From a virus (lineage: Duplodnaviria > Caudoviricetes), in the IMG/VR virus record IMGVR_UViG_3300006162_000242, positions 1 to 61,105 of that record: a DNA stretch of 61,105 nucleotides. The stretch is one strand, 5' to 3'. Both the position numbers and the translations under genes were made by a program. Positions 1 through 61,105 of this stretch are shown piece by piece. Within the stretch, counting starts at the first letter, position 1; the number at the start of each line of letters is the position of its first letter. The notes beneath the pieces are model-generated. The model searched no databases, was not told the DNA's origin, and was given only the letters and a program-made list of their open reading frames with translations.

Positions 1-389
1 TCTTTATTATATGCGGCATCCCAATGCACCACCGAAAGGGCGATGGTGGTCAATCCGAGGTCATACCACGTTTGAAGAGTTTCATCTGTCACTTTGCCTT
101 CGGCAATAGTCAGCCCATTGGTCTGCATTTCAATCAATGGAAAATCATACGCCTGCAACGCTTTAAGCGTCTCGGTAACGTGGTCGGGATAAAGAGTCGG
201 TTCACCCTTGCCCGTGAGCAAGACGGTCGTTGTCTCGGCTTTCTGGGCGAGTTTGCAAGCAATGGCGAAGTTTCGCCAGTTGACCTTGATTGGAGTGCCG
301 AAGAACCCCGTTTGTTTCGAGATACAGAACGGGCATTGTGCGTTACAAGCCTTCGTTCCAATCACAATACTGAATGTTTGAACATGCAT
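1..389 (-). CDS. Radical SAM protein (partial, runs off the left edge; absent from the ORF track)
   Basis: Hand translation from ATG at 389 gives MHVQTFSIVIGTKACNAQCPFCISK...LLTGKGEPTL...EMQTNG, containing CxxxCxxC, a GxEP motif and TNG. Confidence 0.85.
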   Translation of the reverse strand, partial: MHVQTFSIVIGTKACNAQCPFCISKQTGFFGTPIKVNWRNFAIACKLAQKAETTTVLLTGKGEPTLYPDHVTETLKALQAYDFPLIEMQTNGLTIAEGKVTDETLQTWYDLGLTTIALSVVHWDAAYNK

Positions 390-469
390 AGCGTTTTTCT
401 AATGTCCACCAATGTAACACGAGTTTATAAAAAGTCAAGTGCGTTTATTCATCCGCATGATTCTGTCCT

Positions 470-805
470 TTACTTCGCATCCCGCAATATACCACGGTCG
501 TCAATTATTGTCAACCCATGCTCAATATCCCACCGTAGAATGTGAACTGTCCACTCACACTTTTCGCAGAGGTTATCGTTATTATTCAATTCCTTATGAT
601 ACCCCTTACAATATGGACATTCGACAAACTCGGTGGGTAATGATTTCCGTCGTGCTTGCTCTTCGGCACCAAGATTCTTTATCTCTTGGAGGGTCTTGGT
701 AGTGGCTTCACCAGTGAGGCACGCCTCTTCGATATACATATCCCGCAACTGATATGGTGTAAACCAATACAATCGTTGGAAATCAGTTGCCGTGAGTGTT
801 CTCAT
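470..805 (-). CDS. Hypothetical protein with two CxxC motifs
   Basis: ORF overlaps the kinase stop (ATGA); CPYC and CEKC motifs. Confidence 0.55.
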   Translation of the reverse strand: MRTLTATDFQRLYWFTPYQLRDMYIEEACLTGEATTKTLQEIKNLGAEEQARRKSLPTEFVECPYCKGYHKELNNNDNLCEKCEWTVHILRWDIEHGLTIIDDRGILRDAK

Positions 806-2529
806 TTCCGTTTGATTTGGTGGAAACTGTTTCCATTGATAAAGAAGATGCCATCACTCGTCGAGAACAGACGCATCGTAGAATCGAATGGAGGATTGGG
901 CAATGTCTCGTATTGGCTGGCTGAGGCAAATAGTTCAAGTTCGCTATCGCTTGCCAAAAGAATACACAATCCATTATCCATCACGGTGAAGTTGATGGTA
1001 TCATAGGCGATGTCATCCGTTTTACGAACATCACACATTGAGAAGTCCTTGTTATAGACGAGGATGATGCGGTCGAATTGACCCTTCTTTTCACCCACGA
1101 CCACAACAATGTTCTTTTCTGCTTTGGCACCGACTACACGGTATCCATCAAGCTGCGGAATATGTTTACTGAAACAGCTTCCGAGTTTATAGGGCAAAGT
1201 CAGATACATCTTGCCGAGCAAGTCCTGAATGATACAGCCATCATAAACCGTGGTTGAGTGAACCGATAGATTCTCAACCTCTTTGACACGGTGAATCGTT
1301 TTATTTCCAAATGCCGTGAAGCTATTCTCCACGAGTTTGCCACGACTGACTGTATAAAAGGCATTGTTACGAACAAACATATGGTCGCCCGTAGCAGTGC
1401 CAACAGGTTCAGCTTTGGTTAGTTCCTGAAACTTAATCTGATTGCTGTTGTCCTGCTGTGCAGTAATCAATGTGCCGTCAGAAGCCGAGGCCAAAAGAAT
1501 ATGCTTGGCACTATGCCGTCCAACCTCTTTCTGGTTGATATAGATATTCTTTTTGGTCGCCACATAATACATTCCCATAATGTGGGCAATGGATTGGATG
1601 GGGTCGGCGTAAGCGGCGATTTCGCTCACCGACAACTTGTCTGTGCCTGTAATGGTGATAATTTGAGTAGGCACCAATAGGGGAACGCTACTATCAGGCA
1701 ACGGTGGCACGCCACGTTCATTTTTAAGGAATACTCGCTTGAAGTAATCCAAATGGCGTTGGGGAATGACTTTGAAATCATTAACCGAAGGAGGAACCCG
1801 AACCCCAGTGTGGAAGACGCTTACGCCATCATCCATCTGTTTCTGCTTATCCTTTGGCTTATAGTTCGGGTGAGTGCCCCGGAAAGGGTGGATATTAGAA
1901 TATAACCAGAAGGCAAGGATGGCCCAAGAAAACCAATCTGATTCAATATCAGGATTGTAATGCATTGTGCCTGCCTTGTCATATACCGTAACTCGACGGT
2001 CACGCACCGAGTCCATAATGGCAGTAGCTTTAAAGCTTGGAGTCGAATAACTATCAGTATCAATGAACCAAGGAGTTATAGTCGTTGGCTGGATGTCGGC
2101 AAGGATGTTCAACTCATTCAAGTCCACAGCGAGGCATTGGGCGGCATGAATGTCCACAACCACCTTTTGCATTTCTTTAACCAAATGGTTGACCATCTGG
2201 AAGCTGACGTTGTTGGCATCCTTGAAGGTGCGGGTGAATAATTTGAGCAATGGCTCCACGTTATCAACATAGGTTGTGGTATAGCCGAGGGCTTTGCCAT
2301 CTTTGGCGTCGAAAATGATTTCTTTCGGTATCACCACTTGTGAGTTGCCGATAAGAGCCAACTCCTGCATTTTCTTCGGCGGAAGTTGCTTGTGAACGGG
2401 GTCGTGATACAGTTTATAGGCCATCCCGTTGGCAACATAGATTGCTGCCTCACCGCCTGCGGCACGGTAGTTAGATGCCTGCAACGTAACTACGTGTTTT
2501 GTATTTCCGACTATAACTTTTGTATTCAT
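802..2529 (-). CDS. YegI-like Ser/Thr protein kinase with C-terminal beta-rich domain (TerY-P triad kinase)
   Basis: AGGEAAIY glycine loop, AYKLY lysine, VDLNELNIL catalytic loop, FIDTDSY (DFG-equivalent typical of the YegI family), SDWFS, HPF. Confidence 0.8.
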   Translation of the reverse strand: MNTKVIVGNTKHVVTLQASNYRAAGGEAAIYVANGMAYKLYHDPVHKQLPPKKMQELALIGNSQVVIPKEIIFDAKDGKALGYTTTYVDNVEPLLKLFTRTFKDANNVSFQMVNHLVKEMQKVVVDIHAAQCLAVDLNELNILADIQPTTITPWFIDTDSYSTPSFKATAIMDSVRDRRVTVYDKAGTMHYNPDIESDWFSWAILAFWLYSNIHPFRGTHPNYKPKDKQKQMDDGVSVFHTGVRVPPSVNDFKVIPQRHLDYFKRVFLKNERGVPPLPDSSVPLLVPTQIITITGTDKLSVSEIAAYADPIQSIAHIMGMYYVATKKNIYINQKEVGRHSAKHILLASASDGTLITAQQDNSNQIKFQELTKAEPVGTATGDHMFVRNNAFYTVSRGKLVENSFTAFGNKTIHRVKEVENLSVHSTTVYDGCIIQDLLGKMYLTLPYKLGSCFSKHIPQLDGYRVVGAKAEKNIVVVVGEKKGQFDRIILVYNKDFSMCDVRKTDDIAYDTINFTVMDNGLCILLASDSELELFASASQYETLPNPPFDSTMRLFSTSDGIFFINGNSFHQIKRK

Positions 2530-3461
2530 ATTATTTGCGACAATATTTCTGGAATGTGGTTTATTTCCGTATATTTTATTCGAACCAATTCAATGCCCTT
2601 TGCCGCCGCATAGTTTGTTTTGAACGAATCTCTCCATTGAACGTTTGCCAAGTCTTTGGCAGTCGAGACATAGTTTCCCAACTTTCTCCCACATATGAAG
2701 TGTTGATTGCCATCATATTCTACAAGAATATTCTTATGTGGAAGGTAGAAATCAAACTTCAATAGCCTATTTGTCGTTGGATTTCGGCAATCATCAAATG
2801 TCTTTTGATTGACATATTGAACGCCATTCTTATCTAAGAATGTCATTATTTGTTGTTCGCCCTTAGACAAACGGCATTTAGGACATCCACAACTATCCCG
2901 ATGTAAATGAAGATGTGGCGTTTGCCAAAATGCTCCGTGACGTTTGCACACTATCTGTAGTTTTTGATGTTCTCCCTTATAAACGGCATTGGAATAATCA
3001 TAGAGATTCCCATGAATTTTGGTAGCATCAATAATAAAATCCGCTTGACTTTTCCGCCGTGCATTGGCTGTTTTTATAAACCCACATTTTATACATCCCA
3101 CACCATTTAGATGAGTATTCGGACGTTGCTCGAATCTTCCGTGGTCGGGGCAAATGATTGTGACAGGCTTTAGTGCTGCCACATATTCAACCGCCGAATA
3201 ATCATATTTGTCATTATGTATGAGCCTCGCCTTACTAATGAAATCCTTAGTATTAGAAACGTGTTTTCCACTGCATAAATGGCACCCACACCCCCGCAAA
3301 TGTGAATTTGGCTTCTGTCTGAACTCGCCGTGAACAGGACATATTATTGTCACTTTGTCTTTGTTGTCTTTGCCATATATGGTTTTACTATAATCATATT
3401 TGTTTTTATGAATTACAGTTGCCCGTTCAATAAATGATTCCGCAGTTAATTTCTCGCTCAT
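2526..3461 (-). mobile_element. Putative homing endonuclease: DUF723-like Zn repeats plus C-terminal PD-(D/E)XK/Vsr-like nuclease
   Basis: Three FI..A..IH..KYDYS...ICPxHG.F.Q.P..HL.G.GCxxC repeats; SKGE, FDFY, VEYDGNQH; start taken at MSEKL. Confidence 0.75.
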
Positions 3462-3518
3462 ACATATAAATAGCGAGAAAAGTCCCAAAAGCATTATAAT
3501 CTTTATCCGTATCATACA

Positions 3519-3923
3519 TCAGCACATTTCAATTATTCCAAAATTGTATTTCCCGAATTCGAGGACAATCGCATCCACCTTTGGACAGGCATCTTTTTCC
3601 GAAAGAATATAGTTATAGTCGGTTATCTTTTTTCGATTGACCATGATACCATTATTCTTGATGGCCTTGCGGATTTCACCTTTACTCTCACACAATCCAG
3701 TCCAAAGCAATGCATCAATCAACGATATAGTCTTTGTTCTGTCCATTGCTTGATGAGCGGTGTTTCCAAATATGGATTCTCTTCCATAGGGATACAGAAC
3801 TTCTTCAGACCACTCTGACGGAGGAGTTTCCGATACAATCCGACAAACATCTACAATCGGCAATTTCCTCGCCTTTATATCAGCTATCTCAATCATTAAC
3901 CGAATGACTTCATCTTTTGTCAT
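3519..3923 (-). CDS. Stand-alone S4 RNA-binding domain resembling the TyrRS C-terminus
   Basis: LIDALLWTGLCESKGEIRKAIKNNGIMVN.KKI...VLEFGK matches the TyrRS S4 pattern (L..SKxEARRxIxxGGVxVN...GK). Confidence 0.7.
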   Translation of the reverse strand: MTKDEVIRLMIEIADIKARKLPIVDVCRIVSETPPSEWSEEVLYPYGRESIFGNTAHQAMDRTKTISLIDALLWTGLCESKGEIRKAIKNNGIMVNRKKITDYNYILSEKDACPKVDAIVLEFGKYNFGIIEMC

Positions 3924-4723
3924 ACAACAATGCTCGCTACGCTTATGTCATCCGAGTGAGTAATGCCTTCCTTCAAACATTTCCGTTTGAATGCTGCAAT
4001 CCGCCGCTGAACAAACTCACCCTCAAAGTTTTTGTATCCCGTGAATTCTTCGATGAGTTCGGAATACGAAATCGGGTCATTATTGGAATGACGGAAACTA
4101 TTGATGCCATCCGAGATTACCGAAATAACATCCCCCTCTGTGACATCACACGAAAACACGTATGGTTCGAGCGGTGTTCCATTGATTTGAATGGTCTTGC
4201 CATTGGTGGTGTGACCAATTTGTTTGACATTATTCTCAAGGCAAAGGTATCCCGCCTTGCGGTTAGGGTCAAGACTGTAGGACAGGTAATCGGGTGCTCC
4301 ACTTGTGAGATTGATATGCACCGTGTTAACGCCTGTGTTTTTACGATGCACCAACACGCCGTCACCATAGAGATAGGCATTTAGTTTCTTATTCTTATCC
4401 ACCATCGCAATCAACAACGTGGCATCCAATGCCTGTGGATGTAAGGTAGGCAGCATGTCAAAAATCCGTTTGGCAGTCATGATGGTGATTGCACCAAACG
4501 TCTTGGGGTCATTCATTGCATCGGTATCTTGACCGTGACGGAGAACAGTATCTTCTGCTGCCTTAGCCAATACCCGTGCTCCAAAGTCAACGTCGGGGCT
4601 TGCCGAGCATCCATCACATACAACAGCGAGTGCATTCCCAAATTGGGCGTCCACCCACCCCAAAGCATAATCCTCACAGGTGATATGGTCTTTACCAATG
4701 TAATAAGTGCTATTTGCGTTCAT
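3920..4723 (-). CDS. PP2C-family protein phosphatase (YegK-like)
   Basis: CED, VVCDGCS, DATLL, YGDG, ISDGI and HSDDIS motifs. Confidence 0.85.
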   Translation of the reverse strand: MNANSTYYIGKDHITCEDYALGWVDAQFGNALAVVCDGCSASPDVDFGARVLAKAAEDTVLRHGQDTDAMNDPKTFGAITIMTAKRIFDMLPTLHPQALDATLLIAMVDKNKKLNAYLYGDGVLVHRKNTGVNTVHINLTSGAPDYLSYSLDPNRKAGYLCLENNVKQIGHTTNGKTIQINGTPLEPYVFSCDVTEGDVISVISDGINSFRHSNNDPISYSELIEEFTGYKNFEGEFVQRRIAAFKRKCLKEGITHSDDISVASIVV

Positions 4724-5127
4724 AAATCAATGTGCTCAATTTCTTCTGTTTTGTCATAGCATCCCAAGTCACCATCCCATTCGCCCTTGGGGTCTGGCAA
4801 TAAAGTTTTGATATGTGCCTTGACTCGGGCAATCTCTTCGGGCAGTCCAATTTCAAATGGCATCGCCTGCAACTTTTTAAGATGCATCTGATAAGCTTCT
4901 AAAACTTCGGAGTTCATATATTCAATATCGGGAATCATCTGCTGGAATGTAAGGGGGCCATTGAACTATTATCTGTTGGCGGCATTCAGGGCAATCAACA
5001 AAATGATATATTGTCCCGCAGACATCATCCGTATCTCGTTGAACATCGTGACCATCATATTCAAATATGCATTGGCATCGTTTGCACGTTGCTTTACAAG
5101 GATTCTGGAGACCATGTTGAATGATTT

Positions 5128-5598
5128 TCATACTTTTCGCTTAAGTATCTCTTGAATGATAGCCGAGGTTGAATCCACCGTAACCACGTCGGGAACGATG
5201 ACAATTTCTTCGCTGCCCATTTGAATAACATCTTCGGGTTTGAAATTGGTATTCTTAAACAATTTATGTGGACTGAATGCGGCACATGCCAGCTTCCAAT
5301 CATCCAAGCTACCCATGATAAATGTAACATCCACACATTCAAGGGCATCTACCAACATAGCCCGTTGGTGTTCGGGAACTACGGGTCTGGCTGGCCCCTT
5401 GGTGCGGCGAACCGTGTCATCACCATCAACTCCGACAATGAGAAAGTCGCACATACGACGGCACTTTTGTAAGTATGCCAAATGCAAAGAGTGAAAAAGG
5501 TCAAAGCAACCAGAAGTCAGGCCAATCAATGGGCGGCGGACAGATGTGCCCATATTGACGAGTTCTCTATCTTTTTGTTTTCGTATGTCAATGAGCAT
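5128..5598 (-). CDS. Cytidylyltransferase-family nucleotidyltransferase, similar to RfaE/HldE domain II
   Basis: TSGCFDLFHSLH, LIVGVDGD..VRRTKGPARPV, R...VDALECVD, STSAII. Confidence 0.85.
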   Translation of the reverse strand: MLIDIRKQKDRELVNMGTSVRRPLIGLTSGCFDLFHSLHLAYLQKCRRMCDFLIVGVDGDDTVRRTKGPARPVVPEHQRAMLVDALECVDVTFIMGSLDDWKLACAAFSPHKLFKNTNFKPEDVIQMGSEEIVIVPDVVTVDSTSAIIQEILKRKV

Positions 5599-5914
5599 AT
5601 TTGTGTTTGATGGACGGCAATTCTTTCAATAGTTTAAGACGTTTGGCCAGATACCACAATCCACCTTGAACGGCGGGTCTGGGTATGTTTTGACATTCTT
5701 CGATTTCAACCAGACACCATACTCGCCCTTCCATTTTAAGATGGGGTGCATTGGGCATGGAACAACAATGCCATCCGGGGCGAAAAGCGTAACCCTTAGT
5801 TCGATGTGCTTTTGCAGGCAACCAAACATTTGGCACAATCACCTGTTTCCGATTGATAAACAACGGACCAAGCGTGCCATCTTTACGCTTACGGAATAGC
5901 TTGTAAGCTAACAT
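5588..5914 (-). CDS. Phage hypothetical protein
   Basis: Fits the operon with overlapping start and stop; AYK...RPGWH pattern. Confidence 0.6.
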   Translation of the reverse strand: MLAYKLFRKRKDGTLGPLFINRKQVIVPNVWLPAKAHRTKGYAFRPGWHCCSMPNAPHLKMEGRVWCLVEIEECQNIPRPAVQGGLWYLAKRLKLLKELPSIKHKYAH

Positions 5915-6456
5915 AACTGATGATTTGTGATTGTTTTACACATTTCAAGAAATTGAGGTTGGGGCATATCCCACTTCATAGAGTTTACAATCGAATGAAC
6001 CCATTGAACATTCCCAATCGTATATCCAAGAGTAGAATCAATCCTATCGAGGGATGCCGTGCCTTTTATGCGTCCGTGGTTAGCTCCGAATACGAGAGGG
6101 AGTCCCGATAATGCACATTTACGGTCTTGTTTCAGAAATAAATCCCATATTTGAGAAATGGTTACATCGAATGGAATTTTTCTAACTTGTGCGTTAGAAA
6201 CAATGGACTTGAAAAACCTCATAGATATTTCTTTGTGACCTTTCCAACTTTTATGGTTTTCACCATACGTGTACCAAGAGCATCCGCACGATTTAGTATG
6301 ACCATTTCTTAGGTGTGCTCCCTGAACTTCTTTTTCATTTCCGCATTCACATTTACATTTCCACAAATAATGGCGGTTATTTCTATTAGGATGTTTTACT
6401 GGATATAACGCAGTTAATTTTCCAAAATGTTGTCCTGTCAGGTCTATAAATTTCAT
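5908..6456 (-). mobile_element. HNH-type homing endonuclease
   Basis: DLTGQHFGKLT...WKCKCECG...SCGC N-terminus; CALSG; SLDRIDS..GY..GNVQWV...VN.MK. Confidence 0.8.
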
Positions 6457-6504
6457 ATGTATCCTTACGTTGTATTTAGGCTGTTACATAAGGATACATA
6501 TGAA
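6452..6504 (-). promoter_or_regulatory. Hairpin that sequesters the RBS and start codon of the HNH gene
   Basis: Perfect 16-bp inverted repeat TTCATATGTATCCTTA (6452-6467) / TAAGGATACATATGAA (6489-6504) covering the ATG and TAAGGA. Confidence 0.75.
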
Positions 6505-6513
6505 TGATTTGGC

Positions 6514-7263
6514 TCAAAACTTGAAATTACTCAAGGGAGCACTTGCTTTTCCAGTTCCCAATGCACTACTTGTGGAACTGATGGATTGGCTTACAAATTC
6601 CGCCAATTTTGCGATTTTTCCGGGGGTAGCGTTGCCTATCGAAATATACTGGTCCGCACCACAGTCATCCTTGACCGTTTGGAGATAGGTATTCAATGTC
6701 ACATTGTCATTGGTCACGCCCACCAAGATAAGCAGGAGGCTTTCGAGGTTTTCGGCACGACGAACTGCTTCCAGCGTCTTCTTGACCTGCGTGGGGTCAG
6801 AGATATTGCTACAGTTATTCTCACCGTCAGTCACCACGACCACGATGCCGTTGACCAAGAAGTCTTGGCTCGTCAACTGTTTGCCGTAGGTGCCCGTGGC
6901 TTGAATGGCTTCGTCCATTGCATCAAACAAGGCCGTGCTTCCGCCGAGTTGGAGAATGTTGTCATAATCCTTCTCGTTGATGGAAGAGAGCAGCTTGAAG
7001 CCGTGGAGTTCCGTGAGAGAACTTGCAAACTGCGTCAGCCGCAGCATCAAGTTGTCTTTGCGGGGAGACTTGTCACACGCCTTGAAGATGGTCTTCAATG
7101 CCTGTTCGAGTTGCACCGCAAAGCCCGTCACCGAGCTACTTGCATCCATCACAATGGTAGCAAGTGTGTATTCAGCGGCACCAAGGTCTTTGATTTTGGT
7201 GGCCGAGAATTTGTATCCTGAACCTGCGTTCAGGTTTTCGAGGTTTTTGCTTAATAGGCTCAT
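6514..7263 (-). CDS. vWA domain protein (TerY/YegL-like)
   Basis: MIDAS motif DASSS, GGSTALFDAM, VVVTDGENN. Confidence 0.85.
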   Translation of the reverse strand: MSLLSKNLENLNAGSGYKFSATKIKDLGAAEYTLATIVMDASSSVTGFAVQLEQALKTIFKACDKSPRKDNLMLRLTQFASSLTELHGFKLLSSINEKDYDNILQLGGSTALFDAMDEAIQATGTYGKQLTSQDFLVNGIVVVVTDGENNCSNISDPTQVKKTLEAVRRAENLESLLLILVGVTNDNVTLNTYLQTVKDDCGADQYISIGNATPGKIAKLAEFVSQSISSTSSALGTGKASAPLSNFKF

Positions 7264-7290
7264 AAACTTATTTTTTCTTTCGTTATTGGC

Positions 7291-7321
7291 TGCACAGTAA
7301 CATTTGTATTGTTACTGTGCA
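7291..7321. repeat. 12-bp perfect inverted repeat between pncA and the vWA gene
   Basis: TGCACAGTAACA-7nt-TGTTACTGTGCA. Confidence 0.7.
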
Positions 7322-7335
7322 ACCGATTGTTATTG

Positions 7336-8145
7336 TTACCAGTCGGTCGTGCGGGTCACTTTCATGCCCTTCTTGACCATTTCCTTCACGAAGTCTTGGC
7401 CCAACTTTTCAAATCCACCCACATTGCTGGAAGTGTCTTCCAACAGCGTGAACTTTTGAACTTGGTCAACGCCAAACTGTGCTGCCACGTCACGGATGGT
7501 GTTTGCAACGCAGTGCGACAACGCTTCGCCCGTGATGAGGATTTCGTCAGCTTCACGCAGCGGGTCAACGATGACCGTAGGATTGAGCTTCGTGCTCACA
7601 TCTTCATCATCTGGCACGTCCGCTTGCACTGCCGAGTAGTGTTCCGTAAACAAATTGGAACCCTTGGCAATGAAGTTAACCCGATTGAAGTCGGCTTCCC
7701 ATTCATAGAGAGCCTTGGCGACTTCGGGGACAATGGAATGACCCCAAGTGCCAATCAGGCAGTGCGGAGGCCAGATGACCAGCACATAACGCCCATTGGT
7801 TTTGAGCGCAGTCACATAGGACTGTGCTTTGCCCTGCCACTTCGGATTGTAGGCACGCCAGACGCCATTCTTCACGTCGTCTTCCGTAATCATCGTGAAC
7901 GGATTCGGGTGCTCACCTTTGGAATTCGTCCAGAAGGCGGGGTGAGCGATATGCACCAGTTGGTGACTGTCCAAAGAACAGTGAATTTGCTCGATGCGGC
8001 TTTTGTTTTTGGAAATGAATTTTCCGAGTCGCACCATATCTTGGTCTGCCCCGGCAACTACCAAGGCACCCTTTTCCCCACCCGGGCCGAGGGGGATACA
8101 GAAGTCGTTCTGTGGGTCAATGGTTATTAAGTGAACTTTTCTCAT
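7336..8145 (-). CDS. pncA: Nicotinamidase / isochorismatase-family cysteine hydrolase
   Basis: IDPQNDF, DSH, WPPHC..GTWGH, KG and GEALSHCV (D-K-C triad); adjacent to NadM-Nudix. Confidence 0.85.
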   Translation of the reverse strand: MRKVHLITIDPQNDFCIPLGPGGEKGALVVAGADQDMVRLGKFISKNKSRIEQIHCSLDSHQLVHIAHPAFWTNSKGEHPNPFTMITEDDVKNGVWRAYNPKWQGKAQSYVTALKTNGRYVLVIWPPHCLIGTWGHSIVPEVAKALYEWEADFNRVNFIAKGSNLFTEHYSAVQADVPDDEDVSTKLNPTVIVDPLREADEILITGEALSHCVANTIRDVAAQFGVDQVQKFTLLEDTSSNVGGFEKLGQDFVKEMVKKGMKVTRTTDW

Positions 8146-8168
8146 ATAACTTTGTGTTTGTTGTTTGT

Positions 8169-9146
8169 TTATTTCTTATCAGTCCCCACCAAGGGACCGA
8201 ACTTCTGTTTGAGCAACTGCAACTTAGCAATTTGCACATCCAAATCGGCGAAAAACTTTCGTAGCATAACGAGTAGAGGTAAGTGCGACGGAGTGATTTC
8301 CTCATCCTTAATGTCCACCAGCTTTTTCCAGCAGACGAATTCAATATCGTCGTCGGCCTTTGGCGTGCCCCCATTGTATTTCATCAGATAGAAAGCAGTC
8401 ATGATTTTGTCAACTTCCTTGCGGTAGCGAATGTCGTCAACGATTGTGCTTCCGATATAAGTGTAAGCATCTGTTTCCAGACCAGTCTCTTCAATCGTCT
8501 CTCGACTCGCCGCACCTTCCGCACTCTTATCCTTGGCGGGGTCAGTGAATCCACCCACAAAACAGAGCGTAGTGCGTCCCGGCTTGCGAGCTAAAAGAAG
8601 CTCTTGTGTATCAAAATTCATGATAGCCATATCCACCGTGAGTTTAAACGATGGGAATTGCGCTTGAAGAACGTGGACCATTCCGAGACGAAAATCGAGC
8701 GTGTGCTTGGCACGAATGCCCGCCTCACGGCGAATCTCGCTGGCACTGATGAATTTGCTTGGAATCAGTTCAATGGTGGGGTATTTGCCCTTGTAGCCAT
8801 TAATGAAACTGTCTCGGCTACCGTAGAGAACTGCCCGTAGATTGGCTCCCAGAAGCTTTTGGATTTGACGGTCGAGATTTTTACTCCAAAGTTCATTGTC
8901 TCCAACGTCGTCAATATAGAGGATTTCAACATCCTTATACTGTTCCTCAATCATAGCCTTGCGGATGGCGAAGTCATACGGATTATTGACCGTATATTTG
9001 ATGAAGGAATTACCGAGAAAGATGATTACTCGGGGGTGATTGTTGCGGACGACTTCGAGTATTTCCTTATGCCCCTCATGAAGAAATGGAGTTTGGAATC
9101 TCGCCACTATGACGCCGACTTCGGCATTGTTATTAGTTGTTTTCAT
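8169..9146 (-). CDS. nadM: Bifunctional NMN/NaMN adenylyltransferase and ADP-ribose pyrophosphatase (NadM-Nudix)
   Basis: ARFQ..LHEGH, NP, ISASEIR; Nudix box GGFTD......EGAASRETIEETGL; ADDD. Confidence 0.9.
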   Translation of the reverse strand: MKTTNNNAEVGVIVARFQTPFLHEGHKEILEVVRNNHPRVIIFLGNSFIKYTVNNPYDFAIRKAMIEEQYKDVEILYIDDVGDNELWSKNLDRQIQKLLGANLRAVLYGSRDSFINGYKGKYPTIELIPSKFISASEIRREAGIRAKHTLDFRLGMVHVLQAQFPSFKLTVDMAIMNFDTQELLLARKPGRTTLCFVGGFTDPAKDKSAEGAASRETIEETGLETDAYTYIGSTIVDDIRYRKEVDKIMTAFYLMKYNGGTPKADDDIEFVCWKKLVDIKDEEITPSHLPLLVMLRKFFADLDVQIAKLQLLKQKFGPLVGTDKK

Positions 9147-9243
9147 AAAACCTAATCTTGTATCTCGGTTACGAATTCAACACCGACCTAATCTTTAATC
9201 TCGGTCTGTGCTGTCAACAATACATATTGTTGTATTCGTCAAA

Positions 9244-9272
9244 AGTGTATCAGATACACTATTTCTTGTCAA
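9244..9272 (-). promoter_or_regulatory. Sigma70-like promoter overlapped by an NrtR-type operator
   Basis: TTGACA (9272-9267), 17-nt spacer, TACACT; palindrome AGTGTATC-A-GATACACT (9244-9260) with a GT-N7-AC core. Confidence 0.75.
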
Positions 9273-9728
9273 CTCTTTTTTCCACATTCTTCTACACGGT
9301 AGTCAGTCGCACCTTTCAGACGGATTACTGATAAATAAACCCCGGGTCCATCCACAGGGATTATCTCTGTCGTCTTAACGTCGTCAAGCGAGAACAGAAT
9401 TGTCGTCGGCCCGCATCGAAGATTGAATATGCCTTCTCCGTGATTGTCCAACACACCACGAAATGAATCACTCTGTCTCCCAAACATCGGACGCACAGCC
9501 GTTACAGGCTGAACAATGCTGGAAATATATTCAAGTTGTTCTTTGATAGTCATGTGTATAAAATCTCGGGATGGCTGATAATATAGATGAGAAAGTAAAC
9601 GCCCCACAAAAGCAACCCATCAATGATGCAAGCAAACAGCCATCCGAACAATCCCCAACCATCTTCGGGGTCAAGATGAATAACCAAATTGATGAAGCAG
9701 ACGAAAAAGTAGATAATGATGAATATAG

Positions 9729-10397
9729 TTAGCATGATGTTTGGAGGGCGACTAAGCGGTCAAGCCCAATGGCGATTTCAAATACAATTCCATGCTCCCA
9801 ATCCTTGCGGATGGAACATCCCGCAACTTCAAGTCCAGAGAGTTCCCAATCAAGAGTCTTCTCAGAATAATGAGGTAGTTCCGTGGCTGTAACCACGTTT
9901 CCCCCGAACCGACGAGTAAGGTTTATCAATGCATTTTCAATGTAAGGAGCCTTGGTTCCGTGCGAAGTAAATAGCTGAAACTCCATCTGGTAAAACTGAA
10001 TGAGCCGAAGCTGAGAGGCACGCATTGTATCCGCACATTTTTCGTCACGAAAACTACATCCTACTTGCCACATACAATAAGGCAAATACTTTTTCATCTG
10101 TGCCTTGTCGGGGAACTTCTGATTAAAGACTTCGTATGTTCCCACCGTGGTTTCAGGACGGAGGAACAGGTTGCGGTCACTCTTGACTTCGAGCAAGTCA
10201 AACCCCGTGGCAATATGTGACTCCAAGCGTTCCCGTGGCACGAGGATTGGCGACTCGCATCGTTCCATCTTCACGGCGGGGTTGAGGTCACGCCAAGTAT
10301 CAATGAGCAGAAGCGGAATCTCCCGTATCAATGACTCCCGACGAGCAATCTCAAACTCGTTCCAACTGACAGTAGCGTTGGTGAAGATGGGTTTCAT
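9729..10397 (-). CDS. Class II aaRS catalytic core, alpha2-type GlyRS-like, lacking the anticodon-binding domain
   Basis: LRPET, QVGCSFRDE, RLIQFYQMEFQ, ELPHYS..T.DWE, EVAGCS.R.D, EIAIGLDRL; the ORF ends right after motif 3. Confidence 0.85.
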   Translation of the reverse strand: MKPIFTNATVSWNEFEIARRESLIREIPLLLIDTWRDLNPAVKMERCESPILVPRERLESHIATGFDLLEVKSDRNLFLRPETTVGTYEVFNQKFPDKAQMKKYLPYCMWQVGCSFRDEKCADTMRASQLRLIQFYQMEFQLFTSHGTKAPYIENALINLTRRFGGNVVTATELPHYSEKTLDWELSGLEVAGCSIRKDWEHGIVFEIAIGLDRLVALQTSC

Positions 10398-10693
10398 TGT
10401 TTGGTCGGAAAGATGGCACGGACCACTCGTCCGGGGATTCTCCACCACAGCATGGCTCCCCAAAATACAATGGCGAAAATCCCCGAAAGGGTTGCCACTG
10501 TATTTGAGGCATGAAATGGGAACTGAAACCCATAAACGAACAGGTAAATCGGAAGTCGGGTAAGACCAATCAAAAAGAAAGATGTTACCAGTCCCGCAAT
10601 GGCGTTGAGTTTTTCGTCTTTATTGGTGACGCCGTGTTTTCGAAGGGTGTATTCGATAACCACCCACAATGTTATGATGTATAGAATGTCCAT
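10394..10693 (-). CDS. Small membrane protein
   Basis: About three hydrophobic segments; own promoter at 10702-10729. Confidence 0.6.
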   Translation of the reverse strand: MDILYIITLWVVIEYTLRKHGVTNKDEKLNAIAGLVTSFFLIGLTRLPIYLFVYGFQFPFHASNTVATLSGIFAIVFWGAMLWWRIPGRVVRAIFPTKQ

Positions 10694-10732
10694 ATGCCAC
10701 TAATATAACACACGCCGATAAAAAGTCAAATA

Positions 10733-11095
10733 CTAAATTATCACGGGTTGATTATCTTCCCGCATCAGGTCGAAGGGGCTGATATAACAGAGACCAATGG
10801 TGTAATCAGCATATGATACTGTGCGACGTTGAAGGTATAGTTTAACAAACGATTCGTCTTTGCTGCGATACTCTTCATAATACACCACAGGGTCACGCAA
10901 TCTGTATCTCTCTTCGGCTGGAATTCCGAAGTTTTCCCATATAATTTGATTGGGAGAGAATTCAACGTAGGGACCACGACCACCAATAACCACACGTAAG
11001 TAACCGAATGCGAGATAGAGTCCGGTTTTGGAGTAGAACTTCAAGTCTGCTCCGTGGGCAGCATTAATCAACAATCGTTTCTCAAACTTATTCAT
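10733..11095 (-). CDS. Phage hypothetical protein
   Basis: Intact ORF in operon orientation; RVVIGGRGPYVEF, YADY motifs. Confidence 0.6.
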   Translation of the reverse strand: MNKFEKRLLINAAHGADLKFYSKTGLYLAFGYLRVVIGGRGPYVEFSPNQIIWENFGIPAEERYRLRDPVVYYEEYRSKDESFVKLYLQRRTVSYADYTIGLCYISPFDLMREDNQPVII

Positions 11096-11358
11096 TCTGG
11101 CATTTCAGCTTTTACTTCGGTCTGTCCAATGTGAAATATCAACATATCACCCGCATTGTTATCCCTATGCCAAGCGACAATATATGGCTCGGGAGTTCCA
11201 AATGGCCACACATAAAGAGTATCATAATCCATAGTGGCAATGACGTTCACACCTATCTTGGCCAATTCCACGGACATACATCGTGGGCGGTCACATTCTT
11301 GAAGTCGCATTCGCTTCAAGTCAACGAAGGTCGTTGGAATTATATCCATAAAAATAAA

Positions 11359-11385
11359 GGTGGGAGCCACCCGAAGGCTCCCACC
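11359..11385 (-). terminator. Intrinsic terminator downstream of rIIB
   Basis: GGTGGGAGCC / GGCTCCCACC stem followed by a T-rich tract on the minus strand. Confidence 0.75.
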
Positions 11386-11442
11386 AACGACAGACCGAGA
11401 ACGCTAGAAAACGGTGCTGTCATTCCTCTCATTGAGAGAAGC

Positions 11443-12957
11443 TTAAAAGTTGTATGCAGCCACATACCCTCGGATGTAGGATGCGTGTTCGCTGCTGTCC
11501 GCACCATCCACATCTTCAATCCGATACTTCGGGTTATGCAGGTTCATTCCTACGTCAATGGACTTCTGTTGCTTGCCATCGGCGAAACCAATGTCATAGT
11601 ATTGATTTGCCTCACCCGTGACCTTGGCCAAGATTGGACTTCCAATCTTTATCAGATGATTCGTAATATCTGTAACTATCTGGCCGAGGGTGCAATCAAT
11701 ATACTTTTCCACAACTTCGTCAGGAATGTCAAATCCAAATTCATACTCGAAAGCCATGCACAGTTCCACACCGTCGAGCGAATCCATACCGACGGAATCA
11801 TAGCTAATCTTCGTGTCGGCATTCAGATTTTTTTTATCGAGCAAAAGTTGCTCGGCAATGATTTCCACCACCAGATTATAGACATAAGAATACAATGGAG
11901 AGACGGGAGAGGCATCAAGCTTCACGGCAAGGGGAGGAAGATTGACTGTGACCCCACCTGCGGTAACGATGTATTGATTTTCAATGTTCGCCTTATCTTT
12001 CAACCAAGATTCATTTTCGAATTTCGTATTTCCGCAAGTATCGGGAATCTGGCTTTCACGTTCGGCTTCATCTGAACCATCTTCATCGCAACTGCAATCA
12101 GCAGTCGGATTTCCGCACTGATGGCAAATGTCATCCTCGTCATCGAACGAGTCAAACTCCGTGGTGAGAGTGTCAGGCATCGGGCCGCTGTATTCACCGA
12201 CAATGGTGTATTTGCAGCAACGAAGCTTCTGACAGGAACAATCATCAGGCACCGAGACGACATCGGCGGGGTCCACTTCAACCAAAACAACACGCTTCCC
12301 CCAACCCTTGGCATAGGCGAGCGAACCAACATGCAATCCTGCACCACAAGCTTGGCGGAAGTCATCGTCCACCGAGGAACGTTCGACTTCAATCGTGGCA
12401 CCAATCGTGTTGAGAATTTGACCTTGAGCATTCACTTCACCTTGAAGGACAACTGTATCCTTATTGCCACGAATGGACCAGAAATCGGATGACACGCCCT
12501 TGTAGGCAATGAAGGTTCCACGCAGAGTAAGAGGCATCCCTTTGTGCTCCAAGAAGTTATACATTTCCTTGATGGCCCGGGCTGAGGGATTCTTCATCTT
12601 GCGGGCGATGTAATTGGCAATGGGCTTGTAGCTCAACTTATCCCGCATGAACGACATAACACGGTCAGCATCAATGGTGTGAATGGGGCGACCCGCATAG
12701 GTGACGCCGAGGGGATTGACGGAAAGCAGGCCGACAGTGTAGGTTTCCACGGCGGTCTTCATGTCCATCGCATCGAGCAATTCACGGATGGGACCAACAA
12801 ATAAGCCGGGGGCGTCGAGGTTGCCTGCAACGTAGGAAATTTTGGTGTAGAGTTCACAGATTTCAGCCCATTTGGGATGGTCGGCACGGGCAGTCTTCAC
12901 TCCGTTGTCATCCACGACAAGGATGGTGTCGTTTGTGCGAGAGATTGTTTTAATCAT
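11443..12957 (-). CDS. rIIB: RIIB-like protein with a fused acyl carrier protein domain
   Basis: FIAYKGV, VDDD....CGAGLHVG, VEVDPADVVSVP.D....KLRCCKY (RIIB); IIAEQL...GMDSLDGVEL.MAFE.EFG.DIPDE (ACP). Confidence 0.85.
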   Translation of the reverse strand: MIKTISRTNDTILVVDDNGVKTARADHPKWAEICELYTKISYVAGNLDAPGLFVGPIRELLDAMDMKTAVETYTVGLLSVNPLGVTYAGRPIHTIDADRVMSFMRDKLSYKPIANYIARKMKNPSARAIKEMYNFLEHKGMPLTLRGTFIAYKGVSSDFWSIRGNKDTVVLQGEVNAQGQILNTIGATIEVERSSVDDDFRQACGAGLHVGSLAYAKGWGKRVVLVEVDPADVVSVPDDCSCQKLRCCKYTIVGEYSGPMPDTLTTEFDSFDDEDDICHQCGNPTADCSCDEDGSDEAERESQIPDTCGNTKFENESWLKDKANIENQYIVTAGGVTVNLPPLAVKLDASPVSPLYSYVYNLVVEIIAEQLLLDKKNLNADTKISYDSVGMDSLDGVELCMAFEYEFGFDIPDEVVEKYIDCTLGQIVTDITNHLIKIGSPILAKVTGEANQYYDIGFADGKQQKSIDVGMNLHNPKYRIEDVDGADSSEHASYIRGYVAAYNF

Positions 12958-12963
12958 ACTGGT

Positions 12964-12991
12964 ATTATAGCTCAGGTTTGGGATTTGTCAA
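12964..12991 (-). promoter_or_regulatory. Sigma70 consensus promoter of rIIB (probably leaderless)
   Basis: TTGACA-16-TATAAT; ATG 6 nt after the -10. Confidence 0.75.
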
Positions 12992-13425
12992 ATGAAAATT
13001 TTTGGGAGTTTCTGCTTGAATGGATTTTGTTCATCGGGCCATTCGGAAAATAGTCCCCGAATCTCCCGCAGGGTGGTCGCACGGCGATTACTGCGGTGAA
13101 CATAATAAAATGACCCATCATGAACTGTTCGAGCGGAATGCGGGGCGATGAACACAGGCGGAAAAGTCGGGTGAAATTGCGTAAGCGTCAAATCCACCCA
13201 ATATTTTTCATCACCGAGAAACACCGTTACAAACGCATGGTCTCGGTTAATATTAAAAACGGGATTCAGACCCATCTTCTTAAGCATACGGAATGCAAGG
13301 AAGCTGCAAATCCCACACGCACCACCCAACGTATTAGGCGAGAATGGCAACGTGTTTCGATGACACGAGTTCTCTATTCGCCTTCGCAGGCGTATCATAG
13401 CTCGTTTGACTTCAAGTGGGTTCAT
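12988..13425 (-). CDS. Hypothetical protein, possible papain/transglutaminase-like C-H-D fold
   Basis: GACGICS...HAFV...WVDLT.TQF. Confidence 0.4.
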   Translation of the reverse strand: MNPLEVKRAMIRLRRRIENSCHRNTLPFSPNTLGGACGICSFLAFRMLKKMGLNPVFNINRDHAFVTVFLGDEKYWVDLTLTQFHPTFPPVFIAPHSARTVHDGSFYYVHRSNRRATTLREIRGLFSEWPDEQNPFKQKLPKIFI

Positions 13426-15824
13426 GCGGCAACTAATTCGGTTTGGACAGGGGTTTCGGTTTGGACAGGGGTCAGCATGGTGTCACGGGTCAAATCAACA
13501 TACAAATCCATTGCGTTGATATATGCAGCAATACTTTTGATTGAATCTTCGCTGACATAGTTCTCATATTCCAGATTATCCCACGGGAGATAAGGATACG
13601 ATGCCCGGGCATTATCTTTGGACTTATCAAAATCAATCGTGCCCTTGGCGTCACCCTTCATTTCATACCAAAGTCCAATATTTCGGAGAGCGTCCTTGAT
13701 TTTCACAACCGTATCATAATTACGATTGCTCACCGTGGTAATGAGGTCGAGAATGGGGCTGTTCTTCTCCAAAATGAGCGGAGTCAGCATCTTGGCCGCA
13801 GCATCACATACAACCGTAGTATTCTCGTAATTCTCGGCATCCACCATTAAATCAATGCTCACGGGCAAATTGGGCATTGCATCTTTAATGGCTTTCCACG
13901 CAGAAACCCAATCACCAGCAGCCGTGGCTTGCTGGAACCACTTAGATTCAGAAGTCTTTGCATTGATGAGGTAGATGCGGTCAATATCGAGGTCGAGTTC
14001 TTCACAGATGGTAGCCAGACCCTCAATGAAGTCACTGTCGGCAGTATAATTGCGATAGGCTTCTGAACCAACCACGTCAGGAACAAGCTTTTTACCCTTG
14101 CGACGACGACCACCCGACAAAGCGGCAACATTCATATAGAATCCACCATCTTCGATTTCACGGACAGGAACTTCGTTTTCCTCGATGCTGCGGGATGAGA
14201 GGTCGAGATATTGCATCGGACGAACGCCACCACCACCACCACCGTAGCTACGGGAGACTTTGTTGGCATTATTCCACGTCTTAGCCTCGGGCATGATTTC
14301 CGAAAGCTTAATCACTGGCACAGTGGCGAAATCATAGGTCTTATAAAAGAGTTCCTTGAGTTCGGCAGTCTCGAAGGTCAAGACGTGAACCGCAGTGTAA
14401 CTCTTCGCAAAGATAAGATACTTCGCCGACATTTGCTGACCAGTCTTCCGTCCCGTGTCATTGATGACCACGGCGACTTTGGATGACGCAACAATTTTGT
14501 TGCATTTGTCGCTGGTGCAACGATTGGACTTCACACGACTCTTTTTCTTCCGATACGTCACCATCACGGGGGCATTGGGATTGTGGTCCGAATCTTCAAG
14601 ACGAACACTGGTGCCGAAGCTGTCATTGTCAAAACGATTAATGTTATCAAAGGATGGGCCACGAATAATAATCCCATTCCATGTAAAAGAATCCTGAAAG
14701 GTGCGTTCCAATTGTAACAGGTTTCCGTCGAGGATTTTGATTTTGTCAGTGATGCCCTCATCGGATTCACCCTTTTCGACTTCGAGAATACCCGTGCCGA
14801 AGATGGCATTATACATGACTTTGGCATCCCAAATGGTAGTCAAACCAGTAAACTTTTCTTGGATGGCCTCTTGGATTTTGGCAAAGATTTCCGTGACACG
14901 AGCCACGAGAGCATTGAAAGTCATGTCCGTGTATTCAAGCTGTTCACGAGAATCAACGAAATTGACTTCACCCATGTCGAAATAGAGCGTCACGTCGTTG
15001 CTCTTAATCAACTCGAACAGGGCACGGGTCTTGGCGTCGAGCGACATTTTGTGATACAAAACGCTCCAATCAATCAGGTAGGGGACATAGCCCATGTAGG
15101 CAGTTCCACGGGCACCATCCACTTGGGGACGGATTTCCCATCCATTACCTTTGAGGGTAGCGGGGGTGCTGCGATATTTGGCAATGGACTCGACACAATC
15201 ATCGGAGAGACCTTTGATGGTAGGCATTACAGGCCAATGACGATAGAAATTGACAGCTTCCCGATGATAAGAATACACTGCGTTCTGTTTGACGGGAACA
15301 CAGATTTCAATGCCCGTGGGTTCATCACTTGGAGTGCGGAGCAGGCAAACGGAAGAATGTAGTTTTGAAGAGTCGCCTTTGATGCACTGATAGACAGTCT
15401 TCTCCCCATTGCACCAAGAAGTCACCGTAAATGAATCGCAGTCGGCGAAGCCTGCTTTACAACCGTATCCGAGGACGCCATTGAGCTTGTTGCTGTTGCG
15501 TTTGGTTGATTCACCAAAGACACAATAAACATTCTTAATCTCATCCTCGGTCAAGCCAGTGCCGAAGTCCCGAATTCGAAAGTTCAGGTCTTCTAAGGTC
15601 GGTAAACTGACTTGTATCTCAGAAATGGGTTTGTCCACCATCGTATGAGCATCGGCTGCATTCGTGCTATATTCACGGATGACCGCCAATTGCTTGCGGG
15701 TGTACATCTTGTCGGAGAGGGACATCAGGATTCGGGCCTGAGTCGCATCCGTAATGCGGAAGTTACTGACGGGGGCGGTTTGCCCGATGGAAGAGACTTG
15801 TTGCGGTGTATCGTTAGGTATCAT
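13422..15824 (-). CDS. rIIA: RIIA-like protein (GHKL/Hsp90-type ATPase N-terminus)
   Basis: MY....AVIREYSTNAADAH, IRDFGTGL, FGESTK..SN...G.LGYG.K; upstream of rIIB. Confidence 0.9.
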   Translation of the reverse strand: MIPNDTPQQVSSIGQTAPVSNFRITDATQARILMSLSDKMYTRKQLAVIREYSTNAADAHTMVDKPISEIQVSLPTLEDLNFRIRDFGTGLTEDEIKNVYCVFGESTKRNSNKLNGVLGYGCKAGFADCDSFTVTSWCNGEKTVYQCIKGDSSKLHSSVCLLRTPSDEPTGIEICVPVKQNAVYSYHREAVNFYRHWPVMPTIKGLSDDCVESIAKYRSTPATLKGNGWEIRPQVDGARGTAYMGYVPYLIDWSVLYHKMSLDAKTRALFELIKSNDVTLYFDMGEVNFVDSREQLEYTDMTFNALVARVTEIFAKIQEAIQEKFTGLTTIWDAKVMYNAIFGTGILEVEKGESDEGITDKIKILDGNLLQLERTFQDSFTWNGIIIRGPSFDNINRFDNDSFGTSVRLEDSDHNPNAPVMVTYRKKKSRVKSNRCTSDKCNKIVASSKVAVVINDTGRKTGQQMSAKYLIFAKSYTAVHVLTFETAELKELFYKTYDFATVPVIKLSEIMPEAKTWNNANKVSRSYGGGGGGVRPMQYLDLSSRSIEENEVPVREIEDGGFYMNVAALSGGRRRKGKKLVPDVVGSEAYRNYTADSDFIEGLATICEELDLDIDRIYLINAKTSESKWFQQATAAGDWVSAWKAIKDAMPNLPVSIDLMVDAENYENTTVVCDAAAKMLTPLILEKNSPILDLITTVSNRNYDTVVKIKDALRNIGLWYEMKGDAKGTIDFDKSKDNARASYPYLPWDNLEYENYVSEDSIKSIAAYINAMDLYVDLTRDTMLTPVQTETPVQTELVAA

Positions 15825-15897
15825 AGCGTTTTTTGTTGTTTTACGATTGTCAGTGGATTCGGGCCACGTTCAATCATACGGAGAATATAACACGACT

Positions 15898-16290
15898 TTA
15901 CTTTTTGTCAAATGGAAGATGACCCGTCTTGGCGAAATGTTGCAGGGCGGGCAAAAGCTGCTTGACCATTTTTTGGCTCAAGTGCATACGGTCGGGGGTG
16001 TTGATGTCGCAGTCGGGGAACATCGTGGACAGGGATTTCTCGTTCCACCCAAAATGGAGGCCCAATGACGGGCGGGGAGAATTGGGCAAATGAGGGAGCA
16101 CAGAGAACTTCCCTTCGGGGTTGTGGCACCCGAACCAAATACAGGCTCCGTCCTTGTCGGCGGAAATGCTGCTTTCTTGGAGCGAGCAATTCCGACCGTA
16201 TTTGTCCGTGAAATGACTGAGGGCGAACCCACGATTGGTGAGTTTGAATTTAAGTGGCGATTTCGTCTTTTTAGCGTTTTTCATTTTCAT
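15898..16290 (-). CDS. Phage hypothetical protein
   Basis: RGF...F.DKYG..CSLQESS, IWFG, RMHL pattern; own TTGACA promoter upstream. Confidence 0.65.
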   Translation of the reverse strand: MKMKNAKKTKSPLKFKLTNRGFALSHFTDKYGRNCSLQESSISADKDGACIWFGCHNPEGKFSVLPHLPNSPRPSLGLHFGWNEKSLSTMFPDCDINTPDRMHLSQKMVKQLLPALQHFAKTGHLPFDKK

Positions 16291-16553
16291 GCCGACAATG
16301 TAACACAGTCGGTGAATTTGTCAAGAGGGCGATTGAGTTTTCTTCCACTCATAATAAACCTCGAATGCCACATAAGACGCCAGAGCATTCCAAAGAGTCA
16401 TCAGACCGTTATAGGCTGCGGCCCAATGTTGACCCACCCAGAACAAATATATGGCGGTGCCGAGGGTTATAATAGCCATAATGGCAGAAACCCATCCCCA
16501 AAAATATCGGTCTTGGGATGAGGGATGAAACAAGAATCGTAACTTTGTTTTCA

Positions 16554-16778
16554 TTATCTTCGGCCATGTGGCTCAGGACGAATTGGCCCATACCATACTT
16601 CGTGTGGACGATAATAATAGTAATAAGTTGGACCCCAAACCTGAGCATAAGGAGCACCATAGAACAAGATAGGAGGGGCGGGTTCAACTGTTATAACCCT
16701 AACCGGAGGAGCAGGCTCAACATAAGTTGCACAGCCAGTCAATGCAACCAACAATGTAATCAATAGGTAGTTTTTCAT
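16554..16778 (-). CDS. Small lipoprotein
   Basis: Signal peptide with lipobox LTGC; Pro/Tyr-rich tail. Confidence 0.65.
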   Translation of the reverse strand: MKNYLLITLLVALTGCATYVEPAPPVRVITVEPAPPILFYGAPYAQVWGPTYYYYYRPHEVWYGPIRPEPHGRR

Positions 16779-16789
16779 ATACATAAATA

Positions 16790-17383
16790 TCAATGAGTTT
16801 CGAACTTTACAACATCGAGGCGGTCAGCATCATCCATACGGGCACTAATGCTGTCACACAGATGGAGTAACCATGCACAATGAGTTTTCGGTGCCACGGG
16901 GCTTCCAAATTCCCGCTTGCCATGATGAGCAAGAATATCGTGTAACACAACATCGTGATACTTTTCATTCAGTTCGGGAAATTTGGAAATGACATCGTGC
17001 CAAATGAGAGCAGAACGAGGAACGTGATAAATGAGCCGACGATGCTCGGTGGGTTTCCAATAAATTCCTGTCGAGGAATGCATTTCCTCATAATCATACA
17101 TTTTTCCAGTGTCGTGAAATAATGTCGCCAAATAAAACTCAATCGGGTCAATCTTCTCCGACAATTTCATTGATGGAATGGTAAGAGTGTGCATCCCTAT
17201 TTCAATAATTTCCCACGTATGACGTGCCAATTCACCAACACCATAATGATGCGTTTTTGTGCTGTGGCTTCCTGACCACCGCTCAAAATTGGGATGTTGA
17301 CGAATAAGTTCATCATACACCAGAATCAACCCCAAGTCTCGGGAATTGTTCCGAAGAAGTTCAGCATAATTTACCGAGTTCAT
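16790..17383 (-). CDS. HD-domain phosphohydrolase (YhaM/Cbf1-like)
   Basis: HHYGVGELARHT, LFHDTGK, ILAHHG..EFGSPV.P, LHLCD. Confidence 0.85.
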   Translation of the reverse strand: MNSVNYAELLRNNSRDLGLILVYDELIRQHPNFERWSGSHSTKTHHYGVGELARHTWEIIEIGMHTLTIPSMKLSEKIDPIEFYLATLFHDTGKMYDYEEMHSSTGIYWKPTEHRRLIYHVPRSALIWHDVISKFPELNEKYHDVVLHDILAHHGKREFGSPVAPKTHCAWLLHLCDSISARMDDADRLDVVKFETH

Positions 17384-17808
17384 GATAAGTATTTCAATGC
17401 CAGAAAGTTGATTCCCAAGTGCATAAGGTTGTCAAAAAAGATGCACAGCCACCACGTAAGAAACGGAGGACGCATTTTATCCTTATTCGCTTCGCCCCAC
17501 TCGTCACCAACATGGTCGAAGAACCCCGTATGATTGGAATTGGCCCACGTTGCACGCCATGACTTAGGATTCAGTATCCATTCCCGGGCAAACAGCAAAT
17601 ACTTGGGGATGGAATAGCGGTCAATGAGAAAATGAGTAACGCCAATGACAAGCAGGGCTTTCCAAGAGAGCGTCAGGACGAGGAAGCAGGCAGTATAAAG
17701 CAGAACGTGAAGGAGAGCAGGAGCAGTTCGCTTGCTCTTGTTGATTGCCTGATATGAGGCTTGACCGAAAAAGAAATCGGCAAACCCGTGGATTAATAGT
17801 TGTTCCAT
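17380..17808 (-). CDS. DUF3307-like membrane protein
   Basis: HGFADFF.Q, LLHVLLY, THFLID, DNLMH. Confidence 0.75.
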   Translation of the reverse strand: MEQLLIHGFADFFFGQASYQAINKSKRTAPALLHVLLYTACFLVLTLSWKALLVIGVTHFLIDRYSIPKYLLFAREWILNPKSWRATWANSNHTGFFDHVGDEWGEANKDKMRPPFLTWWLCIFFDNLMHLGINFLALKYLS

Positions 17809-17811
17809 AAA

Positions 17812-18774
17812 TTATTTCTGAATGTGGAACAAATATTCAAACAACGGTTTATCGCTATATTCTCGATTCCCATCTTTATCAGCCTTATACCGCCGCTGGT
17901 CTTTCTGTTCCACTGTCGCATTGAAGGTAGCACAGATTTCGTCTTTTGTCAAGAGACCATCGGAACTATAACTGATGAAGATGTGTTTAACCTTCGCAGC
18001 ATCAATAACTGCCTTCATAAACTCGGCACACTTTTTTTTGTAACAGAATTTACTACCACTTTCCTCTTGCCATCCATCACGGAGTTTAGTCATACCAACC
18101 AGTTTGGGATTATCATACCGGACAAAAGTTTCGTATAAATGATAGTTATTCCCGTATTGACGACTATTGTATGGAGGGTCTATGTAAAGAATGTCACCTT
18201 TAACCCATCCCAACAACTTCAATATGTCCGAAGAATAAGCTTGTATTTCTCCCGAATAAAACCTCTCGGGTTTCAATGTATAAGGAGCCTTGGCACGGTC
18301 CTTGAGTTCACGCATAAATGCACCGTGAGTGCCAGCCGTATTACTTACTCGGCTCAAGGCTTCAATCGCACAATAGAGCAAGGCATCCCGGACTTTTTCA
18401 TCCTTTTCTTTTTTGAGAGATAAACGGACAGCATCAATTCTACGAGCATTTGGTGCGGAGAAATAAGTGGTCGGAGAAGTGTAATGTTCGTAAAAAAATC
18501 CTTCAATGCCTTCAAGGACGTTTAACTTTTTTATTTTGTCGAATACTGCTTGCCGATGGGTTTCTGTGAGACCAATGCTACCGTTGGCCAATACCTTCGG
18601 AAATTGCATAAGGTCGTTTGCTATTACATTGTATCCTAGTTCAGCAGCATAACGACTCACTGCACCCGAGCCACTGCATCCGTCCACAAACACAGAGCCA
18701 TTCGGAGACACAATATCTTTAATAATGTTAAACATCCACTCATTTAATTTAACTTTCGAACCTATGTAATCCAT
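17812..18774 (-). CDS. DNA adenine methyltransferase (D12/FokI-like class)
   Basis: MDYIGSK, VDGCSGSGAVS, ANDL, LYIDPPY, ISYS, EYLF. Confidence 0.9.
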   Translation of the reverse strand: MDYIGSKVKLNEWMFNIIKDIVSPNGSVFVDGCSGSGAVSRYAAELGYNVIANDLMQFPKVLANGSIGLTETHRQAVFDKIKKLNVLEGIEGFFYEHYTSPTTYFSAPNARRIDAVRLSLKKEKDEKVRDALLYCAIEALSRVSNTAGTHGAFMRELKDRAKAPYTLKPERFYSGEIQAYSSDILKLLGWVKGDILYIDPPYNSRQYGNNYHLYETFVRYDNPKLVGMTKLRDGWQEESGSKFCYKKKCAEFMKAVIDAAKVKHIFISYSSDGLLTKDEICATFNATVEQKDQRRYKADKDGNREYSDKPLFEYLFHIQK

Positions 18775-18783
18775 ATTGACAGT

Positions 18784-19677
18784 TTATTTCAATGACCGCT
18801 TATTGTCAACTTGTTTTAACTTACATGCTAAACGCATTTGTTTTTCTTCGTCTTGTTTTAATTCCGATACAAGATTAGGAACAAGGTTAGGATTTTTTGG
18901 TCGGAGAAAGTTATAATAAAGACATCCTTCACAAACATTTGCGGGTGGTTCGTTAAATCGTTGACGATATGCGGATGACATCAATCGCCCAAGCGGCGGG
19001 AGTGGGATAATATCTCCGTGTTGGCATGCCTCACACGCTGACCTTTTGTTTACATTTCTACTTCGGCGTGTTAATTGATAATGAAGTCTCCACGTTCCAT
19101 CTTCCAATGACTGACGAGTAAGTGGAATAATTGGAAGCCCAAGCTGTTTCCTGACGTTTTCTGGAATACGATGGTCAATTTCTCTCTCACATTTTGGAAT
19201 TTTACCATCCATATCTTCTCCGAATATTTCCCACATTGCATCAGCCTCATCCTTTCTTAGCCGATTCCATGAAGCAATGGATGGAATATCGGATGGCTGA
19301 TAATCCAAAATTTCTCGATATTCTTTCCCATTTTCGTGGAATGTCCAACACTTTCCGACAGGATTTCCTTTTCTAAATATAAACCCCAAGTCCCTCAGCA
19401 TTTGAGCCGGTTTGGCGACTTGACCAGAAACCTTGGCTAACTCTTCATTTGTCCGTGGATGTTTCCAACATGCAATTAGCAATGCATATGGCACCCCTCC
19501 AATTGGAACAGATTCTCTCGGCAACATATCCGTATTTTTGAGAAATTGTTCGTTTATAAATTCTGGATATGATTCAATTACAGTCAAATAAGCTTCCATT
19601 TTTCTGATAGCCAATTTGTTTTCGAAATCATAACCGTAGTCACACGCTAGTCTTATAGGGTCTTTTGTCATGGTCAC
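18784..19677 (-). CDS. Putative HNH endonuclease (candidate restriction enzyme)
   Basis: EIDHRIP...N..KRSACEAC and a further CxxC; located between two MTases. Confidence 0.55.
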   Translation of the reverse strand: MTMTKDPIRLACDYGYDFENKLAIRKMEAYLTVIESYPEFINEQFLKNTDMLPRESVPIGGVPYALLIACWKHPRTNEELAKVSGQVAKPAQMLRDLGFIFRKGNPVGKCWTFHENGKEYREILDYQPSDIPSIASWNRLRKDEADAMWEIFGEDMDGKIPKCEREIDHRIPENVRKQLGLPIIPLTRQSLEDGTWRLHYQLTRRSRNVNKRSACEACQHGDIIPLPPLGRLMSSAYRQRFNEPPANVCEGCLYYNFLRPKNPNLVPNLVSELKQDEEKQMRLACKLKQVDNKRSLK

Positions 19678-19718
19678 AATTATGTCATATAAAAATCACA
19701 GTGGCAACATATAATAAA

Positions 19719-19743
19719 AACGCCCGAGATATTCTCGGGCGTT
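19719..19743 (-). terminator. Intrinsic terminator
   Basis: AACGCCCGAGA / TCTCGGGCGTT stem with a T tract on the minus strand. Confidence 0.7.
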
Positions 19744-19775
19744 CGATACGGGCAACAGACAGTTATGGCCAATGG

Positions 19776-20669
19776 TTAAAAGTCCCAACTATCTTTTGTG
19801 CAAAGGTTGGCGACTTCTCCACCTTCATGGAACCTATGAATGCACCACACGGCTCGACGATAATCCTTCACTTGAGCAGTCGTGCCGTAGGCTCGGTCAG
19901 CCAACAGGACATAGTTTCGAAGGCGAAGGGAAGGTGACTTGGAAGAAAGATTTGCCCCATCTCCGCTGTATTGAGCCAGAAATGTAATTGCCTCTGGCTG
20001 ATTTCGCTCATAGAAGCTGGCAATCGCTGCGAGAACAGCGTTGCAATACAATGGCTTGGTCAAGCAATTTTCAATGACATAATGAATAGATTCATTGTGT
20101 GATTGATAGAACTCCTCAAGGTGAGCAGGAGATTGTGGAGTCATTCCCTCGGCTATCATCATAATTCTAGCTATGGGATGACCTTTGGAACGAGCACTAA
20201 ATGTATCCTTCGAAGAAGCGTCACCGTTTCGGATAGCATCCAAAATGCTTGGATTGATGGTTGAATTACGGCCTTCATTGCTGTCAATGAATTGAACTGC
20301 TTCGGGATTTCGACCCAGTTCAAGATTAAAGCGAATGGTTCGACCACTAAGATAGGCCGCAATCAATCGCTTCTGTCCATCTTGGACTACCCCGTCTTTT
20401 CCAAGCCGAACAAAATCGCTGTCCTCTTCTTTCCATCTATCAGCAGCCATATCCGAAAAATATTGTTTCACCTTCCGTGGACTAATTGGACGATTACGAT
20501 AGTTCCACTCGTCAAGCAAATGCTTGGCATCCACGGGTGTTACAGACACATTGTAAGCAACTTCCCGCTGATGCCGTATCCAACGGTGGGGAGTTTGAAT
20601 CGAAGGTTTTGTTGGAGAGTAAACTTTCAAAAACTCTGTTATTATGTTCTTCATATATGTAACTATCAA
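19776..20669 (-). CDS. ParB/Srx-like N-terminal domain protein
   Basis: VTP..AK.LL..N.RNRPIS...V.QY..DM...W, QDGQKRL.A. Confidence 0.65.
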   Translation of the reverse strand: MIVTYMKNIITEFLKVYSPTKPSIQTPHRWIRHQREVAYNVSVTPVDAKHLLDEWNYRNRPISPRKVKQYFSDMAADRWKEEDSDFVRLGKDGVVQDGQKRLIAAYLSGRTIRFNLELGRNPEAVQFIDSNEGRNSTINPSILDAIRNGDASSKDTFSARSKGHPIARIMMIAEGMTPQSPAHLEEFYQSHNESIHYVIENCLTKPLYCNAVLAAIASFYERNQPEAITFLAQYSGDGANLSSKSPSLRLRNYVLLADRAYGTTAQVKDYRRAVWCIHRFHEGGEVANLCTKDSWDF

Positions 20670-20690
20670 AACCCACTATGGGTTCATTGT

Positions 20691-21647
20691 TTAAGAATAA
20701 TAGCATAATGACTTGTTGCAGTCAACTAGTTTCTTATTTTTGATGTAAAACTCACAGGACAAAGCACTTACGAGCGGGTTTAAAATGGCGGCAACAACGG
20801 GGACAACCATCGAATTCGTAAACATATTCAGCCGCTTGGTCGTGCTGATGTCATCGGGGAAGTTGAATGTGGCAGGAAACCCAAACAATCGTCGCACTTC
20901 GTCCACGGTTGGACTCCGAAGCTGCCCCGTGGCCTTGTGGGTCGCCGCCACACAGCTAATGAACTCTGAACTAGAGCCTCGGCGGGACAGCGTATGCGTT
21001 AAACAGGGCATATAATCGTGTTTCCACCCATATAGCTTACGCTGAACTTTTGGCTTGGATAGGAAATGTCGAGTGACAAGTTCGGGCGATGAAACAGGAA
21101 AAATGAAGCGTTTTAACGATGACTGCTTGGCAGTCGGAGCAGGAAATTGAAATTTGAAATGAGTGGCTACCACGAAAAGACGTTCCCGATGCTGAGGAAT
21201 ACCATAATCAACACCGTTCAAAATGGCATAGGAAACGACATAACCCATTTTCTCAAACCGACCGATGATGTCTTTCAGGAGTGAGCCATTCTCATAGGTA
21301 GCAAGCCCAACAACATTCTCCATTACCACGACCCGAGGCAGAGTTTCCGCAATCAAGTCAAGCGTTGTGTATAATAACCTGCCACGGGAGTCCCCAAGCC
21401 CTCGACGATGCCCTGCATAACTAAACGCCTGACACGGGGAGCCGAACACAAGAATGTCCGTGTAGGGAAGGTGGGAAATCTTCGTCACATCATCGTAAAA
21501 GTGCTGACACTTGTAATTGTATAAGAAAGTGGTTTTTACGGCGGGGTCAAAATCACACGCATAGGTGAGTTGATGTGGAATCCCCAAACTTTTCAATGCC
21601 TGTTCGGGTGCCCCAATACCAGAAAACAAAGTTCCAAATGTAATCAT
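20691..21647 (-). CDS. dcm: C5-cytosine DNA methyltransferase
   Basis: LFSGIGA, GSPCQAFS.AG, ENV.GL, PQ.RERLF. Confidence 0.92.
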   Translation of the reverse strand: MITFGTLFSGIGAPEQALKSLGIPHQLTYACDFDPAVKTTFLYNYKCQHFYDDVTKISHLPYTDILVFGSPCQAFSYAGHRRGLGDSRGRLLYTTLDLIAETLPRVVVMENVVGLATYENGSLLKDIIGRFEKMGYVVSYAILNGVDYGIPQHRERLFVVATHFKFQFPAPTAKQSSLKRFIFPVSSPELVTRHFLSKPKVQRKLYGWKHDYMPCLTHTLSRRGSSSEFISCVAATHKATGQLRSPTVDEVRRLFGFPATFNFPDDISTTKRLNMFTNSMVVPVVAAILNPLVSALSCEFYIKNKKLVDCNKSLCYYS

Positions 21648-22210
21648 TCACCCAACATATCACACTTTAAAAAAAAGTCAAGACTGTTTCGGAAGATTAA
21701 CAAATATCGGTAGATTGTCGGAAGATTCGCAAATATCGGGTAGATTTCCAGATTTCATTAATTTCTCAGTGGCATTTTGATGGTCAATGATTTCTTGCGT
21801 TATTTTTTGCAATTCCTCTTGATGAAATTCAGGAGTATTCCACTGAGGATTTCCACGACAAGGGCAACGGCATAATCTACCACCATATTGCCCCTTTGGT
21901 GCTGGATGTGCTTGTTCACAGGCACCATGATTGCCATTCTCACACGCTTCACAGGTATAGAGCCAAACCATATTTTACCTAAGAGTTTCGTCCGTGTTTT
22001 AAATGTTTTACTTGACGCTCTACGGTTTCGAATCGGTCCTTTATCTTCATCAGAATCTCCACATCTGGCTTCGCTTCCAATTCAGCTACACGGCCTTCCA
22101 GTTTAGCAATACGCTGCTGCAAATCAATAACAGCTTGATTATCCTGTTCGGAGACATCGTGATAATCACTCGGTCGGCGGTGTGTTGAATCTGGTCCTCT
22201 TCCCATAGGT

Positions 22211-22663
22211 TTATCCTTCGTAATTACAAATGTATAAATCCAGCGGTGACTCGGCAAACACATCTTCGATGATTGCTCGAACAATAGTCCAGCGTCCGCC
22301 GCCCAAAACACACCCCATATTCTTTGGCAAGCCAAGGCGTTTCAAACCATTATCTATGGCGTGTTTCTCGATTCGTCGTAGCCCATCATCCATCGCATCG
22401 TAAGTTGTCATCTTGCCAGTTCCAATGAAGAATTGGCTATACATATTATAAATGTGAAAATTGCTCGGGAGAACCGCTACTGAAAATGTGCCAAGCTTTG
22501 CTTTGTCACCATAGGGAGTTTTGCAATCGGCCTCATATGCTTCTGGAAACTTGGCACGGATACGAGCAGCAATACCACCACCCATTGTATGGTGACAGTT
22601 TGCTTGGTGGATTATCCCATCCAAGGGATAAGTCAATAGATTTGCGTCAACTTCATGTATCAT
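22211..22663 (-). CDS. Macro domain protein (ADP-ribose binding or hydrolase)
   Basis: IIHQANC..TMGGGIA..I...FP, NMYSQ, P..MGCVLGGG.W. Confidence 0.9.
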   Translation of the reverse strand: MIHEVDANLLTYPLDGIIHQANCHHTMGGGIAARIRAKFPEAYEADCKTPYGDKAKLGTFSVAVLPSNFHIYNMYSQFFIGTGKMTTYDAMDDGLRRIEKHAIDNGLKRLGLPKNMGCVLGGGRWTIVRAIIEDVFAESPLDLYICNYEG

Positions 22664-22666
22664 AAA

Positions 22667-23083
22667 TTAAGACATCCAATCCATGCGAGCACGGATGATT
22701 TTATTTGGTTCTTTGCGATTAACCACAAAAATACCACCCCGACCAGAAAGCATTCCTCCATATTCATATTTATATCCCGCCTCTTCGGGCTTGATACCTT
22801 CGCTGATGGCCTCAAATGGGTCGAGCATTTCTTTTTTGGAATCAAGCAAAAGTTGCTGAACCGTATATCCGTGATAATATTGGCGAATGCGGTCTTCGTC
22901 ACTCCAAATGTCAAAGTTATGTTTATCTTTGTAACCCGTAAAACGCCAACCGTCCACTTTTCGCTTGGATTCCCATGTAAATGCAGCAATACGACCATCC
23001 TCTTGGACAACCTTCTCGTGGTCGTAATAATTATACTTTTCGAGCGATGGCTCGTTTCGTGGGGGGCGGGTAGGAAATATCAT
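22667..23083 (-). CDS. Phage hypothetical protein
   Basis: Intact operon ORF; LSGRGGIF motif. Confidence 0.55.
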   Translation of the reverse strand: MIFPTRPPRNEPSLEKYNYYDHEKVVQEDGRIAAFTWESKRKVDGWRFTGYKDKHNFDIWSDEDRIRQYYHGYTVQQLLLDSKKEMLDPFEAISEGIKPEEAGYKYEYGGMLSGRGGIFVVNRKEPNKIIRARMDWMS

Positions 23084-23355
23084 ATTTTAGTCTCCGCCGT
23101 GTTCGGCTTGTGGTTTCATTGGAATAGCATCGAATCCCTTGCACCGACCATCATCGCCAATTTTGCAGATGCTTGGAACAATGCACTTTTCCTGTTGATT
23201 CCACCTGCATCCAGTGGCCTTACAGTCAATGTCCGCCCAATCACGGGAGACGGGGAACCCATAAGGACGACGCTCCCGAGGCATTAACCCGTGAACACTG
23301 GGGTTTGCCCTGCGTTCACGCATAATGTAGTCCGTATCTTCGAATCCGCCGTCGC

Positions 23356-23679
23356 TCATAGTTTTACTTTGCTCTTCCATCGCTTCGATACGATGTTGAA
23401 CTTCTCTACTATAGCACATTCTGGGTCAATGTCAAGTTCGTGGCACAAAAGACTCAGGTAGGTAACAATGTCGGCAACTTCGTGGGCCAGCCACTTCTTC
23501 GGGATTTTGTCACCACGACGACGTTTTTTGAGATAATTGCACAGTTCCCCGACTTCACCCGATAGGGCACACCCCCACTCCATTTCGCTCCAGTCGGTCG
23601 AGTGCTTTACATCCTCGGTGCTACGTTGCACGTTTTTCTTGTGGAAATGTCGAAATGTTAATGGTTCACGCTTTTTCAT
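23356..23679 (-). CDS. MazG-like nucleotide pyrophosphohydrolase
   Basis: LSGEVGEL.N..KK, EVADIV.YL, EKFN; start taken at MKKREP. Confidence 0.85.
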   Translation of the reverse strand: MKKREPLTFRHFHKKNVQRSTEDVKHSTDWSEMEWGCALSGEVGELCNYLKKRRRGDKIPKKWLAHEVADIVTYLSLLCHELDIDPECAIVEKFNIVSKRWKSKVKL

Positions 23680-24112
23680 TGATTGCAATCCATTTGAATT
23701 TTTCGGTTGGTATCTTATAAAAATATTCCCCATCCTTGACATACTTATTTCGATTCAAGTGCAGATTGGTATCCACAATGTATGGCTTAATATCTTTGCC
23801 TTCGATAATACCCATTCGTGAGAAGTCTCTTGACAGGATAGCATAGGCAGTAACTCCATCATCGAGGAACTTGGCTTTGCGTTCGGGGACATTGATTTCG
23901 GAGAAAGGAAAATCTTCCCCGACCCAAGGCAATCGGTGCTCTAACTCCATTCTCACGGCTCCATCTGGAGATAGAAGGTCCACGCCATATTGATTGTTAT
24001 TCTCCACGAGAGGAATACCTTGTTTTTTGAAGTATTCTATAACTACTCTGCGTGATTGTGGGTCGTTGCTCTGGTGCAATGCCCTACTAAACGGTTTTCT
24101 TTCACCAAACAT
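23666..24112 (-). CDS. Putative PD-(D/E)XK-fold nuclease
   Basis: YGVDL......ELEHR, ERK.KF. Confidence 0.5.
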   Translation of the reverse strand: MFGERKPFSRALHQSNDPQSRRVVIEYFKKQGIPLVENNNQYGVDLLSPDGAVRMELEHRLPWVGEDFPFSEINVPERKAKFLDDGVTAYAILSRDFSRMGIIEGKDIKPYIVDTNLHLNRNKYVKDGEYFYKIPTEKFKWIAINEKA

Positions 24113-24805
24113 TTATTCGCCTTTCTCTTTCCATTCGAGCAACATAAGTATCTTTTTCACGATGGCGTCTTTGCCCTCGGTGGTTCCATCAAACGTCTCG
24201 AATAGAATGTCATGTTTAAGCAGCATGTCTGCAACAGCATAATCAATATCCTTGGCGTGTTCTTCGCCGTGAATTCGACCCTTGGGATTGAATGGTTTCT
24301 TACGCTTGAGATAAACATTGTAAGTCCACATCTTGTTATGCTCTTCCACTACAAGTTTTTCAAGGGTAGGACGCTTTTCGCCATCATACACGGGAGTTAG
24401 CAACAATGGACTATCGGTAATGATAACATCCACCTTTCCCATAAGTCTATGAATACGATGGTATTGTTTTCCAAAAATGTAAATTTGGTCCGTAAAAGTC
24501 CGATGTCGTTCTTCCCACGTCAAATCCTTGGCAAACTCGGCGGCAATCTCACAATTAATTCCACGAGTCTTCAAATCGAAGAAGACGCCAGCAGCAGTTG
24601 TGCTCTTACCAGCCCCGGGACCAGCAAACAGATTGACCACCAACGTTTCGTGCTGACCCTTAGCAGTTACCCGTTCATCTTCGGTAAACTTAACCAATTC
24701 AGGGTCATTCATTGCTTCCATACTGTCAATGACATCCGCATTGGGATAATGAAATGCGTGGGTCTCCATCGTGGTAGGGAATAAATTTTCGTTATCGTTT
24801 GGCAT
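24113..24805 (-). CDS. NadR/Ttd14-like P-loop kinase (AAA_28)
   Basis: NLFAGPGAGKST, EFAK, DQIYIFGKQ, IITDSPL, GR. Confidence 0.75.
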   Translation of the reverse strand: MPNDNENLFPTTMETHAFHYPNADVIDSMEAMNDPELVKFTEDERVTAKGQHETLVVNLFAGPGAGKSTTAAGVFFDLKTRGINCEIAAEFAKDLTWEERHRTFTDQIYIFGKQYHRIHRLMGKVDVIITDSPLLLTPVYDGEKRPTLEKLVVEEHNKMWTYNVYLKRKKPFNPKGRIHGEEHAKDIDYAVADMLLKHDILFETFDGTTEGKDAIVKKILMLLEWKEKGE

Positions 24806-25301
24806 AAAATTCGAATATTCTTTTTTCGTCTCGACGAACTGCCGCTTTAAGCAGACGTTTTATTTCGGTATCAAATTTGATTTTGCGTTTGCTCTTCTTA
24901 GCACATTCTTCACAGACACTCTGTATCCATCCTTTTGTATGTCCAACATGACCACAACCACCAATGCCGCAGATTTCGCAGAAGTAATGGGATAGAGTCT
25001 CACTCATACTAATGAGACCGTGACAGTATTCGTCCCCTCCTTTGGCATAAATACGCAAACCCCCAAATTTCTCCTTCACTTGAAGGAACACCATTTGGTC
25101 CATTAGTGGCTCGTCTTTACGATATTTGTTATGTTGGTCAATGTGCTCTTGGATTCGATGACATAGCGAATCAATTATTGGAAACCAACCATTTCCACAT
25201 TCGAAACCACGCCCCATGCAAGACTCACGAGCAGATTTCTCTCGTTCGATGAAGATGCGAGGATACTTCTCGCATAGATATTTGTCGAGTGATTTATGCA
25301 T
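24792..25301 (-). CDS. Phage hypothetical protein with Zn ribbon
   Basis: ECGNGW, QVKEKFGGLRIY, CEICG...C..C. Confidence 0.7.
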   Translation of the reverse strand: MHKSLDKYLCEKYPRIFIEREKSARESCMGRGFECGNGWFPIIDSLCHRIQEHIDQHNKYRKDEPLMDQMVFLQVKEKFGGLRIYAKGGDEYCHGLISMSETLSHYFCEICGIGGCGHVGHTKGWIQSVCEECAKKSKRKIKFDTEIKRLLKAAVRRDEKRIFEFYAKR

Positions 25302-25647
25302 ACATTACTTGGTTACAGGAAAACATTTCAGGCAGAGATTCAGCCGACGTTCTCCGCCTTGGATTACAAACCCAACATAGCCACGGCCATAGCACTTCTT
25401 ACAATTCGCTTTGGGAGGATAGGGCACCTTGAATTCAATCGTCTCAGGTTTGCCATCCTTATCTTGGCGAACTGCCTTCAAGATTTGAGGACCACGCTTT
25501 GGAATAGGTTTTCCCGTCACATCGTTGACGAGGACGAATTCAGATTTGGGGGCAGGTTGTTGTTTTGGTTGAGTGGGAGTATATTCGAGTTCCATAATGC
25601 ACACATTATACCTTATACGTCCAAATCGTCAATTTATTATAACAAAA

Positions 25648-25675
25648 ATGCCGTGAAGATTTCTCTCCACGGCAT
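25648..25675 (-). terminator. Intrinsic terminator after the SPFH gene
   Basis: ATGCCGTG / CACGGCAT stem with a T tract on the minus strand. Confidence 0.65.
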
Positions 25676-25692
25676 CGTGAATTTAACAATGA

Positions 25693-26889
25693 TTACTTGG
25701 AGGCCGCAGGGCGAACACCAAGAATGGATTGGATTGAACCCATGAAGTTGTCAGAGATAATCGTCGGATTGAAGTTATTCGGCAGATAGCCCTGAATACC
25801 CTTCGTTCCTTCGGCTAACGATTGAGCAATCTGAATCTTCGCATACGCATCGGGACCAGCCGCCTTGTATGAATCAATCATTAATTGCTTGGCTTGCGCC
25901 TCGGCCTTACCAACAGCCAAGATACCTTCAGCTTCGGCGGTCATACCAAGTCGCTTACCTTCACCTTGCAATTCGGCTTGCTTCTTAGCCGCTTCGGCAG
26001 CAACTTCAACTTGTTCCGCAGCAGCCTTGGCAGCAATGGTGACTTGTGAGGCTTGAGCCGTAGCATTGACCGTGACTTGTTCCGCAGACGCTTTGGCTTT
26101 GATAACCACGATTTGAGCGTCTCGGTCAGCGGCAACGACTTGTGTATTCAAATCCGCCTGCGCTTTGGCTTTGGCAACGAGAGCATCGGCCTCGGCAGCT
26201 TTTTGTTCTTCCACGGCACGCAATTGTGATTGAACAGCAATCTGCTTTTTCACGATTTCAGCAACATAATTCGGGTCAAGAGCAATGTGCTCGATTACGA
26301 AGTTTTCCACGATAACACCACGTTCCCGAAGCTCTTTTCCTTCGCCCGAATCTTTACCTGCAAGAGCCGTCTGGATTGAAGCTTGCAACTTAACCAGCCC
26401 TTCACCAGAATAAGCATCAATAGCTTTCATCCGTGTAGCTTCATCCTTGACCACCCGCAGAACGACAGGACGAATCAACTTTTCTTCGATGTCTTCACGC
26501 ACAGTCTTGTGAATGGATACCAGATTGGCGGGGTCGAGACGCCAACGAAGGTTCATGGAGATTTTCATATCCTGACCTTCCTGTGACTGGACGAGATAAG
26601 CATCTTGCTCACGGCCCCGAGCAGACTTGCCCTCTTGTGCCATCGGCTTGTCGTTCATCACATAGACACGGCTTGACGCATCATACTTGTAAACGGTCTG
26701 TGACCAACCCGGGAACAGGAAGTAGGTCTTGGGTTGCATAATGTCCGTGCAGACACCATCGGACCACGTTTCCTTGACGCCGAGTTCGTTACCCTCGACG
26801 GTTACGATTTTGATTGAGGTAAAGGCGAGCACTAAAATTACCAGTAGGATAATTCCGCTCACAATGAGTTTAATAGGATTATTTTTCAT
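25693..26889 (-). CDS. SPFH/Band-7 (prohibitin/flotillin-like) membrane protein
   Basis: N-terminal TM segment, Band-7 core, long Ala/Glu/Lys coiled coil (AEAE-type repeats). Confidence 0.85.
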   Translation of the reverse strand: MKNNPIKLIVSGIILLVILVLAFTSIKIVTVEGNELGVKETWSDGVCTDIMQPKTYFLFPGWSQTVYKYDASSRVYVMNDKPMAQEGKSARGREQDAYLVQSQEGQDMKISMNLRWRLDPANLVSIHKTVREDIEEKLIRPVVLRVVKDEATRMKAIDAYSGEGLVKLQASIQTALAGKDSGEGKELRERGVIVENFVIEHIALDPNYVAEIVKKQIAVQSQLRAVEEQKAAEADALVAKAKAQADLNTQVVAADRDAQIVVIKAKASAEQVTVNATAQASQVTIAAKAAAEQVEVAAEAAKKQAELQGEGKRLGMTAEAEGILAVGKAEAQAKQLMIDSYKAAGPDAYAKIQIAQSLAEGTKGIQGYLPNNFNPTIISDNFMGSIQSILGVRPAASK

Positions 26890-27232
26890 ATTTTGTGTGT
26901 TGTGTGTTGTTTAACTGTTTGACTTTTGTTTGCCCAAGTCGGCGTCAACCTTCGGCTCGGGAGATTCTGTGGGTTTAGATTTAGTGGAACAGCTACATCC
27001 GCACTTGTGGGATGATGGGTCATCCTGCGTTTCGGTCGGTGCGGGGATTTTTACCCACCGCAACGCTGAAAAGGTCCAATAAGCAAAGTATGCCAGCACA
27101 ATGACGGTCGCAAACCGTTCAACATTTGGGCTGATTTTGATTTCTCCAAATGCAGTTGCAGCAAAAAGGATTAGCCAGCCAATTGCCAATAGGATTAGAA
27201 CAAGGAACTTTTTATCTTTCATATGTGTATGT

Positions 27233-27916
27233 TTATACGGTTAAGGGTTCTTTCGGACCATCGGGACGATGGTGGTCAACCACAAGAATTTGTTTCTTGT
27301 TCATGACCTCTTGAATTTCAGTCATTGACCACGGTTTGCCGTGTCCATCCCAACCGACATCCAAAATCTTTCCGTGAGTAGTGTCGCCACGACTCAGGGG
27401 ACATCCGTTATGGGAATGTCCACAAAGCATCCACGCACCTTGAGCCATGTTGTTCCATACGTAAATAGGATAATGGTCCATTACCACAAACTGCCCATTG
27501 ATTGCAGCCTCAATTCGATGCCCGATGTAAAGCATATTCTTGTATTGCACCGGATACGTCTCCACAGGAAACGGGCCAATGAATTTGTTCTCCATCGCCT
27601 TGCGATAGACAGACTTTTCGTGGGGGTTGTTGTGATTTCCCCACAGACACCACAGATTGCGGCAACGAATGCGAGAAAGATAAGCATCAAATTGCTCGTT
27701 GGTAGTATTCAGACAGAAGTCCCCGAGCATAAAAAGGATGTCATTCTCACGAACGATTTCATTCGTGGTATCCATCCACATATTGTCATGCTCCTCGATG
27801 CTGTTATAGCCACGGGATTGCCACGGTGGAGCCGTCTTCCACTTCGGATTATGTCCCAAATGCGGGTCCGAAGTAAAATATACTTTCTGTTCTGCGGTTT
27901 CTCGAATGTTAATCAT
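27233..27916 (-). CDS. Calcineurin-like metallophosphoesterase
   Basis: FTSDPHLGH, LGDF, GNH, HYP, GHSH, DVGWD. Confidence 0.9.
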   Translation of the reverse strand: MINIRETAEQKVYFTSDPHLGHNPKWKTAPPWQSRGYNSIEEHDNMWMDTTNEIVRENDILFMLGDFCLNTTNEQFDAYLSRIRCRNLWCLWGNHNNPHEKSVYRKAMENKFIGPFPVETYPVQYKNMLYIGHRIEAAINGQFVVMDHYPIYVWNNMAQGAWMLCGHSHNGCPLSRGDTTHGKILDVGWDGHGKPWSMTEIQEVMNKKQILVVDHHRPDGPKEPLTV

Positions 27917-28149
27917 AAAACTTCTCTCATTACTTGCCGACTGCGAATAACGACTTCACCGTTGGCTCCAATAGCGTCAAGATTGCGGTCAAGTTCTTTA
28001 TCCGTTGCTTCCACCAGACTGTATTCGCCGTCGTAAATAACAACGCTCATTCCGTGGGATTTTAAAATTTTTCCAATTTTCCGTGCGATGGTGGTCTTTC
28101 CCACCCCCGCTGTTCCGGCAATTTCAATATTGATGTATATGTTTTTCAT
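27913..28149 (-). CDS. Small P-loop protein
   Basis: IAGTAGVGKTT in a ~78-aa ORF. Confidence 0.6.
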   Translation of the reverse strand: MKNIYINIEIAGTAGVGKTTIARKIGKILKSHGMSVVIYDGEYSLVEATDKELDRNLDAIGANGEVVIRSRQVMREVL

Positions 28150-28739
28150 GCTAACAATGGGAGTGAGTTTCCAGTTTTTCCAATTTGGATAAATTTTTGG
28201 AATATGCCAAGGGTCTTCATGGTATCCACACGACAATCGTGGTCTGGTCCATTGATGGCAATACCGAAATAATCAGCCAAGGCAGACACACTTCCATCAC
28301 AATCCTCATCCATCTTACCACACGCCCGCAGGAATTGCAAAATGACCGAGGTATCTTGATAATGATAGGTGCAGAACTGTTCCCAAGAACCTTGGGAAAT
28401 GAGGCGAGCCAAAACGTGCTCCATATCACCCTTGATGCCATGTCCCACAGGGGTCAAACGACAACCTGCTTTCTTACCACAATCCGTGAGAAACTTAAAT
28501 AGAAGCGGTTTGGCTTCCTTATAGGTAATCGCCGATTTGTCATGCTTGGCAAGGTCAATCTTATTCACGGACATACCTTGACCGCCGACAATGTAAGTAT
28601 CATCGTCGGGCTTGACTTCGAGATACAAATCTCCAATCAATTTGAAGTTTGCGTCGGTGACTCGAAAATAAGCGGTGAGCAAAGAATATTTCAATTCTCT
28701 GCCGCCCATTTCGCAGTCCATGAACAGGTATGCAATCAT
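28146..28739 (-). CDS. DEDDh 3'-5' exonuclease
   Basis: FMDCEMGG, VGH.I.GD, DT, HDCRVD. Confidence 0.8.
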   Translation of the reverse strand: MIAYLFMDCEMGGRELKYSLLTAYFRVTDANFKLIGDLYLEVKPDDDTYIVGGQGMSVNKIDLAKHDKSAITYKEAKPLLFKFLTDCGKKAGCRLTPVGHGIKGDMEHVLARLISQGSWEQFCTYHYQDTSVILQFLRACGKMDEDCDGSVSALADYFGIAINGPDHDCRVDTMKTLGIFQKFIQIGKTGNSLPLLA

Positions 28740-28771
28740 TATGAAGACTATAACACAGGATTCGGGAAGAG

Positions 28772-29254
28772 TCAACTTCTTTTTATATGTCGTTGAGGCT
28801 TATGTCGTTGCCACCACTTCAATACCTTGCCACATTGTTGCAGACAATTGCTCGATGCCGATTCTTCGGGAATGTTGACATCTGCTTCCTCGGCAAAAGA
28901 GGGGAGGGATAAGAATCCAACCCGTTCAAACATAGTAGGATATGTTATCCATCCTTCATTGGTGATGTGTGCATCATAAATCTCTCTCGGTTGAGATGCG
29001 ATACATTTTCGAAAGGTCCGATAAATAGTATATTTTTCACCGGGATGATATGGAATTGCCGTTAGGCAATGTGCCACAGAGGGAGCCACACATATTCGTT
29101 TATCATTTGGCTCGGAGTAGTTTCGGTTTATTGACTTACTATTGTCTCTGGGTGCCAAATATACTTGCTTCTTCGTGAGGGTGGCTGAAACATGATACCA
29201 ATACCGTGGGGCCGTATAAAGACACTTTTTCTGTATGTGTTTTTTTGTTGCCAT
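28772..29254 (-). CDS. Hypothetical protein, possible ADP-ribosyltransferase-like fold
   Basis: WYHVS...EP..KRICVAPS...DA.ITNE.W (H/S/E spacing). Confidence 0.4.
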   Translation of the reverse strand: MATKKHIQKKCLYTAPRYWYHVSATLTKKQVYLAPRDNSKSINRNYSEPNDKRICVAPSVAHCLTAIPYHPGEKYTIYRTFRKCIASQPREIYDAHITNEGWITYPTMFERVGFLSLPSFAEEADVNIPEESASSNCLQQCGKVLKWWQRHKPQRHIKRS

Positions 29255-29265
29255 AAATTGAATGC

Positions 29266-29742
29266 TTATGGATGGAGGGGCAAATCCCCAACCAGTTCCA
29301 TAGCATCGGTGCTGCCTGCGGCTACAAAGACATAACCACAAGTAATTTCTTTGCGAAAGCATACTGCTCGCCCATTATCTTTCACAAGGGTCGGAGCCGT
29401 CAAAGTTTTCTTTGGAATGAGGGCAGCAATTTCCGTGGTGGTATCGAAAGGATAGGTGGTATCCCACACAGGGCCAAAGGGCACCGTTCCCATTCGCATC
29501 TGTGCTCGCTTTATGCGGTCTATTAAAGTAGCTTTATTCACCGACAGCACAATGGCGGTTCCGAATGGGTTGTCTCGGTTCGAGTATTCTTTTACCCCCA
29601 ATGAATCGGGCCACTCGGCAGTCAAATGATTGGCCGCATGAGCCGCTTGTGCCATTGCCTTGCCTGCATTCATTGACGGAAGGTCGTTCCGCATCAGAAT
29701 GTAAAGGCGATATTCAATCTTCGTCTTCTTCGTCTTCATCAT
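29266..29742 (-). CDS. Peptidyl-tRNA hydrolase type 2-like protein
   Basis: LYILMRNDL.SMNAGKAMAQAAHAA; C-terminal L.L. Confidence 0.75.
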   Translation of the reverse strand: MMKTKKTKIEYRLYILMRNDLPSMNAGKAMAQAAHAANHLTAEWPDSLGVKEYSNRDNPFGTAIVLSVNKATLIDRIKRAQMRMGTVPFGPVWDTTYPFDTTTEIAALIPKKTLTAPTLVKDNGRAVCFRKEITCGYVFVAAGSTDAMELVGDLPLHP

Positions 29743-30130
29743 GTTCCTTACAGGGACAGTTTTTCTTGCATTTGCATATGTAAGTCTTGTGGATGATGCC
29801 TTCCCACGGCCATCCGCCCATCCAGAAACTTGCTACACAAATAGTGATTACAATCCAGATTATTGCATCTGGCCAAGAGGTTGGAACTTCGGTTGCTAAC
29901 ATATTTTTATAAACCTATCAGATGTCCAAATTCAGTTCGCCAACAGTCATGACTACAAGCCCATCCCATAAAGGACATGGTTAGTATCAATACTATAATG
30001 CCAAGCAATGCAATCCACCATTTACCAGTTATAATGGTTGCCGCAGACCCAATGCACAAAATTATTGTGGCGACCCATGATATTAAGCATATCATTCCGT
30101 ATAGAGTCAAATATAATGATTGTAAAAATG

Positions 30131-31375
30131 TCATATCGGGTTGATTGGTTTATGTCCCTTGAAGCAGTCGAAGGGATTGATTTGACCATAATTGGGAGTT
30201 CCTAACCCCGTCCATCCATTATAGGTCATGGTAACAGTCTGCCCAATCCACTTGTCTTTTTCAAGGAGAATTTTTTCCAAAGTGGCACGGTTGCCTTTCA
30301 TTGAAGCAGTGAATTCTTTGCCGTCAACCATGCGAACCCGCACAGTCTTGCCCGTTCCGCCCCAATTGCCAGAGCCGGGGTCAATGACATCGAGAATAAG
30401 CACTTCCATATCTTCGAACGGTTTAAGCTTAATCAAGTCGTTCGTGCGTTCGTGCTGATAAGGTGCATCAGCATTGCGAAGAATGGCACCTTCATATCCA
30501 TCTTCAACGAATTGCCCGTAGAGGGCTTTTGCCTCGCCCATAGTGTTGGCGATGAAGTAGGGAACGGGGACAATATATTTGATGCCCTTCAATAGTTTGG
30601 TGAGAGAATCCCGACGTTTCTTGCAGGGCGTGTTTTCGGTAATCTCCACCCCATCAATGGTAAATCCATAAGCATCATAAACGTAGTATAGGACAATGCG
30701 TTCGCTATCAGCAAGCAATTCGGGGGTAAGTTCCTTGGCGGAAGTCGTGCGAACAATGCTGATTAGCTCGTTTAACGTATGACGATAATCGTGGTTGTAG
30801 AGTTCACCGTCGAGAACCAATTTGGGAAACTGGACAAACAGAGACGCCACGATGTCAGCAATGTGGGGGGCAGAAAGAATTGGTTCACCTTCACGGGAGA
30901 ACGGGCCTGCGAGAGAAGTAACTTGCCGCATCCCGTTGTATTTGCGGTCCACCATAAGGCCGGGAAACTTGACATATTCCGTGCGGTCAACCGTTTTGGT
31001 GTAGGCGGTGCCATCTTTCTTTTTCTTGGTCTGTTTGGAAATCAGAGGATAGGCAAGCATCGGCTTGATGAAACGATACCCCTTGGCAATATCCTTGATG
31101 TCTTCCCAATAGCCGCCCGTTTTCAGCTTATCCTTCCACTTGGACGTTGCCTCGGCCTCAGCTTGCTCTTCGGGGGTCGTTTGGGTCTTCTTGCCAACGT
31201 TCTTGGACTCACAGATGGTCCAAGCACTCGTCACTTTGTTTGGACTTCCCCGTTGACCTGTAATAGTTCGGAACTTATTTCCTTCGACTTCAATGTCCCA
31301 TTCGAGGACGGTCTTGCCGTCACTTGCTTGGGCATACAGAGTTGGCAGTTCAAACTTGAATAAGCTGTTTGTCAT
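30131..31375 (-). CDS. lig: ATP-dependent DNA ligase
   Basis: PMLA, KYNGMR (motif I), FSREG, LDGELY, YVYD, EGAILR, LIKLK. Confidence 0.92.
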   Translation of the reverse strand: MTNSLFKFELPTLYAQASDGKTVLEWDIEVEGNKFRTITGQRGSPNKVTSAWTICESKNVGKKTQTTPEEQAEAEATSKWKDKLKTGGYWEDIKDIAKGYRFIKPMLAYPLISKQTKKKKDGTAYTKTVDRTEYVKFPGLMVDRKYNGMRQVTSLAGPFSREGEPILSAPHIADIVASLFVQFPKLVLDGELYNHDYRHTLNELISIVRTTSAKELTPELLADSERIVLYYVYDAYGFTIDGVEITENTPCKKRRDSLTKLLKGIKYIVPVPYFIANTMGEAKALYGQFVEDGYEGAILRNADAPYQHERTNDLIKLKPFEDMEVLILDVIDPGSGNWGGTGKTVRVRMVDGKEFTASMKGNRATLEKILLEKDKWIGQTVTMTYNGWTGLGTPNYGQINPFDCFKGHKPINPI

Positions 31376-31982
31376 ATGCCGTCAATATATCACAGTCACC
31401 GAGATTGTCAAGCGAGAGTTTGGACCTTGAAATGACGCTTGGCTTCGGTGGGAAGTTCATCGAACAGGGCAAGCATCTTTTCCTTGGTGCGGAATTCTGG
31501 CGGATAGGATTGAAAGACAAACATCCGCAAAACCTGCATCACTTCGTCAGGAGTAGCATTTGGCTGCGGCTCAAAGATTAGAATTCGATTGTCGAGTTTC
31601 ATTTATGGTCTCTTTCAGTTGCTTGTTTTCTTTTTCCAATCTCATCATAGTAAAAAATTGATTATGCTCTGCTGCTGTTGCACATCCATGCAACCATTTT
31701 CTATATGCTTTTGTTCTACGGTCTAATACAGTTCCAACTCTTTTCATGATGTTCTATGATAAGCGGTGGCATCGCAACGGCAGCGAAATGTATCACCTTC
31801 ATGGCTGGCAGAGCCAAGCACAGTCTTTTGATGGACGGGGCACATAAACCATTCATGCCCATTTTTGCAATGTTGTTCTCCCAACGGACAACGGCATCCG
31901 CCTATGGATTTTTCCCCACACGTCGGACATATCCGATGCAGGTTCCAATCGGGCTTGAATTTGGGTTCGGTTTGTTGTAGGT

Positions 31983-32342
31983 TCATAATTCTTTCCCCGT
32001 CATTGGGTCAACACCCTCTTTAAGCCAATGCTTGGTGTATCGGGCAGCACATTCGTTTAGCTTGGCAGTGACATCTTCACCCCGCACTTTGGCCCACAAT
32101 CCAGTGAATATCAATCCACTACAATCGTCACCGTGAGCAAGCTTGAATCGCTTTTGAATATCTTTATTGATTGGTGACTTCTTATCCCACAAGTGCCAAT
32201 CATTTCTCAACTTCATGCCGCCAAAGAAATGAATGGATGAATGGTCTTTCGACTTGATGAACTCGACATCTTTCGCATTCAAATCGGAATAGAGTTTCTC
32301 TATTGCGGCATCCAATGATTGGGGTATATCTTTTGTTTTCAT
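31983..32342 (-). CDS. DUF6794-like protein
   Basis: P.SLD.AI, HFFGGM.LRN.W.LW, H.DD.S. Confidence 0.55.
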   Translation of the reverse strand: MKTKDIPQSLDAAIEKLYSDLNAKDVEFIKSKDHSSIHFFGGMKLRNDWHLWDKKSPINKDIQKRFKLAHGDDCSGLIFTGLWAKVRGEDVTAKLNECAARYTKHWLKEGVDPMTGKEL

Positions 32343-32836
32343 AGAGATTTGATGAAAGTAAGAATTGTTTGAATGTTAATAATCACTCCCGCTATAAAAC
32401 CAACCGCACTTGCCGCACCTGCCGCACCTGTTATAATTACCCACGTTTTCTTATACCATTTTTGGGTTTTTGCGACAAAATTAGTTTCCACCCCAACTTT
32501 AAATGGATTTCCAGATACGGGAAACCATTGCAAATCCGGGTTATTCAACACGTTCATTCTATATTGCATATCCAATCCAAGACAATTTCCATTCTTAATA
32601 GGTTCAAAATTAGGGATAAAATGTTCAATGAATCCATTACCATCATTATTTATATGAATCCGTGATTTTATAAAAGATTCAGATTGACTTGCCCAATCCA
32701 TCGCCTCGTTTACACGTTCCAATCCATATTTTCGCACTACTTTCTTAATAGTCTTCGAAGTTGGGTCTTCACATAATTGTGACAAAATTCTTTTATTTAT
32801 TTCTAATTTAGACATGGTGTTAGGGCTTCCCTTCAA
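32339..32836 (-). CDS. AT-rich hypothetical protein with C-terminal TM helix
   Basis: Hydrophobic C-terminus; own TTGACA promoter near 32855-32882. Confidence 0.5.
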   Translation of the reverse strand: MKGSPNTMSKLEINKRILSQLCEDPTSKTIKKVVRKYGLERVNEAMDWASQSESFIKSRIHINNDGNGFIEHFIPNFEPIKNGNCLGLDMQYRMNVLNNPDLQWFPVSGNPFKVGVETNFVAKTQKWYKKTWVIITGAAGAASAVGFIAGVIINIQTILTFIKSL

Positions 32837-32943
32837 TATTCATTATCGTGCATATAATAGCAGAAATTTATTTCATTGTCAAGAAATATCACACCTTGCC
32901 ACTTTAGTTTTCATTTTGAGCACGTCCATTCATATTTATTAGT

Positions 32944-33606
32944 ATGACCAAAATAATAGGCATCTACAAACTTACATCTCCATCGGGAAAATGTTATATC
33001 GGGCAAAGCACAAATATTCATCAGCGATTTCGGGAACATCGTCGAGATAAAAAATATAAACATGCCAAACTTTATAATGCCATAAACAAATACGGATATG
33101 ATAATTTCAAACGGGAAATCATAGAGACATGTTCCATCGAAGAGTTGGACAAGAGAGAAAAATTTTGGATACAATCATATGATGCAGTTGACAGTGGCTA
33201 TAATTGTGATTACGGAGGTCAACAACATAAAGTATTCAGTAAAGAGCATCGTCAAAAATTACGGGAAGCATTTTTAGGAGTTTATAATGGCGACCAGAAT
33301 ATTGAGTTTACGATAGACGGCGTTTCATATACATCGGTCGGAACTGCAAGTAAACAACTTGGCATTCCACCAAAAACTATTCATAACCGACTTAACTCGA
33401 AAAATGAAAAGTATCGTGGATATTGTTACAAGGATGTATCTCGCATACCACACCGAATTATGCGTAAATATAAATCAAAGCCATTTACAATTGACGGACA
33501 GATTTATGCTACCTTACAAGATGCTTCCGCAACCCTCGGAATACCGCCAGTTACTCTAATGCGGAAACTTCGAAATGGAAAAATGCCAAATGCGTCATAT
33601 ATTTAG
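32944..33606 (+). mobile_element. GIY-YIG homing endonuclease with NUMOD-like repeats
   Basis: GIYKL...CYIGQS, R...H, E.FWI, GYN; two IDG..Y.S/T...AS..LGIP repeats; convergent with thyA. Confidence 0.9.
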
Positions 33607-34892
33607 ACTGCAACGTCACCCTTTATCGCCGGATGAGGGTCATATCCAATCAACTTAATATCATCATACTTAAATGAGAATAAGTCTTTAACATTAGGAT
33701 TTAGCCATAATTTAGGCAATGACTTCGGGGTTCGACTAAGTTGCTCGTTTACTTGTTCTAAGTGATTCACATATAAATGACAATCACCAATAGTATATGT
33801 CAATGTTCCCGGTTCCATTCCAACACAGTGAGCGACCATAGCAATCAATAATGAATAACTCGTGATGTTAAATGGAGCACCCAAGAACATATCATTACTC
33901 CGAATCAGCATCAAAAGATTCAATCTACGCCGAGGAACATTCATATCATCAAAACATTTTTCCGAATGACATTGAGCTATCGGGAATAAATCACCGCCGT
34001 TTTGTTTGTATAAATTCATTCGTTCATCAAATGACAATTCCTCCGTGTTAAACTGCATAAAACAATGGCACGGAGATAATGCACATTTTTCTGCCCAGTA
34101 GGGATGCCAAGCTGATACAATCATTCTACGATCATCAGGATTGGTCTTGAGCTTGTCTATCACCTTTTGGAGTTGGTCCACTCGCTTCAATACAGTTTCG
34201 GTTCCTTTAACGGCACCATATTCTGTTTCTGCCTGTTCGAATGCATATGGAAACCCACGCCACATTCCGCCATAGGTGCCTTCACCGAGTTCTCCCCATT
34301 GCTCGGCGAATTCGGGGTCATTCTTTATACCTTCTACATACATTGGCAAAAGATGTGACATATTCTTTGGACCTGCCCCGAGGCTATCCATCCAACGCTT
34401 ACAACCCCATTCATCCCAAATATGCACGTCGTTGTCCACAAGGTATTTAATATTTGTATCACCACGAATGAACCATAGGAGTTCATGCACAATACCCTTA
34501 AACCAAACCTTCTTGGTGGTAAGAATGGGGAATGCGTCCAAATCAACCTTATACTTCGCCTGTGCCCCAAAGACGCCAATGGTATCAACTCCTGTGCGGT
34601 TCTTTTTGCGGCGTCCTTCTCGAAGGATAAGCGTCAACAAGTCTTTGTAGGTGTCATCGGTATGGTTGCCATTCAGCATTACCACTTCCTCACATGGCAT
34701 ACAGGGATGAATGGGACATCCACAATTCGAACAGAGTTCTTCGGACGGGTCATCTTCGTATGTGCTAGTAACCGACGGACTCATAGCTTTTACAGGTTCC
34801 CACGGCGAGGGGCTTTCAGTGCATCCACACTTGAATGCCCCCATATCCACCATTTCACCGCAACGCTTACATTTCCATTGTTGTTTAGTCAT
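33603..34892 (-). CDS. thyA: Thymidylate synthase with Cys-rich N-terminal extension
   Basis: NRTG, FPILTTK, ELLWF..G.TN, IWDEW, RRMIVSAW, PCH, RSND.FLG.PFN, GDCHLY.NH. Confidence 0.95.
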   Translation of the reverse strand: MTKQQWKCKRCGEMVDMGAFKCGCTESPSPWEPVKAMSPSVTSTYEDDPSEELCSNCGCPIHPCMPCEEVVMLNGNHTDDTYKDLLTLILREGRRKKNRTGVDTIGVFGAQAKYKVDLDAFPILTTKKVWFKGIVHELLWFIRGDTNIKYLVDNDVHIWDEWGCKRWMDSLGAGPKNMSHLLPMYVEGIKNDPEFAEQWGELGEGTYGGMWRGFPYAFEQAETEYGAVKGTETVLKRVDQLQKVIDKLKTNPDDRRMIVSAWHPYWAEKCALSPCHCFMQFNTEELSFDERMNLYKQNGGDLFPIAQCHSEKCFDDMNVPRRRLNLLMLIRSNDMFLGAPFNITSYSLLIAMVAHCVGMEPGTLTYTIGDCHLYVNHLEQVNEQLSRTPKSLPKLWLNPNVKDLFSFKYDDIKLIGYDPHPAIKGDVAV

Positions 34893-35745
34893 TTTTTTGA
34901 GGTTCCTTAGTATGTTTTGGGGTTAAATCTATAACAACCCCACTTTCATTCCAATGATAAGCAAAGCAACGCCAGATAAACGGATTGTCTTCATCTTGCT
35001 TCATTGGCTGAAAACAAATTGGACAATATTGTTGCTCAATCATAATTTATTTAATTCGGCATTGCTAATCCGTGGGTTTCCCGCTTTATCAACACACATT
35101 GTTCGAGATACCCAGTCTTCCACATCGCCCAATTTTCATAATCGGAGATTTCATTATAAGGGTTATCAAACAAAAGCTTACCATCCAAACAATCCTTGCG
35201 TCCTTGGTTTACTTCGGGCGATATACTGGGCGGCGGAACATATTTTGGTAAGTTATTCATAAATCATTTATTCCTGATGTCATCATACCACGGCAATGCC
35301 TTACATTTAGGACAACAAACCAGAGTGTCATTATCAAGTTTAGTAGTTCCAAGGTCTTTGGTAAGTCCTTTCCATCCACAATCACAACACTCCGATACAT
35401 CTGGACGTTCTTCGCCTGTATCACACCAAGGGCATACATCGGTGCCACCCATACTTGCTTCTGTCACAGGATAACCACAAACTCGACACGGAGCATTCTC
35501 ATCATATTCGATACTGATGTTTTCTCCGTCAAGTTTGGTATATGTGGCGGTCTTCATAAATTATTTGAACCACCAAAATATTGGTGTCATTGTTGTTCTT
35601 TCACACCCATTCCAATCCACCAATGCTGTGCGCCAACCTTTCACCGCAATAACTCTTCCGTAAGTTTTATAGAAAGAATGCCAGAGCCATTTCCTATAGA
35701 CCAATGCCCATAGCCATCGAGTAAATGAATTGTTGGGGATGATAT

Positions 35746-36216
35746 TCATACAAAAATGGGACTCGAATATTTCACAATCCAAAAATCTTTTGTTTCCGTG
35801 ATTATCTCTTGATTCTGGAACATATGCTCGAACGGAGGCATATATGCATCTACATTATATTCGTTGAGCACGTGTGTTACAAATACTTCCCTGCACCACG
35901 GCAAAAGCAACGTATATGCTTTAACTCCACCACATAGCCACATATCATCACTCCGCAACCCCAGAAGCATATCAAATGTGACATACTGATAGGAAGAAAA
36001 TGGCGGCAATGATAAAAGGGTATGGTCTTTGGTCAGAACATAAGTAAACCTATTTTTCAATGGTCCAACTGACTTGAAAGTTTCCCGACCCATCACAAGC
36101 TTCTTTGTTTCAAGAGTTTTCTGCTTGAACCATTTGAAATCAGCAGGAAGATGCCACGGGAGATTTCCTCGAAATCCTATTCCTCTATTCAAATCCATTG
36201 CGGCAATTGCTTTCAT
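35746..36216 (-). CDS. folA: Dihydrofolate reductase
   Basis: AAMD.NRGIG..GNLPWHLPADFKWFK, VMGRET, LKNR, LCGG. Confidence 0.92.
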   Translation of the reverse strand: MKAIAAMDLNRGIGFRGNLPWHLPADFKWFKQKTLETKKLVMGRETFKSVGPLKNRFTYVLTKDHTLLSLPPFSSYQYVTFDMLLGLRSDDMWLCGGVKAYTLLLPWCREVFVTHVLNEYNVDAYMPPFEHMFQNQEIITETKDFWIVKYSSPIFV

Positions 36217-37301
36217 ATAATTCCAAGTTTGCGAGATGTCTGAGCACATTCCCAACCCCATTCCCAATGCCGAACCAAATCCCAGTAATCATATGGACAG
36301 TCATGAATTGACTTCCCATTCAAAAACGCATTATACCCCTCGGCATATATTATGTCCATTGTAACGTCAATATTAAGCATAGATTTGAGGGAACTGGTTC
36401 TTCAATGTCTCATATGCCACGGTGTCTTTCCACAAGATAGCATTGGATGCCATCGTGGCGTAGGGTTCGACACATTGAGCGGTGATGAATTCTAAAAACG
36501 CAAGTTGCTTGTTGGATAGCCCGACATCGGTATTGATATGCTTAAGCAAGGCATCCACGATTGTCTTGGCTTCGTATTTGTCCTTGGCTCGTGCGATGAT
36601 TTCCTCAGAGCCTTCTGGCCCCTTCCATATGGCTACTTCCTTACCACTCCAACTTTCTTCGAAGAAGCACCAGTAGTTGTCATTTCCGTATTTTTTGGAC
36701 TTAATCATACCTACATTATCTCACACCAGTCCGAAACAGTCCATTTATTTTAATGGGATAAGTTCGATTCTACAATCCACTCGTAAATATCTCCCACCGC
36801 ACACACATTATGATGCTCATATAGAGCTTTAATATTGTCCCAAGTTACGGTTGCTTTGGCAGATGTGCCATCTTTGAACTTAACAACTATCTCAACGTCA
36901 TGGGGCCGAACTTCTCCTGCCAGCACACCTTTACGGAAGTCATCTGGCTTAACCTCGTGAATTTGAATGTTGTCATCATTCATACGGGAATCAGTTTGTA
37001 ATCGTAATCGTCGAGAATATGAGGCGTTTCCCAGTCACTTGATTCGTTGCACGTTACTACTTGATAGACACCATCCTTACACTCATTCAAGTTAGTTATA
37101 TTTTTAACTACGTCAGCGGCACCGGCCATGCAACAATCTTCATACAATATGTTATATCCCACACACTTGCGTTTTAAGAATCGGAGGGTCTTGTCTATAT
37201 GAACGCCATTTTTATCATGCCAGACAGAAGTAGTCAGTCGAACCACGCACATAGGTCGTGGTTCTTTAAGCGGTCTAATCTCAGTGCCTAAATCGAGAAA
37301 A

Positions 37302-37895
37302 TCATTCATACACACGAGGGAACTTGGCACGCACCAGTTGAATGACATCCCAAGCATCATCCAAAGCTTCGTGAGTTACAAGTTCTGGGAGACCTGCACG
37401 CTTTTTGCATTCTTTCAAATCGGGCGGCACGGTGTCAGTCAATGGGTTGAAATACAACATGCCGGGGTCAATAACTCGATGATGGAACTTAAAGCAGTCT
37501 TTCCACGCCGGGAAAGTATTCATAAACGGAATGTCAAATCCAGCAATGTTCTTTCCCGCAAGAACCGTCTTGGCTGTTCTATCGTCCAAACCATTTTTAT
37601 CCAACCAACTCCCAAAACACGAAGTCATTCCAGTAAATGTTGTTATTTCCGAGCAGGACTCATTGTTTAACCAACGTTTCCGCAAGTCGAGAATTTTTTT
37701 AAAGATATTAACATTCATCGCCAAAGCAAATGGTTCGCCCTTGTAATTTTCTTTCCATACGTAACGATGAAAACTGGGCAACTCTTCCCTCGGAAGAGGA
37801 TTAGCGGTATCTTCAAGGTAGGCACCTACTTCCAGCACGTCGCAGGTTTCGGGGTTAAGGCCAGTGGTTTCAATGTCTAAGCTTATGTATTTCAT
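37302..37895 (-). CDS. DEDDh 3'-5' exonuclease (oligoribonuclease/DnaQ-like)
   Basis: SLDIETTGL, AGKN.AGFD, HR.ID, HEALDDA. Confidence 0.85.
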   Translation of the reverse strand: MKYISLDIETTGLNPETCDVLEVGAYLEDTANPLPREELPSFHRYVWKENYKGEPFALAMNVNIFKKILDLRKRWLNNESCSEITTFTGMTSCFGSWLDKNGLDDRTAKTVLAGKNIAGFDIPFMNTFPAWKDCFKFHHRVIDPGMLYFNPLTDTVPPDLKECKKRAGLPELVTHEALDDAWDVIQLVRAKFPRVYE

Positions 37896-38623
37896 TCGAG
37901 TCCTTTCCAGAGTTCGGGGTCATCGGGGTCCGAATGAAATTTCAAACATTCACCGATGAATAGGTTTCGGTTCCTAAGTTTACTTTTTACAGGTAAAGTC
38001 ACAGTCGCCCACGTAATCAACATATCAATGGGCATACGCCATGCGGTCATAGCATAGAACTCCATCAAGTTATCCAAAAGCGACCACCGACCATTCTTAA
38101 TCAAAAGGTCGGCGATTTCGTAAATATCATCTATTTCTTTGTCAGTCATTTTCGGGTAAAATGTCCCCACATCCAGCCAGCGATTAAAACTCCGACGACG
38201 ACGAATCCAAACTTCAATACACCCATGACTACCCATGCGTGGGCAAGTCCAATGAACAATATCCACAAAATGACGATGAGGGCAATTAGAGCTATAAGGA
38301 TGTTTTTCATATATTTTTCAACGCTTTCTTCAACTTGGCATCAATCATTGCATTCACCACATTTTGTTCAAGACGTTCATAGGCTTGACTTACGGTATGA
38401 TTGCAGCCGTCTCGAAACTCTTTATGACAAATGGGACACTGACCACCACGAGCAGTCCATTCATTCAACCGTTTCCTCGCCCGTTTCAATGCTCCATTCG
38501 TCTTACTCATGGGTCGGGGTGCAAATGTCCGATATGTCAGGATATGCTTTCTGATATGCTTCATCAATCAAATCCTCAAACATAGAGCGGACGACTTCAA
38601 TGAGTTCTTCGTGCGTCATATGC

Positions 38624-39205
38624 TTATGCCGAGAATCGAACAAACTTCTTGACTTCAATCTTCTCACCGACCGTGGCTGAGACATTGGCAATAAGCTGTT
38701 GGATGGTAATGGTATCGTCTCGGATGAACTTTTGACGAAGCAGGCATATTTCGTCCAACATTTTGGCCAATTTACCCGTCACAATCTTCTCGACAATGGC
38801 ATCGGGTTTATTGGACAATCCTTTTTTGCAATCAGAAATGAAAATTGATTTCACCGTGCCGGGGACAGCTTCTTCCGAAACATACTCACAAGTCGCATTC
38901 GACACGATATGCATACAAATATCCTTCGCCAGCTTCAAGAACATTTCGTTCCTTGCCACGAAGTCAGTCTGACACGCCAAGACAATCATTGCCCCAACTT
39001 TATTGTTGTGGACATAGGAATAGATAATGTTGTTGTCAGCTTTCCGATTCGCCATATCTGCGGCATCAGCGACCTTGTTTTTGATAAGCAACTGCACTGC
39101 CGCATTCACATCGCCATTGGTTTGACGCAGAGCATCAGCAATATCTTTCATCGGTGCCATCGTAAGCTGTCGAACAATCCTGCACTGTTCAATATAGTTT
39201 TCCAT
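38624..39205 (-). CDS. tsf: Translation elongation factor Ts (short form)
   Basis: UBA-like N-terminus, SYVH...GAMI.L.CQTDFVARN, KP.AIVEKIV.GKL, CLL.Q.FI.D, GEKIEV..FVRF. Confidence 0.9.
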   Translation of the reverse strand: MENYIEQCRIVRQLTMAPMKDIADALRQTNGDVNAAVQLLIKNKVADAADMANRKADNNIIYSYVHNNKVGAMIVLACQTDFVARNEMFLKLAKDICMHIVSNATCEYVSEEAVPGTVKSIFISDCKKGLSNKPDAIVEKIVTGKLAKMLDEICLLRQKFIRDDTITIQQLIANVSATVGEKIEVKKFVRFSA

Positions 39206-39695
39206 AAATCATTTCAATAGGCTGGCAACCAACTCTTCTTTGGTCGGGAACAATTCTTTTTCCTTCATGAAGATGAATGTTCCATTGAAAATTTCATACT
39301 CCGTCTCAATAACCTCGGTTACAATTGGGTCTGGGTAATCATTATCGCAGAATGATTTCGGCGGATATTCCTCGTGAAGAGATTTGGTTTGTTGAATGCG
39401 TTTCACATGAGACTCATATGGTCTATTGTTGTGCATAAACCATACGGTTTGTTTAAGTTTGTATTTCGAATCCATAAATTAGTTAATGCTTTGCTGCGAT
39501 GCGTGGAATAGGTTTGGCAAAATAAAGACGACGAATGCCAATGCTATAACGACAGCCACACCAATAGCTGCCCCGATTAGGATTAATTTTGTTTTATTCA
39601 TATTTCAGTGACGTAATGGTAATGTGGAAACATAAACCCACCATGCTATCTCAGCCGTTACAAATAGCACAAGACAGATGGTTATGAACCTTGCG

Positions 39696-40520
39696 TTACT
39701 CATACTTCGGAATCATGTCCAGAAGTTTATCTTTATTCTCAGTAAACTTCCAAGCACCCTTGGATACCCAACGAGTTCGTGTGACAGTCGAAGGTTCCTG
39801 ACCCGAGCAGTTGCGACCACCGGGGACAGAAGGAGATTGATATTCTTCTTTGACAATAATCCTTCCATTCTTCTCCCCATCGGAGAAGTCCGTCGCCCAA
39901 TTGATACCTTTGGCGTGAAGCATATCGTGAATCGCATGGGTTGAAACTCCTTGGAGTTCTTTGTGGGAAAAGTTCTGCTGTGCCACCATTGATACCGAGT
40001 TGCGGGCACAGTCTTGGTTACGCCAGATGAAATAGTTCATGACTTCCGTGCGGTCAGGAATGGTGAAGACACGAGCATCAAAGTATGCATTCCGAAATCG
40101 GTCTGCGAATTCTCTTGCTTCGCCAGTAGTGGCAAGGCTCTTCAATTCCTCTCGGACTCTGTTCATTCTGAGAAGATTAAACTCCGCAGTGATGATTGAA
40201 GCCGACACGGAAGTAATCTTCTGCAAGTTGCCATCAAACCACGCCGATGTGTTAGGCAAGGCAAAGTCCGTCAAAAGGATAGAAATCTCGTCCGATTGGG
40301 TATAGGCGAACACCGCCCCCTGAATCTCAGGAAGCATGGCAATGATGGCATTGTCCATATCCTCATACAAATCCTTGTCGAAAGGCTTCTTCAACCCACG
40401 AGTGTAGGTATGGAATGCCTTACCATCCAAGCGGATGATGGTATAAGTGCGGCGAGGCAGTGAGAACCGTGTGCGGTCCTCATACTGCGACTTCATTCTG
40501 TCTCCGAGTTCATCTTTCAT
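39696..40520 (-). CDS. thg1: tRNA(His) guanylyltransferase Thg1-like 3'-5' polymerase
   Basis: LGDRMK..YE, IRLDGKAFH, YTQSDEIS, FDG..QK, FDAR, YFIWR.QD..RNS. Confidence 0.93.
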   Translation of the reverse strand: MKDELGDRMKSQYEDRTRFSLPRRTYTIIRLDGKAFHTYTRGLKKPFDKDLYEDMDNAIIAMLPEIQGAVFAYTQSDEISILLTDFALPNTSAWFDGNLQKITSVSASIITAEFNLLRMNRVREELKSLATTGEAREFADRFRNAYFDARVFTIPDRTEVMNYFIWRNQDCARNSVSMVAQQNFSHKELQGVSTHAIHDMLHAKGINWATDFSDGEKNGRIIVKEEYQSPSVPGGRNCSGQEPSTVTRTRWVSKGAWKFTENKDKLLDMIPKYE

Positions 40521-41658
40521 AAATTAATGAGAATGCGTAATTACATAACCAATTCCAAGCAAACCGCTTGCAATCAGAGCAGCACCTAGTCCTTCATCAT
40601 TGTTCCGAACAATGGAATAAGTTCCACATACCACCCAAATCACAACGGCCAAGAAAAGCCACGGGTTATTCATTAATGCATTCATAATTTTTAGGGAAAC
40701 ATTGACATTATCATCCATTGTTGTAATCGCCTGACACTTTCAGGTGGATTTTCCTCAACCCGTTTTACACATGGATGGCATATAAACCAATCATCGTTGG
40801 GGTCGTAGTTATAGTCCAATGGACTCCAATCAAGTGGACCTCGACACGCACGACAAGTGAATTCTTTTTTAGTGTCCATTCACAATGATGCTGCTGATGA
40901 ACCAGAAGAAAGCCACAATCAAAACAATAGGCACCAATAGCCAAGCACCGTGAGTTTCAATGTCTTTTTTGGTTGCTGCCCACAGATAAGCAGGTTTTAG
41001 TTCTTCACGGCATCCACCACCGTTTGCCGCAACTTCTTTTTTAAGGTTTTCAATAAGTTTTCCCATAAATCAATGTAAAATCGCATACAGAACACCGACC
41101 ACCAAAGCAATGAGAGGAATAGCCGGAATCAATCCCGACCAGCCGAGTGCAATCTGGGCATCTTCCATTGCATTCCACTCGGCTTTGATGTCAGCCAAAA
41201 TATCAGTCTTGCCATTCAACTGAATAACACGTTCGTTGGGATGTTGGTTCGAAAACCAAGCCCGATATTTAGCATTTTCTTGTTTCCATGCTTCGGTATG
41301 ACCTACGGAATCGGCATCGAATATTTCTGGATTATTCATAATGGGTTGTATTGTATCACAGATGGGAGTGGTTGTAAAGATTAATTTGGAGTCACCACAC
41401 ACAAAATTCAAACGCATGTATATTTTCTCCAGAATTCCAAATCTTCAATGAAGAAAGCATGATAGCCACAATGTTCCGTCCATACCAATAGCATATTATG
41501 CCCTTGAATTTTTTGTTTGCGGCAAGTGGCGTATTGAAAGATAAAATGAGAATGGTCGCCGTGGAGAACTTCCACAGTATAGTTGAACATATTGCATCGT
41601 AGCTTCGGACGACGTGCATCCAACAACTCACGGGCAGCTTTCATTGCAAGCGGAATAC

Positions 41659-42723
41659 TCATATGCTTCGTTCTCTCCCACCAATCCATGCCCAACCCTT
41701 GCTAAATATGGATTCAGCTTTCCGTGTGGGCTTAGGCATCGTAGTAAGTCGAGTGGGATTGGAAGTTCTTACGACTTTGAGTGGAATGGTTTGAATCCCA
41801 CCGTCATAGTCTTCCTTGAAAGCTTGGAACGCATTCACCGCTCGGGCCAGCAATTCCTCTTTAAGACATAACTCGTCGCAGAGCATCATATTCTTATAGC
41901 CGATGTCTGCCAACCAAGCTAACTCATTCCAATCCGCACACGAAGGCACCGAGTCGTGAATGGTCGAAAGCAGCAACCGAGAACCACATAGGGCATCGGG
42001 GTCTTTTTCGAGCAACAACTTGGTAGCATTCAAGATTTCGTGAGGACGGTCGAGTTCGACATACATATCCCCACGGGCCAAAACCAACGACGTGTTCGGC
42101 GTCTTGACAAAAGTATGTTTAACGTATTCGAGACCCTTCTTGTCTTCGATTTTGAGCATCACCTGTGCGTCATCCCCAACCAACTTGCGAAACTCGTCCA
42201 CGTCCTGCTGACTTTGGACGTAAGACAGAAACCAATGCTTAAAACCAGCATCACGCACTTTATGTATCTTTTCGAGTTCAACGGGGGTGAACTGTTCTCC
42301 AAACACTTGGAGGCTCGAATCCCGAATATGCAGACTTTCTCCCGCACGCACCAAATATGTGGGGCCACCTTTGAATTTAAGCCGCTTCCCGCCTTCGCTT
42401 ACGTCAAGCAGCAAAGCGTGGTCCGCTCCCGCCTTAAACAAGACGGGAGTCGGAGTATCCACTTCAATTGCGTGATTCAGCCGAATGTCGAGGTAGTTGT
42501 CATTCGGGATTGCTTCTGTTACCCGAAGCTGACGCCCCTTGATGTCATAGTAAAGGGGCTTTGTCAGCTTCATTTTGCTAATCTTATCCAGTTCCTCGTC
42601 CAATTCGGGAACACTCATTTGGGCACTGTTCAGCCGAATACTTGAAATGCGGTCGTCATTGACAAACCGATTAAAGTGAGGGAAACTAGGCCACAAGGTC
42701 ACGGATAGATTAATGTCCAGCAT
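41659..42723 (-). CDS. Pyruvate kinase-like protein (barrel and B domain, no C domain)
   Basis: VTL.PS, RLN, DIKG..LRV, LSYV, KIE...G, ARGDMYVE. Confidence 0.75.
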   Translation of the reverse strand: MLDINLSVTLWPSFPHFNRFVNDDRISSIRLNSAQMSVPELDEELDKISKMKLTKPLYYDIKGRQLRVTEAIPNDNYLDIRLNHAIEVDTPTPVLFKAGADHALLLDVSEGGKRLKFKGGPTYLVRAGESLHIRDSSLQVFGEQFTPVELEKIHKVRDAGFKHWFLSYVQSQQDVDEFRKLVGDDAQVMLKIEDKKGLEYVKHTFVKTPNTSLVLARGDMYVELDRPHEILNATKLLLEKDPDALCGSRLLLSTIHDSVPSCADWNELAWLADIGYKNMMLCDELCLKEELLARAVNAFQAFKEDYDGGIQTIPLKVVRTSNPTRLTTMPKPTRKAESIFSKGWAWIGGRERSI

Positions 42724-42730
42724 ATGTTTA

Positions 42731-43759
42731 TTAAATGAGGGGCTTCATCGCTTTGCTACCACCAGCGTCGGCAAGCTTCTTCATGCTTTTTCGCATAACA
42801 GACTTGCCAGTGCCGCCCGATGCATCACGAGCAGCATCGGGGATTTTGTGAATGGTCACGAGGGACTTGTAAACCATGTCCACTTTCGCCTTACCATCCT
42901 TGTCGGCTAACTGACGGTCTTCAAGTTCGTTCTCGAAGTAGGCGATACGACCAGTTTCCTTGGCGAGAATGCCGAAGATAACGTCCACAACACGGTCAGC
43001 GGAAGGCAGCATTGCGATATGGTCATTGCCCACAAGTTTTTCCCACGCATCATGGGTATTGCGGTCATCGGCGGAAATGGTGTTGCCTGCACCGCTGCCA
43101 CTGCCATAGGACTTCTGGATGAAATATACCGCCATCTTGTCTTTCAACTTCTCGAAGACAGACTTGGTGGTGAGAATTTTTTCCGTCTTGACTCCGCAAA
43201 GGTCGAGGGCATGGTCCTTGCTGATGGTATCGTAGGGTTCCTCGTCACCAATAAAGATAATAATTGGCTTGATGGCCTTGGGCATTTCAATGCGTTCGGC
43301 GGCAAACAATGCCGCCAATTCATACGTTTCTTGATGACTGCCGCCGCCCGAACCTTCGATGACGAGTTCTTCAAGACGTTTTTTGAGGTCCAGTCCCTTG
43401 GCAAAACTGCGGACCTGCAAAGGATACTTTTCCCGAGACGGATTATTGGCGTCACCGATGGCCATAAAACAGAATTCGGCATCATCGCCCAGATATTCCT
43501 TGGTTTCGTGCTCCAAATAAGGCAGCTTGGAGAACATGATTTTGGGCCATTCACCCATGCTTCCCGTTTGGTCAACGACAATGATAACGGGAGACGTGCT
43601 ATCAGTCTTCACGTCATCCGCAATCAAGTCTTTGGCCGCTTTTCCCGCACTGACAGCAGCATCATAGCTGCGACCTGCGGATACGTCGTATGCCCGTCGG
43701 GCACTTGCGAAATCGTGTCCTTTCCAGACACCCGGACTATAATCACCACTTTCACTCAT
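42731..43759 (-). CDS. vWA domain protein
   Basis: VVDQTGSMG (MIDAS), AIGDA, EG.GGG..QETYEL, FIGDE. Confidence 0.8.
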   Translation of the reverse strand: MSESGDYSPGVWKGHDFASARRAYDVSAGRSYDAAVSAGKAAKDLIADDVKTDSTSPVIIVVDQTGSMGEWPKIMFSKLPYLEHETKEYLGDDAEFCFMAIGDANNPSREKYPLQVRSFAKGLDLKKRLEELVIEGSGGGSHQETYELAALFAAERIEMPKAIKPIIIFIGDEEPYDTISKDHALDLCGVKTEKILTTKSVFEKLKDKMAVYFIQKSYGSGSGAGNTISADDRNTHDAWEKLVGNDHIAMLPSADRVVDVIFGILAKETGRIAYFENELEDRQLADKDGKAKVDMVYKSLVTIHKIPDAARDASGGTGKSVMRKSMKKLADAGGSKAMKPLI

Positions 43760-43795
43760 ATGTTTATTTTTGTGTTTGTTTGTTTAACTGCTAAA

Positions 43796-44830
43796 TCAAT
43801 GGCGAACCACCGAAGGCTTCTTGCCAAAAATAGGCTTCATTCCCGATGAAGTCCGACCAAAAACTTGGGTTCGCACTTGAGAAATCATATCCCCAAGGTC
43901 ATCACTCACTTTGCCATATTGGGGGCGAGCGTTCACGTCACGGGCAATCAGCCGCTTGATAAAGGCACATATCTCGTCGGGAACATCTTTGGGCACCATT
44001 TTACGTTCAACCCATTCTGAACCACCACCGAGGGCGTAGAGCATCGTCATTCCAAGGCTATAGTAATCAGACTCGGGGACAAGAGGCTTGCCTGTAATCT
44101 CTTCGGGAGGGGCAAAAAACGGGGTGTAACCTTTGGCTTCACTGATATGGGTTGGCTTCACCAAAGATAGACCGAAGTCCACCATCACTGCCATATGCTT
44201 GTCCTCTTGGATAATGATATTTTGAGGCTTCAAGTCACCATGAATGACGCCGTGGCGATGAATATAGTTAAGGGCATTGATGATGCGTTCGCTAATCCAC
44301 ATCACAGATTCGGGGTCCATCGGACCTTTGAGTTTTTCGATGGTCTGAGCAAGCGTGAGACCGGGGATGTAACTCATAACCATCAGGACACGTCCATCGT
44401 CGAGTTGAATGAGGTCACGCATGGCAGGAAGAGCGTAATGCCGCAAGTCCCACAAGACTCGGCATTCTTCAACCAACATACTCGTTTCGGCAAGGGAGAC
44501 ATTGGAACAATCCTTGATGCAGACCAATTCTTTGAGGACTTTGTGCTCGGCCTTATACGTTCTGCCAAAGCCACCTTCTGCGATTTGTCCCAATAGCTTG
44601 TAGGAACCAACAGTCTTGCCCAAGTCTTGGCGGGCACGGTCGTAATCTTTGCGTTTGAGGGTATCGGTAAGGATGTCGTGGGCTTCATTGAGGTCCGTCG
44701 CACGAGTGCCATTGACACTTGCACCTACATCGGGGTGAACTTCCTTCATAAGGGCACGGTAAGCCGCTTCAATCACGGCCACACTCGCACGGGGATTCAC
44801 TTCAAGGACTTGATAAAGGTCACGTTTCAT
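43796..44830 (-). CDS. J-domain / Ser/Thr protein kinase fusion
   Basis: DLYQVLEV...AYR.L..EVHPD (J domain); IAEGGFGRTY, HGDLKPQNI, DFG, PPE, SDYYSLG. Confidence 0.9.
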   Translation of the reverse strand: MKRDLYQVLEVNPRASVAVIEAAYRALMKEVHPDVGASVNGTRATDLNEAHDILTDTLKRKDYDRARQDLGKTVGSYKLLGQIAEGGFGRTYKAEHKVLKELVCIKDCSNVSLAETSMLVEECRVLWDLRHYALPAMRDLIQLDDGRVLMVMSYIPGLTLAQTIEKLKGPMDPESVMWISERIINALNYIHRHGVIHGDLKPQNIIIQEDKHMAVMVDFGLSLVKPTHISEAKGYTPFFAPPEEITGKPLVPESDYYSLGMTMLYALGGGSEWVERKMVPKDVPDEICAFIKRLIARDVNARPQYGKVSDDLGDMISQVRTQVFGRTSSGMKPIFGKKPSVVRH

Positions 44831-44887
44831 TGTCGAAGAATATAACACGGTGAAGTCAAAACGTCAAGTGGAAATATAAAAATAAAA

Positions 44888-44909
44888 ACGCCGCCCCGAA
44901 GGGCGGCGT
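44888..44909 (-). terminator. Intrinsic terminator
   Basis: ACGCCGCCC-TTCG-GGGCGGCGT followed by a T tract on the minus strand. Confidence 0.85.
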
Positions 44910-44925
44910 CTCGTAACAGTTGGCA

Positions 44926-45459
44926 TCAAAACTCGTAGCCGAGGCCGATGCTCCAACGGACATCGTTATCACCTTGGCTCACAATGTCGTAATTGACTTG
45001 GCCGATGATGAACACGTCGTCGCTCAAGTAATACTGGGCCTGCAATTCTGGGCTAGTTCGCCAGACTGCGGAAGTGCTCACTTGATAAACGCTACCGACA
45101 CTCCAACCGGGGAGCAGATAGAGTTGCTTGTAGGTATGGATGGACCAATTAGCATCCAAATCCGTGGAACCAGCAAACTGCGGACTCCATGCGACGGATT
45201 GAGCCACGCCGAGCCACAAGTTGCGAGCAGCCGAGAACGGATTCAATGCAAATGACACATCCAATGCGGATTCGGATTCTCCGTTGCTCGGGAGAACGAG
45301 GCCACCTGCACTGAGGGTGATGTCGTGTTTCGTCACGTCATCCGAGGCCACCGTGTTGGTGATAGGCGGCAGAAGGTTCGTGACCTGATTGGTGTTGGCA
45401 GCGTTGGCGGTGACACCCAAGAGGGCGACGGCGAACAAGGATAGGAACAATTTTTTCAT
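44926..45459 (-). CDS. Secreted outer-membrane beta-barrel-like protein
   Basis: Signal peptide MKKLFLSLFAVALLGVTANA; amphipathic strands; C-terminal WSIGLGYEF beta-signal. Confidence 0.7.
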   Translation of the reverse strand: MKKLFLSLFAVALLGVTANAANTNQVTNLLPPITNTVASDDVTKHDITLSAGGLVLPSNGESESALDVSFALNPFSAARNLWLGVAQSVAWSPQFAGSTDLDANWSIHTYKQLYLLPGWSVGSVYQVSTSAVWRTSPELQAQYYLSDDVFIIGQVNYDIVSQGDNDVRWSIGLGYEF

Positions 45460-45502
45460 TTGTTTGTATTTATGTTTGTGTTTGTGTTTGTGTGGTTGTC
45501 GG

Positions 45503-46549
45503 TTAGTCTGCATTCATCGGCACCACAGCCGAGAAAATAATCATCTTGCAAAGAGCCATCGTTTGCTGTTTAGTAAGGTTATTACCTTTCAAGTCAATCG
45601 TGACTGCCGAAGCCAAGGTGGTATCACCACGAAGGGTATCTTTGTATTTCATGGTGCCAGTAAGACCAGCGATTGAGTTATCGGTTTCGAAAAATGCCGA
45701 TTCATCAGTCGGACCTGCGGAGAAGACCGCACCTTCACCCGGAGCAGGCTCATTCACACGCACATCAAACTGATATTCTCCGCTACCACGGTTAGGCTCA
45801 ACCCAACGAATAGTCCCCGAAATGCGGTCGTAATGACCAGCATAGGAAAGTGTGACATTGTTAAAGAACCAACAATTCTTGTCATAGTCATAGAGCATTT
45901 CCCCGCTGACAACAACAGAAGTGTAAAACTGTGCCGGACCTGCACCAAGTTCCGCATTGTTATACACCATCTTGTCATATTTTTTCAGAATGACAGTCGT
46001 AGTCTTTCCATTCGACGTGCGAGTAAGACTGATAGCACTCAAAGAGACATTATCAAGCCAATTAGCAGGACGATTAAGGGGTTTGCCTTGCACGTCGCCC
46101 TTAAACTGACTCGTAAATCCTGCGGCCTGACCCATCGGAATGATGTCCATTTCAAGTGAACCTTGACCATAATGATACACGCCATCCTGACTAATCGGCA
46201 CGGTGCCGAATAAACGACCGACGTTTTTGATTTGAGTCGGGTTCTTCGGATTCACGAGGTCGGCAGCGATGTCGTAGTTTAACACACGGTTTTGAGTCAC
46301 GTCTTTCTTGACCCATCCTTCAATGAGTTGGGGCAAATCCGTGATGGTGCCATGAAACTGAGCACTGTTGCACACATTCACATTGACCGTGTAAACATCC
46401 TTGACGCCATGAGCGATAGGAGTATTTTGACGGGTGTTGTATTGAATGGTCATGTCGCCCTTGATAAACGTAGGCGGATTTGTTGATGTTTGTGCCGAAG
46501 CCAAGGCGGCGAACAGGCCGACGAGACTGAGGATAAGTAACTTTTTCAT
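45503..46549 (-). CDS. Secreted beta-rich protein
   Basis: Signal peptide MKKLLILSLVGLFAALASA. Confidence 0.7.
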   Translation of the reverse strand: MKKLLILSLVGLFAALASAQTSTNPPTFIKGDMTIQYNTRQNTPIAHGVKDVYTVNVNVCNSAQFHGTITDLPQLIEGWVKKDVTQNRVLNYDIAADLVNPKNPTQIKNVGRLFGTVPISQDGVYHYGQGSLEMDIIPMGQAAGFTSQFKGDVQGKPLNRPANWLDNVSLSAISLTRTSNGKTTTVILKKYDKMVYNNAELGAGPAQFYTSVVVSGEMLYDYDKNCWFFNNVTLSYAGHYDRISGTIRWVEPNRGSGEYQFDVRVNEPAPGEGAVFSAGPTDESAFFETDNSIAGLTGTMKYKDTLRGDTTLASAVTIDLKGNNLTKQQTMALCKMIIFSAVVPMNAD

Positions 46550-46587
46550 ATTTTATTTGTTGTTTGTTTGTTTAACTAAATGGTGGT

Positions 46588-46719
46588 TTACTGCTGTTGA
46601 GTTTGTTGCTGACCGTCTGTGGGTTGATTGTTGCTGTTTGCGGCGGCAATCACAATATACCAGATGAAGGCAATGACCGCCACGATGATGAGGGAGATAA
46701 GTTGGAACTTTTTGCTCAT
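46588..46719 (-). CDS. Small single-TM protein (43 aa; absent from the ORF track)
   Basis: MSKKFQLISLIIVAVIAFIWYIVIAAANSNNQPTDGQQQTQQQ. Confidence 0.55.
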   Translation of the reverse strand: MSKKFQLISLIIVAVIAFIWYIVIAAANSNNQPTDGQQQTQQQ

Positions 46720-46761
46720 AACTATATTATTGGTTAAGGATGTTGATGTTGATGTTGTTGA

Positions 46762-47574
46762 TTAGGAAACACGGACTTTCGCATGAGCAGCCACGGGAAC
46801 CGCATCCACGTCAATGATGTTGGCGTCGGGGAGTTGAGCCGCCGTGCGGGGTGCAGCGAGTTGATTCAGTTTCTTGGCGTCAAGCTGTTTTTTGGCATTG
46901 GCGTCATCCAAGAGGGCCAAATCGAGGTCGGCGAACGATTGATTGAGTTTGGTCTGCACGGATTCGATGGCGGTCTCGATACAAATCTTGTCGAACACGT
47001 CACCTTCCATTTCACCAGCCGCCTCGTTCATATGTTGAGCGGCACAGGCCATTTTCCACTTGGTATCCGTGCGGCGGATGGCTTCCGCAAACTCGGCGAG
47101 GGAGTCTTGGGCGTCGGTATATTTCTGTTCACGCAACGCTTCCAGTTGCTTCATTTTCTGGAGTTGACCAACATAGATGTCGGCATCTTCCAATCGGTTT
47201 TTGACATATTCTTTCACCTTGGTTTCGAAGTTGCTCACTTCGGCCATGAAAACACCAAGCTGGCGTTTGAATTCAGCAAGGGCTTGCTGTTTCTTGACAT
47301 ACTCCGTTTGGAGTGTCTCAACTGGGTTCCGCATTGCTTCGGCCTTCATTGCCTTCAAGCTGGCATTGGCAATCATAAGAGTGAACCAGCCCATGAATTT
47401 CATGGCAGTCCAACAGATACCCACTGTGATGGCGACGGCGAAAAGGGCACCCAATCCGTGAAGAATGGTTACAGCGAATGGGCCGACGAATGCGGCGATA
47501 AGACAGACCCCGGCGATATTGAGTCCAAGTTGGAGACGAGCTTTGCGTTGTTCAGGTGTTAATTGTTTGTTCAT
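46762..47574 (-). CDS. Membrane-anchored coiled-coil protein (PspA/IM30-like)
   Basis: Two N-terminal TM helices, NPVETL, long heptad coiled coil. Confidence 0.55.
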   Translation of the reverse strand: MNKQLTPEQRKARLQLGLNIAGVCLIAAFVGPFAVTILHGLGALFAVAITVGICWTAMKFMGWFTLMIANASLKAMKAEAMRNPVETLQTEYVKKQQALAEFKRQLGVFMAEVSNFETKVKEYVKNRLEDADIYVGQLQKMKQLEALREQKYTDAQDSLAEFAEAIRRTDTKWKMACAAQHMNEAAGEMEGDVFDKICIETAIESVQTKLNQSFADLDLALLDDANAKKQLDAKKLNQLAAPRTAAQLPDANIIDVDAVPVAAHAKVRVS

Positions 47575-47643
47575 AAATGTTGTTGTTGTTTAACTGTTAC
47601 GTGAGAAAGATACCACGTTTTATAAAAATGTCAAGTGACTATT

Positions 47644-48165
47644 TTATGCCTTGATTATGTAAGTGTTCAAGAACAACTTACGGCGAACCACCCATACATC
47701 GGTGGGGTCCGTTTGGTTCTGACAGATGAAGTCGCCTACGTCACCCCGTTGGACGTTTGCCACGCCATCCACCGTCTCACCCCATTGACCAATGATAGTG
47801 AATTTTTTCGAAATCCACTCTAAATGGGCATTTTCCGGGTCAACGAGTTTAATCAACTCACGAGTCACTTCGACACAATTCACCGCATTGTCAGGTTTGG
47901 GGGTGCAAATCAACCAACCATCGTCAATGGCGGTCACATCATACTTGGCGAGAAGTTTCTTCGGCATTTGTTGCCAAGCATCCCCTGCCTGACCAATGCA
48001 GAAAAGAGCATCGGGGCTAACAGGCTCTTTGGCTTCCAGCGTATCTACGAGGAACTTGTTCGCTACCGAACGGTCCACGATAAGGTTGATAATTGGTTTC
48101 GCTCGCAACGAAGCAGTTTTAGATGCTACTTGCCAGCCCGTGATGAATCCGGTGATGATTTTCAT
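47644..48165 (-). CDS. PGDYG-like domain protein
   Basis: TLE......G..W.....KY and GDVGDFI......W.V....F..TY duplicated pattern. Confidence 0.5.
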   Translation of the reverse strand: MKIITGFITGWQVASKTASLRAKPIINLIVDRSVANKFLVDTLEAKEPVSPDALFCIGQAGDAWQQMPKKLLAKYDVTAIDDGWLICTPKPDNAVNCVEVTRELIKLVDPENAHLEWISKKFTIIGQWGETVDGVANVQRGDVGDFICQNQTDPTDVWVVRRKLFLNTYIIKA

Positions 48166-48677
48166 AATTTATTTTCGGCTTTTGGATGGAAGAAGATTTC
48201 CCCATCAGGTTCGATTTCAACCAAGCAAGGAAACGCAATTTCAGGATTTCCGATTCCTTTCAGGTTTTTTAGATATAACGTTCGGTCAATGGCAAGCCAT
48301 TCATGTGAACCTTTAGCATAGAACACTGGGACATAAACATTATTCGGATTGGTTTCTAATAATCGAATCATGTCAAAATATGTTTTGACTTTGATAGTAT
48401 CCGAATCCATTGAATTGTAAAATTGTGCATTCATGTTTACTGAAATCGGTCGTAACCCTCGGGCGGGTCCATTTCTCCCGCATCCACTCTGCGTTTGATT
48501 TCTGAAACAGACCCAATGGCAATACATTCAAATCCCGGGGCGGGAATGTAACCCGTAAAAGCTACGAGTTCCATTTTCATCTCGCCGTTTTTAGCATATA
48601 TGATGACCATTTGCATATCATTCATATCAGGAGGAAGTTTTGCCAACGACTTTTTTAGTTCTCCGAGTGTCATATGT

Positions 48678-49508
48678 TTACTTTATTGGGTTTGGATTGG
48701 CACCGCATTCAGGACAAGCCTTCGTAGGCATACCATCCGATGCATCCATTGGACCCATCGGAGATGCATTTCCCATTCCCCACAATCCATATCCCAAACA
48801 GGTTTTACAAGTATTGGGAGTTTTGTTCTTCTTTACAGGCTTATTGATGATGTCCATTATCTGTTTATTCACCGAGTCAGGAATAACAACCTTCATTCCG
48901 CCTTTGGTTTTTGGAGGCAAAGTAATACATTTTCCCGATTTGATTTCCTTGATGGCCTCTTTTAGACGTTCTTTGAGAATTTCCGTGTTCTCTGCGGTCT
49001 TCTCTTCGGTCCATCCATCAAACGTCAATTCCCACAATAAAGTAGCAATCACTTGCTCATTCGAGCATCCAGCCTTGTTTTCAATAGGAGTATCAATCAA
49101 CTTGCTCCATCGAATCCCCATTAAAGAATATCGCAAATTATATTTGCTGAGATTGCAGTTGTATTTTCCCTTCGGCATCTTTTTTCCACGAACACCGCCC
49201 CAAGGTTTCTTTCCCTTCGGAGGAGCCACATAACGACGATTGCGAAGATATACATCAAGATATGGTGTTTTATCAAACGGGTCAACCGCATTGTCAATAA
49301 CAAACGGCATTGAGTATGCTTTCACCTTCGGTTTACTCAACAACTCTTTCACCACACGACCATAGTTATTCGCAACCGTTTCCAATGAAAGACGGTCACA
49401 TTCAGGATAACCACTATCACGTTTATGAATAAGAAAATAAACGGCGTCGAGGTCAACCATCATTAATGTTTCTCTTAGAGTCATATGATTATTTGATTTC
49501 ATCCGCAA
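48678..49508 (-). CDS. DUF6557-like hypothetical protein
   Basis: YSL....W..LI, IA..LWELTF.G. Confidence 0.5.
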   Translation of the reverse strand: MRMKSNNHMTLRETLMMVDLDAVYFLIHKRDSGYPECDRLSLETVANNYGRVVKELLSKPKVKAYSMPFVIDNAVDPFDKTPYLDVYLRNRRYVAPPKGKKPWGGVRGKKMPKGKYNCNLSKYNLRYSLMGIRWSKLIDTPIENKAGCSNEQVIATLLWELTFDGWTEEKTAENTEILKERLKEAIKEIKSGKCITLPPKTKGGMKVVIPDSVNKQIMDIINKPVKKNKTPNTCKTCLGYGLWGMGNASPMGPMDASDGMPTKACPECGANPNPIK

Positions 49509-49701
49509 AATGAAGAAACTCGAACGACAGTCTTACCTGCCCCTCGTGCTTATATTTTGCTTCCACTGCGGTTTTGTATTTAAATTCGGCCTCACCGGGA
49601 CTATTGGCATTTACAAGCTTGCCAATAACTTCTTGGCGTGGTGAGGAAAGACCAGCGTGTTGGCGAGTAACTCGGGCTTCAATAAAGTATAACATATGTT
49701 T

Positions 49702-50445
49702 TTATGGAGTTTCTTGATACGGCAAATCATGTTGGACGGGAAAATAATCACAATCTCCTTCGTCGGGCTTAAACTGAAAATCGTGACGAACCTTGTGTGT
49801 TCGGAGTGGAGTCATCAGTTCATACTTTTCTCCATCTTGACGTTCAAGTAAAAAATATCCGCAATTCTGGGGGTTGCCCCAAGATTCAAATTCCTCGACG
49901 GAACTATGAAACCATCGCATCAGGAACAAGCGCATTGTCATCCCGTGAGTTACAATTACGACATTGCGTGGAAAGTCTTTCTTCTGAAAGTCACGATGAA
50001 GCGTATTCATGAAGTCACTTACACGGTCAAATACATCGGCACAGGATTCACCCCCATCACGGAAGCGATAATAAAAATGTCCGTAACTGTCACGGTATTC
50101 TTCAATCTTATCCTTATATCCCTCACGAGAATCCATATTCTGGCCCCATTCCTGTTCCCGAAGTCGTGGGTCTTCATAATACCTGTAAAGGTTGGGGTCA
50201 TAGATATTGGAAAATGATTTTCGGATACCCGCATAGGTCTGACGAGTTCGCCACATCGGAGAAACATAAAACTGAATTGATTGCCCGCCTATGATTTCTT
50301 TCAGTTTTTTACCGACTTCCAACGCTTGCTCCCGCCCCTTGGGGGTAAGTTCAAGAGCATAGTCAGGAATATCTTTATAGACCTCTTTGCTCACATTGCC
50401 CACGGATTGGCCATGCCTCACTATAAAAATCCTATCAGGTTTCAT
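49702..50445 (-). CDS. Histidine phosphatase (phosphoglycerate mutase family, DET1-like)
   Basis: IVRHGQS.GN, LT..G.EQA, VSP..RTRQT, PRLREQ.WG, GES.ADV.DR, VTHG. Confidence 0.9.
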   Translation of the reverse strand: MKPDRIFIVRHGQSVGNVSKEVYKDIPDYALELTPKGREQALEVGKKLKEIIGGQSIQFYVSPMWRTRQTYAGIRKSFSNIYDPNLYRYYEDPRLREQEWGQNMDSREGYKDKIEEYRDSYGHFYYRFRDGGESCADVFDRVSDFMNTLHRDFQKKDFPRNVVIVTHGMTMRLFLMRWFHSSVEEFESWGNPQNCGYFLLERQDGEKYELMTPLRTHKVRHDFQFKPDEGDCDYFPVQHDLPYQETP

Positions 50446-50612
50446 TTGGAATGTGGAATAAATGGTTTCGAGAAGTAAACTCTTTCATAAGTTGACTTGC
50501 TCGGCTTCGATTCTTTATTATTTGCCGACGTTGATTTTTGGATAACTTCTTCCAAGAATCATTGCCCACATGATTCGGATAGTCATGTGACATAAACCGA
50601 GCAGATTTTGTT

Positions 50613-50918
50613 TCAGTGTTCATTTAAGTATTTCAAAATCGTTTCGACGTGGCATCTATGCGTCTTGCACTTAGGATTATCACAAGGCGGCAGGCACCTA
50701 CACCAACAACCAAGCTTCTTACCTTTCAATGCCAATACTTTATCACGAAATTCAACATCCCGCAACTTTTTATAAAAATATTCCTCAAATCTGTCACAGG
50801 CTTCATCACGAGTGATTCCAAGCTGTTGGAAATCAAAGGGATTACCAAAAATTGAAAAACGGTCACATTGAACATCGGGCTTGTGGCACCGCATATTCAC
50901 TATGACCGTTTGAGGCAT
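50613..50918 (-). CDS. DUF4326 protein
   Basis: R.S.FGNPF, R.E....F, L.GK.LGCWC....CH. Confidence 0.8.
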   Translation of the reverse strand: MPQTVIVNMRCHKPDVQCDRFSIFGNPFDFQQLGITRDEACDRFEEYFYKKLRDVEFRDKVLALKGKKLGCWCRCLPPCDNPKCKTHRCHVETILKYLNEH

Positions 50919-51214
50919 GGGATGATTACGCCACAGTGACAGGCAATACCTTCACCCGAGATTTCAAGATACGGTTTTGCAACGTCTTAATATCTTCGTT
51001 GATGGGTCTGCGTGTCAGGGTGTATTTTGTGAACGTCATTCCCGCATACGGGGTAGAAGTCCAGCGGCCATTGGAGCGATAGAAAATGCCATATCGCTGC
51101 GGCTTTTGTTGTGTGTTTCTCATATATTTACTTTTTGATTGTGTCCATGATGGACCATTTAAGAGCCAACATAATATCAATTCCATACCATTCTGTCAAG
51201 CATTAAAAACAAAA

Positions 51215-51234
51215 AACCCCGCCGAAGCGGGGTT
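51215..51234 (-). terminator. Intrinsic terminator of the DUF2828 gene
   Basis: AACCCCGC-TTCG-GCGGGGTT followed by TTTTG. Confidence 0.85.
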
Positions 51235-51249
51235 GAATTCTTTCAAGGA

Positions 51250-52791
51250 TTACACCTTAACTCGGTCATAGCGAGGCTTATTGACCGTTTCATAGACGAT
51301 GGAGAGCGGGTCGAAGGTGACTGCACCCAAGAGGCTCTTCAAGATGCTCGGAGAGCAACCTGAAACCAATGCCGTTCCCGAGTCGTCTGCACGAATTGGG
51401 AAGTTGTCGTTGCGGGTGGCAACATTCCACCAAACCACCCGAGGCAGTTCATAGCCAGCATTACGATACTTATCTGCCATGATTTCGAAGTTCGTCTTGT
51501 TGTTGCCGGGGCAACCCACATTGAACTCCATGTCCGACACGATATACAAAACTTCGGGCATATCTTTTTGGGATACATTGTTTTGAATCGCCGTGCGGAG
51601 AATCATGTCAAATGCGGACTGTAGATTGGTTGACTGTCCCCAATGCTGCTTGTCCATGTTCTGCCACTTCTCGTAAAGGTTGCTACCCTTCAACTTCTGG
51701 AACGACGGCGTATCCGAGAAGTTCATCCAAACATCCTTGAAAGGACCGACATTCCGTTCGGCGAAGTAAATCGCCAACGAGATGGACACATATGCGGGGA
51801 GCGCACCGTTATGACCGAACATAGACCCCGAGAGGTCGGCGATGACAAGACCCTTATGGGCATTCTCACCCATCCAATTTGGCATGGACTTCCATTGCAA
51901 GTCGGCTTGCAAGATTTCCTGTGCGGAAGGCTGTGTGCCATATCCAAAATTCTTCACGAGTGAACGGAAGATTTCGTAAGGGAATACAGCGGATGCATTC
52001 ATCTTCGCTTCGCCCTTCTTGACGGATTCAAGATACTTCGCATAACGCTCTTGGTCGTGGCGACCGAAAGCCTTGCGATAGTTCAAACTGGCCTTGGAAG
52101 GCACTTGCTCAAAGTTAATCTCGTTCCACTTACCCGCACACATCTTGGTCTCAAGGACATTGATATGGGAACGCAGGGCCGCAAGAATCTTACGGTAACG
52201 CTTCGGAGTCAGTTCCAACGCCTCACGGGTCTTGCGACCAAGGCGGACGGATTCCTTGCTGGAAGTGTTTTCGCTCTTGAGCCACTTGGCACACAGAGAC
52301 ACGGGTTCGCCCGCCTTCATGTTGCGAAGGTCAGCCTTCAATTGCTTGGCGATGAGTGCGAACACTTCATCTTCGAGGGGAGTTCCCACGAGGCAATAGA
52401 GGTCATCGAAACGACCATAGAAGGGAATGTTTTCGAGGTTCTTGCGAACCACATCGGCATAGTTTTGCCCGAGGTAGTTGGCGATGACACGGAAGGTGTT
52501 GCGTTCGCCCTGTCCTTCACGGATGTCACGGAAGTAGAAGAGAATCTTCAATGCAGTCAGACGGTCTTCGGCGAAGGCACGAGTGAACAGATTGATGATG
52601 TCTTGGGGCTGACGTTGACGCAGTGCTCCACCAGCACCAAACCAGTCGAGAATATCGGACTTCGTGGACTTGTTGGTGAGTGCTCCATTTTCAGTGAAAG
52701 CGACATTTCCGGCGTTGGTCATGGCCTGAATGAACGGGTTCGAGACAGGCACGAATTGAGTTTGCTTACGGTTCTTTGCGATGTTACGCAT
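51250..52791 (-). CDS. DUF2828-family Ro60/TROVE-like protein with C-terminal vWA domain
   Basis: TENGA, FYFRDIR.G.GER, YGR.DDL, AKW..SE, YRK, VPS.A, ADLSGSM, STN....F..IL, SDMEF, WNV, VSG.SP. Confidence 0.85.
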   Translation of the reverse strand: MRNIAKNRKQTQFVPVSNPFIQAMTNAGNVAFTENGALTNKSTKSDILDWFGAGGALRQRQPQDIINLFTRAFAEDRLTALKILFYFRDIREGQGERNTFRVIANYLGQNYADVVRKNLENIPFYGRFDDLYCLVGTPLEDEVFALIAKQLKADLRNMKAGEPVSLCAKWLKSENTSSKESVRLGRKTREALELTPKRYRKILAALRSHINVLETKMCAGKWNEINFEQVPSKASLNYRKAFGRHDQERYAKYLESVKKGEAKMNASAVFPYEIFRSLVKNFGYGTQPSAQEILQADLQWKSMPNWMGENAHKGLVIADLSGSMFGHNGALPAYVSISLAIYFAERNVGPFKDVWMNFSDTPSFQKLKGSNLYEKWQNMDKQHWGQSTNLQSAFDMILRTAIQNNVSQKDMPEVLYIVSDMEFNVGCPGNNKTNFEIMADKYRNAGYELPRVVWWNVATRNDNFPIRADDSGTALVSGCSPSILKSLLGAVTFDPLSIVYETVNKPRYDRVKV

Positions 52792-52830
52792 AACGGTTTT
52801 CCTTTTCTTTTGTTGTTTCGGGTTATATTG

Positions 52831-52864
52831 CTAGATACTAACCATTGTTTGCTTTTCGTATCTA
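52831..52864 (-). ncRNA. Mini ACAGCAA-type hairpin in the DUF2828 5' leader (unit 1)
   Basis: UAGAUAC-GAAAAGCAAAC...-GUAUCUAG. Confidence 0.5.
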
Positions 52865-52933
52865 TAACAAAAAAGTTATTTGGCACCGCATCCCTAACGG
52901 TGCCCCAGAGGGACTTTGCAGCCCCAAAATTGG

Positions 52934-53052
52934 CTAGATGCATGTTATTTTACAGTTGTCTTCTGTGCATATGAGTTATCCTAACTGAATAGGGGAGTAT
53001 GCCGTCTCCGTCCTTAGCATGGTATTTGTTTTTTGTTGCTGTTACGCATCTA
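52934..53052 (-). ncRNA. Y-RNA-like ACAGCAA unit 2
   Basis: 5' UAGAUGC-GUAACAGCAA ... GCAUCUAG 3' terminal stem with internal hairpins. Confidence 0.7.
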
Positions 53053-53058
53053 AATTGT

Positions 53059-53190
53059 CTAGGTCCAGACGTTTACTGTTAATCCTCAGAGCACGTTAGT
53101 ATTTCTCCTGACTGAACAGGTGGATTTGTGCCAGCATATCCATTTCGTTTTTCATTTTGAATGAATTTATTTTTGTTGCTGTATGGACCA
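53059..53190 (-). ncRNA. Y-RNA-like ACAGCAA unit 3
   Basis: 5' GGUCCA-UACAGCAA ... UGGACCUAG 3'. Confidence 0.7.
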
Positions 53191-53298
53191 AATTGTTGTG
53201 AGCCGCCGACTTCGGGTGCTACCCGACGCTGCGAACCCTTCGATGGGGTGCATCTAAGATGCCATCACACTAAATTGTCAAAAGAACTAAACTATCAA

Positions 53299-53380
53299 AA
53301 TCGTTGTCTCGGCAGGCCCGCTCGGTTGGACGAGAAACTTGACGATTCGGCCTATCCAACGTTGCCTGCTTGGCCGAACC
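53299..53380 (-). ncRNA. Candidate pseudoknotted or kissing-loop RNA
   Basis: Five complementary segment pairs in interleaved order (see findings). Confidence 0.5.
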
Positions 53381-53389
53381 ACTCACAAA

Positions 53390-53623
53390 CTAGATGTCGG
53401 ATTTGTCGGGTTATCTCCCAAGCATGTTTTCGACTGCCCTTGTCGGGTGTATTTGCAAAACTACGATTCTAACGGACACCGCTCCGTGGTCTATTCTAGG
53501 CAACCAACCCTCGGCCCTTGAGCAGGCGACCGAACCTGTTTGCCACAATCATTCAAATGGTTTGATGTGGCCCTTGTTTGTTTTTTGTTCATTAGTTTTA
53601 GTTGCTTGCTGTAACGACATCTG
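53390..53623 (-). ncRNA. Y-RNA-like ACAGCAA unit 4 (long)
   Basis: 5' AGAUGUCG-UUACAGCAA ... CGACAUCUAG 3' enclosing about eight small hairpins. Confidence 0.7.
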
Positions 53624-53671
53624 AACAACCGTGGTATCTTCGCAGACTCCACGGAAAATGTAAAGAACAAT

Positions 53672-53813
53672 CTGAGTGTTTACTGAAACGTCTTAGGTGG
53701 TATTATTTTTTATAACCACATGACAACTTTCGTTGCATCTAACAGCCGTCGAGACACAATCGGCATTTCTGCCCATCCACTTCTTGCGAAGGGTTCCCGC
53801 CGTTTAACACTCA
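53672..53813 (-). ncRNA. Structured RNA with three GNRA hairpins (variant unit 5)
   Basis: GAGUGUU / AACACUC terminal stem; CUUC-GCAA-GAAG, GGCA-GAAA-UGCC, GCAAC-GAAA-GUUGU. Confidence 0.6.
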
Positions 53814-53817
53814 AAAT

Positions 53818-54111
53818 TTATCTGCGAACTTCTCGCAAAGCTCCCCCGATTGGCCGAGGAGATTCGCAACAAGGGTTGCAATCGGGCCTTGGGTCAACAA
53901 CACAAGGTTCGCCACACTCGGGAGCAGGATATTCGTCCATCGTTTTATTCACCGCTTTCGCAATGAAATCCTTCTCCACCGCATCAGGATTCTTGTAATA
54001 CCGCTCGATGTTTTCTGCCAACTCACGGGCGGAATTAAAAACCACTGTTTGGCATCCCACTTTGCATACAAATCCATTTAGGACTGGCTTGATAGTAATT
54101 TCTCGTATCAT
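53818..54111 (-). CDS. Small hypothetical protein
   Basis: I..VLNGF..KVGCQ..VF; directly upstream of the RNA array. Confidence 0.6.
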   Translation of the reverse strand: MIREITIKPVLNGFVCKVGCQTVVFNSARELAENIERYYKNPDAVEKDFIAKAVNKTMDEYPAPECGEPCVVDPRPDCNPCCESPRPIGGALREVRR

Positions 54112-54119
54112 ATGCGAGT

Positions 54120-54147
54120 ATTATAGACCATCCGCCGCAAATGTCAA
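54120..54147 (-). promoter_or_regulatory. Consensus sigma70 promoter that could drive the RNA array and DUF2828
   Basis: TTGACA-16-TATAAT. Confidence 0.7.
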
Positions 54148-54507
54148 GTGCTTTTCGAAAATTTCTGCATTTTTCTTTTTGCCAAAAACTTCTGCACGGG
54201 TCAAGGCGTCATCCAAACTAAATTGGGCTTCCCGAATCGGATGAGTTACAGGCATCAACCCGCTATCTCCTGCGAGCACCATCGCCTTACGCAACTCTTT
54301 GTCGGCTGCGTGCAAATGGGCAATAATACCTTTGGCTGCTGTCTGAACTTTCGTCATCGTGGCAATACAATACCACAGGCTGTAAAACTTGTCAAGAGGA
54401 GATTTTAGCGTTCTCTCTATTTGGGCGAGACTCGGGTCTCATTTACTACATATCAGCCAAAAATAAAAAACACAAAAATATTTGACTTTTTTCATTAGCG
54501 TGGTATT

Positions 54508-55059
54508 ATGGCCATAATGATTTCACATAGCCCGACTAAAGACCGAGTAAAAAAAGGCAAAGGCGAAGAATTTCTCATTGCGGATAAATGGAAACTTCAA
54601 CTGGCAAAACAGGGAGCAACTCTCGATGAAGTTGACGAACAACAAGATATGCATGATAAAGTTGACCGAATTCTCACTACGCAAAAAGGAACTAAATTCA
54701 GAGTTCAGATTAAGTATAGAGAAATCGGGGAGGACGTTCTGGTAGAACTCGTAAAAAACATAAATACATGGGAACCCGGGCGTGACATGGTTGGAGTTGC
54801 TGATTTATATCTATGCGTTGGACTCGACAAGGTGGGTCGTTTGTATTGGACCAAACACATAAAGCCCGATGCCCAAGCTATCATTAATTCATTGAAGCAA
54901 AAAATCGAAGAGAATCCACATGTGCCGTGGTGGTATCCTGATGCCCCATATAACAAATGGCAAATCAATGTTGGAATTGATAACTATAGCGGCACAGTGA
55001 AAGTAAGGGGATACTTTTCCGTGGATGCATATACACATCAAAGTTTTCGCAATCTATGA
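54508..55059 (+). CDS. Putative PD-(D/E)XK nuclease
   Basis: G..GEE, D.HDKVD.........VQIKYR. Confidence 0.55.
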   Translation: MAIMISHSPTKDRVKKGKGEEFLIADKWKLQLAKQGATLDEVDEQQDMHDKVDRILTTQKGTKFRVQIKYREIGEDVLVELVKNINTWEPGRDMVGVADLYLCVGLDKVGRLYWTKHIKPDAQAIINSLKQKIEENPHVPWWYPDAPYNKWQINVGIDNYSGTVKVRGYFSVDAYTHQSFRNL

Positions 55060-55096
55060 TTGAACCGTATTTCGGTTCAATCCACATCCCAAATAT

Positions 55097-56116
55097 TTAC
55101 TTCTTCAACAGCTTTTTCCAAGCTTCTTTGGCGTGTTCATTCCACTCTCTCAATCCGTTACGATTGGCGGAATGAATACCAAATTGCTTGCCTTCCCAAG
55201 CAGCTTCAAGCTTCTTTACAATGTCAACGCTATCAGTGCAACTGGCTTGATAAAGTGGACTTAACCATTCGATTTCCTTGGACCCGACGATTGGCACGTT
55301 AGCATATACAAAATCCGCAGCAACAATATCAAAGGTTTCTGAGAGAGATACTTGCAATCCCAAATCCATTGTGCGAACAATTTTAATAAAGTTATGCCAG
55401 TCCAACCATTCATGGACTTGCAACTTATTACCAGACGATGCAAACAATGCTTGAATGTTACGCAAGGTCGGCTCACCATTGGATTCAACTCTTCCCGAAT
55501 TGATGTGATAGGTTATCTGACGACCGACTTTCCTTCCAAATGCAATTGCCGCCATCGCCTGAATGAGTTGATTTTTTAAAGGTCGGATAGCACCAAAACA
55601 TCCGATGTTTATATTATCATGGCAATGGGATATTGAGTTGGGTGCTGCCTCAATTTCATCTTTTGGCATATAAACGTTTGGCGCATATACTGTTCTAACT
55701 CCCAAAGCACCTTCAAAATCATTTACCAATTTTTCTGCATTGCACGAAACTTTGAATTGCGGATACCTGACTCCAATAGCCAAATATTGAACAATCCATT
55801 CAACCGCTATACCTTCGCTTGAAAGGAATGGTGTGTTGCTGTGCAATCGAACATACCACTTCACAGTCGGATGGAGTGGAATAAGTTGTTCAAACTTCGA
55901 CGGAACAACCCATAATGCTTCAATGAAAACATGAGTTGGCTTATATTTGGACACTTCACGGTCTATATCGTTATTATCAACGACTTCGATGAGTTTACTT
56001 TCATACCCCATCTCATCCAAAGCGTTACACAGAAAACGGCATGAGTTAAGCAGGCCGTATGATACTCCATAAGTAGAGCGTTTTTTGCAGATAAAAAGTG
56101 TGCGAATCTTGTTCAT
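55097..56116 (-). CDS. Glycosyltransferase (GT-B / GT4-like)
   Basis: GCFGAIRPLKN, DLGLQVS.SETFDIVAAD.....PIVGS. Confidence 0.75.
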   Translation of the reverse strand: MNKIRTLFICKKRSTYGVSYGLLNSCRFLCNALDEMGYESKLIEVVDNNDIDREVSKYKPTHVFIEALWVVPSKFEQLIPLHPTVKWYVRLHSNTPFLSSEGIAVEWIVQYLAIGVRYPQFKVSCNAEKLVNDFEGALGVRTVYAPNVYMPKDEIEAAPNSISHCHDNINIGCFGAIRPLKNQLIQAMAAIAFGRKVGRQITYHINSGRVESNGEPTLRNIQALFASSGNKLQVHEWLDWHNFIKIVRTMDLGLQVSLSETFDIVAADFVYANVPIVGSKEIEWLSPLYQASCTDSVDIVKKLEAAWEGKQFGIHSANRNGLREWNEHAKEAWKKLLKK

Positions 56117-56184
56117 GCCCTATAAATATAGCCATCATTATTGAGAAGAGAAGATGTCGTCATTTTTTCACACAAAAATAAATG

Positions 56185-56213
56185 TTGACACCAAACCAGA
56201 GTTATGATAGTAT
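56185..56213 (+). promoter_or_regulatory. Sigma70-like promoter with extended -10
   Basis: TTGACA-17-TAGTAT preceded by TG. Confidence 0.7.
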
Positions 56214-56240
56214 TGCGGCTCAATTAAAACAAAAAACTCT

Positions 56241-56684
56241 ATGAATCTATCACAAGCTCTCAAAACAAAGAATCGCCTCGCCGGTGAATTAGTTCGCCAA
56301 CAACAAATTCTTCAGCGGGAAAATGCCCGCCGCTCCGACAGTGTGTCAGGAGTTGACTGCAAAGCAGTGTGGGACCGCATCCTGAAACTCTCCGACGAAC
56401 TCGGAGTCATCAAAGGTAAAATCACCACCGCCAACATTGGCATCTATCCTGCTCTCGAACGGATGGCGGAATTGAAGTCTCGAATCTCCTTTATCCAAGG
56501 ATTGCAGAAGCGGGAAGGAACCGAAGTGACCTTCGTGGGTCGGGACCAAGAAAAGATGGAATACACTTGGACCTCATTCATCAATCAAGAAACCTCGGAT
56601 AAGATGGTGCTCGAACTTCAAACCGAGATTGACAAACTCCAAGACACAGTGGACACCTACAACGCCACCACGGAAGTTGGCTAA
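56241..56684 (+). CDS. DIP1984/DUF6847-like coiled-coil protein
   Basis: MNLSQALK.K.RL, I..AN, LQ..ID.LQ..VD.YNA.TEV signature. Confidence 0.7.
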   Translation: MNLSQALKTKNRLAGELVRQQQILQRENARRSDSVSGVDCKAVWDRILKLSDELGVIKGKITTANIGIYPALERMAELKSRISFIQGLQKREGTEVTFVGRDQEKMEYTWTSFINQETSDKMVLELQTEIDKLQDTVDTYNATTEVG

Positions 56685-56690
56685 ACATTT

Positions 56691-56904
56691 TGTGGGCAGT
56701 TTGGGAAAATGATGGTAGGAATTACCTGAGCAATCATGCCTTGAAGAAAGGCTATAACTTTAAAAATGACAAAGAGAAAGATGCCCCGCTTCGGCGGCTC
56801 AAACTTAAATTCTCAGCCTGTCAAACTTTAAAAATTAAGAGTCAATAATCAAACCTCTTCTTTGCCTCGTATGCCCGAGAGTAGTTGACCCAAACTGTTC
56901 CACA
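56691..56904 (+). ncRNA. Candidate ~214-nt structured RNA with heptad repeats
   Basis: Terminal stem UGUGGGCAGUUUGGG / CCCAAACUGUUCCACA; central CCGC-UUCG-GCGG; 7-nt periodic tract. Confidence 0.65.
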
Positions 56905-57101
56905 TTTCTTTATGATTTCTCGCCTGACTTTAATACGCCCCTGCAAACACCATAATAATCTTCGTGTTGGCAGACCTACCCCGTGTTATTATTGCCACCG
57001 CAAGCAGCTAATTGACTCATGTTCTGGAATTAAACCAGAAGAACGACTCCTTCAAGCCATCTTCGGGGAAGAACGCCACATCGTTCGGCGATAATTTCCA
57101 T

Positions 57102-57129
57102 TTGACAAATCATGTTGCCGTGTTATAAT
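57102..57129 (+). promoter_or_regulatory. Consensus sigma70 promoter (leaderless prepilin-like gene)
   Basis: TTGACA-16-TATAAT with TG extension; ATG at 57136. Confidence 0.8.
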
Positions 57130-57135
57130 AACGGC

Positions 57136-57465
57136 ATGATAAAAAAAGTCAAAGCGTTCACCTTGATTGAAATGCTGGTAGTCCTTGGTATCATTTGTAT
57201 TATCGCAGCAGTTATTCTTCCTGCATTCGTATTCCTCAAGCGACATACCCAACAACAGAGCGTCACATACCAAGTCGGGGAGGCAGTCTATATTGACACC
57301 CTCTGTATCACAGGAATCGTGAATGGCGTCAACAATTTGTATCAATGGCCCCGAGTTTCTTTGCTTATCAAAGGAACCAATGGTCTTCCATCCCAACTCG
57401 AACTGGTAGATGTTCGACTACTCAAAAAAGTTCCCCCTTCCCCACAAAGCGAATGGACACACTGA
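57136..57465 (+). CDS. Prepilin-type N-terminal cleavage/methylation domain protein
   Basis: KKVKA-FTLIEMLVVLGIICIIAAVILPA. Confidence 0.85.
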   Translation: MIKKVKAFTLIEMLVVLGIICIIAAVILPAFVFLKRHTQQQSVTYQVGEAVYIDTLCITGIVNGVNNLYQWPRVSLLIKGTNGLPSQLELVDVRLLKKVPPSPQSEWTH

Positions 57466-57590
57466 TGCGAACGACTAACAATGGATGGCTACTGGCATTA
57501 ATACTCGTGTCGTTCGTTCTACTTGCAAAATTCAAATCGAAAAAATAACCCCTTGACTTTTTATAAAACCTCTGCTATCTTTACACCACT

Positions 57591-58880
57591 ATGGCAACAC
57601 TGACCAAAGAAGTTCGACTGATTAAGGCCGAGAACGGCATTGACCCCAAAACGGGGAAGCCCATCAATTCCTACAAGTATTGGAACGCCAAGCTGTATGA
57701 TGACAGCAATTGGAGTGCCGAGTGGGGTCGTGTCGGCTGCGAAAACCCCGACAGCGGAACATGGAATGAAAGCAAGAAAACGATGGATTCCGTTGTTCGC
57801 TCCAAATTGAAAAAGGGTTACACCGAGCAAAAGACAATCGGTGAGGCGGTCGTGTCTTCTGGGTCAGGTGCCCCCGTCAAAAACACCGACCTTCACGCCA
57901 TTGCCAAAGCTCAAATTCTCACTACTTCAAATCCCACTTTGGACCGTCTTATCAAACGATTCGTTGACGCCAACGTTCACAAGATTACGTCGAGCACCCA
58001 AATCACCTACAATACCACCACGGGGTTGTTCACCACTCCCCTCGGTATTGTCACGATGGACGGACTAACTGAGGCTCGTAATTTGCTTGCCAAAATCGCT
58101 CCCCTTGTCCGTTCCCGCAAATTTGGTCCTGACACCGACAAGATTTTGTGTGATTATCTCCGCATTATCCCGCAAGCGTTGGGAATGAAACGATTCTCCA
58201 CCGAGACGGTCATCCCCGATGACAATGCGGTGCAGAAACAGAACGACTTGATTGATTCTCTCGAATCCAGCTATCAGGCTATGACTTCGACGCCTGCAAC
58301 CAAGACACCCACGGGCAAGCCCCAAGAGCAGGTGTTCAAAGTGGATTTGGATATTCTCAAAGATGCTGCCGAGCGTTCCCGCTTGGAACGGTTCTTCGAG
58401 ACCTCGAAAAAGCATCAACATGGCTATGACAATGTGCGTGTCCGTGAAATTTTCAAGGTCACGATTCACGATATGGCCAATAGCTTCGAAGCCAAAACCA
58501 CTCCCATCAAGGAAGTATTCCACGGCACAAGCCAAGCCAACTGTTTAAGCATCCTTAAATCAGGGTTGAAGGTCAGTCCTCCCTCGACCGCTGCCATTGC
58601 AGGAAAAATGTTCGGCAACGGAATTTATGGTGCCATCAACTCCACCAAGTCACTTGGTTATACTTTTAACCGTTGGGGCCAAGGTGGAGTCGGCGATGCG
58701 GGATGGTTGTTCGTCTGCGATTTCGCAATGGGTAAGATTTACACCACCCAATCAAGCTGCAATAAACCATCTGGCTACGACTCGGTATGGGCCAAAGCGG
58801 GTTACAGTCTTGCGAATGACGAGTTGATTGTCTATCGCAACTCTCAAGCCACCATCAAATACCTTTTGGAGTGCAAATAA
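57591..58880 (+). CDS. WGR-domain PARP-like ADP-ribosyltransferase
   Basis: WGRVG...K.KKGY; helical linker (Y...IP); FHGT, SIL..GL, GKMFGNGIY, KS.GY, YDSV, NDELIVY (H-Y-E triad). Confidence 0.9.
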   Translation: MATLTKEVRLIKAENGIDPKTGKPINSYKYWNAKLYDDSNWSAEWGRVGCENPDSGTWNESKKTMDSVVRSKLKKGYTEQKTIGEAVVSSGSGAPVKNTDLHAIAKAQILTTSNPTLDRLIKRFVDANVHKITSSTQITYNTTTGLFTTPLGIVTMDGLTEARNLLAKIAPLVRSRKFGPDTDKILCDYLRIIPQALGMKRFSTETVIPDDNAVQKQNDLIDSLESSYQAMTSTPATKTPTGKPQEQVFKVDLDILKDAAERSRLERFFETSKKHQHGYDNVRVREIFKVTIHDMANSFEAKTTPIKEVFHGTSQANCLSILKSGLKVSPPSTAAIAGKMFGNGIYGAINSTKSLGYTFNRWGQGGVGDAGWLFVCDFAMGKIYTTQSSCNKPSGYDSVWAKAGYSLANDELIVYRNSQATIKYLLECK

Positions 58881-59163
58881 CAATATGTGTATCTTCGGAC
58901 ATAAATTTGGACCAATGGATGTCAACCGCATCCAATACTGCATCCGCTGTGGCAAAGCCAATCAGGTGCCCATTCCCCATCCTTGTGCGAGCGGCCACGT
59001 GTGGGTGGATGAATACACCCAACAATATAAAAATACTTACACCGACGGACTGACGGGTGCCCGCCGTGAAATCACATCCATCACATACTTTCAGAAATGT
59101 AAAATCTGCGGACACAAACGCAGTATCGAAATTTAACAATTCAACATTTAAACACACAAAACT

Positions 59164-60660
59164 ATGCTAGTAAAAAAATCAATCGTAGAAAAATGGTATC
59201 ACCGTGATAGCTTCGTCTATCGTAACTTCTGCTATCTGTTTGTCAATCCGCTGTGGGAAAAGCGTATCCCCGAAGGCTTTACAGTATGCCCATACTTCTG
59301 GATGAGTATGTTCTCCTTGCTGATTTTCCGCCCGTTCTTTGTGGCCCCAATCAAATATATTGTGCTGCCAATCATCAACGCCATCGGCAAACCCGCTCAT
59401 GCGGCAGACAAGGCCATTTATAATGCCATCAAATCAATCGAATTCCTTGCGATTGACCGAGATTATTTCAAGGGGAGCGGGTTCTTTCTGGTGTTCATTG
59501 GATTACTATTGTGTGCTGCCATAACTCTTATCGGATTTGTATTGGTTGGGATTGCTATTATGGCTTATGTCACCCTTGCGACCACCAACCTCGGCGTGTT
59601 TACATTTTATAGCATGTTGAGTTTCGCAATCTTATTCGGCATCATTTGTCTCCACAAACTGTTTACTAAAACCAAATGCAAAACGATGTATTATCTCGTT
59701 GTATGGGCGGTGATATTCGCCATTTCCGCATTTGTATTCGTTCCCACGGAAACTGCGGCCATCATCGGAAACGTCGCATCATCAATCGGGCATGTATTCG
59801 CATCCATTGCCATCGGTATTTGGTCGGGCATCGTTGCATCTTCTATTTTCTTATGGGCATGGACAAAGTTCATCTTCTTGTGGAAACCCATTGCCGCCTT
59901 TATGCTTCCGTGGTGGAGTTATATTGTCGGTCTCACAGTCCTCGGATGGCTGGTTGATAAAATCAGTTGCTATTACGCCGCCAAAGAAAACGAATACATC
60001 CGCAAAACAAACCCAAATCAAATTTATGCCATCTACCGCAGTGCGTGGATTGAGAATTTCATTACACTTTTGTTGATGAATTCAGCGTGGTCAAAAAATA
60101 GTGCATGGTCGGACGAAATAAGCGATGCATTTATTTACGATGCTGCCAAAGAATTGCGACCAACTTTATTGCGTGCTGCCTTTGAGACGATGTGGAAAAA
60201 CGAGTTGGACAAACTCCAACATGACTATCCCACATTTCCGAAGGAAGTCTTGAACAATGTAAAAGCGGATATTATGGGCACCGATAGTCGGTTCAGGATT
60301 GTGCGGGATTCACTCATCAATAAGTATCCTGATTTTCCCACAATGGATGTTGACAAATTCACTAAAATCTTCATCCAAGAAATGGTAAACAATGTCGCCG
60401 TTCAAAATTTGGCACTTCATTATAGGAAACAGTATCAAGCCGAACAGGCGAAGGCCGAGGCAAAACAAACCTCATGGTCTCATACCACCTGCCTCAAGGT
60501 CACAAACAACATCGCCAATGCCGTAAAGACGGTTGTCCGTGGACTCAAAACCACGGTCGTTCAAACAGGCACGTTCTTCGCTTATTTGTGGATGCTTGTC
60601 AAGGCGAAGAAACAGGGTGCCTGCCCGTATTTCCGATTCACCGATAGCTCCGAAAAATAA
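59164..60660 (+). CDS. Multi-pass membrane protein
   Basis: Seven or more hydrophobic segments; CPYF motifs near both ends. Confidence 0.7.
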   Translation: MLVKKSIVEKWYHRDSFVYRNFCYLFVNPLWEKRIPEGFTVCPYFWMSMFSLLIFRPFFVAPIKYIVLPIINAIGKPAHAADKAIYNAIKSIEFLAIDRDYFKGSGFFLVFIGLLLCAAITLIGFVLVGIAIMAYVTLATTNLGVFTFYSMLSFAILFGIICLHKLFTKTKCKTMYYLVVWAVIFAISAFVFVPTETAAIIGNVASSIGHVFASIAIGIWSGIVASSIFLWAWTKFIFLWKPIAAFMLPWWSYIVGLTVLGWLVDKISCYYAAKENEYIRKTNPNQIYAIYRSAWIENFITLLLMNSAWSKNSAWSDEISDAFIYDAAKELRPTLLRAAFETMWKNELDKLQHDYPTFPKEVLNNVKADIMGTDSRFRIVRDSLINKYPDFPTMDVDKFTKIFIQEMVNNVAVQNLALHYRKQYQAEQAKAEAKQTSWSHTTCLKVTNNIANAVKTVVRGLKTTVVQTGTFFAYLWMLVKAKKQGACPYFRFTDSSEK

Positions 60661-60744
60661 AACTGCCTCTTGACATTTTTTTACATCGTGCTATATTATT
60701 CTCGTAACGTAACAACATCAAAAAATTAACATCAAAACAAAATT

Positions 60745-61105
60745 ATGTGCCAGCAAGTTCAATCCGTGACTCTTCAAACCGCAATCCTCATGCAAGTGAA
60801 GGAGTTTGCCAACAATAACCAAACATTTAGCGTGCATGACATCACTCGCACGATTCGTCAGAAGACTGCTCAGGGCGAGTTGGAAATCCCCGAAGTCGAA
60901 GTCAGCGGTGCCTCTTTCCGTTTCGACATCCCGCACGCCAAGGTCAAATCTTTGTTCGACGAACTCTATCGCACGGGGGTTTTCGACACCGAATTCACGC
61001 TCACCCGCACGTTCACTGGCCTGATTGGCGGCACTCCGAGCTACTTCGAATATACTCCGACGCTTGTCGGCAATGTTGCGACTACTCCCGCACCGGCCTC
61101 TACCG
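60745..61105 (+). CDS. Hypothetical protein (partial, runs off the right edge)
   Basis: MCQQVQSVTLQTAILMQVKEF... open to the end; TTGACA promoter at 60670. Confidence 0.6.
   Translation, partial: MCQQVQSVTLQTAILMQVKEFANNNQTFSVHDITRTIRQKTAQGELEIPEVEVSGASFRFDIPHAKVKSLFDELYRTGVFDTEFTLTRTFTGLIGGTPSYFEYTPTLVGNVATTPAPAST

Follow-up and report, generated by a model that had tools for sequence, protein, structure and literature searches.

The question raised by this locus is what is made from the repetitive stretch that directly follows the gene for a 147-aa helical protein in the genome of a virus of the Caudoviricetes (IMG/VR record IMGVR_UViG_3300006162_000242), and whether gene and stretch belong together. 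The window, i.e. the whole stretch of DNA that was analyzed, has a length of 61,105 nucleotides and is a fragment of a giant-phage genome. The gene occupies positions 56241-56684 on the + strand, with its TAA stop codon at 56682-56684, and 6 nt past this codon lies the 5' end of an element that we trace from 56691 to 56904 on the same strand. An earlier note on this DNA had proposed that the two constitute a protein-RNA module.

The element is closed by a stem, P1, that had been put at about 15 bp. The two arms (56691-56705 and 56889-56904, + strand) indeed form 15 bp, one of them G-U, with a single U bulged out, and from arm to arm the closed element measures 214 nt. Both arms have been assigned from the sequence and from an alignment of 48 sequences, in which 14/14 modelled P1 pairs change on both sides. 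The 3' arm is followed by a U-rich stretch, and at least five of the next 12 nt are T in 50/59 family members. Inside P1 resides a conserved internal loop with GAA on its 5' side (56706-56715) and, according to the consensus, a nearly invariant AGUA (56880-56883) as the partner on the 3' side, which may resemble the loop E/sarcin-ricin motif. Stem P1, this loop and helices P2 and P3 form a long rod made up of the 5' and 3' ends of the RNA. P3, in which GAGCAA (56728-56733) pairs with UUGCCUC (56862-56868), lies outside the covariance model; it is deduced, like P2, from per-sequence duplex folds with mostly weak z-scores (-3.5 to +0.9) and from reading of sequences and alignments, no common alignment having been achieved for these two helices.

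The domain closed by the rod consists of an irregular hairpin rich in purines (P4, P5) and of UCAAAnn heptads, about eight in number. The hairpin (56768-56822) is indicated by folds and covariation. P4 (GAC at 56768-56770 with GUC at 56820-56822) covaries; P4' (GAGA at 56774-56777 with UCUC at 56811-56814) and P4'' (GA at 56780-56781 with UC at 56799-56800) hardly vary and are therefore barely tested, with two-sided changes in 1/6 pairs among the 48 sequences. An alternative AAAGAG/CUCUUU pairing is, like P4', almost invariant, such that no choice between the two is possible. P5 (56783-56798) caps the hairpin with the UUCG loop that had been pointed out before (CCGC-UUCG-GCGG), and 6/6 of its modelled pairs change on both sides. 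The phased tract follows at 56799-56855 and reads, as had been stated, TCAAACT/TAAATTC/TCAGCCTG/TCAAACT/TTAAAAA/TTAAGAG/TCAATAA/TCAAACC. It is made up of eight units with an invariant AA each 7 or 8 nt, and units 1 to 3 or 4 share positions with the 3' strand of P4 to P4''. A conserved CUCUUYUUG (56855-56864, consensus) closes the tract and returns to the rod. One further observation of the earlier note, a repeat on both sides of the hairpin, stands for the window only. The 12-nt AACTTTAAAAAT is present at 56756-56767 and 56824-56835 (expected number 0.01) and the repeat is thus real, but it is not a conserved feature because none of 132 other loci contains it.

With -60.3 kcal/mol, the minimum free energy of the RNA is well below that of 200 dinucleotide shuffles (-46.1 +/- 4.3 kcal/mol; z -3.31), none of which equals it. 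The window element is matched by the R1 model with 161 bits (E 3e-33). Searches with the single protein of the locus found no relatives, alignment-based searches did. The R3 covariance model matched the RNA in 64/95 non-redundant loci, always on the + strand and always 3' of the homologous gene with one simple-repeat exception. This match upstream of the gene (locus L090, models R2 and R3) was discarded as an artefact, as it consists of a perfect (CATTCAA) x 8.9 repeat in a repeat-rich genome. Among the 31 loci not matched by R3, a closing stem was detected in 19 at p <= 0.05. In a seed of 26 sequences aligned by MAFFT, 92.1% of the cells are paired compared to 78.1% in shuffles (0/500 as high), 20/29 pairs change on both sides, and pairing drops to 32-52% when the partners are slid against each other. 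The corresponding figures for 48 sequences are 90.6% versus 72.5% (0/500 as high) and 24/29 pairs, the alignments behind these larger counts being model-fitted and leaning towards the structure of the model. G-U cells outnumber A-C cells by 149 to 36, which sets the RNA strand. What we observe is a conserved RNA gene rather than a chance feature. Judged from sequence comparison, the element is a non-coding RNA of about 210 nt that is discrete, stable and structured and is made from the strand that also carries the protein gene.

The Rfam 15 covariance models, at their gathering scores, yielded 0 matches across the whole window. In 20 related loci, matches were confined to tRNAs and a single group II intron, all away from the position of the RNA. 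When the threshold was relaxed to E <= 10 for positions 56600-57000, a lone chance match on the opposite strand appeared. ARAGORN detected 0 tRNA or tmRNA genes in the window. As neither Rfam nor ARAGORN recognizes the RNA, we reject readings as tmRNA, 6S RNA, SRP RNA or Y RNA. A literature search, mainly covering titles and the openings of abstracts, returned no published description of the RNA or of a function for the protein. The RNA is new, with no Rfam family and no paper found.

The phasing of the tract had been described in the earlier note, and comparison with shuffled sequences confirms it in the window and family-wide. The strongest period in the window is 7.25 nt; its power is reached by 7/2000 dinucleotide shuffles within the 6.75-7.75 band and by 28/2000 when any period from 3 to 15 is allowed. 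A chain of at least five [UCG][CU]A[AG] matches plus a flanking stem, used as a strict detector, was present in 52/116 loci versus 6/116 reverse complements and 4/105 upstream regions. This detector was too strict for distant clades and was therefore replaced by the period spectrum, which places the strongest period within 6.75-8.0 nt, peaking near 7.25 nt, in 72/82 RNAs compared to 11/101 control segments and assigns a significant period (p <= 0.05 versus shuffles) to 71/82 RNAs compared to 5/101 controls. The 7-nt phasing is a hallmark of the family. The AA of each heptad is invariant in the core clade and is the most conserved position over 65 sequences, and the UCAA core persists among proteins with as little as 25% identity. 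Partial pairing within P4 to P4'' is predicted for heptads 1 to 3 or 4, and not all eight units can thus be regarded as free single strand. UCAA-like words also occur at the 5' end of the coding region; they were considered as an autoregulatory site and dropped, as synonymous codons vary freely there.

Gene and RNA stay together over large evolutionary distances. The RNA is found 3' of the gene and on the same strand for proteins with identities from 92% down to about 25%. The median gap between stop codon and P1 is 7 nt, and it does not exceed 50 nt in 47/59 loci; in the other 12, 89-1099 nt of other sequence, including open reading frames, separate the two. In 5/5 whole genomes or records searched, among them a complete phage of 368,758 bp, exactly one RNA resides beside the one gene, and an 8.4-Mb Planctomycetaceae genome has two gene copies, each with an RNA. 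The two-part protein-RNA module originally proposed for the window is thereby strongly supported by comparative evidence. It is carried by huge phages and by genomes of Verrucomicrobia or Planctomycetota, with more than a hundred related loci. Protein searches of phages led to LR756511.1 (595 kb) and LR756500.1 (462 kb) only, both uncultured huge phages, and no cultured carrier of the clade was therefore found. A DNA similarity search of positions 54000-60000 against GenBank phages returned no match, and a search of sequencing runs located the stretch in two freshwater DNA runs and in no RNA run.

The protein itself is not recognized by family models. Pfam, PHROG, NCBIfam and PADLOC gave no match for the window protein, and Pfam, PHROG and NCBIfam contain no recognized RNA-binding domain that fits it; even at E <= 1 for NF038048 and E <= 0.1 for PF20935 (DUF6847) it remains without a match. 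The designation as DIP1984-like therefore fails for the window protein at the level of family models and holds remotely by other routes. The predicted fold is a helical bundle of four helices and a beta hairpin (pLDDT 92.6). Ranks 1 and 2 of a Foldseek search against the PDB are chains A and C of 3kdq (TM 0.62 and 0.69; E 0.014 and 0.082; probability 1.00), and the next PDB match has a TM of 0.36. The structure 3kdq, released in 2009, is that of an uncharacterized Corynebacterium diphtheriae protein, which we take to be the DIP1984 protein itself. NF038048 (DIP1984_fam) matches 7/9 divergent homologues over the full length with E values from 5e-7 to 0.12 and 12.5-30 bits, all under the NCBIfam cut-off of 70 bits, and PF20935 matches 4/9 at 13.8-17.4 bits, with a Pfam cut-off of 27 bits. 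By fold, the window protein is a remote relative of DIP1984/DUF6847. With members of that family (NF038048/PF20935, 3kdq) it shares the fold and a size of about 150 aa, but the window clade differs in having its own N-terminus with an invariant ALKxKNRL motif. Invariant in 34 sequences reaching down to 25% identity are A6, L7, K8, K10, R12 and N28 as well as K58, E77, G93, Q134, D138 and N141. The window protein is predicted to form a homodimer, with a score of 0.62 (best of three controls 0.01), at least 94% of contacts agreeing between runs and a partner pLDDT of at least 90; the mark applied is reached by 20/30 proteins solved as pairs and by 1/23 single chains, and the pass may stem from likeness to the solved relative 3kdq and is silent on RNA. 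The predicted interface does not include the N-terminal motif. That the gene has its own promoter, as the earlier note had it, is borne out as far as a consensus match goes: a sigma-70-like TTGACA-17-TAGTAT with an upstream TG extension (10/12) is located at 56185-56213 on the + strand.

As both the RNA and the protein are undescribed in the sources searched, they are probably parts of a hitherto unknown RNA-protein particle. The RNA and the neighboring protein would assemble as a ribonucleoprotein, in which the phased UCAA sites would be recognized by protein homodimers, with the ALKxKNRL motif, basic and invariant at the N-terminus, as the likeliest RNA contact, and a single RNA would accommodate several adjacent dimers. 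The rod may protect the ends and mark the RNA for processing from mRNA or tRNA-array transcripts. We consider the chances of such a putative particle, with dimers reading UCAA heptads, to be evenly balanced. The genomic surroundings offer a hint at its purpose. Genes for tRNAs flank 18/128 loci and rtcB is situated directly 3' of the RNA in 15/128, which suggests that the module helps to maintain tRNA or RNA or takes part in RNA-damage conflicts, conceivably those of huge phages with their Verrucomicrobia or Planctomycetota hosts. It is possible, although we would put it forward only tentatively, that a new class of ribonucleoproteins is at hand, in which the RNA, closed by the rod, acts as a ruler for one protomer per UCAA heptad and about four stacked dimers. 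Such a particle would be common to huge phages and to Planctomycetota and Verrucomicrobia cells and would serve in conflicts over tRNA or RNA damage, for instance by scaffolding or guarding RtcB-type repair or by trapping an anticodon nuclease. If so, DIP1984/DUF6847 would be a superfamily of dedicated RNA partners, with a scope like that of Ro60 and Y RNA.

In some bacteria, genes are ordered rsr - Y RNA - rtcB. Ro60 (Rsr) with Y RNA (PMC4201824, PMC7790460) resembles our module in that an end-paired non-coding RNA resides between the partner gene and rtcB and that phages as well as bacteria are carriers. However, no TROVE/Ro60 protein is present among the neighbors according to Pfam, no Y RNA match is found in Rfam, RNAs of the core family are devoid of a tRNA-like domain and an rtcB gene directly downstream of the RNA is limited to 15 of the 128 loci. 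It is rare in bacteria and phages to find a conserved, covarying non-coding RNA that has a protein partner dedicated to it, and earlier cases such as 6S, Y RNA, CsrB and OLE each opened a field. The module described here is widespread, its protein family comprising 2145 clusters at 50% identity. Its eight phased sites are of an unusually legible design that renders stoichiometry and recognition directly testable, and it provides a first functional handle on the uncharacterized DIP1984/DUF6847 fold, for which a crystal structure has been public since 2009. Through its position at tRNA arrays and rtcB it is connected to RNA repair, a poorly understood facet of the conflicts that huge phages have with their hosts.

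Rather unlikely in our view is that the RNA serves as a sponge or decoy, by which a host factor would be titrated or misled at the phased UCAA sites, be it an RNA-binding protein, an RNase or an anticodon nuclease, with the protein as a helper or simply co-inherited. CsrB/RsmZ and CrcZ are the models for such RNAs; they bind global regulators encoded elsewhere, and their motifs, either GGA placed in hairpin loops or A-rich CA, are irregularly spaced. Many copies of a short motif on one non-coding RNA are common to them and the window RNA, the motif of which, in contrast, is UCAA and regularly spaced. The G-poor, A-rich, multi-site tract and a UCAA core that remains constant down to 25% protein identity fit a sponge, and the same is true for the location among tRNA genes and beside the RNA ligase gene rtcB, a setting of RNA-cleavage conflicts (PMC7824862). 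Yet a decoy of a host factor needs no strict 1:1 adjacency with a gene, the module is present twice in a bacterial chromosome, and no candidate host factor was found.

An unlikely alternative of another kind is a cis-acting switch of the HutP/TRAP type, in which the protein encoded upstream would bind the phased sites and control termination or downstream translation. In Bacillus, HutP and TRAP are oligomeric proteins whose respective RNAs, the hut antiterminator and the trp leader, offer them a short motif that recurs at close and constant spacing; the HutP motif is UAG every 7 nt, and the hut operon encodes HutP just upstream of this RNA. The window RNA shares such a closely and regularly spaced short motif, and the succession of regulator gene, periodic RNA and downstream gene is that of the hut operon. 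Also in line with a switch are the U-rich sequence after P1 in 50/59 loci and the distance of 5-13 nt between the RNA match and the start of the next open reading frame in 18/19 core loci (37 nt in the other). Due to this spacing the ribosome site of that small frame overlaps the 3' arm of P1. In the window, the frame encodes 60 aa rich in Cys (56912-57094, + strand; PRxCRxH ... CYYC ... PEERLLxxIFG) and starts 7 nt past P1. It is kept in 19/30 core-clade loci and has no Pfam or PHROG family and no word-sharing homologue. Against a switch, the downstream partner is not constant. The small frame, rtcB, tRNA genes or an intrinsic terminator can follow the RNA, in some loci also an isochorismatase-like gene with its own promoter, and the next larger gene in the window has a perfect promoter match of its own. 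HutP and TRAP RNAs, by contrast, have a fixed downstream operon and are short unstructured leaders that decide on termination, and a closed multi-helix fold of some 200 nt (about 210 nt in the RNA described here) far exceeds what such switches need. The HutP and TRAP folds are unrelated to that of the window protein, which has no HutP or TRAP match in Pfam, and the motif here is UCAA.

It appears doubtful that the RNA is a self-contained architecture, in which the phased adenines make A-minor type contacts within or between RNAs and are not read by the protein. The invariant positions are AA doublets, the rod with its GAA/AGUA loop is conserved, and the RNA sits in phage tRNA arrays, as do the large ornate phage RNAs GOLLD and ROOL and other stable RNAs of phage tRNA clusters, which are likewise structured and probably freed by tRNA-processing enzymes. 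However, this explanation leaves the tight linkage to one protein family unaccounted for, and no receptor helix with a matching periodicity was found. GOLLD and ROOL are both represented in Rfam and do not match the window RNA, which is much smaller and, unlike them, tied to one protein gene.

A type III toxin-antitoxin-like pair, in which the repeat RNA would neutralize a toxic protein and which the earlier note had brought up, agrees with the adjacency of a protein gene and a repetitive RNA but is extremely improbable: toxins of this type are endoribonucleases of the ToxN/AbiQ kind, antitoxins have tandem repeats of about 34-37 nt and are encoded 5' of the toxin gene, whereas compared to ToxIN, AbiQ, CptIN and TenpIN the repeat unit here is 7-8 nt instead of about 36 nt and the RNA is located 3' of the gene, PADLOC and Pfam gave no match to ToxN, AbiQ, CptN or another defence protein, the protein is predicted to fold into a bundle of helices plus a beta hairpin and the phages themselves carry the module. 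Hardly any weight can be given to a DNA-level element (iterons, an origin or a packaging site) or a chance feature. Short phased repeats can serve as protein-binding DNA sites, but such readings are contradicted by the covariation of long-range helices and by the strand asymmetry of G-U and A-C cells, which fits one RNA strand only, and run counter to a fixed orientation relative to the gene and to shuffle controls that are exceeded.

Returning to the reading of the heptads by dimers, the relation of the window clade to canonical members of the DIP1984 family deserves mention. Five loci, i.e. the canonical genes from 3/201 genomes and two viral loci, were inspected downstream of the gene and have no significant 7-nt period (p 0.24-0.71). 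Candidate heptads at these places were discarded (significant period in 0/5 loci) and the heptad reading can therefore not be extended to the whole DIP1984 superfamily. By eye, closing stems are present downstream of the canonical genes as well.

Reading of the region 55900-57300 bore out the stem-closed element of about 214 nt that the earlier note had placed six nucleotides past a stop codon. On the plus strand, an open reading frame for 147 aa (56241-56684) ends with TAA and is followed six nucleotides later by the 5' arm of the closing stem P1 (56691-56705 with 56889-56904; 15 bp with a single bulged U and a single G-U pair). The stem encloses 214 nt with a CCGC-UUCG-GCGG hairpin and eight phased units of 7-8 nt at 56799-56855, so that each element listed in that note is present. 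The RNA has a minimum free energy of -60.3 kcal/mol versus -46.1 +/- 4.3 kcal/mol in 200 dinucleotide shuffles (z -3.31; 0/200 as good). The supposed periodicity of the tract also withstood shuffling, with a top period of 7.25 nt whose power was reached by 7 of 2000 shuffles within the 6.75-7.75 band and by 28 of 2000 at any period. The repeat reported on both sides of the hairpin is real (two copies of a 12-nt word against 0.01 expected) but is absent from all 132 other loci compared. As to the gene's own promoter, likewise proposed, a promoter-like site lies at 56185-56213 (+), a consensus match only (10/12 positions, with TG), and no canonical intrinsic terminator was found within 55900-57300. 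The window, a 61,105-bp IMG/VR virus record, is 16% complete by CheckV and is thus probably a piece of a phage genome of several hundred kilobases. ARAGORN detects no tRNA genes in it, no Rfam family reaches gathering score, and the RNA itself has no Rfam match even at E <= 10.

Alignment-based searches provided three sets of related loci: 20 from viral contigs of up to 368 kb, the best 80 of 126 from metagenomes, and 27 from GTDB genome contigs, one of them on a 2.6-Mb contig. The GTDB loci are mostly MAGs labelled Verrucomicrobia (Opitutaceae, Akkermansia) or Planctomycetota (Gemmata, Fimbriiglobus, Pirellulaceae). By reading, the 300-400 nt 3' of the genes follow the same plan nearly everywhere, with a closing stem that differs widely in sequence, then a hairpin, CAA-type units forming a G-poor tract, and CUYUU. 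Covariance models were built in three rounds (R1 to R3) and searched against 95 non-redundant sources, 33 of 128 having been left out (19 identical or near-identical to a retained locus, 12 with less than 260 nt after the gene, L047 with its 3' end cut, and L052 with 282 nt after the gene and no RNA seen); an R1 search of all 128 sources gave 52 and 3 matches at E <= 1. Over the rounds, matches in the 95 sources rose from 39 via 48 to 65. R3's 65 matches are spread over 64 sources, exclusively on the plus strand, and lie 3' of the gene with one exception, L090:1232-1325, a perfect simple repeat that was rejected as an upstream RNA copy. In 19 of the 31 sources lacking an R3 match, the 400 nt next to the gene contain a gapless closing stem (p <= 0.05, 100 dinucleotide shuffles; 21 of 33 with two partial matches included); in several of the others, gene and RNA are separated by a tRNA-like insert or an ORF. 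The stop codon is separated from P1 by a median of 7 nt (47/59 up to 50 nt, 12/59 at 89-1099 nt), and RNA length has a median of 210 nt (range 155-245). Five whole genomes or records, namely a phage complete with terminal repeats (368,758 bp), two partial phages and two MAGs (9.1 and 3.9 Mb), contain exactly one R3 match each, beside the gene. An 8.4-Mb Planctomycetaceae genome has two gene copies, both followed by closing stem and tract, with a terminator-like hairpin after one of the two RNA copies. The two-part module of gene and RNA anticipated in the earlier note is strongly supported by these comparisons (64/95 sources; one beside the gene in 5/5 records). The RNA gene is new, structured and widespread, and goes with a single protein family.

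RNAalifold on a MAFFT seed alignment of 26 sequences yields five helices, P1 (14 pairs), the irregular hairpin P4, P4' and P4'', and the UUCG hairpin P5. In this seed, which was not fitted to a model, 92.1% of cells pair versus 78.1% with shuffled partners (0/500 as high), and pairing falls to 32-52% when partners are slid by 1-3 columns. Both-sided changes occur in 20 of 29 pairs and covariation is present in P1, P4 and P5; P4' and P4'' are invariant, so that pairing there is predicted and outside the reach of covariation. An alternative pairing of AAAGAG with CUCUUU may compete with P4' in the predicted fold. The 48-sequence alignment (90.6% versus 72.5% in shuffles, 0/500; both-sided changes in 24/29 pairs) was fitted to the model and leans toward its structure. 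Since the P2/P3 region is not alignable, we infer a rod there from per-sequence duplex folds and inspection, with 5' and 3' strands that would continue beyond P1 toward the core in sequences unrelated among members. The internal loop just inside P1, with GAA on the 5' strand and a near-invariant AGUA on the 3' strand, may resemble a loop E/sarcin-ricin motif.

Phasing is a hallmark of the RNA family. In scans of 56-nt windows for periods of 3-13 nt, 72 of 82 RNAs have their top period at 6.75-8.0 nt, mostly 7.25, versus 11 of 101 control segments upstream of genes; the 82 include 23 RNAs from clades missed by the covariance model. Of the 82, 71 outdo 95% of their own dinucleotide shuffles, compared with five controls. 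The 7-nt periodicity first noticed in the window recurs downstream of the homologous genes. In the core clade, the AA of the units is invariant at RNA positions 113/114, 120, 127, 135/136, 142/143, 149/150, 156 and 163/164, and these positions are still the most conserved over 65 sequences. The unit consensus is UCAAAnn, or UCAAGGn or GCAAACC in GC-rich clades. Units 1 to 3 or 4 overlap the 3' strand of P4 to P4'', and in the predicted fold they pair through UC with GA in GAYAAAGAGAAAGAU, the conserved purine strand, leaving the adenines unpaired.

For the window protein, Pfam, PHROGs, NCBIfam and PADLOC give no match; PDB sequences give no significant one either, whether it is searched as a single sequence or as a profile. 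It matches 323 clusters at E <= 0.01, and identity is 68-92% among the 120 of these listed, its own entry excepted; it is strikingly conserved. A profile of 34 diverse members reaches 2145 representatives at E <= 0.001, 1580 at 1e-10 and 547 at 1e-30. The AlphaFold2 model (pLDDT 92.6) comprises four helices and a beta hairpin; its top PDB fold matches, with TM 0.62 and 0.69, are both chains in 3kdq, a protein from Corynebacterium diphtheriae that is uncharacterised (next match 0.36). The DIP1984 family NF038048 is matched full-length by seven of nine divergent relatives from related loci (E 5e-7 to 0.12), with 12.5-30 bits against a family cut-off of 70 bits, and DUF6847 is matched weakly by four of the nine. 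The label "DIP1984-like" used previously consequently holds as remote kinship but not as membership. The closest viral models come from Vibrio phage Vp_R1 and Caulobacter phage CcrColossus (TM 0.65 and 0.62; E 0.002-0.02), the proteins being uncharacterised in both. Across 34 sequences with identities as low as 25%, A6, L7, K8, K10, R12, N28, K58, E77, G93, Q134, D138 and N141 are invariant. The homodimer prediction scores 0.62 (best of three controls 0.01), a value attained by 20 of 30 proteins whose solved structures are pairs and by 1 of 23 whose structures are single chains; contacts agree to at least 94% between runs and partner pLDDT is at least 90, and this pass may owe something to the solved relative. 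Residues 21-114 span the predicted interface, while the N-terminal ALKxKNRL motif stays outside. Downstream of five canonical DIP1984 loci, closing stems are visible by eye and a significant 7-nt period is found in none of the five; it is plausible that the DIP1984-fold family has RNA partners in general. Three canonical DIP1984-family genes (L129, L132 and L133) share, about 170-320 nt downstream, a G-rich word that reads GAGGGTGGGTACGGGGA or nearly so, which suggests that another kind of conserved RNA partner occurs at these loci.

RNA and protein genes are inherited together, and the only family-wide constants are periodic adenines in the RNA and, in the protein, a short basic motif at the N-terminus along with a few core residues. 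This suggests, at about even chances, that RNA and protein form a particle in which protein dimers would read the phased UCAA sites. It is unlikely that the RNA serves as a decoy for a host factor, and slightly less likely still that it is a HutP-like cis switch acting on the gene downstream. Phased motifs are a principle that the module has in common with HutP and TRAP, which differ in protein fold, RNA type and their fixed operon. An RNA architecture independent of the protein is improbable. The type III toxin-antitoxin pair once considered failed on each testable feature and is very unlikely. A DNA element or chance feature is equally unlikely; G-U cells outnumber A-C cells (149 vs 36), which identifies the RNA strand as the gene strand. 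In the accessible portion of the literature on DIP1984, DUF6847, 3KDQ and related topics, we found no description of the RNA or of the protein's function. The finding of an undescribed RNA family with a putative dedicated protein partner stands and exceeds its original scope; the family's design is clear and testable.

What follows the RNA varies. In 19 of the 30 core-clade loci, window included, it is a Cys-rich ORF (52-100 aa; PRxCRxH, CYYC, PEERLLxxIFG) without known family, which starts 5-13 nt past the RNA match in 18 loci and 37 nt past it in one; in the window, this ORF (56912-57094, +, 60 aa) begins 7 nt after the RNA with no Shine-Dalgarno visible. It may be a third component of the module. 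The RNA ligase gene rtcB lies 3' of the RNA in 15 loci (the Verrucomicrobia-type clade and L080) and starts, where mapped, 12-35 nt past it. Ro60 with Y RNA is similar in having an end-paired RNA between partner gene and rtcB but differs in protein and RNA model. RtcB of L102 (3182-4744) and 14 further loci carries an N-terminal extension of about 100 aa (beginning MNMEIKARDLIAAGW) ahead of a ligase core recognised by eye. Other loci have an intrinsic terminator, or the next gene's promoter, after the RNA; at least five T occur in the 12 nt past P1 in 50 of 59 family RNAs, a U-rich tail that may, together with P1, end transcription. tRNA genes are found in the flanks of 18 of 128 loci, some as same-strand arrays of 5-15, and in some loci no more than about 25 nt separate the 3' end of the RNA from the start of a tRNA. 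Jumbo phages are described as supplementing their tRNA sets with RtcB and other RNA ligases that rejoin cleaved tRNAs (PMC7824862), a genomics review whose main text does not contain the terms "ncRNA" or "non-coding RNA".

Hairpins resembling a tRNA T-arm (GGTTCGAnTCC) occur near the RNA in L015 (~3090-3145), L095 (~575-690) and L011 (~3015-3050). In L095 an entire tRNA-like element sits between gene and RNA; in L015 and L011 the hairpin comes after the gene and lies at the RNA's 5' portion or within it. In a phage array of 15 tRNA genes in L011, ARAGORN calls one (~5025-5096) tRNA-Pyl; with its CUA anticodon, it may be an amber suppressor. On the 462-kb phage contig L090, perfect intergenic simple repeats flank the gene (TTAACAT x 4 at 1088-1115, CATTCAA x 8.9 at 1265-1326, ACACTC x 8.2 at 1415-1463 and ACAAC x 14.4 at 2996-3067), the CATTCAA array resembling the heptad tract and being caught by the RNA model. 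A Planctomycetaceae contig (L128, 4140-4279) contains a match to group II intron domain D1-D4 (RF02003, 107 bits) 1.2 kb downstream of the module. In the window at 57102-57465 (+), a perfect sigma-70 consensus (TTGACA-16-TATAAT, 12/12, TG) precedes a 117-aa protein with a prepilin N-terminal methylation motif (PF07963), a putative pilin-like phage gene product. Two genes past the RNA (57591-58880, +), a protein of 429 aa that combines a WGR domain with the regulatory and catalytic domains of PARP (PF00644, E 1e-22; phrog_23333, E 2e-49) represents a predicted phage-encoded PARP-like ADP-ribosyltransferase.
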